Positions 1-64,000 are shown, counted from the first letter of the stretch. The stretch: 64,000 nucleotides of DNA from Bacilli bacterium (GCA_017429285.1 JAFRPF010000031.1:75388-139387); one strand, 5' to 3'. Notes: generated from the sequence alone by a model not told the origin. A program made the numbers and translations.

Positions 1-144
1 TGGATGACGATCACGTCTATCGCCTTTAGATGGACGTCTATCGCCTCTTGGACGACGAGATTCTTTATTTTCTTCTTTAGGAGCTTCGCTAACTGGAGCA
101 GCTTCTGTAGCGGAAACTTCCGCGACTTTCTTTTCTTCTTCCAT
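1..144 (-). CDS. rpsE: 30S ribosomal protein S5, N-terminal part; the gene continues past the window start
   Basis: ATG at 144-142 sits behind a GGGAGG RBS (145-160). It lies directly downstream of rplR, the canonical spc-operon position. The visible N-terminus is MEEEKKVAEVSATEAAPVSEAPKEENKESRRPRGDRRP, a low-complexity extension, so identity rests on synteny only. Confidence 0.6.
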   Translation of the reverse strand, partial: MEEEKKVAEVSATEAAPVSEAPKEENKESRRPRGDRRPSKGDRRDRHP

Positions 145-158
145 TTATCTTTCCTCCC

Positions 159-515
159 TTAGAATTTTAAGCCCGCTTCTCTAGCGGCTTCCGCTAAAGC
201 TTTAACACGTCCGTGGTAGATATAACCACTTCTATCAAAGACCACTGATTTAATCTTTTTGGCTAAAGCCTTTTTAGCGATATCTTCACCCACTAATTTC
301 GCGGCTTCAATGTTGCTACCATTTTCTAATTTCAAAGTCATAGAAGAACTTGAAACTAAGGTTACACCTTTGACGTCATCGATAATTTGAGCTTCGATAT
401 TTTTATTAGAACGGTAGACTGAGAGTCTTGGTGTTTCTTTTGTACCGGAAACTTTCGCTCTAACACGAGCGTGTCTACGAACACGAGATACGTTTTTATC
501 TTGTTTTTTAACCAT
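159..515 (-). CDS. rplR: 50S ribosomal protein L18
   Basis: Translation reads [22 protein letters not shown]...[17 protein letters not shown], a typical L18. I prefer the ATG at 515 to the TTG at 521 used by the ORF track. Operon position is between rplF and rpsE. Confidence 0.9.
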
Positions 516-538
516 AAACAACTATTCCTACCTTTCTA

Positions 539-1081
539 TTATTTACCAGCGGCACGTTTGCCTTCTTTTGTGGCAACGTACTCACCCTTATAACGAATAC
601 CTTTACCGAGGTATGGTTCTGGAGGTCTCACTTCACGAATTCTCGCCGCAGTTTGACCAACAGCTTGTTTATCAATACCTTCGACATCGATATTTGTTGG
701 ATCAACGATAATGACTTTCACTCCTTCATTTGGAACGATGGTCACTGTGTGGCTATAACCGGCCCATAAGACTAAGTTATTACCTTGTAATTGGGCTTTA
801 TAACCGATACCTCTCATCTCGAGAGATTTTTTGTATCCTTGGCTGACACCGACAACCGCGTTATGAACATTAGCTCTCACTGTGCCGTGATTTTGTTTGG
901 TTTGCTTTAGTTCATTGTGGCGGGAGAAGGAAACGACGTTGCCTTCCACTTTCATATCGATACCAGAGTTTAATGCCACCATCAATGTGCCTTTTGGGCC
1001 ACTGACTTTGGCAAAACTACCTTCTTGGCTCACGGTAACACCGGCTGGAAGGATGATATGTTTATTACCAATTCTTGACAT
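539..1081 (-). CDS. rplF: 50S ribosomal protein L6
   Basis: MSRIGNKHIILPAGV...RPPEPYLGKGIRYKGE is an L6 signature, and the spc-operon order fits. Confidence 0.95.
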   Translation of the reverse strand: MSRIGNKHIILPAGVTVSQEGSFAKVSGPKGTLMVALNSGIDMKVEGNVVSFSRHNELKQTKQNHGTVRANVHNAVVGVSQGYKKSLEMRGIGYKAQLQGNNLVLWAGYSHTVTIVPNEGVKVIIVDPTNIDVEGIDKQAVGQTAARIREVRPPEPYLGKGIRYKGEYVATKEGKRAAGK

Positions 1082-1092
1082 AAATATACCTC

Positions 1093-1485
1093 CTACCAGA
1101 CATAAGCGATGACTTCACCGCCGATACCAAGGGTTCTGGCTTTTGCGTCAGTCATGACACCTTGAGAAGTTGAGATGATCGCAATACCTAAGCCTTTTAA
1201 AACTCTTGGAAGTTTTTCACAGCTCACGTTGACACGTAATCCTGGTTTAGAGATTTTCTTTAAGCCAGAGATGACTCTTGTGCCGTCAGCGGCATACTTT
1301 AAGGTAACGGTCATTTCTTTTTTCACTTCACCTTTCACTTTATAGTCAACGATGAAGCCTTCTTCTTTTAAGATTTTTGCAATTTCCACTTTCATCTTGC
1401 TGGATGGAAGTTTCACTGTTTCATGTTTTAAAGCGTTAGCGTTTCTGATACGTGTTAACATATCCGCAACTGGATCTGACATCAT
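1093..1485 (-). CDS. rpsH: 30S ribosomal protein S8
   Basis: [16 protein letters not shown]...GGEVIAYVW matches the classical S8 N- and C-termini. Confidence 0.95.
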
Positions 1486-1504
1486 AATTACATTTCCCTC
1501 CTTA

Positions 1505-1690
1505 TTACCAAGATGATTTCTTCATGCCGGGAATTTCGCCTTTATAAGCTAATTCTCTAATGCAGATACGGCATAAATGGAATTTTGAATAGACAGAGTG
1601 AGGACGTCCACAACGTTCACATCTAGTGTATTCTCTAACTTTGAATTTTTGTGGTCTAGATTGTCTGACCTTTAAACTAGTTTTAGCCAT
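1505..1690 (-). CDS. rpsN: 30S ribosomal protein S14, zinc-binding type Z (61 aa)
   Basis: A 61-aa protein with CERCGRP...CRIC (CxxC...CxxC), located between rplE and rpsH. Confidence 0.95.
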
Positions 1691-1704
1691 TGTGCACTCC
1701 TTTC

Positions 1705-2415
1705 TTATCTAGCGAATGGCATACCCATTAAATCTAATAATGTATATGCTTCTTCGTCTTTACTTGCAGTGGTCACGATAACGATATCCATACCACGCAC
1801 TTTTGCGACCTTATCATAATCGATTTCAGGGAAGATTAATTGTTCCTTAATACCTAATGTGTAATTACCACGACCATCGAAAGCGTTTTTGCTAACACCA
1901 CGGAAGTCACGGACACGTGGTAAGGCGATGGAGACTAATTTATCGAAGAAGTCCCACATACGGACACCACGTAAGGTCACTTTACAACCAATTTCTTGAC
2001 CTTCTCTTAATTTGAAGGAAGCGATGGATTTTTTCGCTTTGGTAATGACTGGTTTTTGACCAGTGATTTGGCTTAATTCGCTAACCGCTTCTTCCAGTCT
2101 TTTGCCATCTTGAGTGGCATCACCGACACCGATGTTGATCACGATCTTAGAAAGACCTGGGATTTGCATCACGGAAGAATAATGATATTTTTCTAATAAT
2201 GCTTTTCTCACTTCAGTGTCATATTTGACTTTCATACGAGGTTGAATAGCGGAAACTTTGTTTCCAGAGCCTTTTTTTGCCACTTTTTTGGCTTTTGGGG
2301 CTTCTTTTACTTCAGCTTCAACTTTTTCACTACCTTCTTTTGGAGCAACTTTCTTTGGAGCGGTTTTGGCTGTGGAGGTTTTCTTCGCAGCAACTTTCTT
2401 TACTTCTTCTGCCAT
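1705..2415 (-). CDS. rplE: 50S ribosomal protein L5 with an N-terminal Lys/Ala/Glu-rich extension of about 57 aa
   Basis: The L5 core ([39 protein letters not shown]...) follows [22 protein letters not shown].... The ATG at 2415-2413 has an AAGGAGGAAAG RBS and lies just after the rplX stop. The track's 2523 start would overlap rplX by 95 nt, so I rejected it. Confidence 0.9.
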
Positions 2416-2428
2416 AATACTTTCCTCC

Positions 2429-2734
2429 TTATAGCACGGTGCCGCTCTTTTTGGCGACACGAACTTTTTTGCCTTTAACAACTTTATGACCAATTCTGGT
2501 TGGTTTTTTGGTTTTTGGATCAACTAACATAACGTTAGAAGCATCAATTGGTGCGTAGATCTCAACGATACCACCTTCAGGATTGGCTTGAGTTGGTTTT
2601 CTGTGTTTCTTTCTTAAATTGACGTTTTCCACGACAACTCTGTTACTTTCAGGAATAACTTTTTGGATTACGCCAGTTTTACCTTTATCGCGACCTGCGA
2701 TAACGATGACGGTATCACCTTTAACTAAATTCAT
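2429..2734 (-). CDS. rplX: 50S ribosomal protein L24
   Basis: [21 protein letters not shown] is the KOW motif typical of L24, and the operon order fits. Confidence 0.95.
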
Positions 2735-2750
2735 AGTTTCTTATTCCTCC

Positions 2751-3128
2751 TTATAACACTTCTGGGGCTAATGAAACGATTTTCATAAATCCTTCAACCC
2801 CACAATCACGTAATTCTCTGGCCACAGGACCAAACACACGTGTACCCACAGGCGCATTATCATCATTAATAATAACGACTGCGTTGTCATCGAATGCAAT
2901 TTGAGAACCATCTGGTCTATTAATCGCCTTTTTAGTTCTCACGATAACGCATCTGACGACATCACCTTTTTTCACCTTACCATTTGGAAGGGCATCCTTA
3001 ACGGCACATTTGATAATGTCACCGATAGAAGATGATTTACGGGTGGAACCACCATAGAGGGTGAAAGCACGGACAGAACGTGCACCACTGTTATCAGCGA
3101 CAACAAGGTTTGTTTCTTTCTGGATCAT
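2751..3128 (-). CDS. rplN: 50S ribosomal protein L14
   Basis: [17 protein letters not shown]...VSLAPEVL is a canonical L14. Confidence 0.95.
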
Positions 3129-3574
3129 TACTTACTTTCCTCCTTTGGTTCTTCTTCTTTGACTTCTTTTGCCTTTCTAGCAGCAGGTTTCTTGGCAGGA
3201 GCTTCCGCCTTGACTTCTTCTACTTTTTCTTCTTCTGCTTTTGGGGCTTCTTTTAATTCGGCTTCAGCTTCTAAGATTTCTTCTTTTAATTCCGCTTCAG
3301 CTTCTTTTACAGATAAGACGGCTTTCTTATCAATGCTCACTAATCTGAATCTCTTTAAAGCGGATAAGCGTCTAGTTTCCATAATGGTCACTGTATCGCC
3401 ATTCTTCGCTTCATTGTTTTCATCATGAGCGTAATATTTTTTACCGTATTTCACACGTTTACCGTATTTGGCGTGTCTTTTGTGTGTTTCAACAAGGACG
3501 ACAATTGTTTTGTCATTCTTATCACTAACAACGACACCTTGGACGCTACGACGAGATGTAACTTTTCTTTCCAT
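3128..3574 (-). CDS. rpsQ: 30S ribosomal protein S17 with a C-terminal Glu/Lys/Ala-rich extension of about 60 aa
   Basis: The S17 core ([45 protein letters not shown]...) is followed by [59 protein letters not shown]. Confidence 0.9.
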
Positions 3575-3587
3575 TTATTTGTCCTCC

Positions 3588-3785
3588 TTATTTCTTGGCG
3601 AGTTCGCGTTCTCTTAATACTAAGTTGATACGCGCGATGTCTTTTCTCACGCCGATGACATCTTCTGGTTTTTCTAAGGCTCCAACAGCTTTCTTTCTGC
3701 GGAGTTCGAATAATTGTTCTTGTAAGGAATAGAGCTTTTCTTTTAATTCAGCACTTGTTAATTCACGAACTTCATTAATTTTCAT
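3588..3785 (-). CDS. rpmC: 50S ribosomal protein L29
   Basis: A 65-aa protein reading MKINEVRELTSAELKEKL..LQEQLFELR, the L29 pattern. It lies between rplP and rpsQ. Confidence 0.9.
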   Translation of the reverse strand: MKINEVRELTSAELKEKLYSLQEQLFELRRKKAVGALEKPEDVIGVRKDIARINLVLRERELAKK

Positions 3786-3787
3786 AA

Positions 3788-4201
3788 TTACTCTTCTCCT
3801 TTCTTAACCACTTTACATTTGATTGGGAGTTTGTAAGCCGCTAAACGAAGAGCTTCTCTAGCGGCCTCTTCTGGGACACCCGCCATCTCGAACATAATTG
3901 TTCCTTGTCTGACGACTGCCACCCAATCTTCTGGTGAACCTTTACCAGAACCCATACGAGTACCTGCAGCTTTCACGGTTTTAGCGAGGTGTGGGAAGAT
4001 ACGGATGTAAACTTTTCCACCTCTTTTGGTATATCTACTGACGACGATACGTGCCGCTTCAATTTGGCGGGTGGTGATCCACGCACCTTCTAAGGCTTCT
4101 AGTCCATATTCACCAAAGGCGACTGTGGTACCAGATGTCGCTTTACCTTCATATCTAATGATATGTGGACGACGATATTTCACACGTTTTGGTTGTAACA
4201 T
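3788..4201 (-). CDS. rplP: 50S ribosomal protein L16
   Basis: [11 protein letters not shown]...[12 protein letters not shown] is an L16 signature. Confidence 0.95.
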
Positions 4202-4203
4202 GA

Positions 4204-4887
4204 CTATTCTCCTTTCCCTTCAGAAGATTTCTTTTGAAGTTCAGGACGAATTTCACCACGGCAGATCCAAACTTTGACACCTAAACGGCCATATTGGGTT
4301 GCAGCGTGGTAGACAGCGAAGTCGATGTCGCTTCTTAAGGTATGAAGAGGAATAACACCTTCTTTATAGCCTTCACTACGAGCGATATCAGCGCCGCCTA
4401 AACGACCTGAGACAACTGTACGGATACCTTTCGCACCGGCTTTACGAACTCTTTGAATAGCTTTCTTTTGCGCGGTTCTGAAACTGGCTCTTTCTTCTAA
4501 TTGTTTACCGATGCTTTGCGCAACGATGTTAGCGTCTAAGTCAGGATTTTTGACTTCGACGACATCAACCTTCACGCTTGTCGCACTGAGTAATTTAGAT
4601 AAATCTTCTTTAATTTTATTAATAGTTTTTCCGTCTTGTCCGATGACGACGCCTGGACGGGCGACGAAGATGGAGACGGTAGCGTTATTACCTTTGTCGT
4701 AAGATTTACTTCTTTGAATTTCGACGTGGGATAATAAGGCATCTTTGAGGTTCTTTTCGAGATATTCGCGGACTTTGATGTCTTCGTTGAGGAACACATG
4801 GAATTCGTGTTCGTTAGCGTACCAACGTGAATTCCAATTGCGGTTGACACCAACACGCATACCGACTGGATTAACTTTTTGACCCAT
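4204..4887 (-). CDS. rpsC: 30S ribosomal protein S3
   Basis: [24 protein letters not shown] is a canonical S3 N-terminus. Confidence 0.95.
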
Positions 4888-4900
4888 TGATATTTTCCTC

Positions 4901-5419
4901 CTATCTCATTTTGACCACTACGTATAAGTGGCTGTTTCTTTTCACTAAACCAGAAGCGGAACCTTTCGCTCTTGGTAAGTATCTCTTCATTCTTAAGCCA
5001 TCGTTGGCGTAGATTTCTGAGATGTATAAGCTATCTTCATCCATACCGAAGTTGTTAACAGCGTTACTAGCGGCGGATTTGATGAGTTTGCTGACAGGTT
5101 CAGATGCCGCTTTATTTAAGTTCGCTAAGATGCCTAAGGCAACTTTCACATCTTTACCTCTAACGAGATCCATCACTAATCTAGCTTTACGAGGAGTGAT
5201 TCTCACGTTTTTGGAGACCGCACGCGCTTCAGTTGGCATAGGTTTCTTTGGAGTTTCAACTTTCTTTTCAGCTTTCTTAGCTTTGACTTCTTTTTTAGGA
5301 GCTTCACTAACAGGAGCTTTCACTTCTTCTACTTTCGCTTCTGCTTTTGGAGCGGCTTTTTTAGGAGCAGCTTTCTTTGCAGGGGCTTTAGCAGCAGTGA
5401 CTTTCTTTTCTTCTGCCAT
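4901..5419 (-). CDS. rplV: 50S ribosomal protein L22 with an N-terminal Ala/Lys/Glu-rich extension of about 60 aa
   Basis: The L22 core (ARAVSKNVRITPRKARLVMDLVRGKDVKVALGIL...) is preceded by MAEEKKVTAAKAPAKKAAPKKAAPKAEAKVEEVKAPVSEAPKKEVKAKKAEKKVETPKKPMPTE. Confidence 0.9.
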   Translation of the reverse strand: MAEEKKVTAAKAPAKKAAPKKAAPKAEAKVEEVKAPVSEAPKKEVKAKKAEKKVETPKKPMPTEARAVSKNVRITPRKARLVMDLVRGKDVKVALGILANLNKAASEPVSKLIKSAASNAVNNFGMDEDSLYISEIYANDGLRMKRYLPRAKGSASGLVKRNSHLYVVVKMR

Positions 5420-5429
5420 AACTTACCTC

Positions 5430-5723
5430 CTATTTAGCGGCCGCTGCAGCTTTATCTTCTGCTGTGTGGCCTGTATGTCCGGTGAATTTTCTCGTTGGAG
5501 AGAATTCGCCTAATTTATGTCCGACCATATCTTCTGTGACATACACAGAGATGTGTTCTCTACCGTTATATACTGCGAAGGTATGTCCGACAAATGATGG
5601 GAATATTGTGCTACGACGGGACCATGTCTTAATGATCTCTTTCTTATTAGCAGCGTTTAACGCTTCGACTTTTCTCATTAATGATTCATCGACGAATGCG
5701 CCTTTTTTCAAGCTTCTTGCCAT
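5430..5723 (-). CDS. rpsS: 30S ribosomal protein S19
   Basis: [15 protein letters not shown]...[16 protein letters not shown] is an S19 signature. Confidence 0.95.
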
Positions 5724-5745
5724 AATTCATTTTCCTCCTTCTACA

Positions 5746-6579
5746 CTATTTACCGTTTCTTCTACGGACGATTAATTTGGTGGATGCTTTTTTCACTTTA
5801 CGTGTCTTCACACCGAGAGCACGTTTGCCCCAAGGGGTACGTGGTGCGTCACGTCCAACTGGACACTTACCTTCACCACCACCATGAGGGTGATCGTTCG
5901 GGTTCATAACAGAACCTCTGACTGTTGGTCTAACACCTAACCATCTGGTTTTACCAGCCTTACCACTATTGATAAGGTTCCAGTCTTCATTACCGACGAA
6001 ACCGACGGTCGCGCGGCATTCTTTTAAGATTTTACGAACTTCGCCAGAAGCTAATCTCACGAGCACGTATTTTCCTTCGTTACCGAGCACTTGTGCGGCT
6101 GCACCTGCGGCACGGCAGAGCTGACCGCCATTACCAGGTACTAATTCGATGTTATGGATGAATGTACCTTCTGGAATGCTCTTTAAGCACATCGCATTAC
6201 CAGGCATGATATCAACTGCTTCACCAGACCAGACTTTATATCCGATCTTGATATCCTTTGGAGCGAGGATATAACGCTTTTCACCATCTGCATAGCAGAC
6301 TAAGCAAATATTTGCATTGCGGTTTGGATCGTATTCGATAGTTTTCACAACCGCTGGGATATTGTCTTTATTACGTTTGAAGTCAATAACACGATATTTA
6401 CGTTTATGACCTCCACCAATGTGACGGCAGGTAATTTTACCTTGGTTATTTCTACCGCCAGATTTGGATAAACTGACTAATAATGATTTCTCAGGAGTTT
6501 TTGTTGTGATTTCTTCGAATGTCGAATTTGTCATGTTCCTACGGCTTGCGGACGTAGGTTTGTAAGTTCTAATAGACAT
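5746..6579 (-). CDS. rplB: 50S ribosomal protein L2
   Basis: A 277-aa protein containing [15 protein letters not shown] and [16 protein letters not shown], both L2 motifs. Confidence 0.95.
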
Positions 6580-6618
6580 TACTTTTCCTCCTATAATTTG
6601 GAATTAATCGAACTTAGA

Positions 6619-6963
6619 TTATTCCTTGAATAAGTCAATCGCTTCGCCTTCAGCGATAGTAACGATTGCTTTCTTATAACCGGAGATCTTACCTGAATAA
6701 CGGGTGCCTCTGGTTGTTTCTTTCGCTCTGACATTGCTGACGCGGACATCTTCAACTTTAACTTGGAAGATTCTTTCGACTGCTAATTTAATTTCAGTCT
6801 TGTTCGCGCTGTCGAGGACTTTCACCGTGATCTTGTTTTGATTTTGCATCAAATCCATGCTCTTCTCGGTGATTCTTGGTTCAAGAATGACTTCGAAGTC
6901 TTTCGCGGTTGGTTTCGCAAAGCGGTTTGAAGCTTTAGCTTCTGTTTTCTTTTTGGTTGCCAT
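6619..6963 (-). CDS. rplW: 50S ribosomal protein L23 with a short basic N-terminal extension
   Basis: ILEPRITEKSMDLMQNQNKITVKV...YKKAIVTI is an L23 core, and the gene lies between rplD and rplB. Confidence 0.9.
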   Translation of the reverse strand: MATKKKTEAKASNRFAKPTAKDFEVILEPRITEKSMDLMQNQNKITVKVLDSANKTEIKLAVERIFQVKVEDVRVSNVRAKETTRGTRYSGKISGYKKAIVTIAEGEAIDLFKE

Positions 6964-6964
6964 A

Positions 6965-7606
6965 TTACTTCAAAACCTCCTTTTGTAAATTTTCCACTGA
7001 AGATTTTGTGAATAAGACGTTATCAACATTTAATAAGTCAACAACACTCACATTATCAACAGTCACTAATTTGACCCAGTTAACATTGCTCGCGCTATAG
7101 AATGTATTTTCATCAAATTCATCAACAACAACGAGAACTTTGTTACCAACTTTTAAGGCATCTAAGACCTTTAAGAATACTTTAGTTTTCTTTTCGGTGA
7201 ATTTTAGTTCATCGACAACCACTAATCCTTGTTTAGCTTTTAAGCTTAAGGCACTTCTTAATGCTAAGTTGTGGGCTTTCTTGTTTTGGGAAATCTTATA
7301 AGATTGATTTCCATCTGGTCCGAAGACCGTTCCACCACCAACCCAAATTGGTGATCTGGTTGTACCTGCACGAGCACGGCCGGTACCTTTTTGACGGAAT
7401 GGTTTCTTTCCGCCACCACTCACTTCGTGACGAACTTTTGTTTTCGCTGTCGCTTGGCGAGCGTTGCTTTGTTCAACTTGAACAGCGTCGAACATAACTT
7501 GGTTATTAGGTTCAATACCGAAGACTTCAGCACTTAAACTTAATTTGGAAACTTCTTCGCCAGCTCTGTTAAAGACTTTAACGCTGACTGATTTCTTTTC
7601 TGCCAT
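6965..7606 (-). CDS. rplD: 50S ribosomal protein L4
   Basis: GGGKKPFRQKGTGRARAGTTRSPIWVGGGTVFGP is the L4 signature. Confidence 0.95.
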   Translation of the reverse strand: MAEKKSVSVKVFNRAGEEVSKLSLSAEVFGIEPNNQVMFDAVQVEQSNARQATAKTKVRHEVSGGGKKPFRQKGTGRARAGTTRSPIWVGGGTVFGPDGNQSYKISQNKKAHNLALRSALSLKAKQGLVVVDELKFTEKKTKVFLKVLDALKVGNKVLVVVDEFDENTFYSASNVNWVKLVTVDNVSVVDLLNVDNVLFTKSSVENLQKEVLK

Positions 7607-7621
7607 CTGTATGTCCTCCTA

Positions 7622-8374
7622 CTATTCAGCTTTTGCTTCAGGAGCGGCTTCCACTACTGGGGCTTCTTCCACCACAGGAGCTTTTTCTTCCACTACTGGA
7701 GCAGGTGTACGATCAATTAAGGTCTTGACCGCTTTCGGATTCTTAACCACTTTGACGGCGTCACGGATGACGACGATTCCTTTACGAGGACCAGGTAATC
7801 CACCTTTAACTAAGATGTAATTCTTTTCCGCGTTCACTGCGATAATGGTTAAGTTTAATAATGTCGCAGATTCGTTACCCATGTGTCCGGACATGTGTTT
7901 ACCAGGCATAACACCGTGGTTGTAACGACCATTATTAGCGAAGGAACCTTGGCCTCTGTGATATCCTGAACCATGTCCCTTCGGACCGATAGTCATATTC
8001 CAGCGTTTGATGGTGCCGGTATAACCATGACCCTTGCTAGTTCCAATAACATCGACGATATCTCCAGCTTTGAAGATTTCGGCGGTGATCTTGTCACCTA
8101 ATTGATATTTGGCCATTTCATCACCACGTAATTCTTTACTGACATAATGTGGGGTGGTGTTTGCTTTAGCGGCAATACCTTTTTCACATTTGTTAGCACG
8201 AGATTCACGTTTTTCTTCATAGCCAACTTGCACTGCTACATAGCCATCTTTTTCTAAAGTTTTGACTTGTGTAACAACGTTTGGTAAGACTTCGACGACT
8301 GTAACTGGGTACATTGTTCCATCTTCAGCGAAGACTTCAGTCATGCCCATTTTGCGTCCAACGATTGCTTTCAT
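7622..8374 (-). CDS. rplC: 50S ribosomal protein L3 with a C-terminal Pro/Val/Glu/Ala-rich tail of about 35 aa
   Basis: MKAIVGRKMGMTEVF...GTSKGHGYTGTIKRW is an L3 core. The tail reads TPAPVVEEKAPVVEEAPVVEAAPEAKAE. Confidence 0.95.
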   Translation of the reverse strand: MKAIVGRKMGMTEVFAEDGTMYPVTVVEVLPNVVTQVKTLEKDGYVAVQVGYEEKRESRANKCEKGIAAKANTTPHYVSKELRGDEMAKYQLGDKITAEIFKAGDIVDVIGTSKGHGYTGTIKRWNMTIGPKGHGSGYHRGQGSFANNGRYNHGVMPGKHMSGHMGNESATLLNLTIIAVNAEKNYILVKGGLPGPRKGIVVIRDAVKVVKNPKAVKTLIDRTPAPVVEEKAPVVEEAPVVEAAPEAKAE

Positions 8375-8388
8375 TGACTCTTACCTCC

Positions 8389-8700
8389 TTATAGTTTGAA
8401 TGCGATATCAACTCCAGCAGGTAAATCGAGATTTTTAATTGCATCGAATGTTTCCTTTTTTGGATTGTTAATATCGATAACGCGTTTGTGTGTTCTGATT
8501 TCGAATTGTTCACGAGAATCCTTATACTTGTGAACCGCTCTTAAAATCGTAAAAACTTGCTTTTCCGTAGGGAGCGGAATAGGACCCACAACGGTAGCCC
8601 CTGTCTTTTTCGCTGCCTCAACAATCTTAGCCGCACTAGAATCTAGTATGACGTGATCGTAAGCTTTTAAGCGAACCCTAATCTTGGTAGCTTTTGCCAT
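8389..8700 (-). CDS. rpsJ: 30S ribosomal protein S10
   Basis: [29 protein letters not shown]...GPIPLPT is an S10 signature. It is the first gene of the operon. Confidence 0.95.
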
Positions 8701-8832
8701 GAAATTTCCTCCTTTATCACTTCAGGCTTTGACTTCAACCTGCTCAGAACGAATTACCTGAACACACCTTCATGACAACGCCTGTGGGTGTGTCAGCAAC
8801 CTCGCACTTCAACGCGGGCAGTCAACGTGAAA
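8701..8832 (-). promoter_or_regulatory. Structured 5' leader of the S10 operon, about 130 nt
   Basis: The region between the predicted -10 and the rpsJ RBS looks visibly more GC-rich than its surroundings. On the transcript, CTGACACAC (8796-8788) can pair with GTGTGT-t-CAG (8767-8758) around a ~20-nt loop. Confidence 0.35.
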
Positions 8833-8861
8833 ATCATACCCCTCCTATATGTGCGTGTCAA
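8833..8861 (-). promoter_or_regulatory. Sigma-70/SigA-type promoter of the S10-spc operon
   Basis: The minus strand reads TTGACA (8861-8856), a 17-nt spacer, then TATGAT (8838-8833). An A/T-rich UP-like tract, tttttataaaaaatat, lies upstream. Confidence 0.7.
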
Positions 8862-8980
8862 ATATTTTTTATAAAAATTAGTAAATATGGAAATCCCGTA
8901 TATGAAAAATTACCCAAAATTGGTACAAAAAAACGACTTATTTTTCGTCGCTTTTCGTCATTTTTCCGATTTTTGAGGCC

Positions 8981-9613
8981 TTATTTTTGCTTTTTTTCGA
9001 GGTATTTTTGATAGGAATATTTACAACCACAATACTCTTGAAAGTACATCTCATGTTCTCTCACAATTTGTAATGATTTCTGGTATCCGTCATTCTTTTT
9101 AAAATCAGCATCCAACCATTTGACAGGTGAAAACTCTTTCTCTAATTCATGACCAATACGATTTAGATCTTGAGAATTTTTATATCTAGAAATAGTCATC
9201 ACTGTTCCAAAATATTCAAAATTATGAGCTTTAGCGTATTCAAATCCTTGTCTTAGTCTCTTTCTAAAACAAAGACGGCAACGCTCGTTACCTTCATAGT
9301 CATCTGCAAGTGGTTCTAAATCTTTGTTGTAGTTTAAATTATCATAGGGAAATTCCACGAATTCAACGTCCGCTTTTATGCTTCTTATATATTCCTTAAA
9401 TTCGTTTAAACGGCGATGATATTCTTCTTCTGGATAGATATTGGAATTATTATAGATGATAGTGATCTTAAAATAGTCTTTTATTAATTCATAAGGGAAG
9501 GTAAAACAAGGACCACAACAGGCATGCAAACAAAGAGTGGGTTTATGCCCATTTTCTTTAATTTCGGCTAGTTTTTGCAGTAATATTTCTTGATAATTGA
9601 TTTTATTTTCCAT
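8981..9613 (-). CDS. queH: Epoxyqueuosine reductase QueH (DUF208 family)
   Basis: Contains [14 protein letters not shown] and the C-terminal [10 protein letters not shown] cysteine motifs typical of QueH, and is adjacent to queA and tgt. I prefer the ATG at 9613 (MENKINYQ...), which overlaps the queA 3' end by 11 nt. Confidence 0.75.
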
Positions 9614-10633
9614 ATAAGAACATCGAATCACCAAAGGAGAAGAAACGATATTTTTCTTCCACCGCGTGCTTATATAATTCCAAAGTAAATTCTCTTCCTG
9701 CGAAGGCAGAAACGAGCATAATTAATGTTGATTTTGGCAAATGGAAATTAGTAATAATAGCTTCCACCGCTTTAAACTCATAGCCTGGCTGAATGAAGAT
9801 ATTAGTTGCTTCTCTTGTAGGTTTGAAACAATTATATTTTGAATAGTTAGCTTCTAGGGTTCTAACAGAGGTTGTACCGATAGCAATAATACGTTTATGT
9901 TCTGCTTTTGCTTTATTTAATCTAGTAGCAGCATCTTCACTTATCTCATAAACTTCGCTATGCATAACATGATCTTTAGTGTCTTCCACTTTTACTGGTC
10001 TAAATGTTCCAAGACCAATATGAAGTGTAATATCAATAACTTCGATACCTTTAGCTTTTATTCTTTCAAATAGTTCTTCTGTAAAATGGAAACCAGCTGT
10101 CGGTGCGGCTGCACTTCCTTCATATTTCGCATAGACAGTTTGATATCGATCGTTTTCACATAATTGCTCTCTTATATAAGGTGGTAATGGCATTTTACCT
10201 AACTGATCTAAGACTTCTAAAAAGATTCCATCATAGAAGAATTTAAATACTCTAATGCCTTCTTCTCTTTCTTCGATACATTCCGCAATAAGCTTTCCAT
10301 CCCCAAAATCGACTCTTGCACCAACTTTTAAAGATTTAGCGGGTCTAGTTAAGCATTCCCAATTATCGCCTTCTATTTGCTTTAAAAGAAGTAATTCGCA
10401 ATGCGCTCCAGTCTTTTCTTTAATACCTAATAATCTTGCAGGAATAACTTTCGTGTTATTTCTTACTAAAACATCTCCCTCATGGAGATAATCGATTATA
10501 TCGAAGAAATGTTTATCTTCATATTTTTTCTCTTTTAAATTTACCGCTAAAAGACGAGATTCGTCTCTTTTCTTAGCGGGTGTTTGAGCGATCAATTCTT
10601 CAGGAAGATAAAAATCAAATAGATTAATATTCA

Positions 10634-10634
<1 letters not shown>
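9603..10634 (-). CDS. queA: S-adenosylmethionine:tRNA ribosyltransferase-isomerase
   Basis: [29 protein letters not shown]...SFGDSMFL is a canonical QueA. The start overlaps the tgt stop (TAATG). Confidence 0.9.
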
Positions 10635-11779
<1,145 letters not shown>

Positions 11780-11940
11780 TTACCATTTAAAAGCAATATG
11801 TTGCTTTGTTCTTATTAATTCATAGAAAATTTGTTTCTTTCTGAAAATGATGTTGTGTAGGTTATATATGTTAAGACGAAATATGACGCCACGAACGTCG
11901 AATTTGTAACAATATCTCAGGTGGTGATTTTGCCTATATT

Positions 11941-12855
11941 TTATTTGCGTTTAATTTCTTCCAAAACTAAAGGAAGAATATCAACAACTTTAATATAATT
12001 TGAAAAGTTCTTTTCTATAGTATTTGTGACAACTAAGTCCGCCACTTTTGATCTTCTTAATTTAGTTAAGCACCCTTTTGATAAAACAGCGTGTGTTGCT
12101 GAAACAAGCACCTTTTGTGCTCCATTTTTGTGCAAAAGTTCGCTAGCTGATGCAATTGTGCCACCTGTATCAATAATGTCATCGATGAGAATACAAATCT
12201 TTCCTTTGACTTGTTCAGCATCAATTTCTAAGTGTTCTGCTCTATTAGCTTGAGGACGTACTTTATCTAAGATGACTATATCGATTCCACCTAGTTCTCT
12301 AGATAGCATATCTGCTCTTGTATTGCTACCATGATCAGGTGATACAATGACCACATTTTTTGGGTCGATATGATGAACATTAAAATAGTGAGTATAGTAT
12401 TGTGCAAATAATCTTGTTGTAGGTTTATTGGTTACGCGATGTTTGAAGAAGCCTTCGATCAATGGATGATGCAAGTCAAAACATGTTAAATCGTCAAAAT
12501 CAGCGGTATCAACAAGCTTAGCGACAACCTCACAACTCACAGGTTCGTTAATCCAACTAACTCTTTCTTGTCTGGAGTAGGCAAAATAAGGCATAAATAG
12601 TTTTATTGATCTAGCGCCCGCTCTTTTTACAGAATCGAGTAATAACAATAAAGAGAATAGTTCTTCGTTCACGTTTTTAGATGTGGATTGAACAATAATG
12701 ACATCTTTATCTTTCACATCAGAAGAACTCTTCACCATGATTTCACCATCAGCAAAAGTCTTTTTATATATCTTTCCTAATTCCGCATTTAAAGAATTAG
12801 CAATTTCTTTTGCTAAGTTTTTATTACCAGAAATGGAGAAAACAATATAATTCAT
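11941..12855 (-). CDS. prs: Ribose-phosphate pyrophosphokinase (PRPP synthetase)
   Basis: Contains FADGEI, YFAYSRQER, VSPDHGS and the DDIIDTGGT PRPP-binding loop. Confidence 0.9.
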   Translation of the reverse strand: MNYIVFSISGNKNLAKEIANSLNAELGKIYKKTFADGEIMVKSSSDVKDKDVIIVQSTSKNVNEELFSLLLLLDSVKRAGARSIKLFMPYFAYSRQERVSWINEPVSCEVVAKLVDTADFDDLTCFDLHHPLIEGFFKHRVTNKPTTRLFAQYYTHYFNVHHIDPKNVVIVSPDHGSNTRADMLSRELGGIDIVILDKVRPQANRAEHLEIDAEQVKGKICILIDDIIDTGGTIASASELLHKNGAQKVLVSATHAVLSKGCLTKLRRSKVADLVVTNTIEKNFSNYIKVVDILPLVLEEIKRK

Positions 12856-12856
12856 A

Positions 12857-13441
12857 TTACATGTAATATTTGACCGCGATTAAAGCCATTTGTTTGTTGG
12901 TAGCATATTCATTGCCAACACGATTACTATCAAATTCTAAGCCCTTACTTCTAACATAGTTAGCAAATTCTTTAGTGGGGAACCAATAACGAAAATCTTT
13001 ATTGATAAAATTATAGTTTGATTCAAAACCATTATAAGTGAATGGAAGATAATATAATTTTCCATTATAGAATTTAAAATTTTCAGGCATGAAATCTAAT
13101 CTAATCTTTTCTCTTCTTCCATACCATTCATCACTTAAAAGAGCTTTATAGATTAATTCATCTTTAATATCTTCTTTAAGAAGCATTTCAAATACAGTGG
13201 GTCCTTCAATATAATCCACCACGCTGATCATTTGGTTTTTATCAAATAAATAAACTTTAGGAATATCAATTGCAGTAATCTTTAAACGATGCTGATGATC
13301 AACAAACTTTTGAAAATCTTCTTTCTTCTCATATTTCTTTAGAAAAAACAATTTTCCTTTTCTTTCAACTTTATAAGAATGATCGCCTAATTTTTCTATG
13401 ACAACAAATTCTTTTCTTTTGATTTCAATAATCTCAGTCAT
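12857..13441 (-). CDS. Small (194 aa) protein-kinase-fold-like hypothetical protein
   Basis: Carries a possible beta3 Lys (LFFLKKY), a hinge-like VVDYIEGPT and a catalytic-loop-like LDFMPENF (D-x-x-P-x-N). There is 1 nt between its stop and the prs start. Confidence 0.5.
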   Translation of the reverse strand: MTEIIEIKRKEFVVIEKLGDHSYKVERKGKLFFLKKYEKKEDFQKFVDHQHRLKITAIDIPKVYLFDKNQMISVVDYIEGPTVFEMLLKEDIKDELIYKALLSDEWYGRREKIRLDFMPENFKFYNGKLYYLPFTYNGFESNYNFINKDFRYWFPTKEFANYVRSKGLEFDSNRVGNEYATNKQMALIAVKYYM

Positions 13442-13544
13442 GGCATTATTATCTTATAATTTCTTATAAAATTAAAGATAGCAAATCTTCTTTATATAGT
13501 TTTTTATTTTAATAAAGCATAAAATTTATAGGAGGTTTTTAATT

Positions 13545-14738
13545 ATGGAACACATTGAAAGATTTATAAGATACGCGAAGATTGATACTCAATCTAACGA
13601 TAAAACAGGAACCACTCCCTCTACAGAAAAACAAAAGAACTTATCTAGATTATTAGTTAATGAATTAAAAGAATTAGGCCTAGAAGATGCTTATATGGAT
13701 GAATATGGCATTGTCTATGCTCATAAGAAAGGTGAAGGCGATAAAATCGGCTTAAACGCTCATGTCGATACTGCTTTAGAAGTCACTGACACTAATGTAA
13801 ATCCACAAATCCATAAAAACTTTGATGGAGTAAGTGTCAAATTAAATGACAAATTAGTATTATCGTCCGAACAATTCCCAATTCTTAAGAATTTTAAGGG
13901 CTGTGATTTAATCACTACTGACGGAAATACACTTTTAGGCGCTGATGATAAAGCGGGTATCGCTATTATTATGTCTGCTTTAGCCTATTTCCATACTCAT
14001 CCAGAGGTGAAACACCATAATATTTCTGTTTCATTTACTGTGGATGAAGAGATTGGAGAGGGTGCAAAACATTTCTCCTTAGAAAAGATGGATGCAGATT
14101 ATGCATTTACCATTGATGGAGCCCATCCTTCTAATGTCGATTTTGAAAATTTTAACGCTAAACATTTTGAAATGGATATCGATGGAGTCAGTGTTCATCC
14201 AGGCGAAGGAAAAGGCAGATTAATTAACGCTGTTTTAATGCTCAATGAATTCTTAAATATGATGCCTAAAAATGACACACCTTATGAAGCTAATGAAGAT
14301 GAGGGATTCTGGCATTTAACAGGCGTAAATGGGTCAAGTGATAAAGTCCATGTAGAATTCATTTTAAGGGACTTTTGCAAGGAAAAACTCTTAAAACGCG
14401 TTGAAATTATCGAAAATAGCATCCAAACATTACTCAAGAAATATCCTGCGATCAAAATCAAATATGACATCGTTGATCAATATGAAAATATGAGACAATA
14501 TGTCGATAAAAATCCAAAACCAGTGGAAGTTGCAAAAGCAGCTTTAAGAAAGAACGGTATAGAACCTGTTTCTTCTAAAATTAGAGGCGGCACAGACGGT
14601 GCTACCTTCTCCAAAATGGGCTTAGTAACTCCAAACTTAGGAACAGGAAGTTATAACCATCATGGACGATATGAATTCTTAGTGATTCAAGAGTTTGAAA
14701 AGATGATCCAGGTGGTCATTGATATTCTCAAAATATAA
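13545..14738 (+). CDS. pepT: Peptidase T (tripeptide aminopeptidase, M20B)
   Basis: ERFIRYAKIDTQS, LGADDKAGIA and FTVDEEIG are PepT hallmarks. An AGGAGG RBS sits at 13530-13535. Confidence 0.9.
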   Translation: MEHIERFIRYAKIDTQSNDKTGTTPSTEKQKNLSRLLVNELKELGLEDAYMDEYGIVYAHKKGEGDKIGLNAHVDTALEVTDTNVNPQIHKNFDGVSVKLNDKLVLSSEQFPILKNFKGCDLITTDGNTLLGADDKAGIAIIMSALAYFHTHPEVKHHNISVSFTVDEEIGEGAKHFSLEKMDADYAFTIDGAHPSNVDFENFNAKHFEMDIDGVSVHPGEGKGRLINAVLMLNEFLNMMPKNDTPYEANEDEGFWHLTGVNGSSDKVHVEFILRDFCKEKLLKRVEIIENSIQTLLKKYPAIKIKYDIVDQYENMRQYVDKNPKPVEVAKAALRKNGIEPVSSKIRGGTDGATFSKMGLVTPNLGTGSYNHHGRYEFLVIQEFEKMIQVVIDILKI

Positions 14739-14742
14739 AAAT

Positions 14743-14771
14743 AAAACCGCAGGGGTAATGCCTTGCGGTTT
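14743..14771. terminator. Bidirectional rho-independent terminator between pepT and the aquaporin gene
   Basis: AAACCGCAGG-ggtaatg-CCTTGCGGTTT forms a hairpin with one bulge, flanked by an A-run and a T-run. Confidence 0.8.
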
Positions 14772-14792
14772 CATTTATTAAAGGTGAAATAA

Positions 14793-15515
14793 TTATTTCG
14801 CTTCTTCTTTGCCTTTTAATAATTTCCAAACGAGGGCTGCTAAAGCGGCACCGATGAATGGGCCAATAACGCAAGCGATCATTGTTAAGAAGTCAGCTTT
14901 GACAGCGTCACCACCATTGAACATGTGGAACACTAAAGCGGATAAAGCTCTAGCTGGGTTAACGGATGTACCAGTTAATGGAATACCTAATAAGTGGACT
15001 CCAAATAAAGCTAAACCGATAACGATACCAGCAACTGGGCCCCATTCTTTCTTACTTGTAGCGCCTAAAACGGCCATGATGAATAAGAAAGTTAAAACGA
15101 CTTCGGCTAAAAGACCTAACATCACAACACCAAAGGTGTATGAGTCAGCTTGAGTAATAGCAACAAAGGCATTTAAGCTATTGGAACCTGTGGCTTTGAC
15201 TCCCATGAAAATTAAAGCAAGAATGCCACTACCAACGAAAGCGCCTAAAACTTGCGCACAGCAATAGATAGCGAATTCTTTCCAGGTGATATCACCACGG
15301 ATAGCCATCGCTAAAGAAACTGCTGGGTTAGCATGTCCGCCAGAGATTTGGCCGACAGAGTAAGCTAAGACAACGATGGATAAACCAAAGGCGGCAGCTG
15401 TAGCAACAACTGAACCTGCATCGGCAGCATTACAATTAACACCGATGGCAACACCGCAGCCGATGAGCACTAAGAACATAGTGGCTAAACATTCACTAAT
15501 AAATTTCTTCAACAT
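14793..15515 (-). CDS. MIP-family channel (aquaporin or glycerol facilitator)
   Basis: Two NPA boxes (SGGHANPAVS and SVNPARA) and six predicted hydrophobic helices. Confidence 0.9.
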   Translation of the reverse strand: MLKKFISECLATMFLVLIGCGVAIGVNCNAADAGSVVATAAAFGLSIVVLAYSVGQISGGHANPAVSLAMAIRGDITWKEFAIYCCAQVLGAFVGSGILALIFMGVKATGSNSLNAFVAITQADSYTFGVVMLGLLAEVVLTFLFIMAVLGATSKKEWGPVAGIVIGLALFGVHLLGIPLTGTSVNPARALSALVFHMFNGGDAVKADFLTMIACVIGPFIGAALAALVWKLLKGKEEAK

Positions 15516-15575
15516 AAGTAATTAATTCCTTTCCTAGCAAATTATAGTTCCTGAATCAATAAAATAAAATAATAA

Positions 15576-15602
15576 AAAGTAAAAAGAGGTAATATTTACC
15601 TC
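15576..15602 (-). terminator. Rho-independent terminator after the rubredoxin gene
   Basis: On the minus strand GAGGTAA-ata-TTACCTC (15586-15602) is followed by TTTTT. Confidence 0.75.
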
Positions 15603-15609
15603 AATTTTA

Positions 15610-15747
15610 TTAATCTATCTTTTCAAACAAGTCTTTTCCGACTCCACAGACTGGACAGGTGAAGTCTTCTGGTAACTCTTCTTCTTCGGTTTCATAAACA
15701 TAACCGCAGACTGTGCATTTGAAATGATGCATTTTTTTCTCATCCAT
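15610..15747 (-). CDS. Shortened rubredoxin-type protein (45 aa)
   Basis: [45 protein letters not shown] carries CxxCG...CPxCG. The ATG at 15747 is preceded by an AGGAGGA RBS that overlaps the upstream stop. Confidence 0.8.
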
Positions 15748-15760
15748 TCGATATTTCCTC

Positions 15761-16897
15761 CTAATTCTTCTCAAAATAAATTCTATAGTAAATACTCTGA
15801 TAATGCGACAAAGATACAACATGACCTTTATCATCGACATCGGTATCTGTGTCTATATAAGACGTTGTTCCTTCTTTTTGCCCAAAAGTTTTTAAATACC
15901 AATCGTTAACTTTATCCCCAAAGTCCGCTAAGAAGGCTTGTCCTTTCCAGTGTTCATAAATGTAATGGAAGTTTTTTAAAACATCATCACTATGTAATGA
16001 ATTCACATAGTTAATGTCATCTTTATTATCACTTAATATCACTAAATCAATAATTCGATCAATCGTGTTGTAATAAGCAGAATATCTAATATATGGATCG
16101 CTACTTCTTAAACATATTTCACTAGCTAATATCTGTGCGTCATCTTCTCTCATTACTCCTAAACCATGACACATCTCATGGGCGATATAAAATGGCTTTT
16201 CACCATTCGTGGAGAAAGTGGAATAATTAGCTTCTCCTAAAGGACCAAAATACATACCAACGATTGATACTGTCGTAAAGAGATGAGAACTTAATAAAGG
16301 CTTTGCCTTTGGAGCGATAGAAAAATAATAAGGATTATCTAATTTAGCGAATTCTTTTCTTAAGTTAGAAATTAAAATCTCATCAGTGTAAGGGGCTTTT
16401 ATTTCTCCTTTTTCATCAATTCCTAATTCGTTTACACAGTGATTCATATCTTCTACAAAGTAGGAAGCAATATCTTTAAATTTTGCTTTATCAATTTCCC
16501 CCGTATATCTATCCACTGGTAAGGCTTTTCTTTTATAAGCCATACCCACACTTAAATCGTAAACCGCTATTGTGGAGACAATCACTAAAGTAACTAATAA
16601 GAAACGATTAATCGCTTCCCAATATTTCTTATTACCTAATAAGCAAAATCCCCAGGACAAATAGATAATTGAAAAAATAATTAAAGATATAACACTTATC
16701 TCCGTTAAAGATAAACGGAAGGCTTCGTTAATAGTTCTAAATACATTCGCATAGCCTTTTCCAAAGCTTCTCGTCCAAGCTTCCGCTATATCGCTATTAT
16801 TTGATAAAACATTCATTACAATCATTAAAATGATTACCATGATTAAAACGATAGTCATAATCACAAAACCTTTATGATTTTTCATGAATTTTTTCAT
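15761..16897 (-). CDS. Membrane-anchored putative Zn-metallopeptidase (DUF3810-like)
   Basis: N-terminal TM helices plus an HEMCH (HExxH) motif. The family assignment is from memory only. Confidence 0.6.
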
Positions 16898-16997
16898 ATA
16901 TTCAGTTTACTTAATTTTGTATCTAACTCAAATAAAATATAACTTTGTTATTTTGATTTGAACAAAGGAGGTAAGAAATATATACTTAAAGAAGATT

Positions 16998-17543
16998 ATG
17001 AAATCTAGATTTGTTCTTGAACTTATTATTAATTCCATCGTCATCCTCTTATTTTTAGGAGCGGGTATTTCGGTATTTATTCTTAATCAAACCGCGGAAG
17101 AATATAGTTATATTCTCTTAGGAACCATTTCTATTATCGTCGGTGTTTGTAAAGGTGTTATCTATCTCCTTAACGGAGGTATTCATAATCATAAAAACGT
17201 CACCTTTGTCACATCCGTAGGAATGATCTTTTTAGGATTATTCTTCTTTTTAGGAAATAAAGATATTGATACCTTATGTTTCGGTTGGGGATTAATGGAA
17301 TTAATGATTGGTCTTATCGAAGTTTATATCGATATCTTAGAAACTTCAGAAGGTAAAAAGACCGCTCCATTTGAAATGATGGTTAATATCGGAAGTATCG
17401 TCTTTGCGATCTTACTTTGTATTAAAACTGGAGATGGATTAAAAGCACATTTAATCTTCTTAAGCATAAGCTTAGTACTTAACGCCTTAATCCATGCTTC
17501 AACGATCTATAAAACTATTAAAGAGAGAAATAATAATGATTAA
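16998..17543 (+). CDS. Small integral membrane protein (5-6 TM), function unknown
   Basis: Hydrophobic throughout. Its 3' end overlaps the start of the nucleoside hydrolase gene by 8 nt. Confidence 0.7.
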   Translation: MKSRFVLELIINSIVILLFLGAGISVFILNQTAEEYSYILLGTISIIVGVCKGVIYLLNGGIHNHKNVTFVTSVGMIFLGLFFFLGNKDIDTLCFGWGLMELMIGLIEVYIDILETSEGKKTAPFEMMVNIGSIVFAILLCIKTGDGLKAHLIFLSISLVLNALIHASTIYKTIKERNNND

Positions 17544-18462
17544 AAATATCGTTTTAGATTGTGATCCTGGGCATGATGATGCAATTGCCATCCTTTTAGC
17601 GGGGCAAAAAGACAAAATTAATTTATTAGGTATATCTGTGGCCGCGGGTAATCAAACAATTAAGAAAACCGCGATTAACGCTTTAAACGTGGCTTCTTAC
17701 TTAAATATTGATGTTCCTATCGCTATTGGTTGTGAATTTCCAATCGTTAAAGAAAGGGTCATCTGTGCTTCTATACACGGAGAAAGTGGATTAGATGGCT
17801 TTGATTTTCCAAAACCAAAACAAAGTTTTGATAAAAGACATGGTGTGCAATTAATCATTGATTCCATCATGAATAATGATGATGTCACTATGGTGTGTAC
17901 CGGTCCTTTAACTAATCTTGCTCTAGCAATGAGATTAGAACCTAAAATTGTTTCTCGAATTAAAGAAATAGTTTTAATGGGTGGCTCCATAGATAACGGA
18001 AATACTTCTCCAGCTGCCGAATTCAATATCATGTGTGACGCAGAAGCAGCACATATCGTCTTTAATTCTGGTGTCAGTATCAAAATGATTGGTTTAAATG
18101 TCACTAGAAAAGTATTGGTGAGTGATAAAGTTATTTCTAGAATGGAAAAAATCAATAATTCCGCTAGTGAGATGTTCACTAAATTAATGAAAGTGTTCAA
18201 CGAGAACCAAAGAAAGACATTTGGCATTGAGGCGGGACCTTTACATGATCCAGCCACTATTGCGTGTTTATTCGATGATAAAGTTATTAAATTCCAGTCC
18301 ATGAATGTGGAAATAGATATTAATCATGGATCAAGTTATGGAAGAACTAACTGCGATGTATTTGATTATCTCCATAAACCACATAACTGTTTAGTAGCCA
18401 TGGATATCGATGTTAATCGTTATTGGGATGTCATCGAAGAAGGTTTAAGATATTACAAATGA
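17536..18462 (+). CDS. Inosine/uridine-preferring nucleoside hydrolase family protein
   Basis: MIKNIVLDCDPGHDDAIAILLA is the DxDxxxDD Ca-binding fingerprint. I prefer the ATG at 17536 to the upstream track start. Confidence 0.9.
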   Translation: MIKNIVLDCDPGHDDAIAILLAGQKDKINLLGISVAAGNQTIKKTAINALNVASYLNIDVPIAIGCEFPIVKERVICASIHGESGLDGFDFPKPKQSFDKRHGVQLIIDSIMNNDDVTMVCTGPLTNLALAMRLEPKIVSRIKEIVLMGGSIDNGNTSPAAEFNIMCDAEAAHIVFNSGVSIKMIGLNVTRKVLVSDKVISRMEKINNSASEMFTKLMKVFNENQRKTFGIEAGPLHDPATIACLFDDKVIKFQSMNVEIDINHGSSYGRTNCDVFDYLHKPHNCLVAMDIDVNRYWDVIEEGLRYYK

Positions 18463-19340
18463 AAAAGATATTAGTTATCGGTAGTATCAGTATCGATAAT
18501 GTCACCTATACAAATAACTTACCTCAACCAGGAATGACTGTTTATGGTGAGTCTTTTTTATCTAATGTTGGTGGTAAAGGCGCTAACCAAGCATGCGCTA
18601 TAAAACGCTTAGGTGGAGATGTTGATTTCTATGGTGCGGTTGGCGATGATAATAACGGAAAAATCGTCAAAAACTTTCTAAATAGTGAGGATTTAAGTAG
18701 TTTTTTAAAGATTTCAAAGCTTTCCACAGGTGTCGCTAGCATCACTATCGATATGAAATCTGCGGAGAATAGAATTGTTATTGTCCCTGGTGCAAATAGG
18801 GATTTAACAATCGATGATATTGATCAAATTGATTTTAAAAAATATAGCGTTTTATTAATCCAATTAGAGATATTAATTCCTTCTGTTATTCACGCGATGA
18901 AAAAAGCTAAAGAGAATGGATTAATAGTGGTTTTAAATCCTGCTCCATATAACGAATTAGATAATAAGGTTTATCAATATATCGATTTCTTTATTCCAAA
19001 TGAACATGAATTAGAACAATTCACTCCTGACACTAAAGGTGATTATTTACTAAGAGCCAAATCTCTAGTAAGTCAGGGAATTAAAAATGTCATTGTTACA
19101 TTAGGTGAAAAAGGAAGTTTGTTTGTAAATAGTAAAGAACATTTCTATATAGAACCGCATAAAGTCAAAGCTATCGATACCACAGGTGCAGGAGATTCTT
19201 ATTGTGGGGCTTTTGTCACCGCTTTAAATAATGGTGCTAGTATCAAAATAGCGATGGAATTTGCTAGTAAAGCAAGTTCTATTACAGTCACAAGAAAAGG
19301 AGCGATCGCTTCGCTCCCATATCTTAAAGATATCAAATAA
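18459..19340 (+). CDS. rbsK: Ribokinase (PfkB family)
   Basis: GGKGANQA, NEHE and DTTGAGDSYCGAF motifs are present. The start forms an ATGA overlap with the hydrolase stop. Confidence 0.85.
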   Translation: MKKILVIGSISIDNVTYTNNLPQPGMTVYGESFLSNVGGKGANQACAIKRLGGDVDFYGAVGDDNNGKIVKNFLNSEDLSSFLKISKLSTGVASITIDMKSAENRIVIVPGANRDLTIDDIDQIDFKKYSVLLIQLEILIPSVIHAMKKAKENGLIVVLNPAPYNELDNKVYQYIDFFIPNEHELEQFTPDTKGDYLLRAKSLVSQGIKNVIVTLGEKGSLFVNSKEHFYIEPHKVKAIDTTGAGDSYCGAFVTALNNGASIKIAMEFASKASSITVTRKGAIASLPYLKDIK

Positions 19341-19345
19341 TCTTA

Positions 19346-21298
19346 CTACTTGTTATGGACGACAATCATCGTCGTTTCTGGTTTAATAATAATCTTTTCT
19401 TTCTTGGAAAGATTTTTATTTAAATATTTGATGTTTTGGAAATCGTGTTCCATTTCTTCTGGAGTATCAGATAATGTTAAGGCATTACCAATTCCAGATA
19501 AGACTTTGCCAGTCACATTAACCACACCACCAACAGTGCTTCCCAAGGCTCCCATAATCGTGGTCTTTTCTTTTTCTCCAATAAAACCTATTGGTAAATA
19601 TTCTTCATTACTTGAATTATAAACAGCGTTTACAAATTCACCTTTAGAAGCGAATTCATTAGTAGAATCACCAAATAATTCTTTGCCTTGTCTAATTTCA
19701 AAAGCAATCTTACTTTCAACGTCAGGCATTAATAAGTCTTCATATAATTTATGAGCTTTTTCATTACATAGTAATTGTGCCATATAAACCGCAACAATTT
19801 GATTAGCGATAATAACACCGCTAATATTTAAACTCTCTAATGAGAATCTATTTGTGGGTTCAAATATTTCAGCGAATACTTCAACATCTTTAGAAAGTTC
19901 CTTGTTGGCCTTAATTTTGATTAAAGATAAGAAGACATTACTATCGATATTATCCTCGCTAGCGTTACTATCAGAAAGTATCAATACTTTCTTTCTACCT
20001 TTTGTTTTCTTGAAATCATCAAATAATCTCTCGATATCAACATCGCTTGGTAAAACCTTTAAGTTGATGTTTCCTTCTTTCTTATTATTAAATCTAGAAA
20101 CCGCTTCTTTAATAGCTTCAGATCTTTCATTTTCACCAATAACAAATAAGTTAAAGGCGCTGGTAGATAAGTTCTTTTCGATTTTAATCTCTTTAGAGTA
20201 TTTCTTTTTAAATAAAGATTTATGGATTAAAAATTCTTTTGTCGCACTGACGAATAAATGTTCTTTACCTAAATTATCTTCGTATTTAAATGAAGGTAAA
20301 CAGGATGAATATCTCGTTAATGCTTCTTTAACTGATAGATTAGAATCTATTGGATAATAACTTCCTCCTTTAAAGGAGAGTAATGAATAATATAAATCAG
20401 CGTAATCAGCATTAATCGCAGTCTTAGTTAAAACGTGACCAACGATTGTGTTTCTAGAGAAGATAGCGATATGTGTTTCGCTTAAATTATTAGAAGCTTG
20501 CATTAAATCATGAATATTTTTACTAACTTCTGGATCATCAGTTTCAATAACTACATTCACTTTCTTACTAATAGAAAGCACAGTCATCAAAATCTTAAAA
20601 GATGTGGAATCACTTTGCTTAGATGAATTAAGCCAAGAAGAGGCTCCTAAAATAGCGATAGATTCCGCTTTATCGATATTAATTTCTTTCAAAGCTTTTC
20701 TAGAAGCAGGGTTACCTTGTTTTACAAAGATCTTTAAATGCTTTTTACTAGTTCCTGTTTCTAAAAATAAGTTATCAATTTCATCTTGAATTTTTTCTCT
20801 ATCTTTTTCAGAAAGAACAACGATAGTTTTATTACCGTTCATGAAAGATATTTCTCTAATCAAATTCGCCCCAACAGCGGACCATTCTAAAATGACGTAA
20901 TGATGTTTAATTTTCACCTTACCAATGTTATGGATTCTTTTATCAAACATCGCTTGAAGAATAGATGTTGCTAAACCGATAAGCGCACCCGTAAAGGTAA
21001 TCATTTGAAGAATTGATAAGATAATCTTCATGATCACAACTGAATTAGGTGCTAAATCATAAATACCACCTGTGTTCATCGTAAAGACAGCGCAGTATTC
21101 AAGGTTCTTTAAATAAGATGCCCAGTTAATAGCCATCACCACGCCATCTTTTTCAATACCCTTCATCAAATAGGTCATTATTAATGCTGCTAAGGCAATA
21201 AGTATTAAGTTATAGATGACTAAAATATTGAAGATGACAAAATAGGGATGAGAGTAATAAAACAGTTTAAAACGATTTGGTTGCTTTCTTCTTAACAT
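19346..21298 (-). CDS. Putative ion channel with tandem RCK-like domains (CASTOR/POLLUX-like)
   Basis: Has N-terminal TM helices and a pore-loop-like FTMNTGGIYD. HHYVILEWSAVGANLIREI suggests a Rossmann-like RCK start, with a second similar region (FNLFVIGENERSEAIKEA). The ATG at 21298 has a GGAGG RBS. Confidence 0.55.
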   Translation of the reverse strand: MLRRKQPNRFKLFYYSHPYFVIFNILVIYNLILIALAALIMTYLMKGIEKDGVVMAINWASYLKNLEYCAVFTMNTGGIYDLAPNSVVIMKIILSILQMITFTGALIGLATSILQAMFDKRIHNIGKVKIKHHYVILEWSAVGANLIREISFMNGNKTIVVLSEKDREKIQDEIDNLFLETGTSKKHLKIFVKQGNPASRKALKEINIDKAESIAILGASSWLNSSKQSDSTSFKILMTVLSISKKVNVVIETDDPEVSKNIHDLMQASNNLSETHIAIFSRNTIVGHVLTKTAINADYADLYYSLLSFKGGSYYPIDSNLSVKEALTRYSSCLPSFKYEDNLGKEHLFVSATKEFLIHKSLFKKKYSKEIKIEKNLSTSAFNLFVIGENERSEAIKEAVSRFNNKKEGNINLKVLPSDVDIERLFDDFKKTKGRKKVLILSDSNASEDNIDSNVFLSLIKIKANKELSKDVEVFAEIFEPTNRFSLESLNISGVIIANQIVAVYMAQLLCNEKAHKLYEDLLMPDVESKIAFEIRQGKELFGDSTNEFASKGEFVNAVYNSSNEEYLPIGFIGEKEKTTIMGALGSTVGGVVNVTGKVLSGIGNALTLSDTPEEMEHDFQNIKYLNKNLSKKEKIIIKPETTMIVVHNK

Positions 21299-21337
21299 AA
21301 TAAAAACCTCCAAAAATCAACGCAAAACAGCGATATT

Positions 21338-22549
21338 TTATATTTTTTCAATTAATTTCCAAGTTCCCACCATGGCTTTAACTTTAAGTTTGGCTTCTTT
21401 TTCACTAATCTCATTTTTTAAGAATGAGTGAATTAATCTAGCGACTTCACGGGCATTAGCTTCAGTACAACCTCTAGTGGTCACAGCCGCAAATCCGATA
21501 CGTAAACCAGATGTTTTATTTGGTTTTAATGTATCACCAGGAATCATATTTTTATTAGTGGTGATATTGATTTCTTCTAGTTTCTTTTGAGCATCTAAGC
21601 CAGTGATACCAAATGAATCTAAAACGTTAAGTAAGAATAAATGGTTATCAGTGTCACTGACGATATCGCCAAGTTTTTTAAATTCGTCTCTACACGCTTT
21701 AGTGTTTTTAATAACGTTTTTGGCATATTCTTTGAAATCTGGTTGTAAGGCTTCTTTAAAACAGATGGCTTTCGCAGCAATGATATGTTCAAGTGGTCCA
21801 CCTTGATAGAATGGGAAGACCGCACTATTGATCTTTTTAATAAGTTCTTCACTATTGGTTAATATTAAACCACCACGAGGGCCTCTTAAGGTCTTATGAG
21901 TTGTGGATGTAACGACATCAGCGTATGGAACAGGATTCATATGCTCACCCGCTGCTACTAAACCAGCAATGTGAGCCATATCAACCATGAAGTAAGCCCC
22001 TACTTCTTTAGCAATCTCACTTAATCTTTTGAAATCTATCGCGTATGGATAAGCACTATAACCTGCTAATAAGACATTAGGTTTTTCTTGCTTGGCAAGT
22101 TCTAAAATAGAATCGTAATTTAAATGTCCTGTTTTATCCAAAGGATAAAAGACAAACTCATAACTATGGGAAGAGAAACTAACATTACTACCATGAGTTA
22201 AGTGACCACCATCATTTAAAACTAATGATAAAATCTTACCGCCTTCTGGTAATAAAGCACGATAAGCAGCAGCATTAGCTTGAGATCCACTATGTGGTTG
22301 TACATTAGCAAATTTACTTCCGAATAATTCACATGCTCTATCGATAGCGAGTTGTTCAACTTTATCAACGTATTCACAACCGCCGTAATATCTTTTATTT
22401 GGATATCCTTCGGCATATTTATTAGTCAAGATTGAAGAACAGACTTTTCTTACATCTTTACTCGCATAGTTTTCACTAGCGATTAATTCCACACCTTCAT
22501 TTTGTCTTTTTGTTTCTTTTCTGATTAAACGATTAATTTCTTTATCCAT
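21338..22549 (-). CDS. glyA: Serine hydroxymethyltransferase
   Basis: LIASENYAS, HLTHGS and TSTTHKTLRGPRGG (PLP lysine) are SHMT motifs. Confidence 0.95.
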   Translation of the reverse strand: MDKEINRLIRKETKRQNEGVELIASENYASKDVRKVCSSILTNKYAEGYPNKRYYGGCEYVDKVEQLAIDRACELFGSKFANVQPHSGSQANAAAYRALLPEGGKILSLVLNDGGHLTHGSNVSFSSHSYEFVFYPLDKTGHLNYDSILELAKQEKPNVLLAGYSAYPYAIDFKRLSEIAKEVGAYFMVDMAHIAGLVAAGEHMNPVPYADVVTSTTHKTLRGPRGGLILTNSEELIKKINSAVFPFYQGGPLEHIIAAKAICFKEALQPDFKEYAKNVIKNTKACRDEFKKLGDIVSDTDNHLFLLNVLDSFGITGLDAQKKLEEINITTNKNMIPGDTLKPNKTSGLRIGFAAVTTRGCTEANAREVARLIHSFLKNEISEKEAKLKVKAMVGTWKLIEKI

Positions 22550-22661
22550 AGTTATTCTCCTTGCTTCATAAATAAAGTTTTATTACTGTTTTCTCTTTTC
22601 TTTAGAAATGAGATTTCTTTAATATTTTATTATTTTAATATGATGAAATGAATACTTTTTA

Positions 22662-22688
22662 TAAAAAAGAAACCCACGACAGGTTTCT
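22662..22688 (-). terminator. Rho-independent terminator after the 770-aa GH2 gene
   Basis: On the minus strand GAAACC-tgtcgtg-GGTTTC is followed by TTTTTT. The stem touches the stop codon. Confidence 0.75.
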
Positions 22689-24999
22689 ATTTAACCTCTA
22701 ATGAGATTTCTTTTTCTATATCGTCCATCTTCACCTTGATAGTGCCAACTCCCTTTTCTTTTTTTGAAAAGACAAATAGAGATAACTGACCGCCTAATAA
22801 ACACTGATCTTTTTCACCAAGCACTCTAATTGGACCACTAGTTTCGATATGAATAATACGATTAGAATATTGCATTAAGGTTCCATTATTATCGACATGT
22901 TTTAAAACAATTCTGGTCGCATCATAAGTATCTTCATTAACTAATGTTTTCTTATTGCATTCAATAGATAAATCAAATTTAACAGACGCTCCTAATTTCT
23001 TAGTGACCACTAGTTCATCGTTTTTATATCCCTTAAAGACGAAGCTTTTAGCTTCTCCACCCCATGAACCGATACAATTATTATAAATTTCCACTACATC
23101 ACCATAATTGATCTTATATCTAGTCATGACGTAGAAAAGGAAGAGAAGTTCTCTTTTTCTTAAATGAGTAAAACCATCCATCGCTGCGTGTGTAAAGCAT
23201 TTAGCAATCTTTAACCATAATCTTTCTGGAACTTTTCCATATTTAAATGTTTTACCCACTAATTCATCAACAAGAATTGGAGGATGTGGTAAATATTTAA
23301 ATCTATTTCTTTTTGGATAAAAGCGCTTTACGAATTCCCCGTTTTTAAATAGATCAAAATAATCACAGTTAGTCGCAACATAGATTTCAGAATATTTACC
23401 TTCAGGATAATCTCCTGCTTTCATAGAAGATAAAACTTCTAACATTGGTTCCTTATTACCTTGAGAAGCATAAATATAGGAAGATAATTTTGGATTTCGA
23501 TATAAATCAAAAACACCATGAGGACATATACGATCACCTGAACCAAAATCAACATGGGTGTGATAATCAAATGCGCACCAACCAATCGCACCACAGATGT
23601 TGTCATATTTAAAATTATCATCTTGAACTTTCGCATGTCTTAGCGCTAATTCAACTTTAGTTAATTCATCGGTCGTTGGTTTAACTGGGAACATATGTCC
23701 TAAATATTCAGTAACGAGGTATGGATGTTTATTAGTTTTCACGCCTTTTGGATTAATTAGACCATGCTCTTTCGAGCCATTAGAAAAGTCGTTATATGCG
23801 TAAATATCCTCTAAAAGTTCACTATTTTTGAAGTTTCTGACTCCTAAAGTCTGTCTAGTAGGATCTAATTGATGTGCTAATTCATTAGCCTTTAAATATA
23901 GTTCATGATCATCTTGAGATTCATCAATTCTGACGCCATGGGCAATTAAAGAAGGATGGTTTCTTTGAGTGATAATCATCTTCTCAAGATTAGATATGAA
24001 ATTATTTCTCCACGCTTCTTCTTTACCAACATATTGCCAACCCGGAATTTCATTTACTGTCAATAAGCCAATCTCATCACAGCGATTTAAGAAATGTTCA
24101 CTATGTGGATAATGGGATTGTCTAACAACATTTATACCAAGGACATTTTTTAATAAATCAGCATCTTCTTCCTGCATCGCTTTTGGCATCGCATAGCCAA
24201 CAAAGGGATAGCCTTGATGTCTATTTAAACCAACAAGTTTGACTTTACGGTTATTTAAATAGAATCCATCTCTTTTAAACACTGCACTTCTAAAGCCAAT
24301 CTTGTTAATGTATTCTTCTTTGTTGTTTCCACAGTTAATCGTGGTAACTAATGTATATAAATTTGGTTGATCAATATCCCATAATTTTGGATAATCGACT
24401 TTAAAATTATCTTCGCCAGATTCTAGGACTAATTGGTCATCAAAATATAGTTTATGAGATACTTCTCCATTACCAAATTTTTCATAACTAACATTAACGT
24501 TTCCATAAATATCAGTTTTAACAAAAATATCTTCTAAATATGATTCCGGGTGAATTAATAAATTCACCTCTCTATAAATTCCCGAGAAAGTTAAATAGTC
24601 CACAACAAAGCCAAATGGTGGAACGTCTTTATCTTCTCTTGAGTCCAAAACAACGATTAATTCATTGCCTTTTTGTTTTAAATAACTAGTGATATCAATC
24701 TTTACTTTTGTATAACCAGAAATATGTTCACCTAAGTCATTTCCGTTAAGGTAAATTCTGGCCTTTAACATAAAGCCATCAAACACTATTTGAATAATCT
24801 TATTCTTAATATCTTCTGTTACATCAAAAATCTTACGATAGGTAGAAACAAATTGATAAGACTTCTCATCAAAATAGTTATAGGGAACTTCTTTTGCTGA
24901 GTGAGGAATATTAACTTTTTCTCCACCAGGAAATTTTTCTAAATAGCTCTTTTCATATTTAGGAATAAATTCCCAGTCAAAGTTTAATGGCTGCCTCAT
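22687..24999 (-). CDS. Glycoside hydrolase family 2 (beta-galactosidase/beta-glucuronidase-like), 770 aa
   Basis: Shows the GH2 sugar-binding, Ig-like and TIM-barrel pattern (NVVRQSHYPHSEHFLNRCDEIGLLTVNEIPGW). It is in an operon with galK and galM. Confidence 0.85.
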   Translation of the reverse strand: MRQPLNFDWEFIPKYEKSYLEKFPGGEKVNIPHSAKEVPYNYFDEKSYQFVSTYRKIFDVTEDIKNKIIQIVFDGFMLKARIYLNGNDLGEHISGYTKVKIDITSYLKQKGNELIVVLDSREDKDVPPFGFVVDYLTFSGIYREVNLLIHPESYLEDIFVKTDIYGNVNVSYEKFGNGEVSHKLYFDDQLVLESGEDNFKVDYPKLWDIDQPNLYTLVTTINCGNNKEEYINKIGFRSAVFKRDGFYLNNRKVKLVGLNRHQGYPFVGYAMPKAMQEEDADLLKNVLGINVVRQSHYPHSEHFLNRCDEIGLLTVNEIPGWQYVGKEEAWRNNFISNLEKMIITQRNHPSLIAHGVRIDESQDDHELYLKANELAHQLDPTRQTLGVRNFKNSELLEDIYAYNDFSNGSKEHGLINPKGVKTNKHPYLVTEYLGHMFPVKPTTDELTKVELALRHAKVQDDNFKYDNICGAIGWCAFDYHTHVDFGSGDRICPHGVFDLYRNPKLSSYIYASQGNKEPMLEVLSSMKAGDYPEGKYSEIYVATNCDYFDLFKNGEFVKRFYPKRNRFKYLPHPPILVDELVGKTFKYGKVPERLWLKIAKCFTHAAMDGFTHLRKRELLFLFYVMTRYKINYGDVVEIYNNCIGSWGGEAKSFVFKGYKNDELVVTKKLGASVKFDLSIECNKKTLVNEDTYDATRIVLKHVDNNGTLMQYSNRIIHIETSGPIRVLGEKDQCLLGGQLSLFVFSKKEKGVGTIKVKMDDIEKEISLEVK

Positions 25000-25008
25000 A
25001 CATTCACC

Positions 25009-26145
25009 TTATTTATTAAGGATAGAAACACAGAAAACATGTTTCTCACCATATTTATTTTTCATGACTTCTAAATATCTAGTTAATTTATCCTTTGGAA
25101 CAATACAGATAATGGATCCACCAAAACCACCGCCATTGATTTTGCTCGTTCCTTGATAGTCCATCGCGGCATTAGAAATATCGATGGCTTCTGCTAATGA
25201 ACCTTTATATTCATCGTTCACCATCGCATTTCTTAAATAGTTACGAGAAGAGATTTCACTTTCCTTCACACAACTAAAAAACCCTTTAAAATCCCCATTT
25301 TTTAGATAAATAACGGCTTTTTCGACACGTTTATTCTCATCGAAGAAGTGTCTCGCTCTTTCGTATTCACCTTTAGTTAAAAGACTCTTTTTCTTCTCTA
25401 AATCTTCTTCATTACATTCTCTTAAAAAATTATGGCCAAGCTTTTTAGCGGCGTTCCACATATCATCAGTGATTGAGGAATATAGATGGCTTAATGAAGC
25501 GTGGCTTTTACCAGTATCCACGATGACAAATTGATAATCTTTAAAGTCTTCATGAAGAATTTCAATCTCTGGTTTTTCAATGTTGGCAAAATCGATATAA
25601 GAGATGCCCATAGAGGCACAGGCGATTTGATCTAATAAGCCACTCTTCTTACCGAAGTAATTATTTTCAGCATATTGGCCAGCTTTACATAAATCTAAAA
25701 TTGAGATTTTATTATCGTTATATAAATCGTTAAATATCTTACCGATTAATATTTCAAAGGCCGCGGAAGAAGAAACTCCTGCTCCTGGAGGTACTAATGA
25801 TTCAGTATAAACGGAGAAACCTCCAATTTTATAACCATGTAATTTGAAATAATGAGCGATACCTCTAATAAAACAAGCGGAATTATCCACCGTTTCCTTT
25901 TGTGGTTCAGTGTTATCTAAAGATATTTCAAATTCACATTGTCCTTTAGACACTAATTTCACAATATTGTTAGCTTCTTTACCATACGCTCCTTCGATCA
26001 CTAAAGAACAGGTCGATGCTAATGTTTTACCATGGTTATGGTCGGTGTGGTTGCCAAGCATTTCAAAACGACCACCACTTTGTAAAAAACCTTCGGCTTC
26101 TTTTTGATAATATCTTTGATATTCTTTTAATACTTCTTCTCTCAT
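25009..26145 (-). CDS. galK: Galactokinase (GHMP kinase)
   Basis: GNHTDHN (galactokinase signature-like), PPGAGVSSSAAFE and GGGFGGS are present. Confidence 0.85.
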   Translation of the reverse strand: MREEVLKEYQRYYQKEAEGFLQSGGRFEMLGNHTDHNHGKTLASTCSLVIEGAYGKEANNIVKLVSKGQCEFEISLDNTEPQKETVDNSACFIRGIAHYFKLHGYKIGGFSVYTESLVPPGAGVSSSAAFEILIGKIFNDLYNDNKISILDLCKAGQYAENNYFGKKSGLLDQIACASMGISYIDFANIEKPEIEILHEDFKDYQFVIVDTGKSHASLSHLYSSITDDMWNAAKKLGHNFLRECNEEDLEKKKSLLTKGEYERARHFFDENKRVEKAVIYLKNGDFKGFFSCVKESEISSRNYLRNAMVNDEYKGSLAEAIDISNAAMDYQGTSKINGGGFGGSIICIVPKDKLTRYLEVMKNKYGEKHVFCVSILNK

Positions 26146-27023
26146 AATTTCTTAAATGTATAACTTATATAGTGGTTATAAGTTTGGCCTATTAACAATT
26201 CCTTTCTATTTAATTGATCCCCTTGAGGTTCTATCGCTAGACCACGATATTTATTGTTCTTGCTATTAAAGGAAATAAAATCAAATGGGAAGTGGTCAGT
26301 GAATATTTGTACTGCCTTATAATCAGTTTTAATATCCATCTGATATTTCTTTGATTTTAAAGACACTTCATTATCTAATAAGATAAATGAATTATCAATG
26401 TCTCCGCATTCCTTTAAGCATTTATAATCATTAAAATCCCATCTTTTTGGTAATGGTTGATATCTAACTGGTAATAATCTATCATCCACTTCGATATATT
26501 TATCGGTTTTAATTTTTAAATATAAATTATCTTTGTCATCTTCTCCTAAAGAGAAATATGAATGATTAGTTAAGGCTAATAAACAAGGCTTATCACATGT
26601 TGCGAGATAATTAACTCTTAAAGTATTATCAATTAATTCATATATAACTTTAATTAATAAATTACCTGGATAGCCAGCTTCGTTATCTTTGGATAAATAG
26701 GAAAAAATCACTTTGTTATCTTGCTTTTCAACATCAAAATATTGATTTGATAAACCATTAAATCCACCATGAAGAGAAACACTATTATCGTTATCTTCTA
26801 ATTTATATTCTTTTGAATAATTAATCGGTAATCTACCACATACTCTTCCGATGGTTTTACCAAAATAATAATTATTTAGTTTGATATCTTCTTTATTTAT
26901 TGAAGCCACTAACATGTCTTTATTATTAAAGATGATTCTATATAAAGAAGCGCCTAAAGAACATAGTTCAACTTTTAAGAATTGATTTTCTAATGTAATG
27001 AATTGATTTATTCTACTCTTCAT
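26142..27023 (-). CDS. galM: Aldose 1-epimerase (mutarotase)
   Basis: LHGGFNG and TNHSYFSL motifs are present, and the stop forms an ATGA overlap with the galK start. I prefer the ATG at 27023 (MKSRINQFITLENQ...) to the TTG at 27044. Confidence 0.8.
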   Translation of the reverse strand: MKSRINQFITLENQFLKVELCSLGASLYRIIFNNKDMLVASINKEDIKLNNYYFGKTIGRVCGRLPINYSKEYKLEDNDNSVSLHGGFNGLSNQYFDVEKQDNKVIFSYLSKDNEAGYPGNLLIKVIYELIDNTLRVNYLATCDKPCLLALTNHSYFSLGEDDKDNLYLKIKTDKYIEVDDRLLPVRYQPLPKRWDFNDYKCLKECGDIDNSFILLDNEVSLKSKKYQMDIKTDYKAVQIFTDHFPFDFISFNSKNNKYRGLAIEPQGDQLNRKELLIGQTYNHYISYTFKKL

Positions 27024-27069
27024 ACCTAGTTTATAGTATCTCAATTTACATATTTTTTATATATAAAAA

Positions 27070-27078
27070 TGTTATAAT
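27070..27078 (+). promoter_or_regulatory. Extended -10 promoter element for the transporter-GH2-xdhC-like operon
   Basis: TGtTATAAT lies 19 nt upstream of the ATG at 27097. I saw no good -35. Confidence 0.5.
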
Positions 27079-27096
27079 ATTAACGAGGTTTTCTAT

Positions 27097-28404
27097 ATGA
27101 ATGACAAAATAGGAATTCGCCGCTGGCTATCCTTCATCATTGCAGGTTTTGTGGGCCAATTAGCCTGGGCGATTGAAAACAATTATTTTAATTTATATGT
27201 TTTTGACTGCACTCAAGAATATATCTTTATTCCCATTATGACTGCCGCTAGTGCAGTGGCAGCCACATTAACAACTTTATTAATGGGGGCATTATCCGAT
27301 CGATTAGGTAAAAGAAAAGCTTTTGTCTCCTTCGGTTACATCCTTTGGGGTATATCAATTATCATGTTTGCTTTCTTAGATCCAAAATCAAAGATGTCTA
27401 TCGTTGCAGGATCAACTTTATTAGCAGGAACAATGATTGTCATTATGGACTGCGTGATGACCTTCTTTGGTAGCACCGCTAACGATGCGGCATTTAATGC
27501 TTTTGTGACTGATAACACTACGAATAATAACCGTGCTAAAGTCGAAAGTGTTTTATCAGTTATGCCACTTATCTCTATGATCGCGGTCGTTGGTTTAGGT
27601 GGAGCTTTAACAAAAGACGGACATGTTAATTGGCCAATATTCTTTTATATCTTTGGTGGCTTAACCGTTCTTGTTGGTGCGATATGTATTTTCTTATTAC
27701 CAAAAGACGTTGTTACTCCAAATAAAGAAGAACCATATATCAAAAATATTTTCTATGGATTTAGACCAAGTGTTATCAAAAACAATGTAGTTCTCTACTT
27801 AATTCTTATTACATTCTCTGTTTTCTCGATCGGAATTCAAGTATTTATGCCTTATTTAATGGTCTATGTACAACAAGTATTAGATATTAAAGATTTGAAC
27901 TTTACGATTACTCTAGGTGTCGTATTAATCGTTGCTTCAATCATTACCGTAGTCTTCGGTTTATTCATGGATAAAATTGGTAAAAATAAGATTATTATCC
28001 CAGCGATCGCTATTACGGTAATTGGTGGTGTCACAATGTTCTTAATTAAAACTATGGCGGGAGTTATGATCGGCGGCACAGTTTTAATGACTGGTTATAT
28101 GGTGGGCACTGCGATATTAAACGCAAAGATAAGAGACTATACTCCAAAGAATGAAGTTGGTTTATTCCAAGGTGTGAGAATGATCTTCTTTGTGATGATT
28201 CCAATGGTGACAGGACCATATATTGGTCAAGGTGTCTCTTATATCAATAAGATGGAATATGTTAACGAATATGGAAAAACTGTTGTCCAACCAAATTCAT
28301 TTATCTTCTTATTCGCTGCGATCGTCATCTCTTTAGCGGTTATCCCAACTATTATCATGTTTAAAAAGGAAAAAGATAATGTTGAACAAGAAACAATATC
28401 TTAA
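27097..28404 (+). CDS. MFS/GPH-family glycoside-cation symporter
   Basis: About 12 TM segments, with LSDRLGKRK (the MFS loop 2-3 motif). It neighbours the GH2 genes. Confidence 0.8.
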   Translation: MNDKIGIRRWLSFIIAGFVGQLAWAIENNYFNLYVFDCTQEYIFIPIMTAASAVAATLTTLLMGALSDRLGKRKAFVSFGYILWGISIIMFAFLDPKSKMSIVAGSTLLAGTMIVIMDCVMTFFGSTANDAAFNAFVTDNTTNNNRAKVESVLSVMPLISMIAVVGLGGALTKDGHVNWPIFFYIFGGLTVLVGAICIFLLPKDVVTPNKEEPYIKNIFYGFRPSVIKNNVVLYLILITFSVFSIGIQVFMPYLMVYVQQVLDIKDLNFTITLGVVLIVASIITVVFGLFMDKIGKNKIIIPAIAITVIGGVTMFLIKTMAGVMIGGTVLMTGYMVGTAILNAKIRDYTPKNEVGLFQGVRMIFFVMIPMVTGPYIGQGVSYINKMEYVNEYGKTVVQPNSFIFLFAAIVISLAVIPTIIMFKKEKDNVEQETIS

Positions 28405-30064
28405 TGAATATCCTCGTCCTCAACTAGTAAGAGATAGTTATCTATCACTTAATGGCGTTTGGGATTATGCGATTAGGGAAGAAAAAAACATTCCTAATTC
28501 TTTTGATGGAAAAATAAATGTTCCCTATTCACCAGAAACCGAATTAAGCGGGGTAAATAAAATCTTAAAGCCTAATGAATATCTTTTCTATCGCTTAAAG
28601 TTTAAGATTGATAAGTCGTTTATCAAAGATAAAGTCATATTACATTTTCTCGCTGTTGATCAAATCGCGGAAGTCTATTTAAACGACCAATATTTAGGTC
28701 AACATATCGGAGGATATCTACCTTTTTCTTTTGAAATCCAAGATTATATTAAAGAAGAAAATGAACTTATCGTGAGAGTGAAAGATTATTCTGATACTTC
28801 TTATTATTCTCGCGGTAAGCAAAAGATAAATAGAGGAGGTATTTGGTATACTCCTCAATCCGGTATTTATATGCCGGTATTTATTGAATCAGTTAGTGAT
28901 GATTATATCAAAGATATAAAACTTACTCCTGATATCGATAACTCCTTATTAACAATATGTGTAAACTCATCTTCAAAAGAAGTGAAATTTATTTTAGATA
29001 ATAAAGAAGAAATTATACCGACGAACAAAGAAGTAGGTATTCATATTAATAATCCACATTTATGGTCCCCAGAAGATCCATATTTATACCATTTCACACT
29101 CAAAACTAATCATGATGAAGTTAGTTCATATTTTGCTTTAAGAAAAGTATCCACAACTATTTATAAGGGACATAAAGTTATCGCTTTAAACAATAAACCT
29201 TATTTTATGAAAGGAGTTTTAGACCAAGGATATTATAAGAAAGGTTTATACACTCCTAAATCATATGAGGATTATGAAAAAGATTTATTATTAATTAAAT
29301 CATTAGGTTTTAACACTGTTAGAAAGCACATCAAAATAGAAGCCCCAATTTGGTATTATCTTTGCGATAAATTAGGTTTATTAGTGTGGCAAGATTTCAT
29401 TAATGGTGGTGCCAAATATAAGTTTTCTACAATCGCTTTCCCACTTATTACCGGCATTCATAAAAATGACCATAAATATAAAGCTTTTGCGAGAAATGAA
29501 AAAGAAGGAAGAGAGTTCGCTATTAAGGAATTTATAGACACAATAAAATATTTATATAATGTGCCTAGTATTGTCCTTTGGACAATCTTCAATGAAGGTT
29601 GGGGACAATTTGATTCTAAAGAGGTCTATAAAGAAATGTTAAAAATAGATAATACGAGATTATATGACCACGCCTCTGGTTGGCATGATCAAGGTATAAG
29701 TGACACTAAATCGTTACATGTCTATTTTAAGAAAGTAAAAATGCCTAATAAGAAAAAGATTAATAATCGTGTGGTTATATTATCTGAATTCGGTGGATTC
29801 TTATTACCGATAGAAGGCCACACTCAATACGGCAAGAAAACCTATCGTTCATTTACTAGTGAAGATGAATGGTTAAAAACATATGAGAAATGTATCAAGA
29901 GAGATGTTATAAATAATATTAATAAAGGTTTAAGTGCTTCTATATATACACAATTAAGTGATGTTGAAGATGAAATGAATGGATTTATCACTTATGATAG
30001 AGAAGTAATAAAAATAAAACCCGAGAAAATAAAGGCAATTAACAATAAAATTAAATTCGAATAA
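28379..30064 (+). CDS. Glycoside hydrolase family 2 protein, 561 aa
   Basis: The N-terminus is EYPRPQLVRDSYLSLNGVWDYA, and a catalytic-region-like WTIFNEGWGQ is present. It overlaps the transporter 3' end by 26 nt. Confidence 0.8.
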   Translation: MLNKKQYLNEYPRPQLVRDSYLSLNGVWDYAIREEKNIPNSFDGKINVPYSPETELSGVNKILKPNEYLFYRLKFKIDKSFIKDKVILHFLAVDQIAEVYLNDQYLGQHIGGYLPFSFEIQDYIKEENELIVRVKDYSDTSYYSRGKQKINRGGIWYTPQSGIYMPVFIESVSDDYIKDIKLTPDIDNSLLTICVNSSSKEVKFILDNKEEIIPTNKEVGIHINNPHLWSPEDPYLYHFTLKTNHDEVSSYFALRKVSTTIYKGHKVIALNNKPYFMKGVLDQGYYKKGLYTPKSYEDYEKDLLLIKSLGFNTVRKHIKIEAPIWYYLCDKLGLLVWQDFINGGAKYKFSTIAFPLITGIHKNDHKYKAFARNEKEGREFAIKEFIDTIKYLYNVPSIVLWTIFNEGWGQFDSKEVYKEMLKIDNTRLYDHASGWHDQGISDTKSLHVYFKKVKMPNKKKINNRVVILSEFGGFLLPIEGHTQYGKKTYRSFTSEDEWLKTYEKCIKRDVINNINKGLSASIYTQLSDVEDEMNGFITYDREVIKIKPEKIKAINNKIKFE

Positions 30065-30066
30065 TT

Positions 30067-30915
30067 ATGGATATTTACGAAGTAGTTTCAAAATTAAAAG
30101 CTAGTCATCAAGACTTAGTCATTGTGACCGTCACCGAAAAAGAAGGAATGTCTCCTTCTGATGTCGGAAAAAAGATGGTTGTCTCTCAAGATGGCCGCTC
30201 TTTTGGTACGGTCGGTGGGGGTTCTATCGAACACTATGCGATTAATAAAGCGAAAGAATTATTAAAAGAAAGAAAATCCATCACTGAAAAATATGTTTTA
30301 TTTGATAAAGATGTCAAACTTGATGATGGGGAAATCAAATTAAATATGGCTTGCGGTGGTAAAGCTACCTTATTCTATGAATTTGTTGGCCCTAAACAAT
30401 ATATCTACATCTTTGGGGCAGGACACTGCGGTGCCGCATTAGCGAGAATCTTAAGACCATTAGATTTCTATGTCATATTAATTGATTATCGAAAAGAAAT
30501 TATTGATCAATTAGATGATTCCGCTAACGAAAAAGTTTGTGAAGACTTTGTTGGCTACATTGAAAAAAATAAAAACTTAGATAATAGATATGTTGTCGTA
30601 TCCACACCAAGCCACATCCACGATTTCGATGTCTTAAATAAAATCTTAGAATTAAAATTAAACCCTGCTTACTTTGGAATGCTATGTAGCAAAAAGAAAA
30701 TTAAAGATTACATTTCTTCAGTTTATGAAAAATATGGGAAAAATATTAATCTAAATAACTTCTACGCTCCAATAGGATTAAAAACTGGAGGAGATTCTCC
30801 AGAAGAAGTTGCTATATCAATCGCTAGTGAAATCTTATCTATTTATTACGACAAAGATTTAAAAAACGCTCATATGCGAGACGATATAAAAGAAGAAGAA
30901 AAATACTATAAATAA
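30067..30915 (+). CDS. XdhC/CoxI-family protein (XdhC N-terminal plus Rossmann-like domain)
   Basis: VTVTEKEGMSPSDVGKKMVVSQDG..FGTVGGGSIE followed by IYIFGAGHCGAALARIL matches the XdhC_CoxI and XdhC_C architecture. Confidence 0.7.
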   Translation: MDIYEVVSKLKASHQDLVIVTVTEKEGMSPSDVGKKMVVSQDGRSFGTVGGGSIEHYAINKAKELLKERKSITEKYVLFDKDVKLDDGEIKLNMACGGKATLFYEFVGPKQYIYIFGAGHCGAALARILRPLDFYVILIDYRKEIIDQLDDSANEKVCEDFVGYIEKNKNLDNRYVVVSTPSHIHDFDVLNKILELKLNPAYFGMLCSKKKIKDYISSVYEKYGKNINLNNFYAPIGLKTGGDSPEEVAISIASEILSIYYDKDLKNAHMRDDIKEEEKYYK

Positions 30916-30918
30916 ATC

Positions 30919-30946
30919 AAAAAATGCCGCAAAAACGGCATTTTTC
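30919..30946. terminator. Bidirectional rho-independent terminator
   Basis: AAAAATGCCG-caaaaa-CGGCATTTTT lies between the convergent xdhC-like and ROK genes. Confidence 0.85.
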
Positions 30947-30963
30947 ATTAGTTTTTGATTGTT

Positions 30964-31908
30964 TTAGAAATATAATGCAGCAGCGCCAATCTTACCAGCG
31001 TCATAACCTAATGTTGCTTGTTCGATGATGACTTCTGGAGCTTTTCTCATACCATAATTATGTAGCTTCATATAGGTTCTAACACGGTTAAGTAAGTTAT
31101 CTCCTTCATTAGCCACACCACCCGATAAGACGATGATGTTTGGTCTAAAGATATTACAGTAATTTAATAAACCTTCAGAAAGATATTTCACATAATTATT
31201 AACGACTTCCTTAGCGGCTTCATCACCACGTTTTTCCGCAAGGAATGGGACTCTAGCGTCGATGCCACCAAGTTCATGAACTATTTCATGTAATAAGCTA
31301 TTTGGATTTTTATCCATCGCTTCTTTAGTTTCTCTATTTAAAGCGGTCGCACTAGCGTAGGCTTCAAAACAACCTTTTCTACCACATCCACATTCTTTAC
31401 CATCAAGTTCGATAACCATATGGCCTAGTTCCGCACCCATACCGAGATTACCATTATATAAATTTTTATTAATAACAATACCGCCGCCGACACCGGTGCC
31501 TAAGGTGATCATTAAAACATAATTATATTTCTTACCAACACCGAATTTAGCTTCCGCAATAGCAGCCGCATCCGCGTCATTAACCATCTTTACATATAGA
31601 TGGCATTTATTTTCCATAAACTCTTTTAAATTAAAGCCTGCCCATGTTGGTAAATTAGGGCAACTTACAATGACACCAGTTTCATTATTAAAAGTGCCTG
31701 GAATCCCAATTCCAATACCGACTACTTTGTCATCGTATTTATTCTCTTTTAATGTTTTATTAACTAATTCACATAGTTCACCTATAGTTTCTTCTGGTTT
31801 TTTATATTTATCCATCGGCATAGAGAATCTATGTAATATAGTTCCATCATTTTTAATTGTGGCGCCTTTAATAGAAGTACCACCAACATCGATACCTACT
31901 GCTATCAT
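30964..31908 (-). CDS. glcK: ROK-family glucokinase
   Basis: GIDVGGTSIKG ATP-binding N-terminus and the CGCGRKGCFEAYAS ROK zinc motif. Confidence 0.8.
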   Translation of the reverse strand: MIAVGIDVGGTSIKGATIKNDGTILHRFSMPMDKYKKPEETIGELCELVNKTLKENKYDDKVVGIGIGIPGTFNNETGVIVSCPNLPTWAGFNLKEFMENKCHLYVKMVNDADAAAIAEAKFGVGKKYNYVLMITLGTGVGGGIVINKNLYNGNLGMGAELGHMVIELDGKECGCGRKGCFEAYASATALNRETKEAMDKNPNSLLHEIVHELGGIDARVPFLAEKRGDEAAKEVVNNYVKYLSEGLLNYCNIFRPNIIVLSGGVANEGDNLLNRVRTYMKLHNYGMRKAPEVIIEQATLGYDAGKIGAAALYF

Positions 31909-31927
31909 ATTTATCTTCTTTCTATTA

Positions 31928-33049
31928 TTACCAATTTGTTAATACTGGTATTTCTGTACTACCAATATTAGTTAATGTTGCACTAGAGAATACTGTATTT
32001 GCAGTATCCGCTAAGAAATCACAATTCGCGGCGTATAAGAAGTATTCTACTTGTCCACCTTTTAAATCTTTAATACCAACACCAGTAAATTCCACTAAAT
32101 CAGTGGTTGGTTCATATACTGGAGCGGTGAAATACATAAAGTCATGGAATAAGGTTTTATCTTCAACTTTTGCATCTTTATCACCGCAATAATAATTATT
32201 ATTATCCATATCAAAGTCTAGATAAGCTGAAGCTGCATCTGCGTGATTAGCAAAATACATGCCGTTAATATACCATTCATTTGTGGTTTTACTAGATGAA
32301 TCTTTACGACGGTTAATCACGAACGTTGCACTATCGGTTTCATTGATATTTGTATAACCATCTTTTAATGTATAATGCCACATCTCAGTAGTTCCAGCGG
32401 GTGTAAAATAACCGCTATTAACATTACCAGCGCTATCATTATGCATATATAAACCGTTATCGATAAATAAGGTTTTTCTTGTTAAGGTTAAGGAAGTACC
32501 AAAATAACTTTCTTCTTGTAATCTAGCAATCGCAGCTCCATCATCGATATTTATCTGTGTACTTCTTGTGAAATTATTAGCGGAAGCCATCTTTAATAAG
32601 GATGAGGCGCTTCTCACTATCGCTACTGAATAATCGTTTCCGTTATGAGCGTATCTAGCGTAGATATCATATGTATCTGTCGTGTTACATCTGAAATTAC
32701 CATTCGCATAATCGATATATGTCTTAGAGAAATCGGTTAAACGGTCGTTATAGCCATCTTTATATCCATATTCAAATGTTTCCCAATCGTCCGCGCCGAT
32801 CTTAAATTCATCGCCTTGTTTCAAAGAAACATTCTTTAAACACATCTCATAGGTTTTATTACTAACATAAGTAAAAAGATTACTTTGATAATTATTATTC
32901 CATTTATCTACACCATCAAAAGTGCCCCTTAAATATAAAGGTGTCACTCCATATTCATAAGATGCTGCGGCCTCCGCTTTCATCATGACTGTGGAACAAC
33001 CCGCTAAGCACATTCCTAGGATTGGTAAAAAGATAATTTTAGCTTTCAT
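31928..33049 (-). CDS. Lipoprotein of unknown function
   Basis: MKAKIIFLPILGMCLAGCS contains a lipobox (LAG|C). The ATG at 33049 has a GAAGGA RBS, and the track's TTG start at 33085 adds 12 unlikely residues. Confidence 0.75.
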   Translation of the reverse strand: MKAKIIFLPILGMCLAGCSTVMMKAEAAASYEYGVTPLYLRGTFDGVDKWNNNYQSNLFTYVSNKTYEMCLKNVSLKQGDEFKIGADDWETFEYGYKDGYNDRLTDFSKTYIDYANGNFRCNTTDTYDIYARYAHNGNDYSVAIVRSASSLLKMASANNFTRSTQINIDDGAAIARLQEESYFGTSLTLTRKTLFIDNGLYMHNDSAGNVNSGYFTPAGTTEMWHYTLKDGYTNINETDSATFVINRRKDSSSKTTNEWYINGMYFANHADAASAYLDFDMDNNNYYCGDKDAKVEDKTLFHDFMYFTAPVYEPTTDLVEFTGVGIKDLKGGQVEYFLYAANCDFLADTANTVFSSATLTNIGSTEIPVLTNW

Positions 33050-33151
33050 AAAGTAATCCTTCTCTCTTTTCACAATAACAAACAATAATAATATTTACAA
33101 TTTATTTAATATTATTTGCTTATAAAAAGACTACCGAAGTAGCCTATTTAT

Positions 33152-34444
33152 TTATTTGTCATTTGATGACGCTCTTCTGGTTTTTGTCACTCTTCTATAT
33201 AAATAGATTTCTCTTCTATTAGAAATGAATAAAGAGTCAGGTCTTACATAGTTAGAAGCGCCGTGTTGATACTTCACAGGTTTGTTTTTACTTCTCATAA
33301 TGAGAACAATTACTAAACCAATCACTAAACCGATAATAAGTCCAATTATTAATGACATTACTAATTCTTGAGTAATAGCAAAGAGAATTCCAAATATCGC
33401 TCCACCAATGCCTAAGAAGAATAGCGTTAAGAATAAGATGAATTTAGGAACAGAAACTGGTAAGTTTCCAGCCACTTTTCCACTTTGTCCATTAACAGCG
33501 AACAAATAATTCTTTTCTTTCCATTTTGTGCTTAACACCCAAACTGGATATAAAGCATAGCTTGCTTTTGTATTAGATAATTGGATATTGGAATCTTCAA
33601 CACTAACATTTGAATAACCGCTGATATCATTTCTAAAAGCATCAATTGTGCCTTCACGACATCTTTGGGTGGCTCTATTAAATGTTTCGTCTTTATCAAC
33701 GTCATATCTATCCGCCGCAATACCTGCTAAATAAGCAACGCTAAATTCTTCGGCTTGTGAGAAATCAAATGGTTCAATAGATTCCATTAGTTTATCATCC
33801 ATCTTTTTAGATCCATCCACTGGGACATGGTCAAAAGCGATACCACCTTCACGGATGATGGAATAATATTTGGTTTCTTCATAGTTATAGTTAGAATCAG
33901 ACCAGGTTCTTCTTCTTTCACCTTTGAATCTAACTTTACCATTTACATCCGCATCAAAGATCCAGAATGGAACATATAAGGATCTAATTTCTTCAATTGT
34001 ATTCTCCTTAGAGAAACTGCTTGGTAATAATGGTTTCTTTTTAAAGAATTTCTTTAAATCCGCTTGGACATTTTCCTTATCATTTTTAAATGGAATAACG
34101 TAATTTGGTTTTAAATCACCAGATAGTTGTTTACTAACCACAAGGTTATTACCACAGTACGGGCATTTTGTAGATGAAGTTGTTTCATCAACAATAATTT
34201 CACCACCACAAGAATCACAGGAATAAATCTTCATTCCTTTCATTTCTTGGCTGGTATATTCTTGAACTCTAGATTCATCCCAAGCTGTTTCTTCTTGTTT
34301 ATTAGAAGCAATTTCATCAGTATACTTCTTTAAATCTTCGGTGGTAAACTGCGAATCGCAATAAGGACAAACAACATTTTGACTCTTATTATCAAACTCT
34401 AAAGTGCCACCACAGCATGGACATTTTAATTGCAAATTAGGCAT
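33152..34444 (-). CDS. Zinc-ribbon membrane protein (YdjG-like)
   Basis: Two N-terminal CxxC...CxxC ribbons (CPCCGG...CPYCDS; CDSCGG...CPYCGN). A C-terminal TM region reads ILFLTLFFLGIGGAIFGILFAITQELVMSLIIGLIIGLVIGLVIVLI. Confidence 0.65.
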   Translation of the reverse strand: MPNLQLKCPCCGGTLEFDNKSQNVVCPYCDSQFTTEDLKKYTDEIASNKQEETAWDESRVQEYTSQEMKGMKIYSCDSCGGEIIVDETTSSTKCPYCGNNLVVSKQLSGDLKPNYVIPFKNDKENVQADLKKFFKKKPLLPSSFSKENTIEEIRSLYVPFWIFDADVNGKVRFKGERRRTWSDSNYNYEETKYYSIIREGGIAFDHVPVDGSKKMDDKLMESIEPFDFSQAEEFSVAYLAGIAADRYDVDKDETFNRATQRCREGTIDAFRNDISGYSNVSVEDSNIQLSNTKASYALYPVWVLSTKWKEKNYLFAVNGQSGKVAGNLPVSVPKFILFLTLFFLGIGGAIFGILFAITQELVMSLIIGLIIGLVIGLVIVLIMRSKNKPVKYQHGASNYVRPDSLFISNRREIYLYRRVTKTRRASSNDK

Positions 34445-34461
34445 ATTTTTACCTCAATAGT

Positions 34462-35859
34462 TTATTTTTTGTCTAAATCGTTAATTGGATCTCCACATTC
34501 AGGACAGAATTTTGGAACATTGTTTGGATCTTTTGGCGTCCAACCACATTTATCACATTTAATGACGTGAGCTTCTGGTTTTGGTTTACCACAGTTAGCA
34601 CAGAATTTACCAGTGTTAACGGTGCCACATTCACATTTCCAACCAGCGGCTTCTTCTGGTTTTTTAGTGCCGCATTCAGGACAGAATTTTCCAGTTACTT
34701 TCGCACCACATTTTGGACAAGTCCATGTACCTTGTGGTTCAGGTTTTCTTTCGCCACACTCTGGGCAGAACTTGCCAGTAGCTTTCGCACCACACTTTGG
34801 ACAAGTCCAAGCATTAGCATTAGCTTGTGCTTGTTCCGCTTTTTGTTTTTCACCCATTTGATAGAAACCTTGGGCGTTCATACCACCGGCTTGTTGAGCC
34901 ATATTCATACCAAAGAATCCCATGGCCGCGCCATTTGGGTTACTAGCGGCGTTTTTCATAGCTTCAGCTTGAGCTTCAACTAAAGTTGCACCAGCCATAG
35001 AAGCATTTTTCGCGTAAACATTCTTTCTTTGTAAATCTTTGATTAAATCTTCATCTTCTTTTGGTAATGTGACACTACCTAAAGCGATAGAGATAACTTC
35101 AATACCTCTTAATGAACCCCATTGTTCATCTAAAGCGGCATTCATCGCTTTTTCTAAATCAGTGAGGTGAGTCATGATTTGATTTGGTCTTAATTGTAAT
35201 TCGCTTAATCTACCGAAAGCTGGTTGTAAAGCGTGGACGAATTCAGTTTTTAACTGGGAATCGATTTGACCTCTTGTGTAATTTTCAGAGATGTTACCAC
35301 AGACATTTTGATAGAAAAGAATTGGGTTTGTAATCTTATAGGAATAAACACCATTACATCTGACGGAAACATCGATATCGATACCGACATTATTATCAAC
35401 GATTCTAAATGGAACAGGATTTGGTGTACCAAACTTGTTGTCCATGATTTCCTTCATATTGAAGTAATAGACTCTTTGATCACTTCCTGTGTCTCCGCCA
35501 TAGGCGAAACGTCTACCGATGGTTTTAAATAAACCAACGACTCTTTCACCAAAGCTTCCTGCAAAGATTGATGATTCAGTTTTATTATCGAATTTATATG
35601 CACCAGGTTCAGCCGCAAATTCAACAATTTTACCTTGATCAACGATCACCATACATTGACCATCAGCCACAACGATTGTGGAACCATTAGAAATAATGTT
35701 TTCACTACCTTTTGTGTTAGATGATACTTTGCCATTGACTCTTTTTTGTCCTTTGCTGACTAAAACTTCAACTGGTAAGGCTTCACAATAAAAATATTCT
35801 TTCCATTGATCCGCTAAAGTGGAGCTCACAGAGCCCACAAATGCTTTAATTAAACCCAT
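34462..35859 (-). CDS. SPFH-like ('virion core protein'/YdjI-like) protein with four C-terminal zinc ribbons
   Basis: The N-terminus MGLIKAFVGSVSSTLADQWKEYF... resembles YdjI-type SPFH proteins. The C-terminus has four CxxC...CxxC units. Confidence 0.65.
   Translation of the reverse strand: MGLIKAFVGSVSSTLADQWKEYFYCEALPVEVLVSKGQKRVNGKVSSNTKGSENIISNGSTIVVADGQCMVIVDQGKIVEFAAEPGAYKFDNKTESSIFAGSFGERVVGLFKTIGRRFAYGGDTGSDQRVYYFNMKEIMDNKFGTPNPVPFRIVDNNVGIDIDVSVRCNGVYSYKITNPILFYQNVCGNISENYTRGQIDSQLKTEFVHALQPAFGRLSELQLRPNQIMTHLTDLEKAMNAALDEQWGSLRGIEVISIALGSVTLPKEDEDLIKDLQRKNVYAKNASMAGATLVEAQAEAMKNAASNPNGAAMGFFGMNMAQQAGGMNAQGFYQMGEKQKAEQAQANANAWTCPKCGAKATGKFCPECGERKPEPQGTWTCPKCGAKVTGKFCPECGTKKPEEAAGWKCECGTVNTGKFCANCGKPKPEAHVIKCDKCGWTPKDPNNVPKFCPECGDPINDLDKK
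34465..34809 (-). repeat. In-frame tandem repeats encoding four zinc-ribbon modules
   Basis: Two near-identical 84-nt units end at about 34725 and 34809 (WTCPKCGAK[AV]TGKFCPECG). Two further degenerate units follow. Confidence 0.75.
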
Positions 35860-35942
35860 AATTAGGCCTCCTATATCACAAATCTATTTTAATATATTTT
35901 TAGAAATTACCATATAAATGTGTAATTTATGATACATATTAA

Positions 35943-37451
35943 TTAAAAATCGGTTATTTGTGGACCGTGTTCATCATCTTTTTGTTCATGTTTTTTAAAT
36001 TTGAAAAGCAAAAGATACAAATAGAACAAGAACAGTAGTAACGAAACACTTCCTCCGATAATATGGGCAATGGTCATCGGGATAAATCTTCCTAACGCTA
36101 TTTCTGGCTCACCAAATATATAGGTGATAACCACCACACTCATAATTAAAGCAGGTATTCCTGTTATCAAAGATAAGAAATTATTCTTTTTAGTTTCTAA
36201 TAAATAGAAAGTCACTACCCATAAAGTGGCGGCCGCTAATAATTGATTACTCCAAGCAAACCATCGCCATAATAAATTGAAATGAGATGGATCTAAGAAG
36301 TTCCAAATACTAATACCAACCACTACCGCAAATAATGGAAGAGTTAATAATAATCGATTCTTAATTTTACCTTGGTTAACATGGAGCCATTCCGCTAGAA
36401 TAAGCCGACAACTTCGTAGGGCCGTATCTCCGCTAGTAATTGGACAAATAACTACGCCTATAACCGCTAAAACAGTGCCAACAGGGCCAAGTAAGGTAGC
36501 GCATATCTCCTTCACAGATGATGAACTACCACCGATAATGGATAAAGCTTTCCACCCATTCGCGGTATCAACGCGATAAAAAGCCATTGCGGCCGCCGCC
36601 CATATCAAAGCGATAACCCCTTCTGCCACCATCGCTCCATAGAAGACTTGTCTTCCTTCTTTTTCATTCTTAATACATTTAGCAATCATTGGTGATTGAG
36701 TAGCGTGGAAGCCGCTTACCGCACCACATGCAACAGTGGTAAACATAAATGGCCACCAAGGTAGACCGCCATTCGCGTTAGAAAAATCTTTAAAATTACC
36801 AATGATTTCTAACATTGGATATTTACCTTGTTGAAACATCACTCCACCGATAACCGCTAAAGCCATAACGATCAAAATAACTCCAAAAACCGGATATAAT
36901 TTACCGATAAATTTATCGATAGGTACTATCGTTGATAGTAAATAGTAAGCCAAAATGATAATCATCCATATCCAAGCAAATACTTTACCACCGGTTAATG
37001 ATTCTAATAATGAGGAAGGAGAAACCACAAATACCGCGGTCACAAGTATTAATAAAACAATGGAAAATATTCTCATGACTATTTCCATGACTTTACCAAC
37101 ATAAACACGAGATAATTTCACAATTGATTCTCCGTTATTTCTAGAAGAAACCATTCCTGAAAAATAATCGTGAACCGCTCCACCTAAAATACAGCCAAAA
37201 ACAATCCAGATAAAAACGATAGGACCGAATAAAGCGCCACTAATCGCTCCAAATATAGGACCAGTTCCAGCAATATTTAATAATTCAATAAGAAAAGATT
37301 TCCATTTAGGAAGAGGAGTGATATCCACTCCATCAGGATGTTTCATCGCTGGAGTTAAACGATGATCAATACCAAATACTTTCTCAGTGACGCGAGAATA
37401 TATGAGATATCCACCAATTAATAAGACAATTGCAATAAAAAACGTCCACAT
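35943..37451 (-). CDS. cstA: Carbon starvation protein A family transporter
   Basis: A 502-aa polytopic protein with a CstA-like N-terminus (MWTFFIAIVLLIGGYLIYSRVTEKVFG) and LNIAGTGPIFGAISGALFGP. Confidence 0.75.
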   Translation of the reverse strand: MWTFFIAIVLLIGGYLIYSRVTEKVFGIDHRLTPAMKHPDGVDITPLPKWKSFLIELLNIAGTGPIFGAISGALFGPIVFIWIVFGCILGGAVHDYFSGMVSSRNNGESIVKLSRVYVGKVMEIVMRIFSIVLLILVTAVFVVSPSSLLESLTGGKVFAWIWMIIILAYYLLSTIVPIDKFIGKLYPVFGVILIVMALAVIGGVMFQQGKYPMLEIIGNFKDFSNANGGLPWWPFMFTTVACGAVSGFHATQSPMIAKCIKNEKEGRQVFYGAMVAEGVIALIWAAAAMAFYRVDTANGWKALSIIGGSSSSVKEICATLLGPVGTVLAVIGVVICPITSGDTALRSCRLILAEWLHVNQGKIKNRLLLTLPLFAVVVGISIWNFLDPSHFNLLWRWFAWSNQLLAAATLWVVTFYLLETKKNNFLSLITGIPALIMSVVVITYIFGEPEIALGRFIPMTIAHIIGGSVSLLLFLFYLYLLLFKFKKHEQKDDEHGPQITDF

Positions 37452-37493
37452 AACGTTTATATTATAATTTTTTTATTTTAAAAATAAATATAT

Positions 37494-37522
37494 AAAAAGG
37501 AGCCACCATAGTAGGTAACTCC
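37494..37522 (-). terminator. Rho-independent terminator after the mscS-like gene
   Basis: On the minus strand GGAGTTACC-tactat-GGTGGCTCC (two G.U pairs) is followed by TTTTT. Confidence 0.65.
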
Positions 37523-37543
37523 CTTAGTTAATATAAATAGAGA

Positions 37544-38566
37544 CTATTTACGAACGTCGATATCTTTAGAAAGATCTTTTTGTTCTTCCACGAAATCTTC
37601 CGCTTCTTTTTTAACTTTTTTAGTGACTTTGCTATTGTCTTCACTTTGGTCATAAGAAACAGTGATTTGTGGGAATGGAATATTGACGTTATTGTCATCA
37701 AAGACAATCTTAATTTCACGGTTTAAATCACGTTGGACTTGATAGATATCAGATTCCTTACATTTAGCAACGAATAATAAGTTCACAGAACTATCAGCGA
37801 GTTCGGTAACACCTTTATAGAAAGGACCTTCCACGATCGCCGGAATCTTTTCTTTAATCTTTGGTAAGTTATCAGCGATGATAGCTTCCACTCTTTCAAT
37901 TCTATCTCCATAGGAGATACCAACGTAACATTTAGCAATGGATAATTCTTTGGTTTGGTTGATAATAGAACGGATATCACTATTATTAACGATCTTGATG
38001 TTACCACCAGCATCGACTAATTTTGTGGTTCTAATACCAATAGCTTTAACTTCACCTCTCCAACCATCGATGATAACGATATCACCAACTTGGAAGTCAC
38101 CTTCAAAGACTATGAAGATACCCGCTAAAATATCAGCGACAAGGGCTTGTGAACCAAGACCAATAATAAGGGTTAAGACACCAGCAGATGCAAGCATCAT
38201 TGTTGTATCAGCGCCCCATGCGGCGAAGATGACGAAGAATGTCACGATAGCCATCACCCATTTTAATAAGTTAAGTAATAATAAGCTGACGGTAATGGTC
38301 TTTTTGTTTTCAAATGTAATCTTTGCTAAGAATGAAAGTACGAGATTTACTAAGATAGCGATGACTACAATTTGAATGGTTCTAATGCTAGCAGGGATCG
38401 CTTTAGTGTATAAGTATTTCGCTACACTAGACCAGCTTTCTTTAGCCACGAAGATACTATGTGGTCCAAAGATTTTGTCGCTGAATACAAAGGATACGAT
38501 CACCGCCGCAGTGAGTAATCCTAATACTACCCAGCCAACAATTTTTAATGTTTTTTTGTTTTTCAT
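37544..38566 (-). CDS. MscS-family mechanosensitive channel
   Basis: TM helices precede FEGDFQVGDIVIIDGWRGEVKAIGIRTTKL, the MscS beta-domain signature. Confidence 0.85.
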   Translation of the reverse strand: MKNKKTLKIVGWVVLGLLTAAVIVSFVFSDKIFGPHSIFVAKESWSSVAKYLYTKAIPASIRTIQIVVIAILVNLVLSFLAKITFENKKTITVSLLLLNLLKWVMAIVTFFVIFAAWGADTTMMLASAGVLTLIIGLGSQALVADILAGIFIVFEGDFQVGDIVIIDGWRGEVKAIGIRTTKLVDAGGNIKIVNNSDIRSIINQTKELSIAKCYVGISYGDRIERVEAIIADNLPKIKEKIPAIVEGPFYKGVTELADSSVNLLFVAKCKESDIYQVQRDLNREIKIVFDDNNVNIPFPQITVSYDQSEDNSKVTKKVKKEAEDFVEEQKDLSKDIDVRK

Positions 38567-38599
38567 AAATAAATAGCCTCCTTGTTTATGAAATTTTTA

Positions 38600-40888
38600 T
38601 TATGATTCAATTTTATATTTAACAATAATATCTGTGATAACTGTATCACCGCTACCTTCTGGAGCAGTAATTCTGAAATACGTACAATACATATTGTATT
38701 CGACTTCAAATTCATGGCTTTCCTCTCCATCAGGGCAAGTAAATTCATAGGCATTATAGTCGTCATAATCCCAAGTATCCAGAACTTCACCAGATACTAA
38801 AACACATAAAGTAATTGGTTTAGTTACTTTGATGATGACACTGGTAACACCACCAGGTAATGCTGTATTATTAGCGAAGAAAGCTTTATCAGTGGTATTG
38901 AATTCAAAAGCTTGATTAGTTGTGTTATACCCAGCATATTTATAAGTGAATTCACCAATATCTGGTAGGTTTGAAATTACTGTCTCATCAGAATTACCGC
39001 TTGGTAAGAGTGCGAGACTGTCGCCTAATGAATATCCAATTGTTTTCCATTTAGCATATAAAATAGTGTCTTTAGTAACTGTATATGGTGAAGAAACGAG
39101 AGTTCCTTCAATTGGTTCTTCACTCCAACCTTCAAAATCATAAATCTCAGTTGGAGGTACTAAATCTGTTAAATCTTCTTTGGTTAGAAGAGATACCTCA
39201 CCATCTTTTTCCACTTGAATCGGGGTTAATGGATTAGAAGTTGAACCACCATTCATATCAAATGTGAGGGTCACCATATTCGCTGGATCTATTGGTTGCC
39301 ACTGAGCCACTAAAAGAATGTCACAAGATAAACCAATTGTGGTGCCAGCTGATAATAAGTCTCCTTCACCGTTAACTTTCCAACCAGCAAATTTATATCC
39401 TTCTGGAGCAACAAATCCAACCGTTTCAACAGTAGGTAGATCACCCTTATTGTCTGTGATTGTTTGTGGTGGAAGACTACCGGTTCCTCCATTAGCATCA
39501 AAGTAAACACGGAATTCTAAATTATCTTTATTAGGACTACGATAATTAAATACAATACTTTCAATACAGCCTTCAATATTGCCGCTTGGAACAGATAAAC
39601 AGAAGTAATAAGATTCATCATCACTAGAAACAAATATGTAACTAGAACCACCAGCCATAGAATGGGTTTCACCTGGGTCAGTGACTTTTTGATAAATTGG
39701 GCTAGAGCTAAAGCTCATGGTGTAATCCACCATACCATCTGGTCCCGCACTAGAATTATTTTGATCTTCACTAGTGTTAATTTGGATACTACTAATTGCA
39801 CCCATAAATGGTTTTGTGGTAGAAACAAATCCACCTTCTTCTGAGAAGTTAAGGGTTCCAGAGGTTGGGCTAGCATAAGCATTTTGGAGAAGGAAATCTA
39901 ATCCCATAAGATTGGAAACAGGAGTAATATCTGAACTTGGAGAGGTTGGAAAATAGCTAAATAAGTTACTATCTGCAGTTGTGGATATATTTTCTGCTGA
40001 AAGTTTTTCCCAACCCGCTACTAAAACTGTATCTTCTTCAACAACAATACGTTGGCCAGGTTGGATATTATCGCCTTCGCCATTAATTTTCCATCCGCCA
40101 AAGATTTCATCATTATATGGAACAAAAATATTAACAGGTAAGTCGAATTGACTATTTTTCTTTAGAAGGTAAGGACTCATTTTTCCCATTCTTCCATTAG
40201 CATCAAAGGAAACCATAACATTTTCACCGATATCTAAAGTGGATACTATTTCGGAATAGATAGATTCATAATTATATTCTTGAGATTCTTCGTTTAGAAT
40301 TCCTCTAAATATTTCAAAAGTGTATTCAGTGGAAGGATGCAAATTATCAAATTCTAATTCGTTATGACCAATAATCGCTTCTTTGTTATAACGTTCAACA
40401 TTTTCGTCGTTATATAATTCAACTTTATATTTATAACTAGCAGTGCCAGTAAATATATCAAAAACACATTCAATAGAAGTTTCATGTGGAGTGAGTTTTA
40501 AATTGTTCACTTCTGGGGCCATAGGACCAGCACCGATACTCACAATACCGGTCACTAAACAGGCTGCTGCCGCAACTGCGGCTCCAGCAGTGGCTATACC
40601 ACCTGAAGCAGCCCCGCCAGCGTGACTGCTATTTCCACTGGAACTATGAGAGCTTTGATTATCTTGGCTTTCTTGATTTTCTTTATTTTCCTTTTTCTCT
40701 TTTTTTTCTTCCTTTTTTTGATTAGAAGAGTTTTCAACAGGATTATCATTTACTTCATCACGAATAGAATCCCTATTTTCATTATAGGAAGCCGATTCTT
40801 GTGAAGGGGTCGAACCAAATTCAAAAGAAGGTTGCTGTTCTTCATTGGTGATTCTTACATAATTATATTCGTCATCAAAATAGTTCAT
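38600..40888 (-). CDS. Type-II-anchored surface protein with Listeria-Bacteroides ('Flg_new') repeats
   Basis: About 100 aa of low-complexity cytoplasmic head is followed by one TM (GIATAGAAVAAAACLVTGIVSI). Three repeats follow the pattern [VL]xFDxNGG...F.GW......L.A.W. The remaining large segments are unassigned. Confidence 0.75.
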   Translation of the reverse strand: MNYFDDEYNYVRITNEEQQPSFEFGSTPSQESASYNENRDSIRDEVNDNPVENSSNQKKEEKKEKKENKENQESQDNQSSHSSSGNSSHAGGAASGGIATAGAAVAAAACLVTGIVSIGAGPMAPEVNNLKLTPHETSIECVFDIFTGTASYKYKVELYNDENVERYNKEAIIGHNELEFDNLHPSTEYTFEIFRGILNEESQEYNYESIYSEIVSTLDIGENVMVSFDANGRMGKMSPYLLKKNSQFDLPVNIFVPYNDEIFGGWKINGEGDNIQPGQRIVVEEDTVLVAGWEKLSAENISTTADSNLFSYFPTSPSSDITPVSNLMGLDFLLQNAYASPTSGTLNFSEEGGFVSTTKPFMGAISSIQINTSEDQNNSSAGPDGMVDYTMSFSSSPIYQKVTDPGETHSMAGGSSYIFVSSDDESYYFCLSVPSGNIEGCIESIVFNYRSPNKDNLEFRVYFDANGGTGSLPPQTITDNKGDLPTVETVGFVAPEGYKFAGWKVNGEGDLLSAGTTIGLSCDILLVAQWQPIDPANMVTLTFDMNGGSTSNPLTPIQVEKDGEVSLLTKEDLTDLVPPTEIYDFEGWSEEPIEGTLVSSPYTVTKDTILYAKWKTIGYSLGDSLALLPSGNSDETVISNLPDIGEFTYKYAGYNTTNQAFEFNTTDKAFFANNTALPGGVTSVIIKVTKPITLCVLVSGEVLDTWDYDDYNAYEFTCPDGEESHEFEVEYNMYCTYFRITAPEGSGDTVITDIIVKYKIES

Positions 40889-40999
40889 AAATCTCCCCTC
40901 TATTATATTAAATTACATGAGCGCGTGCCACAAAAGTGTCACACAATGAGAAAAAAAGAGATTATTTAACTGATTCTTCCATTTTCACGATATCAATCA

Positions 41000-41024
41000 A
41001 AAAGAAAAGCCAATCAAATTGGCT
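41000..41024 (-). terminator. Rho-independent terminator after the 234-aa membrane protein gene
   Basis: On the minus strand AGCCAAT-ttg-ATTGGCT is followed by TTTCTTT. Confidence 0.7.
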
Positions 41025-41033
41025 CCATCTAAC

Positions 41034-41738
41034 TTAATATTTACCAAACAGCAATACAGTGATCAATAAAAGTTGCGATTTATTAACTTCAATACTTATC
41101 TCATATTTTTCGCTTAAATCATATTTTGTTAGATAATTACCGCTTATAGAGGCGAAAAATCCTCCAAATACTTTATTGATGTTATCTCCACTGATCTCGT
41201 ATAGATAAGTACTACCGACACTTCTGATGCGATTATCACTTATTTCATAAGCTAGGCCACCACCGTTTAGATAAACGTAATTACCTTCAATCGTATAATA
41301 TTGGTTATTCCTGATATCTCTAATACGATTATCACTAACTTCTAAAACTGGTCCATATCCCACTTTTTTAATATAGCCATGATTAGATAAAGAAGATGAA
41401 TAATAATCATCATTTTTGGAACTTGGTTTTTGGTAAACTCGAGGTTCTCTTTTGACCTCACTAACGATAGTTTCTTTTTTATAATTTGGTTCTTCTATTT
41501 TAATTCTTTCTTCCGCTTCTTTTTGTTTTTCTTTCATTCTTTTTGCTCTATTTCTTTCGAAAGAAATGTAATAAGTAATCATCAAAGAAAAGATAATAAA
41601 TCCAACGATTAAAACGATTAAGGAAGTGATAAAGAAAACATCATCCACTTTATATTTGGTAATAGTGAAATAACCTCCATAAAGGATCATCAAAACACTA
41701 ATAACGGTAATCGTCCAGGGAAGGGTGATTCTTCTCAT
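41034..41738 (-). CDS. Membrane protein with a C-terminal 'SDNRIR' repeat domain
   Basis: Two N-terminal TM helices and a K/E coiled segment. Repeats follow: VLEVSDNRIRDI / AYEISDNRIRSV / LYEISGDNINKV. Confidence 0.7.
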   Translation of the reverse strand: MRRITLPWTITVISVLMILYGGYFTITKYKVDDVFFITSLIVLIVGFIIFSLMITYYISFERNRAKRMKEKQKEAEERIKIEEPNYKKETIVSEVKREPRVYQKPSSKNDDYYSSSLSNHGYIKKVGYGPVLEVSDNRIRDIRNNQYYTIEGNYVYLNGGGLAYEISDNRIRSVGSTYLYEISGDNINKVFGGFFASISGNYLTKYDLSEKYEISIEVNKSQLLLITVLLFGKY

Positions 41739-41739
41739 C

Positions 41740-42657
41740 TTATTGGTTTTTTTCTTCCTCTTCGTTTCTTTCGACTTCTTCGGTCAATTGTTCACTTTTT
41801 TTATTTTCTCTTTTCTTACTAATTTCATTATAGAAATTAACAATCACAGATGTGAATACAGCCACGACAATAATTCCGGATACACCGAGAATGACTGATA
41901 ATATTCTTCCAAATGTTGTGGTGACATAAACATCACCAAAACCAATCGTGGTAATGACGGAGAAACAAAACCATAATGCATCCGCGTAACTAGTGATATT
42001 TTGTTCCACCACTGTGAAATATACAGAACACAAAACCACTAAGATTAACATAGTTAAAATGATTTCATAAACCATGGTTTTCTTAATGATTTTAACAATG
42101 ACATTAATTCTTAAAACATTGTGATATGGGAATAATAAATTCTTACTGCTAGAAACAATAATCATCGCTACATAGCAGAAAACAATAAAGTTGGAATTGC
42201 TGACTGATGTTCCGTGTTTGGCATATATCGCTGGAAAGAAAAACACAAAGGAGAATAAGAAAGAAAAGACCATACATAAAACATTAAAGATAATGGATTG
42301 TAGACTATGATCTTTTTTGATGTTTAACAAACGAGAAACAATGATGGTTAAAGAATATAAAAACATTGAGGTAACTAGGAAATAAATACTATATTTTGTA
42401 AAACCCACTAAAAGGGCTAAAACAAAGATAAAGACAGTTAAAAATATGTTTTCAAACATATTCTGCTTAAAATTGGAAAGGTGAAGACCAATTCTATTGA
42501 CCCCTAAAAGGATTAAAGCGATTGATAACGTATAGATTGAAAAATATTTGTTACTAACTGCAAAACCGATAACTATAAAACAGGAAATAATCGATAAAAT
42601 ACCACTGATTAATCCTATGAAATAATAGACGTTTTTCTTTCCTTTAACTTCTTCCAT
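41740..42657 (-). CDS. Potassium channel family protein
   Basis: A multi-TM protein with the canonical selectivity filter TTIGFGD. The ATG at 42657 (MEEVKGKK) has a GGTGA RBS, and there is 1 nt between its stop and the downstream start. Confidence 0.8.
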   Translation of the reverse strand: MEEVKGKKNVYYFIGLISGILSIISCFIVIGFAVSNKYFSIYTLSIALILLGVNRIGLHLSNFKQNMFENIFLTVFIFVLALLVGFTKYSIYFLVTSMFLYSLTIIVSRLLNIKKDHSLQSIIFNVLCMVFSFLFSFVFFFPAIYAKHGTSVSNSNFIVFCYVAMIIVSSSKNLLFPYHNVLRINVIVKIIKKTMVYEIILTMLILVVLCSVYFTVVEQNITSYADALWFCFSVITTIGFGDVYVTTTFGRILSVILGVSGIIVVAVFTSVIVNFYNEISKKRENKKSEQLTEEVERNEEEEKNQ

Positions 42658-42795
42658 GTTTTCACCTACCAATAAATACTTTTTATATATCTTCTCTTTT
42701 TAATCTAGCCAATATCTCTGTATCGGTGATCAATCTTTCTTTTTTCATTAAATTAATTTTTACATAATTATCTTTTTTAGTTAACAGTCAACTAG

Positions 42796-42828
42796 AAAAA
42801 AAGAAAACCTCAATCTTTGATTGGGGTT
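42796..42828 (-). terminator. Rho-independent terminator ending the sipW-like operon
   Basis: On the minus strand AACCCCAATC-aaa-GATTGAGGTT is followed by a T-rich run (TTCTTTTTTT). Confidence 0.8.
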
Positions 42829-42837
42829 CCTAGTAAA

Positions 42838-43659
42838 TCAATCACTATAATATTCACCATTCGGGCTATAGATAACTTCGCCATCTTTACACGTCACAGA
42901 AACATAATCTGAAGCACCAGTGAAGAAGGTGTATCCACTACCATATTTATACTCGCTATTAGTAATAAGAGTTTTAAACTGCTCTTTTGTACCAGAATAG
43001 TTGATTGCAACTGTCAATCGATTGATGTCCATCTTAAATGTTTGATATCCAAGATACTCTAATGATGCAGGAAGATAGAAGGTCATAGTTGTATTTCTTA
43101 CACAAGAAATAGTGTTGAATGCTTTATCGCAAACATATTCATATCCTTCAGGAACATTAACGGATATGTCTTTGCTAATAATAACGCCACCAACTTCCAT
43201 TGATAAAGGTTCAGATAACCCTAAGATTGGATATTTTGTTCCATTAATGGAAACACTTGCTGGAAGATTAACTGTCGCATTAGATGAAAACCAATTGCCA
43301 GCAATGTTACTTGCTGCGTATTTAGTAACTGCTAAATCACCATCTTCATCCACACCGATGCTCATAGTGACATCGCCACCATGAAGGTCTTGAGCTTCTG
43401 GGTAAGTAATTTCTGCATTTTCAACTATTTGACCATCAATAGAAACATTACCGTCTTCATCCACTTCAATTGTTTGGCCAGGTTCAATTGGAAGAGGATC
43501 ATGGAATATCCAATTATTTGTGACTCCAGCATTAACTACTTCGACTGGGTTATCACTTTTATTGAATTGCCAAGAAGCATAACCAAAAGTAATCGATGAT
43601 AAAGTACCGAGAACTAGAATAGATATTAAGTTAATAAGTCTTATCTTACGATTTAGCAT
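42838..43659 (-). CDS. Secreted or anchored protein with a BspA-type LRR-like C-terminal half; putative SipW-type cargo
   Basis: The N-terminus is MLNRKIRLINLISILVLGTLSSITFGYASWQFNKSDNPVEVVNAGV. The C-terminal VNVPEGYEYVCDKAFN...FYLPASLEYLGYQTF resembles LRR_5. The start overlaps the peptidase 3' end by 14 nt. Confidence 0.75.
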   Translation of the reverse strand: MLNRKIRLINLISILVLGTLSSITFGYASWQFNKSDNPVEVVNAGVTNNWIFHDPLPIEPGQTIEVDEDGNVSIDGQIVENAEITYPEAQDLHGGDVTMSIGVDEDGDLAVTKYAASNIAGNWFSSNATVNLPASVSINGTKYPILGLSEPLSMEVGGVIISKDISVNVPEGYEYVCDKAFNTISCVRNTTMTFYLPASLEYLGYQTFKMDINRLTVAINYSGTKEQFKTLITNSEYKYGSGYTFFTGASDYVSVTCKDGEVIYSPNGEYYSD

Positions 43660-44491
43660 GTTTTATTCTTTTTTCCTTTTTGGTTGATATTCCTAATTCT
43701 TCTAAGCGATCATTTTTAATTCTTTCCCATTTAATAATTGCAATATCGCTTATGACATATATAGCGATGACTGCAATGATGGAATAAATTCCATATCCAG
43801 AGCCAAAGAAAAGTATTACTAAGCCAATATGCTTAATATCTTTACCTTGGTAATGGTATAAGATTTGTTCACGTTTAACTGTCACATCTTCTCCAGGAGC
43901 ATTGTCTCCTCTAAAAATGAGAGTGCCATCTTCACGCTCACCTATGTAGCGGTGTGTGATTATCTTGCCATCACTATTTTTATAACCATAAACATCATAA
44001 ACTTTTAAATCAGCGTCTTTTTTTAAAACGTTAAATTGAACAAAGTCACCAACAGTGAATTGATCACGTTCAATCTTTGTCTCAGCTTGACTTAAATCAA
44101 TTGAATATTTTGATGAATATTGGCCAATAAGTTTATTCTTATAGGCCTCGCTATAATAACCCTCCATTGAATTGGAGACGATAGCAAAAGATACGTGATT
44201 ATTTGTAACGATTTGTCTTCCATTAATACGATAGATCCCTGAAACTAACGCAATACTGACTAAACCGATACAAACGAGTGCAGAGGCACCTTGCATAATA
44301 GCACCTAGCACCCGCTTAGATTTTTTCTTATTATCTTCAACTTCTTTTTTGAATTCGTCATCAAGTTTACCTATGCTAGATAACTGCTTAGCCGATTTTA
44401 AAATCATGCTATAAGCAAAAATAACTAATCCAATGATTAAAGCTGATAGAACTACCAAGGTGATAATAATTATTATCACCAAACCAGTCAT
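43646..44491 (-). CDS. Signal peptidase I, ER/archaeal (S26B, SipW-like) type, enlarged to 281 aa
   Basis: Has a Ser box IVSNSME (aa 104-110), a His box ITHRYIG (aa 178-184) and RGDNAPGED (aa 194-202). TM helices occur at the N-terminus, before the catalytic domain and at the C-terminus. Confidence 0.7.
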   Translation of the reverse strand: MTGLVIIIIITLVVLSALIIGLVIFAYSMILKSAKQLSSIGKLDDEFKKEVEDNKKKSKRVLGAIMQGASALVCIGLVSIALVSGIYRINGRQIVTNNHVSFAIVSNSMEGYYSEAYKNKLIGQYSSKYSIDLSQAETKIERDQFTVGDFVQFNVLKKDADLKVYDVYGYKNSDGKIITHRYIGEREDGTLIFRGDNAPGEDVTVKREQILYHYQGKDIKHIGLVILFFGSGYGIYSIIAVIAIYVISDIAIIKWERIKNDRLEELGISTKKEKRIKHAKS

Positions 44492-44507
44492 TTATAACCT
44501 CTATAAA

Positions 44508-45047
44508 TTAGGCAACTGTAGCTGTGTATGTGAAGGTGACTTTAGCACCATCAAGAGCACTCTTCATAGCGTCAAATTGAGCTTTAGTTGTTGGTTTATG
44601 TACCCAAGCAATTGTTGGTAAAGTGTAAGTAGCTTCTTTGACGTTTGCGCTTGCTGTAGGAGTTCCTAAGCCGCCACCTGTGACTGAGATATATGCATCA
44701 AATGCACTATCAGCAGCAAAAGCGGCTGTTAAGGTAACATCAGAAACATCACCAGCAGCTTCAGAACCTGTATAAGTTACTTTGAATGATGTTAAACCGT
44801 CTGTGACGGCTTCTTCACTATTTGTATGATCAGAAACAGTCCATCCAAGGAATTCTTGGTCAAGAGTTAAATAGAATGTTTCTTGTGATAATGTGATTTC
44901 TCCAACGCTTGCATCTTTGGTGATAGCAACGTTTGCGTTCACAACTTTTTCTGCATTTTTGTTAAATTGCCAGGCAGCAAAAGCTGTTCCAACTAAAGCT
45001 AAAGCGCCCATTGTAGCAATTGCAGAGATCTTACTTGAAATCTTCAT
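44508..45047 (-). CDS. Small (179 aa) Ala/Thr/Gly/Val-rich secreted protein; putative SipW-type cargo
   Basis: The N-terminus MKISSKISAIATMGALALVGTAFAAWQFNKNAEKVVNANV shares a motif with the 273-aa protein. It has a strong GGAGG RBS and is the first gene of the operon. Confidence 0.8.
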   Translation of the reverse strand: MKISSKISAIATMGALALVGTAFAAWQFNKNAEKVVNANVAITKDASVGEITLSQETFYLTLDQEFLGWTVSDHTNSEEAVTDGLTSFKVTYTGSEAAGDVSDVTLTAAFAADSAFDAYISVTGGGLGTPTASANVKEATYTLPTIAWVHKPTTKAQFDAMKSALDGAKVTFTYTATVA

Positions 45048-45360
45048 AATATAATACCTCCAATGAGATTCTTTAGAGTTTGTTGTGGTTCAGGGATTAA
45101 GCAAACTCCCCAATAAATTGGTAACTAATGGTTTACTCCTAAAACATATCAAAGTCAATGAAAAAAATAAAAATTATTTAGAATAAATACATATCAAAAA
45201 TTGTGTATCAATAATAATTAAAAAATAGCACTTGCAAAGTAGCAAATGCTTTCTTTTTCTTCATATAGATTCTTCTTTCTTTGAGGAATGATCTACTTAG
45301 TTAACACTCCATGTTTTTTTACCTTTGGTTGTCGCAAAAGTTCCACAATAATAAAAGAAT

Positions 45361-45391
45361 AAAAAAGGTCGCACATCTTACGTATACGACC
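45361..45391 (-). terminator. Rho-independent terminator after glmS
   Basis: On the minus strand GGTCGTA-tacgtaagat-GTGCGACC is followed by TTTTTT. Confidence 0.75.
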
Positions 45392-45442
45392 CATTAAATA
45401 AAGTTCGGAATTTTCTATTTAGTGATAAATTATCGCTAATCA

Positions 45443-47221
45443 CTATTCAACAGTTACACTTTTGGCGAGGTTTCTTGGTTTATCAACATTTAATCCCTTC
45501 GCTAAAGAAACGTAATACGCTAAATAGAAGGCAACTGAAGAAATCGCGACACTAGATAAATAATAAGCATAGTCTTTAACAACAATCGTGTCTTCATTTG
45601 AACTTAATTCTTTTGTTGAGACAACATACACTTTTGCGCCTCTACTTTTTACTTCTTCTATATTTCCTCTCATCGATGGAGCGGTATCAGGGTTTGTAAT
45701 AAAAACAATAACTGGTAAGCCTTTTTCTATTAAGGCAATCGGACCATGTTTTAATTCTCCTCCAGGGATTGCTTCAGAATGAATGTAACTAATTTCTTTA
45801 AGCTTTAAAGAAGCTTCTAAGGAGAGGAAATAATCATAGCCTCTACCGAGATAGAAAATATTTTTCTTATCTTTTATCTCGTTAGCGACTTTCATAATCT
45901 TTTCTTTGTAATTATCTTGGATATCGTTAATAACATTAATTGTTCCTCTAAGATCACTGATAACCGATTTATCATCAACTAAAGAAGCCGCTAGCATGGC
46001 TAATAAACATACTTGAGCAACATACGCTTTAGTGGAAGCAACCGATACTTCAATACCACTATGGAGGAGTAAAGAATAATCACAGTTTCTATCTAGAGTG
46101 GATCCTCCAGTATTAGTAATAACTAAATTCTTTAAATTATGTTCTTTTATAATTTTTAAGCAATGTATCAAATCTGCGGTTTCTCCAGATTGAGAAATCA
46201 TAATAATAAATGGTTTTACTCCAGGATAAGTCGGGTGAAACGCCCATTCAGAAGCGATAAATCTACTTGTAGACTTGTTATATTTTTCAAAATATCTTCC
46301 AGCGACTAATCCCGCGTGATATGAAGTTCCACAACCGATAAAAATAATATGGTCTGATTCATTTAAATCTTTGATTAATTCTTTATCAAATTGGAATTTA
46401 TCATCTTGATAATATGTATTAATTAATCGATTCACTGTTTGAGGTATTTCTTCAATCTCTTTTAACATATAGTGAGGATAACCTTTTAAATCATGAGAGA
46501 TGGATTCTATATCTTTATGAATTGTATCTTTTTTGATTACTTGTCCTTCTTTATTTAAAATCACAACTTCTTTTTTGTTGATATAACCAAATTCATCATC
46601 TTCTAATTCAATGAATTCATTCGTATATTCAATAATAGGAGAGGCATCAGAGGCCACAAGATTAAAATCTTTCCCTTTGCCTATCACTAAAGGAGAAGAT
46701 TTCTTTAAGACGAATAAAGTATCTTTTATTTCATCAGTAAAGAAAGTTATCGCATAACTCCCTTTAATTAATGATTTCACTATTTTAATAGTCTCAATAA
46801 TATCCTTATTATTTAGATAATAATATTCAATTAGATTCGCCACTACTTCAGAATCTGTTTCTCCATAAAACTCATAACCTTTATCCGATAAAGATTTTTT
46901 AAGTTCCTTATAATTTTCAATTACCCCGTTATGAACTAAACAGACATGTCCATTAAAAGAAATGTGTGGATGAGTATTAAGTTTAGTAGGCGCTCCATGA
47001 GTGGCCCATCTAGTGTGGCCAATCATAATATTAGTGTCTATTTTATTAGGAACAATAGTTACTAAATGTTCAACACTACCGACATCTTTATAGATTTTGA
47101 CGCCATTATTAAAATAGGCTAATCCAGCGGAATCATATCCGCGGTAATCAAGCATCTTTAAACCTTTTGTAACATATTCTTTTGGATTTTTTAATCCAAC
47201 TGAGCCAACAATTCCACACAT
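45443..47221 (-). CDS. glmS: Glutamine--fructose-6-phosphate aminotransferase
   Basis: The MCGIVG N-terminal nucleophile, two SIS domains and the C-terminal LAKSVTVE are present. Confidence 0.95.
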   Translation of the reverse strand: MCGIVGSVGLKNPKEYVTKGLKMLDYRGYDSAGLAYFNNGVKIYKDVGSVEHLVTIVPNKIDTNIMIGHTRWATHGAPTKLNTHPHISFNGHVCLVHNGVIENYKELKKSLSDKGYEFYGETDSEVVANLIEYYYLNNKDIIETIKIVKSLIKGSYAITFFTDEIKDTLFVLKKSSPLVIGKGKDFNLVASDASPIIEYTNEFIELEDDEFGYINKKEVVILNKEGQVIKKDTIHKDIESISHDLKGYPHYMLKEIEEIPQTVNRLINTYYQDDKFQFDKELIKDLNESDHIIFIGCGTSYHAGLVAGRYFEKYNKSTSRFIASEWAFHPTYPGVKPFIIMISQSGETADLIHCLKIIKEHNLKNLVITNTGGSTLDRNCDYSLLLHSGIEVSVASTKAYVAQVCLLAMLAASLVDDKSVISDLRGTINVINDIQDNYKEKIMKVANEIKDKKNIFYLGRGYDYFLSLEASLKLKEISYIHSEAIPGGELKHGPIALIEKGLPVIVFITNPDTAPSMRGNIEEVKSRGAKVYVVSTKELSSNEDTIVVKDYAYYLSSVAISSVAFYLAYYVSLAKGLNVDKPRNLAKSVTVE

Positions 47222-47222
47222 A

Positions 47223-48557
47223 TTATCTACCTAGATATTTCTTTAATTCGAATTCACTAACAGTGGTATGGTATTCCTTCCATTCTTTTTCTTTAGCTTC
47301 GATATATTTAGGGAACAGATGTTCCCCTAATACTTCTTTTAAAATATCGCTCTTCCTAAATTCTTCAATCGCTTCATGAAGTGTTTCTGGTAAACAAGTT
47401 ATGTTTCTACTATTAATCTCTTCACTAGTTAAATCGAATAAATTGTCTTTCACTGGAGGAATAATATCTTTTTCTTCTATCTTTTTAATTCCTTGTAATC
47501 CACAAGCAAGTATACCAGCTAAGGCGAGATATGGATTAGCGCATGGATCAACATTTCTAAATTCAGTTCTAGTCGCTAAGCCTCTAGCGGCTGGAATCCT
47601 CACTAAAGAACTTCTATTCGCATCACTCCAGCAAGCATATATTGGAGCTTCATATCCACTAACTAAACGTTTATAAGAATTAACAATTGGATTAGTTAAT
47701 AAAGATAGCTCTCTAGCATGATTTAATACACCTGTAATCCACTTTTTACACATCGTAGATAATTCCATATTAGCTTTAGGGTCATAAAATAAATCGCCTT
47801 TGTCTTTAGAATAAAGTGAACAATTAGTGTGCATGCCATTGCCAGCTTGTTTATTAAGAGGTTTAGGCATAAAACTAGCAAGATATCCATTTTTTCTACT
47901 AACCATTTTTACAACTTGTTTAAAAGTTTGCACTCTATCACAGGCTGAAATGACATCTACATATTTAAAAGTAATCTCGTTTTGACCAGGACCAACTTCA
48001 TGGTGACTTGTTTGAACTTCAAAGCCCATTCTTTCTAACATCAACGCGATTTCTCTTCTAATATCTTCTCCTCCATCAAATGGGGATAAATCAAAATAAG
48101 ACGCTTTATCACTACAATTAGTGGATACACTGCCATCACTATTTAATTTAAATAGATAGAACTCAGGTTCAAATCCGACATATAAATCATCAATCCCCAT
48201 CTCATTCATTTTCTTTACTTCTTTTTTAAGAATATAACGAGGATCTCCAATAAATGGAGTGCCGTCAGGCATATATACATCACAAATAAATCTAGCAACT
48301 CCACCATTAGAGTTATTTTCAAATGGTAATACTAAAAATGTATTTAAATCTGGATGAAGATACATATCAGCTTCTTTGATGCGAACAAAACCTTCAATAG
48401 ATGAACCATCAAACATGATTTTATTATCTAAAGCATCACCAATTCGACTAGAAGGTATTTCAACCGCTTTAATATCGCCAAGCATATCGGTGAACTGCAT
48501 CCTAATATATGAGATGTTATCTTGCTTTATGATTTTTTTAATCTCTTCCTTATTCAT
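47223..48557 (-). CDS. glnA: Glutamine synthetase type I
   Basis: FDGSSIEGF, GFEPEFYLF, HHEVGPGQNE and NGMHTNCS motifs are present. GGAGGAAG RBS. Confidence 0.95.
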   Translation of the reverse strand: MNKEEIKKIIKQDNISYIRMQFTDMLGDIKAVEIPSSRIGDALDNKIMFDGSSIEGFVRIKEADMYLHPDLNTFLVLPFENNSNGGVARFICDVYMPDGTPFIGDPRYILKKEVKKMNEMGIDDLYVGFEPEFYLFKLNSDGSVSTNCSDKASYFDLSPFDGGEDIRREIALMLERMGFEVQTSHHEVGPGQNEITFKYVDVISACDRVQTFKQVVKMVSRKNGYLASFMPKPLNKQAGNGMHTNCSLYSKDKGDLFYDPKANMELSTMCKKWITGVLNHARELSLLTNPIVNSYKRLVSGYEAPIYACWSDANRSSLVRIPAARGLATRTEFRNVDPCANPYLALAGILACGLQGIKKIEEKDIIPPVKDNLFDLTSEEINSRNITCLPETLHEAIEEFRKSDILKEVLGEHLFPKYIEAKEKEWKEYHTTVSEFELKKYLGR

Positions 48558-48587
48558 AATGTCTTCCTCCGAAAAACATGTATAAAA

Positions 48588-48615
48588 TCTATAACTTTTA
48601 TCTAGATTGTGTCAA
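48588..48615 (-). promoter_or_regulatory. Putative SigA-type promoter of glnA-glmS
   Basis: The minus strand reads TTGACA (48615-48610), a 16-nt spacer, then TATAGA (48593-48588), about 30 nt upstream of the ATG. Confidence 0.55.
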
Positions 48616-48625
48616 TAAAAATATA

Positions 48626-48642
48626 TGTAACTTCTCTTTACA
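48626..48642. promoter_or_regulatory. GlnR/TnrA-type operator (TGTNAN7TNACA), box 1
   Basis: TGTAA-CTTCTCT-TTACA is a perfect match to the consensus, lying 10 nt upstream of the putative -35. Confidence 0.65.
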
Positions 48643-48691
48643 TACCTTAATTTTTAAAACTTTAACAAAGTTAATATTTTCGCTATATGTG

Positions 48692-48708
48692 TGTAAATTT
48701 TTGTTACA
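48692..48708. promoter_or_regulatory. GlnR/TnrA-type operator, box 2
   Basis: TGTAA-ATTTTTG-TTACA is a perfect match, 66 bp centre-to-centre from box 1. Confidence 0.6.
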
Positions 48709-48852
48709 TTCATTTACTTAGCCTATGAAAATACACACACTACCACATTGTAGTTCACGCTGTATAGTCATGCTTTTTATTACCCGCCGAAAGACATTAG
48801 TTCAGCTAAGAGAAGCTTCGGTCGCACTAGGAGGTTGGGAGGTTCGAAACAT

Positions 48853-48890
48853 AAGAAAAGACCAAGATGTTTCACTCGGTCAGGTTTTTT
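48853..48890. terminator. Hairpin terminator downstream of the acyltransferase-like gene; may work in both directions
   Basis: GACCAAG-atgtttca-CTCGGTC (one mismatch) is flanked by AAGAAAA and TTTTTT. Confidence 0.6.
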
Positions 48891-48910
48891 GTGCTTTTTA
48901 TAATTATTTT

Positions 48911-50155
48911 TTATAATCTCACGTTAGCTTGTTCAAATATATTTTCTTCACAAACTTTGATATTGATATCATTGTCTTTACATATATTAATAAATGAATT
49001 GATGATGCCTTTATCGTAATAGTTTTCACATATATCGATAATTAAAGTTCCGTTTAAATCTACCGCCGCAATAACACAGTCCCCAATATCTGGCCAGGAA
49101 CGGAAATTAAAATCAATGAGATGACTTTTTACCTTTTCTGAAAAAGGAACTCGTCCTAAATACGTGAATCCGATATTATCCATAGTTCTTTTAACAATCT
49201 TTCCAACAATCTTCATCAAAAATTTTTGAAAGAATCTCGGACGCATGTTGTATAAGAAGTCAGTGGATTTTTTCATCTCAGTGCAAGATGAAATGATGTT
49301 TTCTGGTTGTACATATAAATCGAGTATCCCACGATATATCGTACTTATTTTTTGTAGATCAAATTCATCATATTTATCTTGGTAAGTGATCACTTTAGTG
49401 TTGATGAAATTATGCATTGTATCCATCTTCATTGGAGCGCGGCAATCTACCACTATTCCGCATGAGACATTTCTATTTTTAATATTTTTAGGTAAATGCT
49501 CTCTAATCGCTCGAGAAAATAATGGGACTACGATTGCTGAAGGAGTGGTATCAAATTTCTTGGCCACTTTCATGATGTCTGCGGTTTGGACTTTTAAAAT
49601 ATGGCTTGTGCATTTATATCCATTTTTAATGACTTTTAGATCTTTGGCTTTAAATCCTTTTGGTTGTTTGATTTGTCCAAATGATTTAACTGATTCATCA
49701 TAGATACTTTCAAAGCCTAATTTAAGAGGGAATTCCTTTGGAATCTCTGGTAAATCAACTTGAAAATAGGCATCTAATATTGTCGATAAAAATCTAATAG
49801 CCCCTCTTCCATCAGTTATTGCATGACACCACTCCAAAGATATCGTGTTTTTAAAATAGCAAACTTGAAATAGATATCCATTAGTGTTCTTGCCGAATTC
49901 TTTAGGTCTATTATAAGTATCGACATTAAATATCTTTAATTCATCAACATCGTTATCTTCTAAATAATATTGTTTGTGATAGCCTAATTTGCATTTAAAT
50001 AAAGGGTGATATTCTAAAGCAATTTTAATTGCTTGATATAATCTTTGTTCATCGACGTCTTCATCTAAACTTGCTTTAAAAAAGGAGGCGTTTTCCATCA
50101 CTGTCTCCATGACCGCAAGAGGATATTTGTCCATGTTACCTAATTCATATCTCAT
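48911..50155 (-). CDS. HxxxDG acyltransferase (condensation/alcohol-acyltransferase-like superfamily)
   Basis: EWCHAITDGRGAIRF contains the HxxxDG catalytic motif at about aa 112-117 of a 414-aa protein. There is no obvious SD, and an alternative ATG lies at 50134. Confidence 0.6.
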   Translation of the reverse strand: MRYELGNMDKYPLAVMETVMENASFFKASLDEDVDEQRLYQAIKIALEYHPLFKCKLGYHKQYYLEDNDVDELKIFNVDTYNRPKEFGKNTNGYLFQVCYFKNTISLEWCHAITDGRGAIRFLSTILDAYFQVDLPEIPKEFPLKLGFESIYDESVKSFGQIKQPKGFKAKDLKVIKNGYKCTSHILKVQTADIMKVAKKFDTTPSAIVVPLFSRAIREHLPKNIKNRNVSCGIVVDCRAPMKMDTMHNFINTKVITYQDKYDEFDLQKISTIYRGILDLYVQPENIISSCTEMKKSTDFLYNMRPRFFQKFLMKIVGKIVKRTMDNIGFTYLGRVPFSEKVKSHLIDFNFRSWPDIGDCVIAAVDLNGTLIIDICENYYDKGIINSFINICKDNDINIKVCEENIFEQANVRL

Positions 50156-50334
50156 ATATTTAACTTTAGTTACTTATTTATTATCTAAATTATTAACTAT
50201 TTCTTCAATAAATTAATATAGGAAAAATTAATGTTTTAAACGTGAATTAATTTAACAATATTAAAAGGACTAGATGATCAATGAAAAATAAGAAAAAACC
50301 ACCCATGCGGATGTCAGATATGCCTGCTTAATTT

Positions 50335-50700
50335 TTAATATAATTTGATAGAGTAATGACCGCATGATTTGCCAAAATAAACTATTTTTGCAGTCTTTTC
50401 TGGTTTATTTCTGCTTAAAACGAAGCTTTCTACTCGCTTCCAACTATGTTCCGTTGCTTGTTCAAGGAAGGAAATAAATACCTCATCGCCTTTAACCGCA
50501 TGAATGACTAATTCGAATGTCCCTTTAAACTCAATGTGATAAAGAGAGCCGCTACCAACTTTTTCTTTTAGGTCTTCTGAAGATACCTCTTTAATGAAAC
50601 ATGGTTTATCTTCGCCATCATTAAAAGCGGTTACACAAAGGCGGATGTTTTCATTGCCATCGTATATCAAATCCCAGTTATCAAATAATTTTTCTTCCAT
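50335..50700 (-). CDS. Hypothetical protein (121 aa)
   Basis: An intact ORF with an AGAGG RBS. It is the last gene of a tightly packed four-gene array. I recognise no motif. Confidence 0.7.
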   Translation of the reverse strand: MEEKLFDNWDLIYDGNENIRLCVTAFNDGEDKPCFIKEVSSEDLKEKVGSGSLYHIEFKGTFELVIHAVKGDEVFISFLEQATEHSWKRVESFVLSRNKPEKTAKIVYFGKSCGHYSIKLY

Positions 50701-50709
50701 AGTAAACCT

Positions 50710-51315
50710 CTAATCAAACATCACTCGTGGATTTAACACTGCTGGTGATTTCCACACTATTCCTTTTTCTAATAAGAAACGATATTTTAAATCCCACATT
50801 TCATGACAAGAACCCAATCCACTATAGGTGCGGTTCTTTTCAATCTTTTCTTCAATCTCATCGATGCAATCGAGATACTCTTTACTCATTTCCACAGGAT
50901 CGTGTTTTAAGCTTCTGCGACGCCGTTTAATTGAATTAAATAGTTTTTCAATAGTCTTTTCGGGAAGTAACTTATCAACAATCACTCTAACATCATCACA
51001 ATCATCATCGACATAATAGTTCCTATCACAAAGAATTGCGTAAAGCATCTCGTCAAAATCTTTATCAAGTCCTTCTGCGATTTTCAAGGCTTCCAATCTA
51101 TAGATTCCGGCAACTGAAAAACGACCCATACTTTCATATTGTTCAGAAATAAAAACTAAAACATCATAAGCAAAAGAAAGATTCTTTTCCAAAGACACTA
51201 GTTCCGCTAACTCTTTTAAATCAGAACTGTCGCGATATGTCGCAGCGACGGAATCTCTTCCTTCTTTTCTTTTGTTGATTTGTTCTATTAATTCAATAAT
51301 TCTTTGCTTGGCCAT
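50710..51315 (-). CDS. Hypothetical protein (201 aa, helical, acidic)
   Basis: An intact ORF whose start overlaps the upstream stop (TAATG). A GGAGG RBS lies inside the upstream gene. Confidence 0.7.
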   Translation of the reverse strand: MAKQRIIELIEQINKRKEGRDSVAATYRDSSDLKELAELVSLEKNLSFAYDVLVFISEQYESMGRFSVAGIYRLEALKIAEGLDKDFDEMLYAILCDRNYYVDDDCDDVRVIVDKLLPEKTIEKLFNSIKRRRRSLKHDPVEMSKEYLDCIDEIEEKIEKNRTYSGLGSCHEMWDLKYRFLLEKGIVWKSPAVLNPRVMFD

Positions 51316-51869
51316 TATGAGTATTCCTCCATTAATGTTACTTTCTCAAAGCTCTTTTCATCCTTTTCATCAAAGAAGAAATAGAATAGTCCATCAATAA
51401 ATTCAAAAATACCTAGTCCTGGATCTAATGGGTCAAATTGAAGAAGGAGTTTTCTTGGTTCATCTTGGTAATTCCAATCTGCTGGTACACCTAGTAGTTT
51501 TGTGCCTGTCGCATCATCAAGAACTTCTTCAAATTCTATGAGAATTTCATCGTTATATTGTTCATAACCAGGAACGACACAGTTAAAATCATCCATCACC
51601 ACGGTTGGGATACCTTTGTAATATCTCACATCACAAGTAACAGCGTATTCATCTTCAACATCTAAAAAGAAATATAAATAGCCTTCGTGAGGAAGTTTAT
51701 TCTCTTTATCTAAATCCTTAATTTCTTCAAGGTTGATTTGTAATAAGAAAATGGTCGTATCACCAAAGTCATTCCACTCTGCGGGTAATGTTGGTTTACC
51801 AAAAAACTTGGAAACACCTAAATCATGTTTTCCTTTTTCTTTTTTAATTTTGATTTTTATTGCAGACAT
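51315..51869 (-). CDS. DUF1963/YwqG-like protein
   Basis: FFGKPTLPAEWNDFGDTTIFLLQINLEEI....LPHEGYLYFFLD and TKLLGVPADWNYQDEP..LLLQFDP follow the YwqG-family pattern as I recall it. Confidence 0.65.
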   Translation of the reverse strand: MSAIKIKIKKEKGKHDLGVSKFFGKPTLPAEWNDFGDTTIFLLQINLEEIKDLDKENKLPHEGYLYFFLDVEDEYAVTCDVRYYKGIPTVVMDDFNCVVPGYEQYNDEILIEFEEVLDDATGTKLLGVPADWNYQDEPRKLLLQFDPLDPGLGIFEFIDGLFYFFFDEKDEKSFEKVTLMEEYS

Positions 51870-51871
51870 AT

Positions 51872-52243
51872 TTATATCTCCTTTTTAAATTTCTTTATAC
51901 GATCGAATTCCTCGACGCTATCATAGACATCTTGCTTAGTTTCTTTCTTTGCTATATCACAAAGGGGTTCTTCAATAATTTTTAACATAAAAGTGTATTG
52001 CTTATTAATAAGATAAGGCATCCACTTTCCTGGATGATCTTTTGAGAATCTAATCCATAATTCATATCCGTCTGGAGAAAATTCAAAACCATTCTCTAGA
52101 GAACCAGAGATATATAGTTTTAATCCTTGATATGGTTCTTTGTCAGGAAGGGTAATTGGATGGATCGAATCAAGAGAATAGATAAAAGAGTCGATGTTTA
52201 CATTTTTGTCATATACATCAATCAATAATGCAAATTTATCCAT
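51872..52243 (-). CDS. Hypothetical protein (123 aa)
   Basis: The first gene of the four-gene array, with a 2-nt gap to the next gene. I recognise no motif. Confidence 0.7.
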   Translation of the reverse strand: MDKFALLIDVYDKNVNIDSFIYSLDSIHPITLPDKEPYQGLKLYISGSLENGFEFSPDGYELWIRFSKDHPGKWMPYLINKQYTFMLKIIEEPLCDIAKKETKQDVYDSVEEFDRIKKFKKEI

Positions 52244-52292
52244 ATGTTGCTTACTAATTATTATACAAATATAATGCAGTTAGGAGAATATT

Positions 52293-52670
52293 ATGAGTGG
52301 ACCTGTGTGGTGCAATTATTGCCGTCGATATACAGTCAACGGACAATGCCCAAACTGTGGGCGTATTTATTATATTAATAATAGTTCAAGCGGAAGTAAG
52401 GATAGTGGTTCCACAATTTCTTGGTCAGAGTCTTATAGCGCTAGCGAAGGATCTTTCTGGGCCGGTTTCTGGTTAGCCATTGCAATTAACTTTTTTGCGA
52501 TAATTATCGCTCACAAAAAGGAAAAAACGCGTATGAGAACAGGTGCAATTGTTGGCACCATCGTCGGAGCTATAATAATATTCCAAATTGTCTCAGTGAT
52601 TGTGTATGGAATATACAACAATTGGGATGAGATAATTGCAGAATTCTTAGAAAAACAAAAAGCTGCTTAA
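52293..52670 (+). CDS. Zinc-ribbon membrane protein (125 aa)
   Basis: CNYC...CPNC ribbon, a Ser-rich linker and two TM helices. AGGAG RBS. Confidence 0.7.
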   Translation: MSGPVWCNYCRRYTVNGQCPNCGRIYYINNSSSGSKDSGSTISWSESYSASEGSFWAGFWLAIAINFFAIIIAHKKEKTRMRTGAIVGTIVGAIIIFQIVSVIVYGIYNNWDEIIAEFLEKQKAA

Positions 52671-52702
52671 TAAGCGACTTTTTATTATCATAACAAGGTT
52701 AA

Positions 52703-54163
52703 TTATTTTTCGTATCGTACGGTGTTGAGGATCTCAAATTTTCCATTTTCATCATTGAAAGTTACATTCTCTTCGTATGGTTTGTCAAACCACACAGGGA
52801 AGTAATATTCCACTACTTTATCTTCGTCTTGTCTTAAACCATAGAGAAGGATTAAGCCTGCTTCTTTATCAATAGCGAAAACACCACAATCATCATCAGC
52901 AGCGTTTTGAATGGTTGGTCCGTTTTCGACATCATCTGTAATTGTACCTAAAGATACTTCTTCATCAGTTACCACTGCTCCACCGTTTATATATTTATTG
53001 TGAAAAACGAGTTTTCCAGGAAGTGTGTTGGTAACTAAATTAACGTGGCGAAACATGAATGAGGCCGTACCAACACGATAGGAATGATCATTACCTGGTG
53101 TGTCATAATAATCAAAATCAATTTTAAATTCTTCATCAACTTTAACATTTATTAATTCGTCGCTTTTGCCTCTATTAAGTTTGAGTGTTATGAGGTTGTG
53201 TATTCTATCAAACCCTTCCACTACAAATAAATCATCAAAGAATTGGAAAGATGGTTTCTTTTCTATACAAAGCGGGTAGCACCACTCATAACGAACTTTT
53301 AAATCATCGCCACTCTTTGGCCAGTTTGCATCCACTTTAAAGAACAATATATAATCCGCAAGAGCGTATTCATCATCAATATCTTCATCAGCGGCTTCTT
53401 CTGGTGCTTCAAACATTTCTTCTGGAGGACAAAGATAGTTGTACAGTTTCTCAAGTTGTTTTTCTTCTAGCGGCAAGAAATTATATTGACTATCCATTAA
53501 ACAAAGATATAAATCTGATGGGAGATAATCATAACCAGAAATCTCCGCGGCCAAATCACTTCCGCCCCTACCACGCTCATCACAGAATCCACCTAAATGG
53601 AATCCTAATTTATCGCCGATTTGATTGGTATTTGCGGTGTGAATTGTATAAAAACGATTTATTTTTGCAGAGTTTTTCAGTGATTCATAAGATGAGAAGT
53701 CTAGATTAATCTTTTCGATTTTCTCACCGACTTTAATAGCGTTATATTTAGGCTTGTCCTCACCTTGAAGGTATTCTTTTAACAAATCGGGGTCCATGTG
53801 TGAATGCGAATCAAAATAGGTATTTAAGTTTCTAGAACGTAATGAACTAGTATCCGTATTCGGATCAATAAGTTCGTAATAATCCGCAAGGATGTTAGAA
53901 TCTAAAGTGCTAGATTTAAAATACTTAATCTTATCTCTATCTTCCGCATCTCTAAGTGAAAACAATAAATCAAACGCCTCAACTTCTTCCCCTAACTTTA
54001 AAGAAAAGAATTTTTCGTCATTAAGACGTTTTACTTTCACATTCATAACATCTCCGTCTTCAAAACACGAAACGAAGATGTTTTTATAAATGTTATATTC
54101 CTTGTTGCTAGGAACATAATAATGGGTATACATATTTTGTGTTACTGCGAGAAAATATTTCAT
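52703..54163 (-). CDS. Hypothetical protein (486 aa), acidic, no TM
   Basis: A long intact ORF. There is no SD within 15 nt of the ATG (a GGAGGG lies ~30 nt upstream). I recognise no motif. Confidence 0.7.
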   Translation of the reverse strand: MKYFLAVTQNMYTHYYVPSNKEYNIYKNIFVSCFEDGDVMNVKVKRLNDEKFFSLKLGEEVEAFDLLFSLRDAEDRDKIKYFKSSTLDSNILADYYELIDPNTDTSSLRSRNLNTYFDSHSHMDPDLLKEYLQGEDKPKYNAIKVGEKIEKINLDFSSYESLKNSAKINRFYTIHTANTNQIGDKLGFHLGGFCDERGRGGSDLAAEISGYDYLPSDLYLCLMDSQYNFLPLEEKQLEKLYNYLCPPEEMFEAPEEAADEDIDDEYALADYILFFKVDANWPKSGDDLKVRYEWCYPLCIEKKPSFQFFDDLFVVEGFDRIHNLITLKLNRGKSDELINVKVDEEFKIDFDYYDTPGNDHSYRVGTASFMFRHVNLVTNTLPGKLVFHNKYINGGAVVTDEEVSLGTITDDVENGPTIQNAADDDCGVFAIDKEAGLILLYGLRQDEDKVVEYYFPVWFDKPYEENVTFNDENGKFEILNTVRYEK

Positions 54164-54365
54164 ATCAATACTTGTTTGTTTCTATTTACCTCAACCCTCC
54201 TTCAAAAGCAAAACAAATTGCCAATGTAAGATTAAGATAGATATAATCGGCCTATTTATAATATACGTGAGAAGAGCTATAATAAGCAAAAGAAAACATT
54301 CAAAAACACTAAAACTAATTTAGATATTTTTTGGTTTTCGACATTTAAGATAATGAGGGGAAAAT

Positions 54366-56006
54366 ATGAATCATTATAGTTACAAAGAAATAAAAAATCA
54401 CTCTAAAGAGTTGGCACATTTTCTTTCTAAACACGATAAATCAAATCTAGTATTTGAACACATTGAAATTGATAATGGTTATTTTGAAGGATACACGATT
54501 AAAGGTGAACCATTTTTTGGTGAATTACTTTTAGGAGACAACTATTCCTTTGGACTATTTGATAAAAATGGACTTTATTATGGGATCCGTTCATCAAAAG
54601 GCAAACCATTACAATATGGTGATGGTTACAACGGCAGCGTTATCATCCTTGATGAAACTAATAAAGATAACAAAAGAGTCAGCGCTCACAAACTTAAAAG
54701 GGGGCTAGTGGGTGATGAAATTAGCTATAGCAGATACGAATCTCCAATATTTTCAGCTTTATATTTAAAGGGAGAAGATGGCTATTTAAAAAGACTTCTC
54801 CCATCTAATATTGAATGTGCTAGATTCTTAAAAGCTAAAAATGAGTGTTTCTTCGGTTCAGCAAATCAAACCTCTCCCACTGGTTACGGAGTTTATATTG
54901 ACATCGAACACTACACATTTGCTTTTGGAAATATTTCAAGTTTTGGAAAAAACACTTTTACATTAGCGGATGACTCACCAGCAATAGGCTATTTTGATAA
55001 TAGATTGCATATCATGTACAAGAAATTAATACTTTCTTTCTATGGTGATGAGAACTATTCAATAATCAAAATTGCCAAAAGACCGATTCCGTGCTCAAGA
55101 GGATATGCCTATGTTTTACCATTAGATACATTCCCAAGCATCACTATAAAAAAGACTAAAAATGAAGAATTAATTTCTATAAGTGAACAATATGGGGAAC
55201 ACGAGCAATTAGACTATTCTAAAACAGATAAAAGTTCTAGCAATTTCTTCTTTGTTGAAGAGTACTTGCTTCCTGTTCAATTTGGTTTATCTCTGTTAGA
55301 CCGCCTTAATAAAGGCGACACTTCTTTAGTAATGAATATTTTTGATTGCTTCGATTCCTCTTTATTAGCGACTTCTAAAAAGGATATCGAAAGTTACCTT
55401 GCCAAAGGTGAGTTTGATGAAGAAACGTTTATAAGACATGTATGCGCAGTACATAAAGAGAGAACAAAAAAGCAAAAAGAAATTGAACAAAAGCAAAAAG
55501 AAGCGGAAAAGAAAATTCGCGAAGAGAGAAGAAAAATCAACGCCGAAAAACGAAGACGAAGAGAAGAAGAGCAAAGGCGTAGAGAAGAAGAATGGCATCG
55601 CAATCAACAAGCCGCTCAAAAAGCATATGAAGAAATGCGAAGAAAAGAAGCCAGTGCTCCTCCAGCATATAATCCAGGAGCTTTTGAGAGCAATATGGGA
55701 TTAGACAGTCTTGGCTGGCTAAGTCGAAGCAGATGTTATGATTTCATTCAACAAGCCTGTCCGATTATTGTAGGTAGACTCGATTTCAATCATGTTTATA
55801 TTAATGTAGATATTAACGATAATAACAAGACAGTTACCGGCACAGTAAACGTCTCTTGCTGTAAAGTGATAGGCCCTAGCGAGGCCGAGCAACTTCAAAA
55901 AGGCTTTATGGCAAAAATGGAAAAAGCTGGAGTAAGAAGATATCTTCCAGGGTATAGCGTATCTGTTGTTGTCAAATATAAAGGACTTACAAAAGTACAC
56001 GTATAA
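54366..56006 (+). CDS. Hypothetical protein (546 aa) with a central Arg/Glu/Lys coiled-coil
   Basis: GAGGGG RBS. The N-terminal half is Gly/aromatic-rich and beta-like, and aa ~370-420 read KQKEIEQKQKEAEKKIREERRKINAEKRRRREEEQRRREEEW. The ~110-aa C-terminal domain is unassigned. Confidence 0.75.
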   Translation: MNHYSYKEIKNHSKELAHFLSKHDKSNLVFEHIEIDNGYFEGYTIKGEPFFGELLLGDNYSFGLFDKNGLYYGIRSSKGKPLQYGDGYNGSVIILDETNKDNKRVSAHKLKRGLVGDEISYSRYESPIFSALYLKGEDGYLKRLLPSNIECARFLKAKNECFFGSANQTSPTGYGVYIDIEHYTFAFGNISSFGKNTFTLADDSPAIGYFDNRLHIMYKKLILSFYGDENYSIIKIAKRPIPCSRGYAYVLPLDTFPSITIKKTKNEELISISEQYGEHEQLDYSKTDKSSSNFFFVEEYLLPVQFGLSLLDRLNKGDTSLVMNIFDCFDSSLLATSKKDIESYLAKGEFDEETFIRHVCAVHKERTKKQKEIEQKQKEAEKKIREERRKINAEKRRRREEEQRRREEEWHRNQQAAQKAYEEMRRKEASAPPAYNPGAFESNMGLDSLGWLSRSRCYDFIQQACPIIVGRLDFNHVYINVDINDNNKTVTGTVNVSCCKVIGPSEAEQLQKGFMAKMEKAGVRRYLPGYSVSVVVKYKGLTKVHV

Positions 56007-56043
56007 AAAAATTCTGAATTAACAATACTTTATTCTACTAATG

Positions 56044-56070
56044 AACACGCTTAAAAGCGTGTTTTCTGTT
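56044..56070 (+). terminator. Rho-independent terminator after the 546-aa gene
   Basis: AACACGC-ttaaaa-GCGTGTT is followed by TTCTGTTGTTG. Confidence 0.7.
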
Positions 56071-56154
56071 GTTGTCTAAATCCCGCTTGGTGGAAAGGTA
56101 CGAGTGTAATAAATCATGTACACCAAGAAAATACTTCATATTTAATAACTTTTT

Positions 56155-57273
56155 TTATTTGATATGTCTCTTTTTAAAATAATCAGGATGGTTTTTGAAG
56201 TAATTGGTGAGAAGAGAATTCTTTGGGAGGTAAGAAGATAATTTAGTATTTTGTGCAGCGTGATATCTTAAATCAAAATGGTTTCTGCAACGTAACTCCA
56301 TTCGTTCTGCTCCTTTTGGATAATATAAGGTTAAAACTTCACCATTATCAGCATCTAGTCTCAATAAATAACCATCAACTATTAGTGAGTCTTTTTCTGC
56401 GGTTTGACCAATATGAAGTGTGCCAGTCGCACCTTCGTATTTCAGAACAGGAGAATTATTATCACTTAATTTCACTTTTAAGAAATAGCCTGCTTTGTTG
56501 TATTGAACTTCAATAATTAACGCTTTTACGTAATCTTTGCTTGTCCAAGAGATGGCGTCATAGTATGAGTGTCTAAATTCCCATCCTTTAGCACAGTACC
56601 CATCATAAAATTCATTAATGAAATAACGGTCAAAATTGTCTTCTGGTTTTGTATAATCCGTGACACCAACACCAGGAGTTTTTGGTTCGCTGCAATGTGA
56701 TTTGGTATACGAATATATTGAATCTTCTTCGAAGTGAAAATCTTTAGGGAAGAAGGGTGAGATAAACATTTCTTTACTATGGTTGCAAATAAATGGTTCT
56801 TTAAATATTTTGTCTAAATATCTATTCTCGCTATTGACAAAGGGGGTAGCGTCAACACCAACTGGATCTTCATTTGGAAGATTGTAACCAATGTTCACTC
56901 TTTTTGATGCGGAATCTATCAAGAAAAAATAGGTGTTTGGTTTATTGTCGCCAAACATTATTGTTCCTTTGTTTAAACCTATTAATAGTTTTCTATAATA
57001 TCCTGATTCTTTATCTCCTTCTAAAATAATCTCTAGGTCATTAGATGCTGGATTATATTGAATCAACGGAAAACCGGTCTCATCATTATCCATATAGCCA
57101 AACACAAGAACTTCGTTTGGCATTTTGGTGAAAGAAAAACCATTGGCTTTAAAATTTCTAAATTCGCCAATTTGAAAAGCGTTTTCGCTATGGAAAATTG
57201 CACCAAAGGGGTATAGAGAATGATCATTTGACTCAAGATATATTTCAGGACTTATTTTTAACCATTTTTCCAT
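56155..57273 (-). CDS. Hypothetical protein (about 372 aa)
   Basis: A long intact ORF. The AAGGAGG RBS is spaced correctly for the ATG at 57273 (MEKWLK) rather than the one at 57279. Confidence 0.75.
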   Translation of the reverse strand: MEKWLKISPEIYLESNDHSLYPFGAIFHSENAFQIGEFRNFKANGFSFTKMPNEVLVFGYMDNDETGFPLIQYNPASNDLEIILEGDKESGYYRKLLIGLNKGTIMFGDNKPNTYFFLIDSASKRVNIGYNLPNEDPVGVDATPFVNSENRYLDKIFKEPFICNHSKEMFISPFFPKDFHFEEDSIYSYTKSHCSEPKTPGVGVTDYTKPEDNFDRYFINEFYDGYCAKGWEFRHSYYDAISWTSKDYVKALIIEVQYNKAGYFLKVKLSDNNSPVLKYEGATGTLHIGQTAEKDSLIVDGYLLRLDADNGEVLTLYYPKGAERMELRCRNHFDLRYHAAQNTKLSSYLPKNSLLTNYFKNHPDYFKKRHIK

Positions 57274-57449
57274 TTGCATTTCCTCCTTAATTATTTACCT
57301 CTAACATCGAAACCATGCTAACATCTGATTATTAGTTTTTTGTCTTTTTATACCAAGGAGCACCCATTACAAAATTCTCCTGTATTCACCATACTTTTTT
57401 GTAGAATAAAGTTATAATATACCTATATATAATATAAGCGAGGTGCACT

Positions 57450-58643
57450 ATGATTAGCAAAAAGAAAATTATTCTTTGGATTATCCTTTCTATTTTTGCT
57501 TTATGCTTCTTGATTTCCGCCACCATAATCATCATTAAATTAGTAAAAATTAACGGTGAGGTTATCGGTGCGGAAGCAGCAATTGGATTATTCTCTTTAG
57601 TCGGGACAATTATTGGCGCGGTATTTGTCGTTGTTGAGTTAAGGAATTCAAATGATGTTACATGCTGTCAAACCCTCATTGAACTCAATAATTATTTCCA
57701 CGATAACGAGAGACTAATGAAAGTCTATTCAGTATTAGATAAGGCTCATGTTTGGAACAAGAACGATAAAGATGCCTGGAAAAAAGTTGATGATCAAGAT
57801 ATTGAATTCTTCTGCACTTTCTTTGAAAACCTTTATTTATTAGTAGAACATCATATCGCAAGGATTAAAGATTTAGATAATATCTTTGGGTATCGTTTCT
57901 TCTTATTCATGAATAATACCTATATCCAAGAGAAATATTTATTAACCACATCATCTAGTTATGTGAATCTATTTAAGTTATATGAATTATGGATCACATA
58001 TCGTGATTCAATGAACAAAAGGGGTGGATGTAATTTAATCGTTGATGACCAAAACAGGTTTACAAAAGATTATTTAAAAAACAAAGTCTATCTTGTTGAT
58101 AATGGGGTTGGTAAAAAATTATATAGAGAAATTAAAAATGATACACATAATATCCTTATAAGAGATGTCTGGTTTGATGAACTTAGTAAAGTTCTGGACT
58201 TGCAAAAAGAAGTAATTAATAAGATGGATAATAATGAATTATGTGTTCCATTAACAAGAAACGAATATATTGAATCTCTTCATTTAGATTATGTCTTAGG
58301 TGCCTATGATAAAGATGAGCTCGTCGCCATCAGCGTTATCGTTGATAATCGTAAAAGCGATAGAAACCTCGCAACTAAATTCGCTTTAGCGTGTAAAGAT
58401 TATTACACATTCGATATCGTATTTGTTAAAGATAGTTATCGTGGACTTGGACTACAAAAGGAGTTTATCGAAGTTGCTAAAAAACAAGCTAAGATAGATG
58501 GCGCCAAACACATTTTGACCACTGTTTCAAAAGAAAACAAACATAGTTATAACAACATAATCTCTGAAGGTTTTAAACCTTTTAAAGAAAATGTATTGAT
58601 GTATGGGGATCATCATCGAGAAGTGTTAAAGCTAGACTTATAA
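57450..58643 (+). CDS. Membrane-anchored protein with a C-terminal GNAT acetyltransferase domain
   Basis: Two N-terminal TM helices and a ~170-aa unassigned helical domain. The GNAT core reads VAISVIVDN...FVKDSYRGLGLQKEFIEVAKKQAKIDGAKHILTTV (motif A, R-G-x-G). Confidence 0.7.
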   Translation: MISKKKIILWIILSIFALCFLISATIIIIKLVKINGEVIGAEAAIGLFSLVGTIIGAVFVVVELRNSNDVTCCQTLIELNNYFHDNERLMKVYSVLDKAHVWNKNDKDAWKKVDDQDIEFFCTFFENLYLLVEHHIARIKDLDNIFGYRFFLFMNNTYIQEKYLLTTSSSYVNLFKLYELWITYRDSMNKRGGCNLIVDDQNRFTKDYLKNKVYLVDNGVGKKLYREIKNDTHNILIRDVWFDELSKVLDLQKEVINKMDNNELCVPLTRNEYIESLHLDYVLGAYDKDELVAISVIVDNRKSDRNLATKFALACKDYYTFDIVFVKDSYRGLGLQKEFIEVAKKQAKIDGAKHILTTVSKENKHSYNNIISEGFKPFKENVLMYGDHHREVLKLDL

Positions 58644-58781
58644 CAGATTATTACAAAGCTCTTCTTTCTCTAAATGAAAAGAAAAAACCCTGAATTCACA
58701 AGGCTTCATCATATGCTGGACACGCTAGTTCATACCGGGACAATGCGGGGCAGAAAAAGGTGAACATGGTTAAATTTAATT

Positions 58782-58857
58782 TGGTGGATCTGATCGGGTT
58801 CGAACCGACGACCTCCTCGTTGCGAACGAGGCGCTCTCCCAACTGAGCTACAGACCC
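58782..58857 (-). tRNA. tRNA-Ala (anticodon CGC), with an encoded CCA
   Basis: The reverse complement folds as GGGTCTG-TA-GCTC-AGTTGGGA-GAGC-G-CCTCG-TTCGCAA-CGAGG-AGGTC-GTCGG-TTCGAAC-CCGAT-CAGATCC-A-CCA. It has the G3.U70 Ala identity pair, an A73 discriminator and is 76 nt long. Confidence 0.92.
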
Positions 58858-58949
58858 ATGCGGTTAATATATTATAAGTATTTGAACTTTTTTTCAATTA
58901 TTATCATGTCAAGACTAATATTATTATTTTTTCTAAATATAATATTGTT

Positions 58950-60200
58950 ATGACGCCTAAAAAAACTATCGCTGTTATCGACTTAAAGGCCTTTTATTCA
59001 TTCGTGGAATGTGTGGATCGAGGTTTAGATGCGTGGAAAGTACCTCTCGTTGTCGCTGATAAAGAAAGAGGGAAGAACACGATTGTTTTAAGTGTGTCTC
59101 CATTTTTAAAAGAAAGAGGGGTTCCTTCTAGATTAAGAATAAGAGATTTACCAAAAGGTTATGACTATATTTACGCTGTTCCAAGAATGGAAAGATATGT
59201 CGAAAAAAGTGCGGAGATAGTTAGAATCATGATGGAATTTGTTTCTAAAGATGATATTCATGTTTATTCCATCGATGAAGCCTTTATCGACTTAACAAGT
59301 TATCTCGAATATTATCACGAAGCACCAGTTAATTTAGTTTTAAATATTATTAATAGGATTAAAGATAAGACACACCTTCAAGCGACTGGTGGAATAGGTG
59401 ATAATTTCTTCTTAGCGAAAGTGGCTTTGGATATATACGCTAAACACTCTCCTAATGGGGTAGCTACTATCCATATTGAAGATGTTAAAGAAAAGCTTTG
59501 GCCAATCACTCCTTTAACCAAAATTTGGGGAATTGGTGCAAGAACTGCAGCAAAATTAGAGGCTTTAGGTATAAAAGACGTCGGTCAATTAGCTAGAGCC
59601 AATAAGAGTTTTATTCATGATAATTTTGGGATTATTGGTGATCAATTAGTAGCGCACGCAAATGGTTTAGATGAATCAGATATCCATGAAGTATATGTTC
59701 CAGAAAGTACTTCTTTATCCGTGGGGCAAGTGTTATTCAAAGACTATAACAAAAAAGAAATAGTCACGATTATTAGAGAGATGTGTGACGATTTATCACA
59801 AAGACTGAGAAGTGAAAAGAAACAAAGTGGACTTGTCGGTTTATTTATCGGCTATTCAAAAGAAACAATGGGTGGATTCTCTCGTCAAATGTCTCTATTA
59901 CACGCGACTGATGATACAGAAGAATTATTCAAAGCCTTAATGGAGATATTCCATAAACATATTCAAAATTACCCAATCCGTAGAGTGGGTTTAAACTTTG
60001 GTAAAATATCAACTTCTGGTTATAAACAAATCGATATTTTTGGTGACGCAAAAAAAGAAAAGAATAATCATGAATTAAATAAAGCCATGGACAAACTCAA
60101 AGATAAATATGGTAAAAATATATTATTAAGAGCGAGTGCTTTAACAGAAGAAAGCACCGCCATAGAAAGACATAATCAAATAGGAGGGCACCGTAAATGA
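58950..60200 (+). CDS. Y-family DNA polymerase (UvrX/YqjW/DinB-like)
   Basis: IAVIDLKAFYSFVEC, SIDEAFIDLT and KIWGIGARTAAKL (HhH) motifs are present. Confidence 0.85.
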   Translation: MTPKKTIAVIDLKAFYSFVECVDRGLDAWKVPLVVADKERGKNTIVLSVSPFLKERGVPSRLRIRDLPKGYDYIYAVPRMERYVEKSAEIVRIMMEFVSKDDIHVYSIDEAFIDLTSYLEYYHEAPVNLVLNIINRIKDKTHLQATGGIGDNFFLAKVALDIYAKHSPNGVATIHIEDVKEKLWPITPLTKIWGIGARTAAKLEALGIKDVGQLARANKSFIHDNFGIIGDQLVAHANGLDESDIHEVYVPESTSLSVGQVLFKDYNKKEIVTIIREMCDDLSQRLRSEKKQSGLVGLFIGYSKETMGGFSRQMSLLHATDDTEELFKALMEIFHKHIQNYPIRRVGLNFGKISTSGYKQIDIFGDAKKEKNNHELNKAMDKLKDKYGKNILLRASALTEESTAIERHNQIGGHRK

Positions 60201-60502
60201 GCGATCGTGGAATGAAAAAATGGGCCCCTTATAAAACTCTTCAAGAACAATGGGAAACACTAGATTCAATTGATGAAGAAAATAAACTAGTGGAGAAACC
60301 TAAAATCAGTAATGAAGAAGCAGAAGAAATAAATGATAAATTAGTGAATTATCACGGGGAAGAATTAGAGTTCTACTTTTATAAAAAAGGAAGAATTTTA
60401 GCAGAAAAAAGCACCATCAAGAAGATAGATGCTTATAATCGTAAATTGATATTAAATAACGAAGTTATTATTTATCTAAAAGACCTTGTGGGAATTAAAT
60501 AG
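60197..60502 (+). CDS. YolD-like protein
   Basis: A 101-aa protein with N-terminus MSDRGMKKWAPYKTL. The start forms an ATGA overlap with the polymerase stop, the arrangement known for uvrX-yolD-type pairs. Confidence 0.7.
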   Translation: MSDRGMKKWAPYKTLQEQWETLDSIDEENKLVEKPKISNEEAEEINDKLVNYHGEELEFYFYKKGRILAEKSTIKKIDAYNRKLILNNEVIIYLKDLVGIK

Positions 60503-61715
60503 CCCATTCACCATCTTTAAAGATTTGATGTTTGTTACCTTTAGCATCTAAACCCACAATATTTAGATCTTTAGTACCCACCATAAAGTCGACATGAATC
60601 ATGGAATCGTTGATTCCTTTTTCTTTAGCTTGTTCGCTAGTTAAATTAACATCTAATAATTCTTTAAATCCATGACCTAAAGCGACATGGCAAGCAGCAT
60701 TTTCATCATACAAAGTGTTATAGAATAAGATTCCACTTAAATTAATTGGGGAAGTATAAGGCACTAAAGCTACTTCGCCAAGTTGAGCGGCTCCTTCATC
60801 CATCGCTACCATCTTTTCTAATAATTCTTGATTCTTCTTAGCTTTAACTTCCACCACTCTTCCGTTTTTAAAAGTTAAGGAGAAGTCTTCGATTAATTCA
60901 CCGCTATAGCTTAAAGGTTTAGAAGCTACTAGTGTACCTTCACACTTGCCAGCGATTGGTGAAGTAAAAACTTCCTCTGTAGGAATGTTAGGGTTAAATT
61001 CACCTTTACCAGGTGCTTCTTCAATACCAGCACCCCAAGAAATACCAGGGATTAAATCAACTTCAAAGTCAGTGCCATTACTAGCTTTATAAAACAATTT
61101 TCTTAAATCTAATTCTTTTAATTTGTTTCTTTGCTTAATAAGGAATGCATTATGTTTATTCCAATTCTCCACTGGATTATTTCCATCCACTCTAGAAGTC
61201 ATTAGTATCGCTTCCCAAAGTTTTTCAATCGCTTCCTCTTCACTTAGCTTTGGAAACACCTTTTTAGCCCATGCTTTGCCAGGCACTCCAGCGATGCACC
61301 ACTTATATTTTCCATCGGCTAAATCTCTGTATTTTTTGATCTTTTGATAGGTTTTTGCAGTGCTTTTTGCCATTTTTGCTTGATTTACACCTTTTAATCC
61401 ATCTGGATCTTCAGAGATTAAATAAATCCGTGTTGGTAGCTTTTTACCCATATATTTAAATCTTGCAATAGTCATTGGTGAGACCTTTGATAATTCACCA
61501 ACTGTCATGTATTTATAATGCAATTTCGCTAATGGGTCATGAGAAAATCTAACATCCACTTTTTTAGCGCCACATTTATAACATTCTTCCACTACTAATT
61601 CGACAAAATCTGGTTGATCAAGTCCAGCTTCAATCCAAACCTCATCACCTTTAACGACATGACCGCCCGTTTTAGCAATCAGTCTTGCATAATCTCTTAA
61701 TAACTTTAAATCCAT
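60495..61715 (-). CDS. Aminopeptidase, M29 family (AmpS/PepS-like)
   Basis: A 406-aa protein. LRDYARLIAKTGGHVVKGDEVWI and the C-terminal HVALGHGF...IHVDFM pattern are typical of M29. Confidence 0.8.
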   Translation of the reverse strand: MDLKLLRDYARLIAKTGGHVVKGDEVWIEAGLDQPDFVELVVEECYKCGAKKVDVRFSHDPLAKLHYKYMTVGELSKVSPMTIARFKYMGKKLPTRIYLISEDPDGLKGVNQAKMAKSTAKTYQKIKKYRDLADGKYKWCIAGVPGKAWAKKVFPKLSEEEAIEKLWEAILMTSRVDGNNPVENWNKHNAFLIKQRNKLKELDLRKLFYKASNGTDFEVDLIPGISWGAGIEEAPGKGEFNPNIPTEEVFTSPIAGKCEGTLVASKPLSYSGELIEDFSLTFKNGRVVEVKAKKNQELLEKMVAMDEGAAQLGEVALVPYTSPINLSGILFYNTLYDENAACHVALGHGFKELLDVNLTSEQAKEKGINDSMIHVDFMVGTKDLNIVGLDAKGNKHQIFKDGEWAI

Positions 61716-61772
61716 AAATGCCTCCGTTGATATTTATCGGAATTATTCTATAATAACCAAGGGGAAAATGTT

Positions 61773-62342
61773 ATGAATTCTGTTTTTGAGAAATATAAGT
61801 GGCTGAGATTTGTCATCGGTGGAGGAATTATCCTTCTTGGTGTTTTAATTATTATCTTTGCTAGTTTAAGAACGGGCGATGTTCCGAGTATCATCAATAT
61901 CGTTATTTCCGTTGGTTTAATGGTTTTAGGTTTATTCTTAACATTTAGTTCTCTATTATCAGAAACTCATAAAATGTTTACACCTTCCTTATTACTAGGA
62001 TCAATTTCAATAGGATTAGGTATATCCATATTAGTAGCAAGATTTGGATTACATATCTCTTATAGTGGAGATCTAATAGTTTATGTATCTTCAATACTAT
62101 TTATAGTATTAGGTGTAGTTTCTTTATTAAAAGCTATTTTCTTAATTGTTTATCATGAAAAAGGAATCATGGTATTTGCGATGTTTATCATTGCCGCGGC
62201 TGCAATTACAATCGGTATATTAGGATTATGCTTCGCTGATAGCTTAGTGACATTAGCCTATATCTTAATGGGTACAGCTTTAGTGGTGTTAGGTATCTTA
62301 TTTATTATTTTCTCCGCTTTACAAATGAAAAAAACTTCCTAA
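61773..62342 (+). CDS. Integral membrane protein (about 6 TM), function unknown
   Basis: Hydrophobic throughout, with a GGGGA RBS. Confidence 0.7.
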   Translation: MNSVFEKYKWLRFVIGGGIILLGVLIIIFASLRTGDVPSIINIVISVGLMVLGLFLTFSSLLSETHKMFTPSLLLGSISIGLGISILVARFGLHISYSGDLIVYVSSILFIVLGVVSLLKAIFLIVYHEKGIMVFAMFIIAAAAITIGILGLCFADSLVTLAYILMGTALVVLGILFIIFSALQMKKTS

Positions 62343-62371
62343 TTTAAGAAGATTAATTACTTATAATTAAT

Positions 62372-62401
62372 AAAAAAGTGGTTCGCTTGAATCACTTTTT
62401 T
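62372..62401. terminator. Bidirectional rho-independent terminator
   Basis: AAAAAGTG-gttcgcttgaat-CACTTTTT lies between the convergent membrane-protein gene and secG. Confidence 0.75.
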
Positions 62402-62669
62402 AAAACATCATATTAATTCCGGATGCTGCACTAGCACTAGAATTAGTCAATTCAATAACAATTGCAATGATGAAGAAGATGATGGCCATTACCATTGTGA
62501 GGATGGAAACAACTTTTTCCGCCCCTCTTTCTTTGGTTTTGACGAAGACGTTAAGTCCTCCACCTGTAATAGCGCCAGAAGCACCTTCAGATTTACCACC
62601 TTGCAATAAGCAAAGAATGATAATAATGATACCAACACCCATAAAAATCCAGTCGTACCAATGTAACAT
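62400..62669 (-). CDS. secG: Preprotein translocase subunit SecG
   Basis: An 89-aa protein with two TM helices flanking the Gly-rich loop LLQGGKSEGASGAITGGG. Confidence 0.7.
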   Translation of the reverse strand: MLHWYDWIFMGVGIIIIILCLLQGGKSEGASGAITGGGLNVFVKTKERGAEKVVSILTMVMAIIFFIIAIVIELTNSSASAASGINMMF

Positions 62670-62747
62670 GCTTCTTACTTCCTTTCTTCAAGTTGCTTAT
62701 TTATGTTATACAAATCAGAACAATAATTCAACAACGAATTCAATTCG

Positions 62748-64000
62748 TTATAATTCCGCTTTGATTTCAAAAATTATATCTCTTAATTCTGCCGCTCTTT
62801 CAAAATCAAAATCACGAGCCGCTTGTTTCATCTGCTTTTCTAAATCCTTAATCTGTTTTTGAAGTTCACTTCTAGTGGCTTTCTTACTTGCTTTAATAAT
62901 TTCATTAACTTCATCATCAGTGTTATGAATTGGAGGTCTAATCTCTTTAATGATTGTTGTGGGGATAATACCGTTTTCGATATTATAGGTGTTTTGAATA
63001 GTTCTACGACGTTTAGTTTCCTCAATCGCAGTTCTCATAGAATCGGTAATATTATCCGCATACATCACCACTAAACCATTCGCGTTTCTAGCGGCACGTC
63101 CACAAATTTGAATTAACGATCTTCCACTTCTTAAGAAACCTTCTTTATCCGCATCTAGAATACAAATTAATGATACTTCAGGTATGTCTAAACCTTCTCT
63201 TAATAGGTTAATTCCCACCAAGACATCATATTTGCCTTTTCTTAATTGATAAATAATTTCAGATCTCTCTAATGTCTTAGTTTCATGATGGAGATAAATA
63301 ACTTTAATTCCTCTTTCTTTTAAAAATGTAGTTAAGTCTTCCGCCATACGAATAGTTAATGTAACAATTAAAGTTCTTTCATTTCTTTGGTTACGAGCTT
63401 TGATTTCTTGTAATAAATCATCGACTTGGCCCATCGTTGGTCTTACTTCAATCTTTGGATCTAATAAACCAGTTGGTCTAATAATTTGTTCCACTATTTC
63501 ATTATCCGTTTTACTTAGCTCATAATCACCAGGTGTCGCGCTTGTACAAATGGTTTGAGGCATAATCTTTTCAAACTCATCAAAATTAAGTGGTCTATTA
63601 TCAAGTGCCGAAGGCAATCTAAAGCCATATTCCACTAATGTTTCTTTTCTAGAACGATCTCCATTATACATTCCTCTTAACTGTGGGAAGGTAACATGAG
63701 ATTCATCCACGAATAATAAGAAATCGTCTGGGAAATAATCTATTAAACACCATGGTCTAGTTCCAGGAGCTCTTTTATCAATATGACGAGAATAATTCTC
63801 AATACCTGGACACATGCCAAATTCTTGCATGTTTTCGATATCTTGATTAGTTCTTAATTCTAATCTTTCAGCTTCTAGTAATTTGCCTTCATCTTTAAAG
63901 AATTTAAGTCTTTCTTTAAGTTCTTCTTTAATAGTTTCACAAGCTTCTCTAATTCTTTCTCTTGTCGAAGCATGATCATAAGCAGGGAATATTGGATAGG
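62748..64000 (-). CDS. uvrB: Excinuclease ABC subunit B, C-terminal ~417 aa; the gene continues past the window end
   Basis: [12 protein letters not shown], helicase motifs ([22 protein letters not shown]) and the C-terminal UVR domain ([10 protein letters not shown]) are present. The frame stays open upstream of the track's Met, reading ...[21 protein letters not shown]... from 63998. Confidence 0.95.

Follow-up and report, generated by a model that had tools for sequence, protein, structure and literature searches.

Organization of the locus

Within the window, that is, the whole stretch of 64,000 nucleotides that was analysed, three co-directional open reading frames follow one another on the minus strand. 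They encode a secreted protein of 179 aa (44508-45047; cargo 1), a membrane protein of 281 aa (43646-44491) and a second secreted protein of 273 aa (42838-43659; cargo 2). The first two genes are separated by 16 nt and the last two share 14 nt, ATGCTAAATCGTAA, as read directly in the sequence, so that the start of cargo 2 overlaps the stop codon of the preceding gene. Orientation, coordinates, gap and overlap are all as given in the initial annotation. RBS-like GGAGG and GAGG motifs lie 5' of the cargo 1 gene and the middle gene, respectively. The unit is carried by uncultured rumen bacteria.

The 5' leader of the unit (45048-45112, minus strand), which runs from GGGGAGTTTGCTTAATCCCTGAACC to CTCTAAAGAATCTCATTGGAGG and includes the GGAGG ribosome-binding site, is nearly invariant in six aligned genomes, whose coding sequences are just 84-90% identical. 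Upstream of it lies a promoter-like region (45131-45189, minus strand), its function proposed from the sequence and from an alignment of six upstream regions, with a -35-like TTGACT (45153-45158), an A/T-rich, -10-like stretch downstream of this, and the palindrome TATTTATTCTAAATA (45175-45189), which is invariant in the alignment and may be an operator. The promoter-like blocks are invariant across all six regions, and the sequence farther upstream is unrelated. A promoter region had been placed at 45048-45360; the region is strongly conserved among relatives, but its elements are promoter-like only. A known RNA or riboswitch in the 390-nt upstream region was rejected: Rfam reports a single tRNA across the whole window, and hairpins in the leader, such as a small one of -7.1 kcal/mol, are not significant on folding. 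At the other end, 3' of cargo 2, folding reveals a terminator-like element (42792-42830, minus strand) with an interrupted 11-bp stem (-9.2 kcal/mol) followed by UUUUCUUUUUUU. The hairpin and U-run proposed as a terminator at 42796-42828 thus exist, but the element is modest (z-score only -1.1) and was not called by a consensus terminator scan.

Two genes downstream were considered as further components and rejected: a 234-aa membrane protein (41034-41738), whose homologue adjoins the cassette in L011 and L012 only, and a K+ channel (41740-42672), found solely in L004 at a distance of 4 kb.

The middle gene encodes a divergent S26B signal peptidase

Profiles and invariant residues show the 281-aa middle protein to be a divergent, N-terminally extended member of the S26B lineage (SipW/Sec11-type signal peptidase I), with a conserved, predicted Ser/His/Asp active site, an extra N-terminal transmembrane (TM) helix and a conserved cytoplasmic loop. 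The predicted nucleophile S108 lies in an S-N-S-M box (codon 44168-44170) and the predicted general base H180 in a T-H-R box (codon 43952-43954), and two conserved S26B-type Asp residues delimit the codons D196 to D202 of the motif G-D-N-A-P-G-E-D (43886-43906; all minus strand). Bacterial S26A enzymes have a Lys where S26B has the His general base; the roles of the GDN box and the second Asp we take to be those established for Sec11 and archaeal SPase I. S106, S108, M109, H180, R181, G195, D196, N197 and D202 are invariant in 22 close orthologues. In a wider alignment, which includes TIGR02228-passing relatives and extends down to 22% identity, the same holds for S106, S108, M109, H180, R181, G195 and D196, and D202 is at least 90% conserved. 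The Ser, His and GDN boxes quoted in the initial annotation (IVSNSME, ITHRYIG and RGDNAPGED) are therefore not only present, their key residues are invariant among the orthologues.

Hydropathy and charge counts indicate three hydrophobic segments (residues 1-30, 60-90 and 221-256), with a K/R-rich loop (28-62) and a tail (250-281) predicted to be cytoplasmic and a catalytic domain (approximately 92-220) predicted to lie outside the membrane; the Ser box is placed after TM2 (60-90). The approximately 60 extra N-terminal residues comprise TM1 and the cytoplasmic loop with its conserved G-x-x-D-x-E motif. Ser and His are 72 residues apart, versus about 55 in the wider family: in most of the 149 inspected representatives, SxSM lies near residue 105 and [ITV]HR downstream of it, at a distance of about 55 residues in the majority and of 70-110 residues in the window's subgroup and some others.

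The protein scores under every curated family cut-off (TIGR02228, NF046067, Pfam Peptidase_S24/S26). The S26/S26B relationship anticipated for HMM searches was recovered in part, as a match to the SipW model NF046067 (residues 144-259, E 5e-8) whose 32.7 bits lie below the cut-off of 190 bits; Pfam gave no S24/S26 match, and none was reported for TIGR02228. PDB sequence searches, with the single sequence and with a profile, returned nothing relevant, and homology was therefore established through a profile search of 1.84 billion proteins and NCBIfam scans of the matches. At E<=1e-3, the family profile finds 913 representatives of clusters formed at 50% identity, and six of ten sampled matches pass the TIGR02228 cut-off (54.7-73.8 bits vs 51.85). 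By this profile evidence, the window peptidase is one of a much larger, uncharacterised family of N-terminally extended SipW-like enzymes. The best two Foldseek matches in the PDB are human SEC11C and SEC11A (7p2q_A and 7p2p_A; E 2e-3 and 1.6e-2; probability 1.00 and 0.99), obtained with a weak model and at low TM-scores, and the next is the S24 domain of lambda repressor; because the peptidase model is poor (pLDDT 64.6), we regard the SEC11 match as supportive. The earlier assignment to S26B is thus upheld by the boxes, the C-terminal TM segment and a traceable affiliation, for a protein too divergent for the curated cut-offs.

Both neighbours begin with a homologous tag

Alignment shows that each neighbour of the peptidase begins with a canonical, predicted Sec signal peptide and continues with a tag of some 20 residues, in two parts and homologous between the cargos. 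The common module consists of this signal peptide, the block [FY]-A↓[AS]-W-x-F-N (the arrow marks the predicted cut) and, about 10 residues on and at identical spacing in both cargos, the block N-[VA]-x-[IV]-T. In cargo 1, the tag A25-W26-Q27-F28-N29 (44961-44975, minus strand; predicted cut A24/A25) is followed by N39-V40-A41-I42-T43 (44919-44933, minus strand); in cargo 2 the tag reads S29-W30-Q31-F32-N33 (43561-43575, minus strand; predicted cut A28/S29).

Sequence logos of 58 cargo 1 and 21 cargo 2 sequences document how strictly the module is kept. Among the former, position -1 is Ala in all 58 and -3 is A, G or V; W and F occur in 58/58 and N in 56/58, and the second block has N, V and I in 56/58 each and T in 58/58. 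Residues 21-30 are the most conserved 10-residue block of cargo 1. The cargo 2 logo has Ala at -1, G or A at -3 and W in 21/21, and Q-F-N in 19-20 of the 21. With Ala at -1 and a small residue (A, G or V) at -3 in 79 of 79 pooled sequences, the -3/-1 rule is satisfied only by a cut before [AS]W.

The near-identity of the two N-termini, already noticed in the initial annotation, is substantial: BLASTP aligns the cargos with 15 of 34 residues identical (E 6e-6), and profile-profile comparison of the two families with hhalign gives a probability of 96.5% (E 8e-10), with homology limited to the N-terminal module. The short motif first described is therefore real, but its extent had been underestimated. 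A chance origin was rejected on the basis of the profile-profile E value and the conservation over 79 sequences. A six-frame translation of the window contains no other WQFN, and no further tagged proteins or paralogues were found there. The tag also co-varies inside genomes, as in L008, where both cargos carry GYAAWNFSQRAS.

The tag had been described as distinct from the SipW-cognate signal, and it is. TIGR04088 matched neither full-length cargo at E<=1, nor, at E<=10, any of ten N-terminal fragments taken from the window cassette and its relatives, while the positive control TasA scored 38-42 bits against a membership threshold of 19 bits; membership of the tag in TIGR04088 was consequently rejected.

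Properties of the two cargo proteins

Cargo 1 comprises a Sec-type signal peptide (1-24), the conserved N-terminal extension (25-47) and a beta-rich globular domain (48-179). None of its 59 homologues is named; the protein falls into no Pfam or NCBIfam family, and 22 orthologues likewise have no Pfam match. In the AF2 monomer model, the domain is predicted with confidence (pLDDT 80-94) and residues 1-47 are not (pLDDT <50), with 25-47 unpacked against the domain. A fold search of the PDB found nothing significant; the top 50 matches all have E>=0.098 and include neither TasA nor camelysin nor AbpA. A comparison with TasA by hhalign yields a probability of 2.2%, with the alignment limited to the signal-peptide h-region. 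A TasA-like jellyroll was rejected for cargo 1 on these grounds, in line with the initial view that the cargos are unlike TasA. Codon usage of the cargo 1 gene resembles that of ribosomal protein genes (4th among the window's 49 non-reference genes), which is not the case for the peptidase gene, with its low codon adaptation, or for cargo 2 (rank 41 of 63). Cargo 1 is a candidate major subunit.

Cargo 2, with 23 homologues, consists of a signal peptide (1-28), the tag, a domain weakly resembling BspA-type leucine-rich repeats (LRR), and a C-terminal module that recurs in P0113, where it is fused to Flg_new repeats. The LRR-like character ascribed to this protein is visible in its family, as a weak match to LRR_5 (PF13306, BspA-type) in 7 of 14 orthologues (best E 3.9e-5), but the window protein itself has no Pfam match at E<=1. 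In more distant cassettes, the globular domain of cargo 2 is exchanged and the tag retained. We consider cargo 2 a candidate adhesin or accessory protein. No cell-surface anchor could be recognised in either cargo.

The three genes stay together in changing surroundings

Judged by their genomic context, the three genes were shown to stay linked as their surroundings change. The trio occurs together in all 12 related loci long enough for checking (intact in L001-L007, L008, L010, L011, L013 and others, at 26-90% identity), and the flanking genes vary; all flanks differ even between genomes that are approximately 87-90% identical in the trio proteins. In a metagenome scan, the tag in signal-peptide context was confined to the two cargo families, and the peptidase adjoined a tagged cargo in all nine loci with enough DNA. 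The suggested co-occurrence is thereby corroborated: in such a context, the motif was not met away from the peptidase. Another 38 metagenome loci with the pattern outside signal-peptide context were dismissed as chance, as they represent stop-containing frames or an unrelated coiled-coil protein of marine origin, whose WQFNESSE is internal, about 555 residues past the N-terminus. L015 and L016 of the wider family have two to five paralogues with the same kind of tag, along with an ABC ATPase, beside the peptidase.

A proposed dedicated peptidase and its candidate substrates

We propose, with a probability of roughly 0.6, that the locus is a self-contained operon of a dedicated SipW/Sec11-type signal peptidase I and two cognate secreted substrates. 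Both precursors would leave the cell via Sec and then be cut by the operon's own peptidase at [FY]-A↓[AS]-W (predicted sites A24↓A25 of cargo 1 and A28↓S29 of cargo 2), which would free a new N-terminus [AS]-W-Q-F-N...N-[VA]-x-[IV]-T. More tentatively, and somewhat against the odds, the exposed and presumably unstructured extension could act in the manner of TasA and TapA. The abundant, small and beta-rich cargo 1 would polymerise through its N-terminal strand, and the rarer, LRR-like cargo 2, bearing the same strand, would serve as an adhesin that nucleates, caps or decorates the polymer. Polymerisation of cargo 1 is proposed by analogy, since neither sequence nor fold detectably ties the protein to TasA, camelysin, archaeal bundling pilins or any structure in the PDB. 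The gap in codon usage between cargo 1 and the other two genes mirrors the TasA:TapA ratio of about 100:1 that has been reported (PMC10151520).

A dedicated peptidase could also act on two substrates that never assemble. The tag would then be a determinant of recognition or export, and the products, a small secreted protein and an LRR adhesin, would work independently in soluble or surface-bound form. This is an unlikely explanation in our estimation, albeit one that accommodates several observations: neither fold nor sequence links the cargos to a known fibre subunit, the cargo 2 domain recalls BspA-type LRR adhesins, which act as monomers, and the tagged paralogues and ABC ATPase of L015 and L016 would fit a specialised export pathway equally well. 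However, type I signal peptidases normally read chiefly the -3 and -1 positions, so that a conserved module of about 20 residues on the mature side, with its second block N-V-x-I-T some 13 residues past the cut, exceeds what cleavage should require. The predicted detachment of the extension from the cargo 1 domain and the contrasting codon usage of the cargos, suggestive of a structural subunit and an accessory protein, likewise speak for more than processing.

Still less probable are two explanations that dispense with a dedicated peptidase. If the 281-aa protein were the general type I signal peptidase of its host, its neighbours would be just two abundant secreted proteins; the hosts are uncultured Bacilli with small genomes, no LepB-type peptidase is seen within the 64-kb window, and the cut site follows the ordinary A-x-A rule. 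We consider this very improbable given that the trio survives rearrangements even between closely similar genomes, that the peptidase stop and cargo 2 start overlap, that the tags co-vary inside genomes, that codon adaptation of the peptidase gene is low, and that the tag in N-terminal context was never met away from the cassette in the metagenome scan. Alternatively, the N-terminal helices could be permanent anchors, the tag a juxtamembrane interaction motif and the middle protein a membrane scaffold devoid of peptidase activity. Such a protein might well fail the curated S26 models and possess additional TM segments and a long Ser-His insertion, as observed here, and the cargos have no other anchor. 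Yet the invariance of the Ser, His and Asp positions in 22 orthologues, and of Ser, His and D196 (with D202 at >=90%) down to 22% identity, is a pattern unlike that of a pseudo-enzyme, and a helix-breaking Gly and small -3/-1 residues stand in both cargos at just the positions that a cleavable signal peptide requires, which leaves this explanation the faintest of chances.

A dedicated peptidase with two substrates thus remains our preferred interpretation, and it may be one instance of a larger class. It is conceivable, though on balance doubtful, that the cassette is the minimal form of widespread, undescribed, SipW-dependent and sortase-independent surface polymers of uncultured gut and rumen Bacilli, with the module serving as a portable donor strand. 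The extended S26B peptidase, which numbers approximately 900 clusters at 50% identity, would act on proteins bearing the two-part module in the form [FY]-A↓[AS]-W-x-[FI], followed about 10 residues on by N-[VI]-x-[VI]-[TA]. The portable strand would bring unrelated globular domains into one fibre, such as the new beta-rich subunit, the LRR adhesins and, in the larger loci with an ABC ATPase gene, the 'WGSxFGxxNP' paralogues, while the peptidase could link processing with export or assembly through its additional TM helix and its conserved cytoplasmic loop. Should the tag prove to be a donor strand, the locus would represent a new fibre and adhesin display system in abundant, uncultured rumen bacteria, with a simple sequence signature by which further substrates could be located. 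If it is a processing signal only, it would define a new class of cognate signal peptides and improve the annotation of hundreds of 'hypothetical' genes.

Comparison with known systems

The closest parallel is the tapA-sipW-tasA operon of Bacillus subtilis, in which SipW is an S26B signal peptidase, TasA the fibre subunit and TapA its nucleator (PMC10151520, PMC9674648). The order cargo-peptidase-cargo, to which the initial annotation drew attention, is common to both, and the parallel extends to translational overlap and to homologous cargo N-termini. SipW and the window peptidase are both of the Ser/His/Asp ER/archaeal type with a C-terminal TM segment. In each operon, the stop of one gene overlaps the start of the next at a junction between cargo and peptidase, which is tapA/sipW in B. 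subtilis (PMC10151520) and peptidase/cargo 2 here. TasA and TapA, like the present cargos, have unrelated globular parts and a homologous segment right after the cleavage site, and the cut sites follow the same plan of small, aromatic, Ala↓Ala, aromatic (TasA W26-A27↓A28-F29, cargo 1 F23-A24↓A25-W26; PMC9674648). The TasA donor strand, residues 28-38, directly follows the SipW cut, and TapA, whose N-terminus is homologous to this strand, nucleates assembly (PMC9674648, PMC10151520).

The differences are equally clear. The window peptidase is no SipW equivalogue (32.7 bits vs 190) and differs by one more TM helix at the N-terminus, a conserved cytoplasmic loop and a Ser-His insert of greater length. 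TIGR04088 does not recognise the cargo signals, the TasA/camelysin jellyroll is absent from cargo 1, and cargo 2 is LRR-like, unlike TapA. The presumed major subunit is encoded by the first gene here and by the last, tasA, in B. subtilis. In sipW-calY1-bc_1280-calY2 of Bacillus cereus and sipW-bsaA of Clostridium perfringens, a SipW-type peptidase gene likewise stands beside matrix or fibre cargos, which the peptidase processes for sortase-independent assembly (PMC10151520, PMC13082335, PMC11580942). Those cargos belong to the camelysin/TasA/BsaA family (the BsaA family TIGR04090 came up in our control scan) and have TIGR04088-type signals, whereas the present cargos belong to no described family. 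Measured against TIGR02228/Sec11 (MEROPS S26B, with archaeal SPase I and SEC11A/C), the window peptidase keeps the S-x-S-M, H-R and G-D-N...D boxes but falls under the cut-offs, carries about 60 extra N-terminal residues and exceeds even its own wider family in Ser-His spacing.

Archaeal donor-strand filaments (AbpA bundling pili, threads and cannulae) are exported via Sec and cut by signal peptidase I, after which an N-terminal strand completes the beta-sandwich of a neighbour (PMC9245690, PMC12518558). Their likeness to the present system, in which polymerisation is hypothetical, is conceptual, and the PDB search detected no similarity of cargo 1 to these subunits in fold or sequence. To our knowledge, SipW-type peptidases with dedicated substrates are otherwise confined to a few matrix-fibre systems, all with the TasA/camelysin fold and a TIGR04088 signal. 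The locus described here obeys this operon logic but departs from those systems in three respects: its peptidase is missed by standard annotation, its cleavage-adjacent tag is a different one, and its cargos, one of them adhesin-like, have no known family.

Organization of the cassette

The cassette consists of three minus-strand genes, which encode the secreted protein cargo 1 (44508-45047, 179 aa), a peptidase (43646-44491, 281 aa) and a second secreted protein, cargo 2 (42838-43659, 273 aa). Sixteen nucleotides separate cargo 1 from the peptidase gene, which overlaps cargo 2 by 14 nt (ATGCTAAATCGTAA), and ribosome-binding sites precede cargo 1 (GGAGG) and the peptidase (GAGG). Since reading frames, spacings and the motif shared by both cargos were all found where the initial annotation had placed them, its description is correct except for the strength of the terminator: a hairpin with a U-run does follow cargo 2, but it is modest by folding (-9.2 kcal/mol, z = -1.1), weaker than had been implied and not called by a consensus terminator scan. 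Nowhere else in the 64-kb window does any reading frame contain WQFN.

A gap of 395 nt separates the cassette from glmS, at whose end there is a good terminator-like hairpin (45366-45392). The glnA and glmS genes are adjacent, with a 1-nt spacer (45443-48557, minus strand); at Rfam gathering thresholds, no glmS ribozyme was detected and one tRNA was the sole RNA in the 64-kb window. In a comparison of six genomes, a promoter-like region (45131-45189) and the 5' leader (45048-45112), both on the minus strand of the cassette, proved more conserved than the coding sequences. The palindrome TATTTATTCTAAATA, invariant in these six genomes, is located directly upstream of a -35-like TTGACT and might, speculatively, be a candidate operator, comparable to the target of SinR, the repressor acting on tapA.

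A divergent S26B signal peptidase

The peptidase matched no Pfam family, and PDB sequence and profile searches gave no match. Its sole NCBIfam match, SipW NF046067 (E 5e-8, residues 144-259), scored 32.7 bits and so fell short of the cut-off, 190. Three independent lines, conservation, transitive homology and, more tentatively, fold, nevertheless place the protein in the S26B lineage of SipW/Sec11-type signal peptidases. S108-M109, H180-R181, G195-D196-N197 and D202 are among the residues invariant in 22 orthologues with identities down to 42%, and the conserved Ser box, His box and two Asp positions are hallmarks of Sec11 and archaeal SPase I. In a search of 1.84 billion proteins, the orthologue profile reaches 913 cluster representatives (E<=1e-3). 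Of the 149 that were inspected, most contain S-x-S-M near residue 105, and most of these also have [IV]-H-R about 55 residues further on; six of ten sampled hits passed the curated threshold of TIGR02228 ('signal peptidase I, archaeal/ER type'). When aligned jointly with these relatives, S106, S108, M109, H180, R181, G195 and D196 are still invariant, and D202 is conserved in at least 90%. In the fold comparison, which used an AlphaFold model of low quality (pLDDT 64.6), the best two PDB matches were human SEC11C and SEC11A, catalytic subunits of the signal peptidase complex, and the next was the lambda repressor S24 domain. At sequence level, we thereby show an S26B-type peptidase with intact predicted catalytic residues.

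Unlike canonical SipW, this protein has three hydrophobic segments (1-30, 60-90 and 221-256), about 60 additional N-terminal residues, with a loop motif (G41, D44) that the whole wider family retains, and a Ser-to-His spacing of 72 residues. Because these departures are combined with S26B traits, the peptidase is best filed as a divergent S26B member and not as a SipW equivalogue. Its catalytic domain is predicted to lie outside the membrane, as judged from two K/R-rich stretches, a loop at 28-62 and the tail at 250-281.

A two-part tag shared by both cargos

Both neighbours of the peptidase carry cleavable-looking Sec signal peptides, with a basic n-region, a hydrophobic core of 17-18 residues and a helix-breaking Gly, followed by a strongly conserved tag. 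The consensus is L-V-G-T-A-F-A-A-W-[QE]-F-N...N-V-x-I-T in cargo 1 (58 sequences) and F-G-Y-A-S-W-Q-F-N-K-S...N-A-G-[VI]-T in cargo 2 (21 sequences). In all 79 cargo sequences the second residue before the Trp is Ala and the fourth is small (A, G or V), while the third is aromatic in 78, the exception being Gln. This pattern fits the -3/-1 rule only for a cut before [AS]-W, from which we infer cleavage at A24|A25 in cargo 1 and A28|S29 in cargo 2. Residues 21-30 form the best-conserved 10-residue stretch of cargo 1. The tag is homologous between the two cargos (BLASTP, 15/34 identities in the N-terminal module; hhalign profile comparison, probability 96.5%, E 8e-10), and homology between the two families is confined to this module, the remainders being unrelated. 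Neither tag matched TIGR04088, the model of SipW-dependent signals, whereas the TasA positive control did, so that membership was ruled out. In one metagenomic cargo 1 homologue (P0050, 149 aa), which reads MKISSKISVVAITKDASVG, the AWQFN tag is missing altogether, as is the greater part of the signal-peptide core, owing either to an assembly artefact or to a natural deletion.

Residues 48-179 of cargo 1 were modelled as a confident beta-rich domain (pLDDT 80-94), with residues 1-47 unplaced. For this protein, neither Pfam nor NCBIfam gave a family and the PDB gave no significant fold match; a relationship to TasA was not detectable (hhalign 2.2%). Cargo 2 of the window had no family match of its own; seven of 14 orthologues weakly matched BspA-type LRR_5. 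Its C-terminal module recurs in a metagenomic protein (P0113), fused to Listeria-Bacteroides (Flg_new) repeats. Such repeats, together with an fn3-like stretch, also occur in a 762-aa protein of the window (38600-40888, minus strand), which has a low-complexity acidic/Ser-rich N-terminus and an internal hydrophobic segment at about 95-125; this lineage thus appears to shuffle its surface-protein modules.

Linkage of peptidase and tag across genomes

Seven species-level genomes of uncultured rumen Bacilli, MAGs from cattle, buffalo and deer with the labels Bacilli, Bacillales or Erysipelotrichaceae bacterium, carry the complete trio, and so do four more distant metagenomic loci (L008, L010, L011 and L013; 26-52% identity). 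Flanking genes differ even between genomes that are ~87-90% identical in the trio proteins. Four of the five closest relatives have a tRNA-Ala(CGC) gene 300-520 nt upstream of the cassette (L001 7054-7129, L002 7027-7102, L003 7051-7128, L004 5181-5255) where the window has glmS, while the promoter-like region, palindrome and 5' leader travel with the cassette, which has thus moved as a unit. A 234-aa membrane protein of the window (41034-41738, minus strand) contains repeated YEISxNRI/YEISGDNINKVFGG in its C-terminal region; a 42%-identical homologue directly follows the cassette in L011 (8033-8749) and L012 and is absent there in closer relatives.

Both cargos of L008 read GYAAWNFSQRAS, indicating that the tag co-varies within a genome, and in L008 and L013 the tag is retained although cargo 2 has a different globular domain. 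Scanning JGI metagenomes for W-[QE]-F-N-x9-N-[VA]-x-[IV]-T yielded 54 loci. In 13 of these loci the motif stands behind a hydrophobic N-terminal segment; the 16 matches concerned are all from cargo 1 or cargo 2, and the peptidase is present in nine of nine such loci with enough DNA. The initial annotation had considered that the motif might be frequent where the peptidase is lacking; this is not borne out, and the gene linkage is, by these comparisons, obligate. The remaining matches lie outside a signal-peptide context and were dismissed as chance. They include large coiled-coil proteins of one unrelated family, from other metagenomes (L021, L026, L041, L042, L051, L063, L066 and L070), with an internal 'NW[QE]FNESSE..N..NV[QR][IV]TTLKTEISS' about 555 residues from the N-terminus.

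N-terminally extended relatives of the peptidase that pass TIGR02228 were found in two larger loci (L015, 1198-9806; L016, 368-9676), each behind two to five paralogues of ~240 aa. These paralogues share a 'WGSxFGxxNP' motif, and their N-termini follow the same plan as the tag, G-[FY]-A-A-W-x-I...N-[IV]-x-[IV]; one 808-aa protein in this set also has the G-[FY]-A-A-W-x-I N-terminus. Large membrane proteins, a DUF2357-like protein and an ABC ATPase are encoded downstream, and no Pfam family was assigned to the proteins of these loci. Given this recurring neighbourhood of peptidase and tag plan, the window cassette seems to be a minimal representative of a wider association, hitherto undescribed, of extended SipW-like peptidases with this two-part tag.

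Proposed function and alternatives

We favour a dedicated processing system (probability about 0.6), in which the peptidase would cleave the precursors of cargo 1 and cargo 2 at [FY]-A|[AS]-W. That the N-terminal helices are instead kept as membrane anchors, beside a pseudo-enzyme, is highly improbable in view of the invariant catalytic residues. It is only slightly less improbable that the 281-aa protein serves as the general type I signal peptidase of the organism; in the metagenome scan, the tag occurred in N-terminal context only in the two cargo families.

In B. subtilis, the donor strand comprises the 11 residues right after the SipW cut, and the TapA N-terminus is homologous to that of TasA and nucleates the fibre (PMC9674648, PMC10151520). 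By analogy, cargo 1 might polymerise through its exposed extension (~23 residues), and the same strand in cargo 2 might nucleate the polymer, cap it or decorate it with a putative LRR adhesin domain. We put this fibre extension forward tentatively. Indirect arguments for it are that the conserved module reaches ~18 residues past the predicted cut, longer than cleavage needs, that the cargo 1 monomer model shows the extension apart from the domain, and that codon usage ranks cargo 1 16th of 63 genes (fourth among non-reference genes, ribosomal-protein-like), cargo 2 41st and the peptidase 54th, a contrast between the cargos that echoes the TasA:TapA ratio of ~100:1 (PMC10151520). Cargo 1 is, on the other hand, unlike any known fibre subunit, and a dedicated peptidase that cuts both proteins without any polymer being formed is a rather unlikely alternative, though one to be taken more seriously than either anchors or a housekeeping enzyme.

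The sources searched held no name or annotation for any of the three families, and in the literature on SipW systems we found only TasA/CalY/BsaA and archaeal donor-strand filaments. The logic of the cassette is known from the tapA-sipW-tasA operon, namely a dedicated SipW-type peptidase with cognate cargos that share a post-cleavage segment. Its components are new: the peptidases form an extended subfamily, the tag is distinct and the cargo domains are novel.
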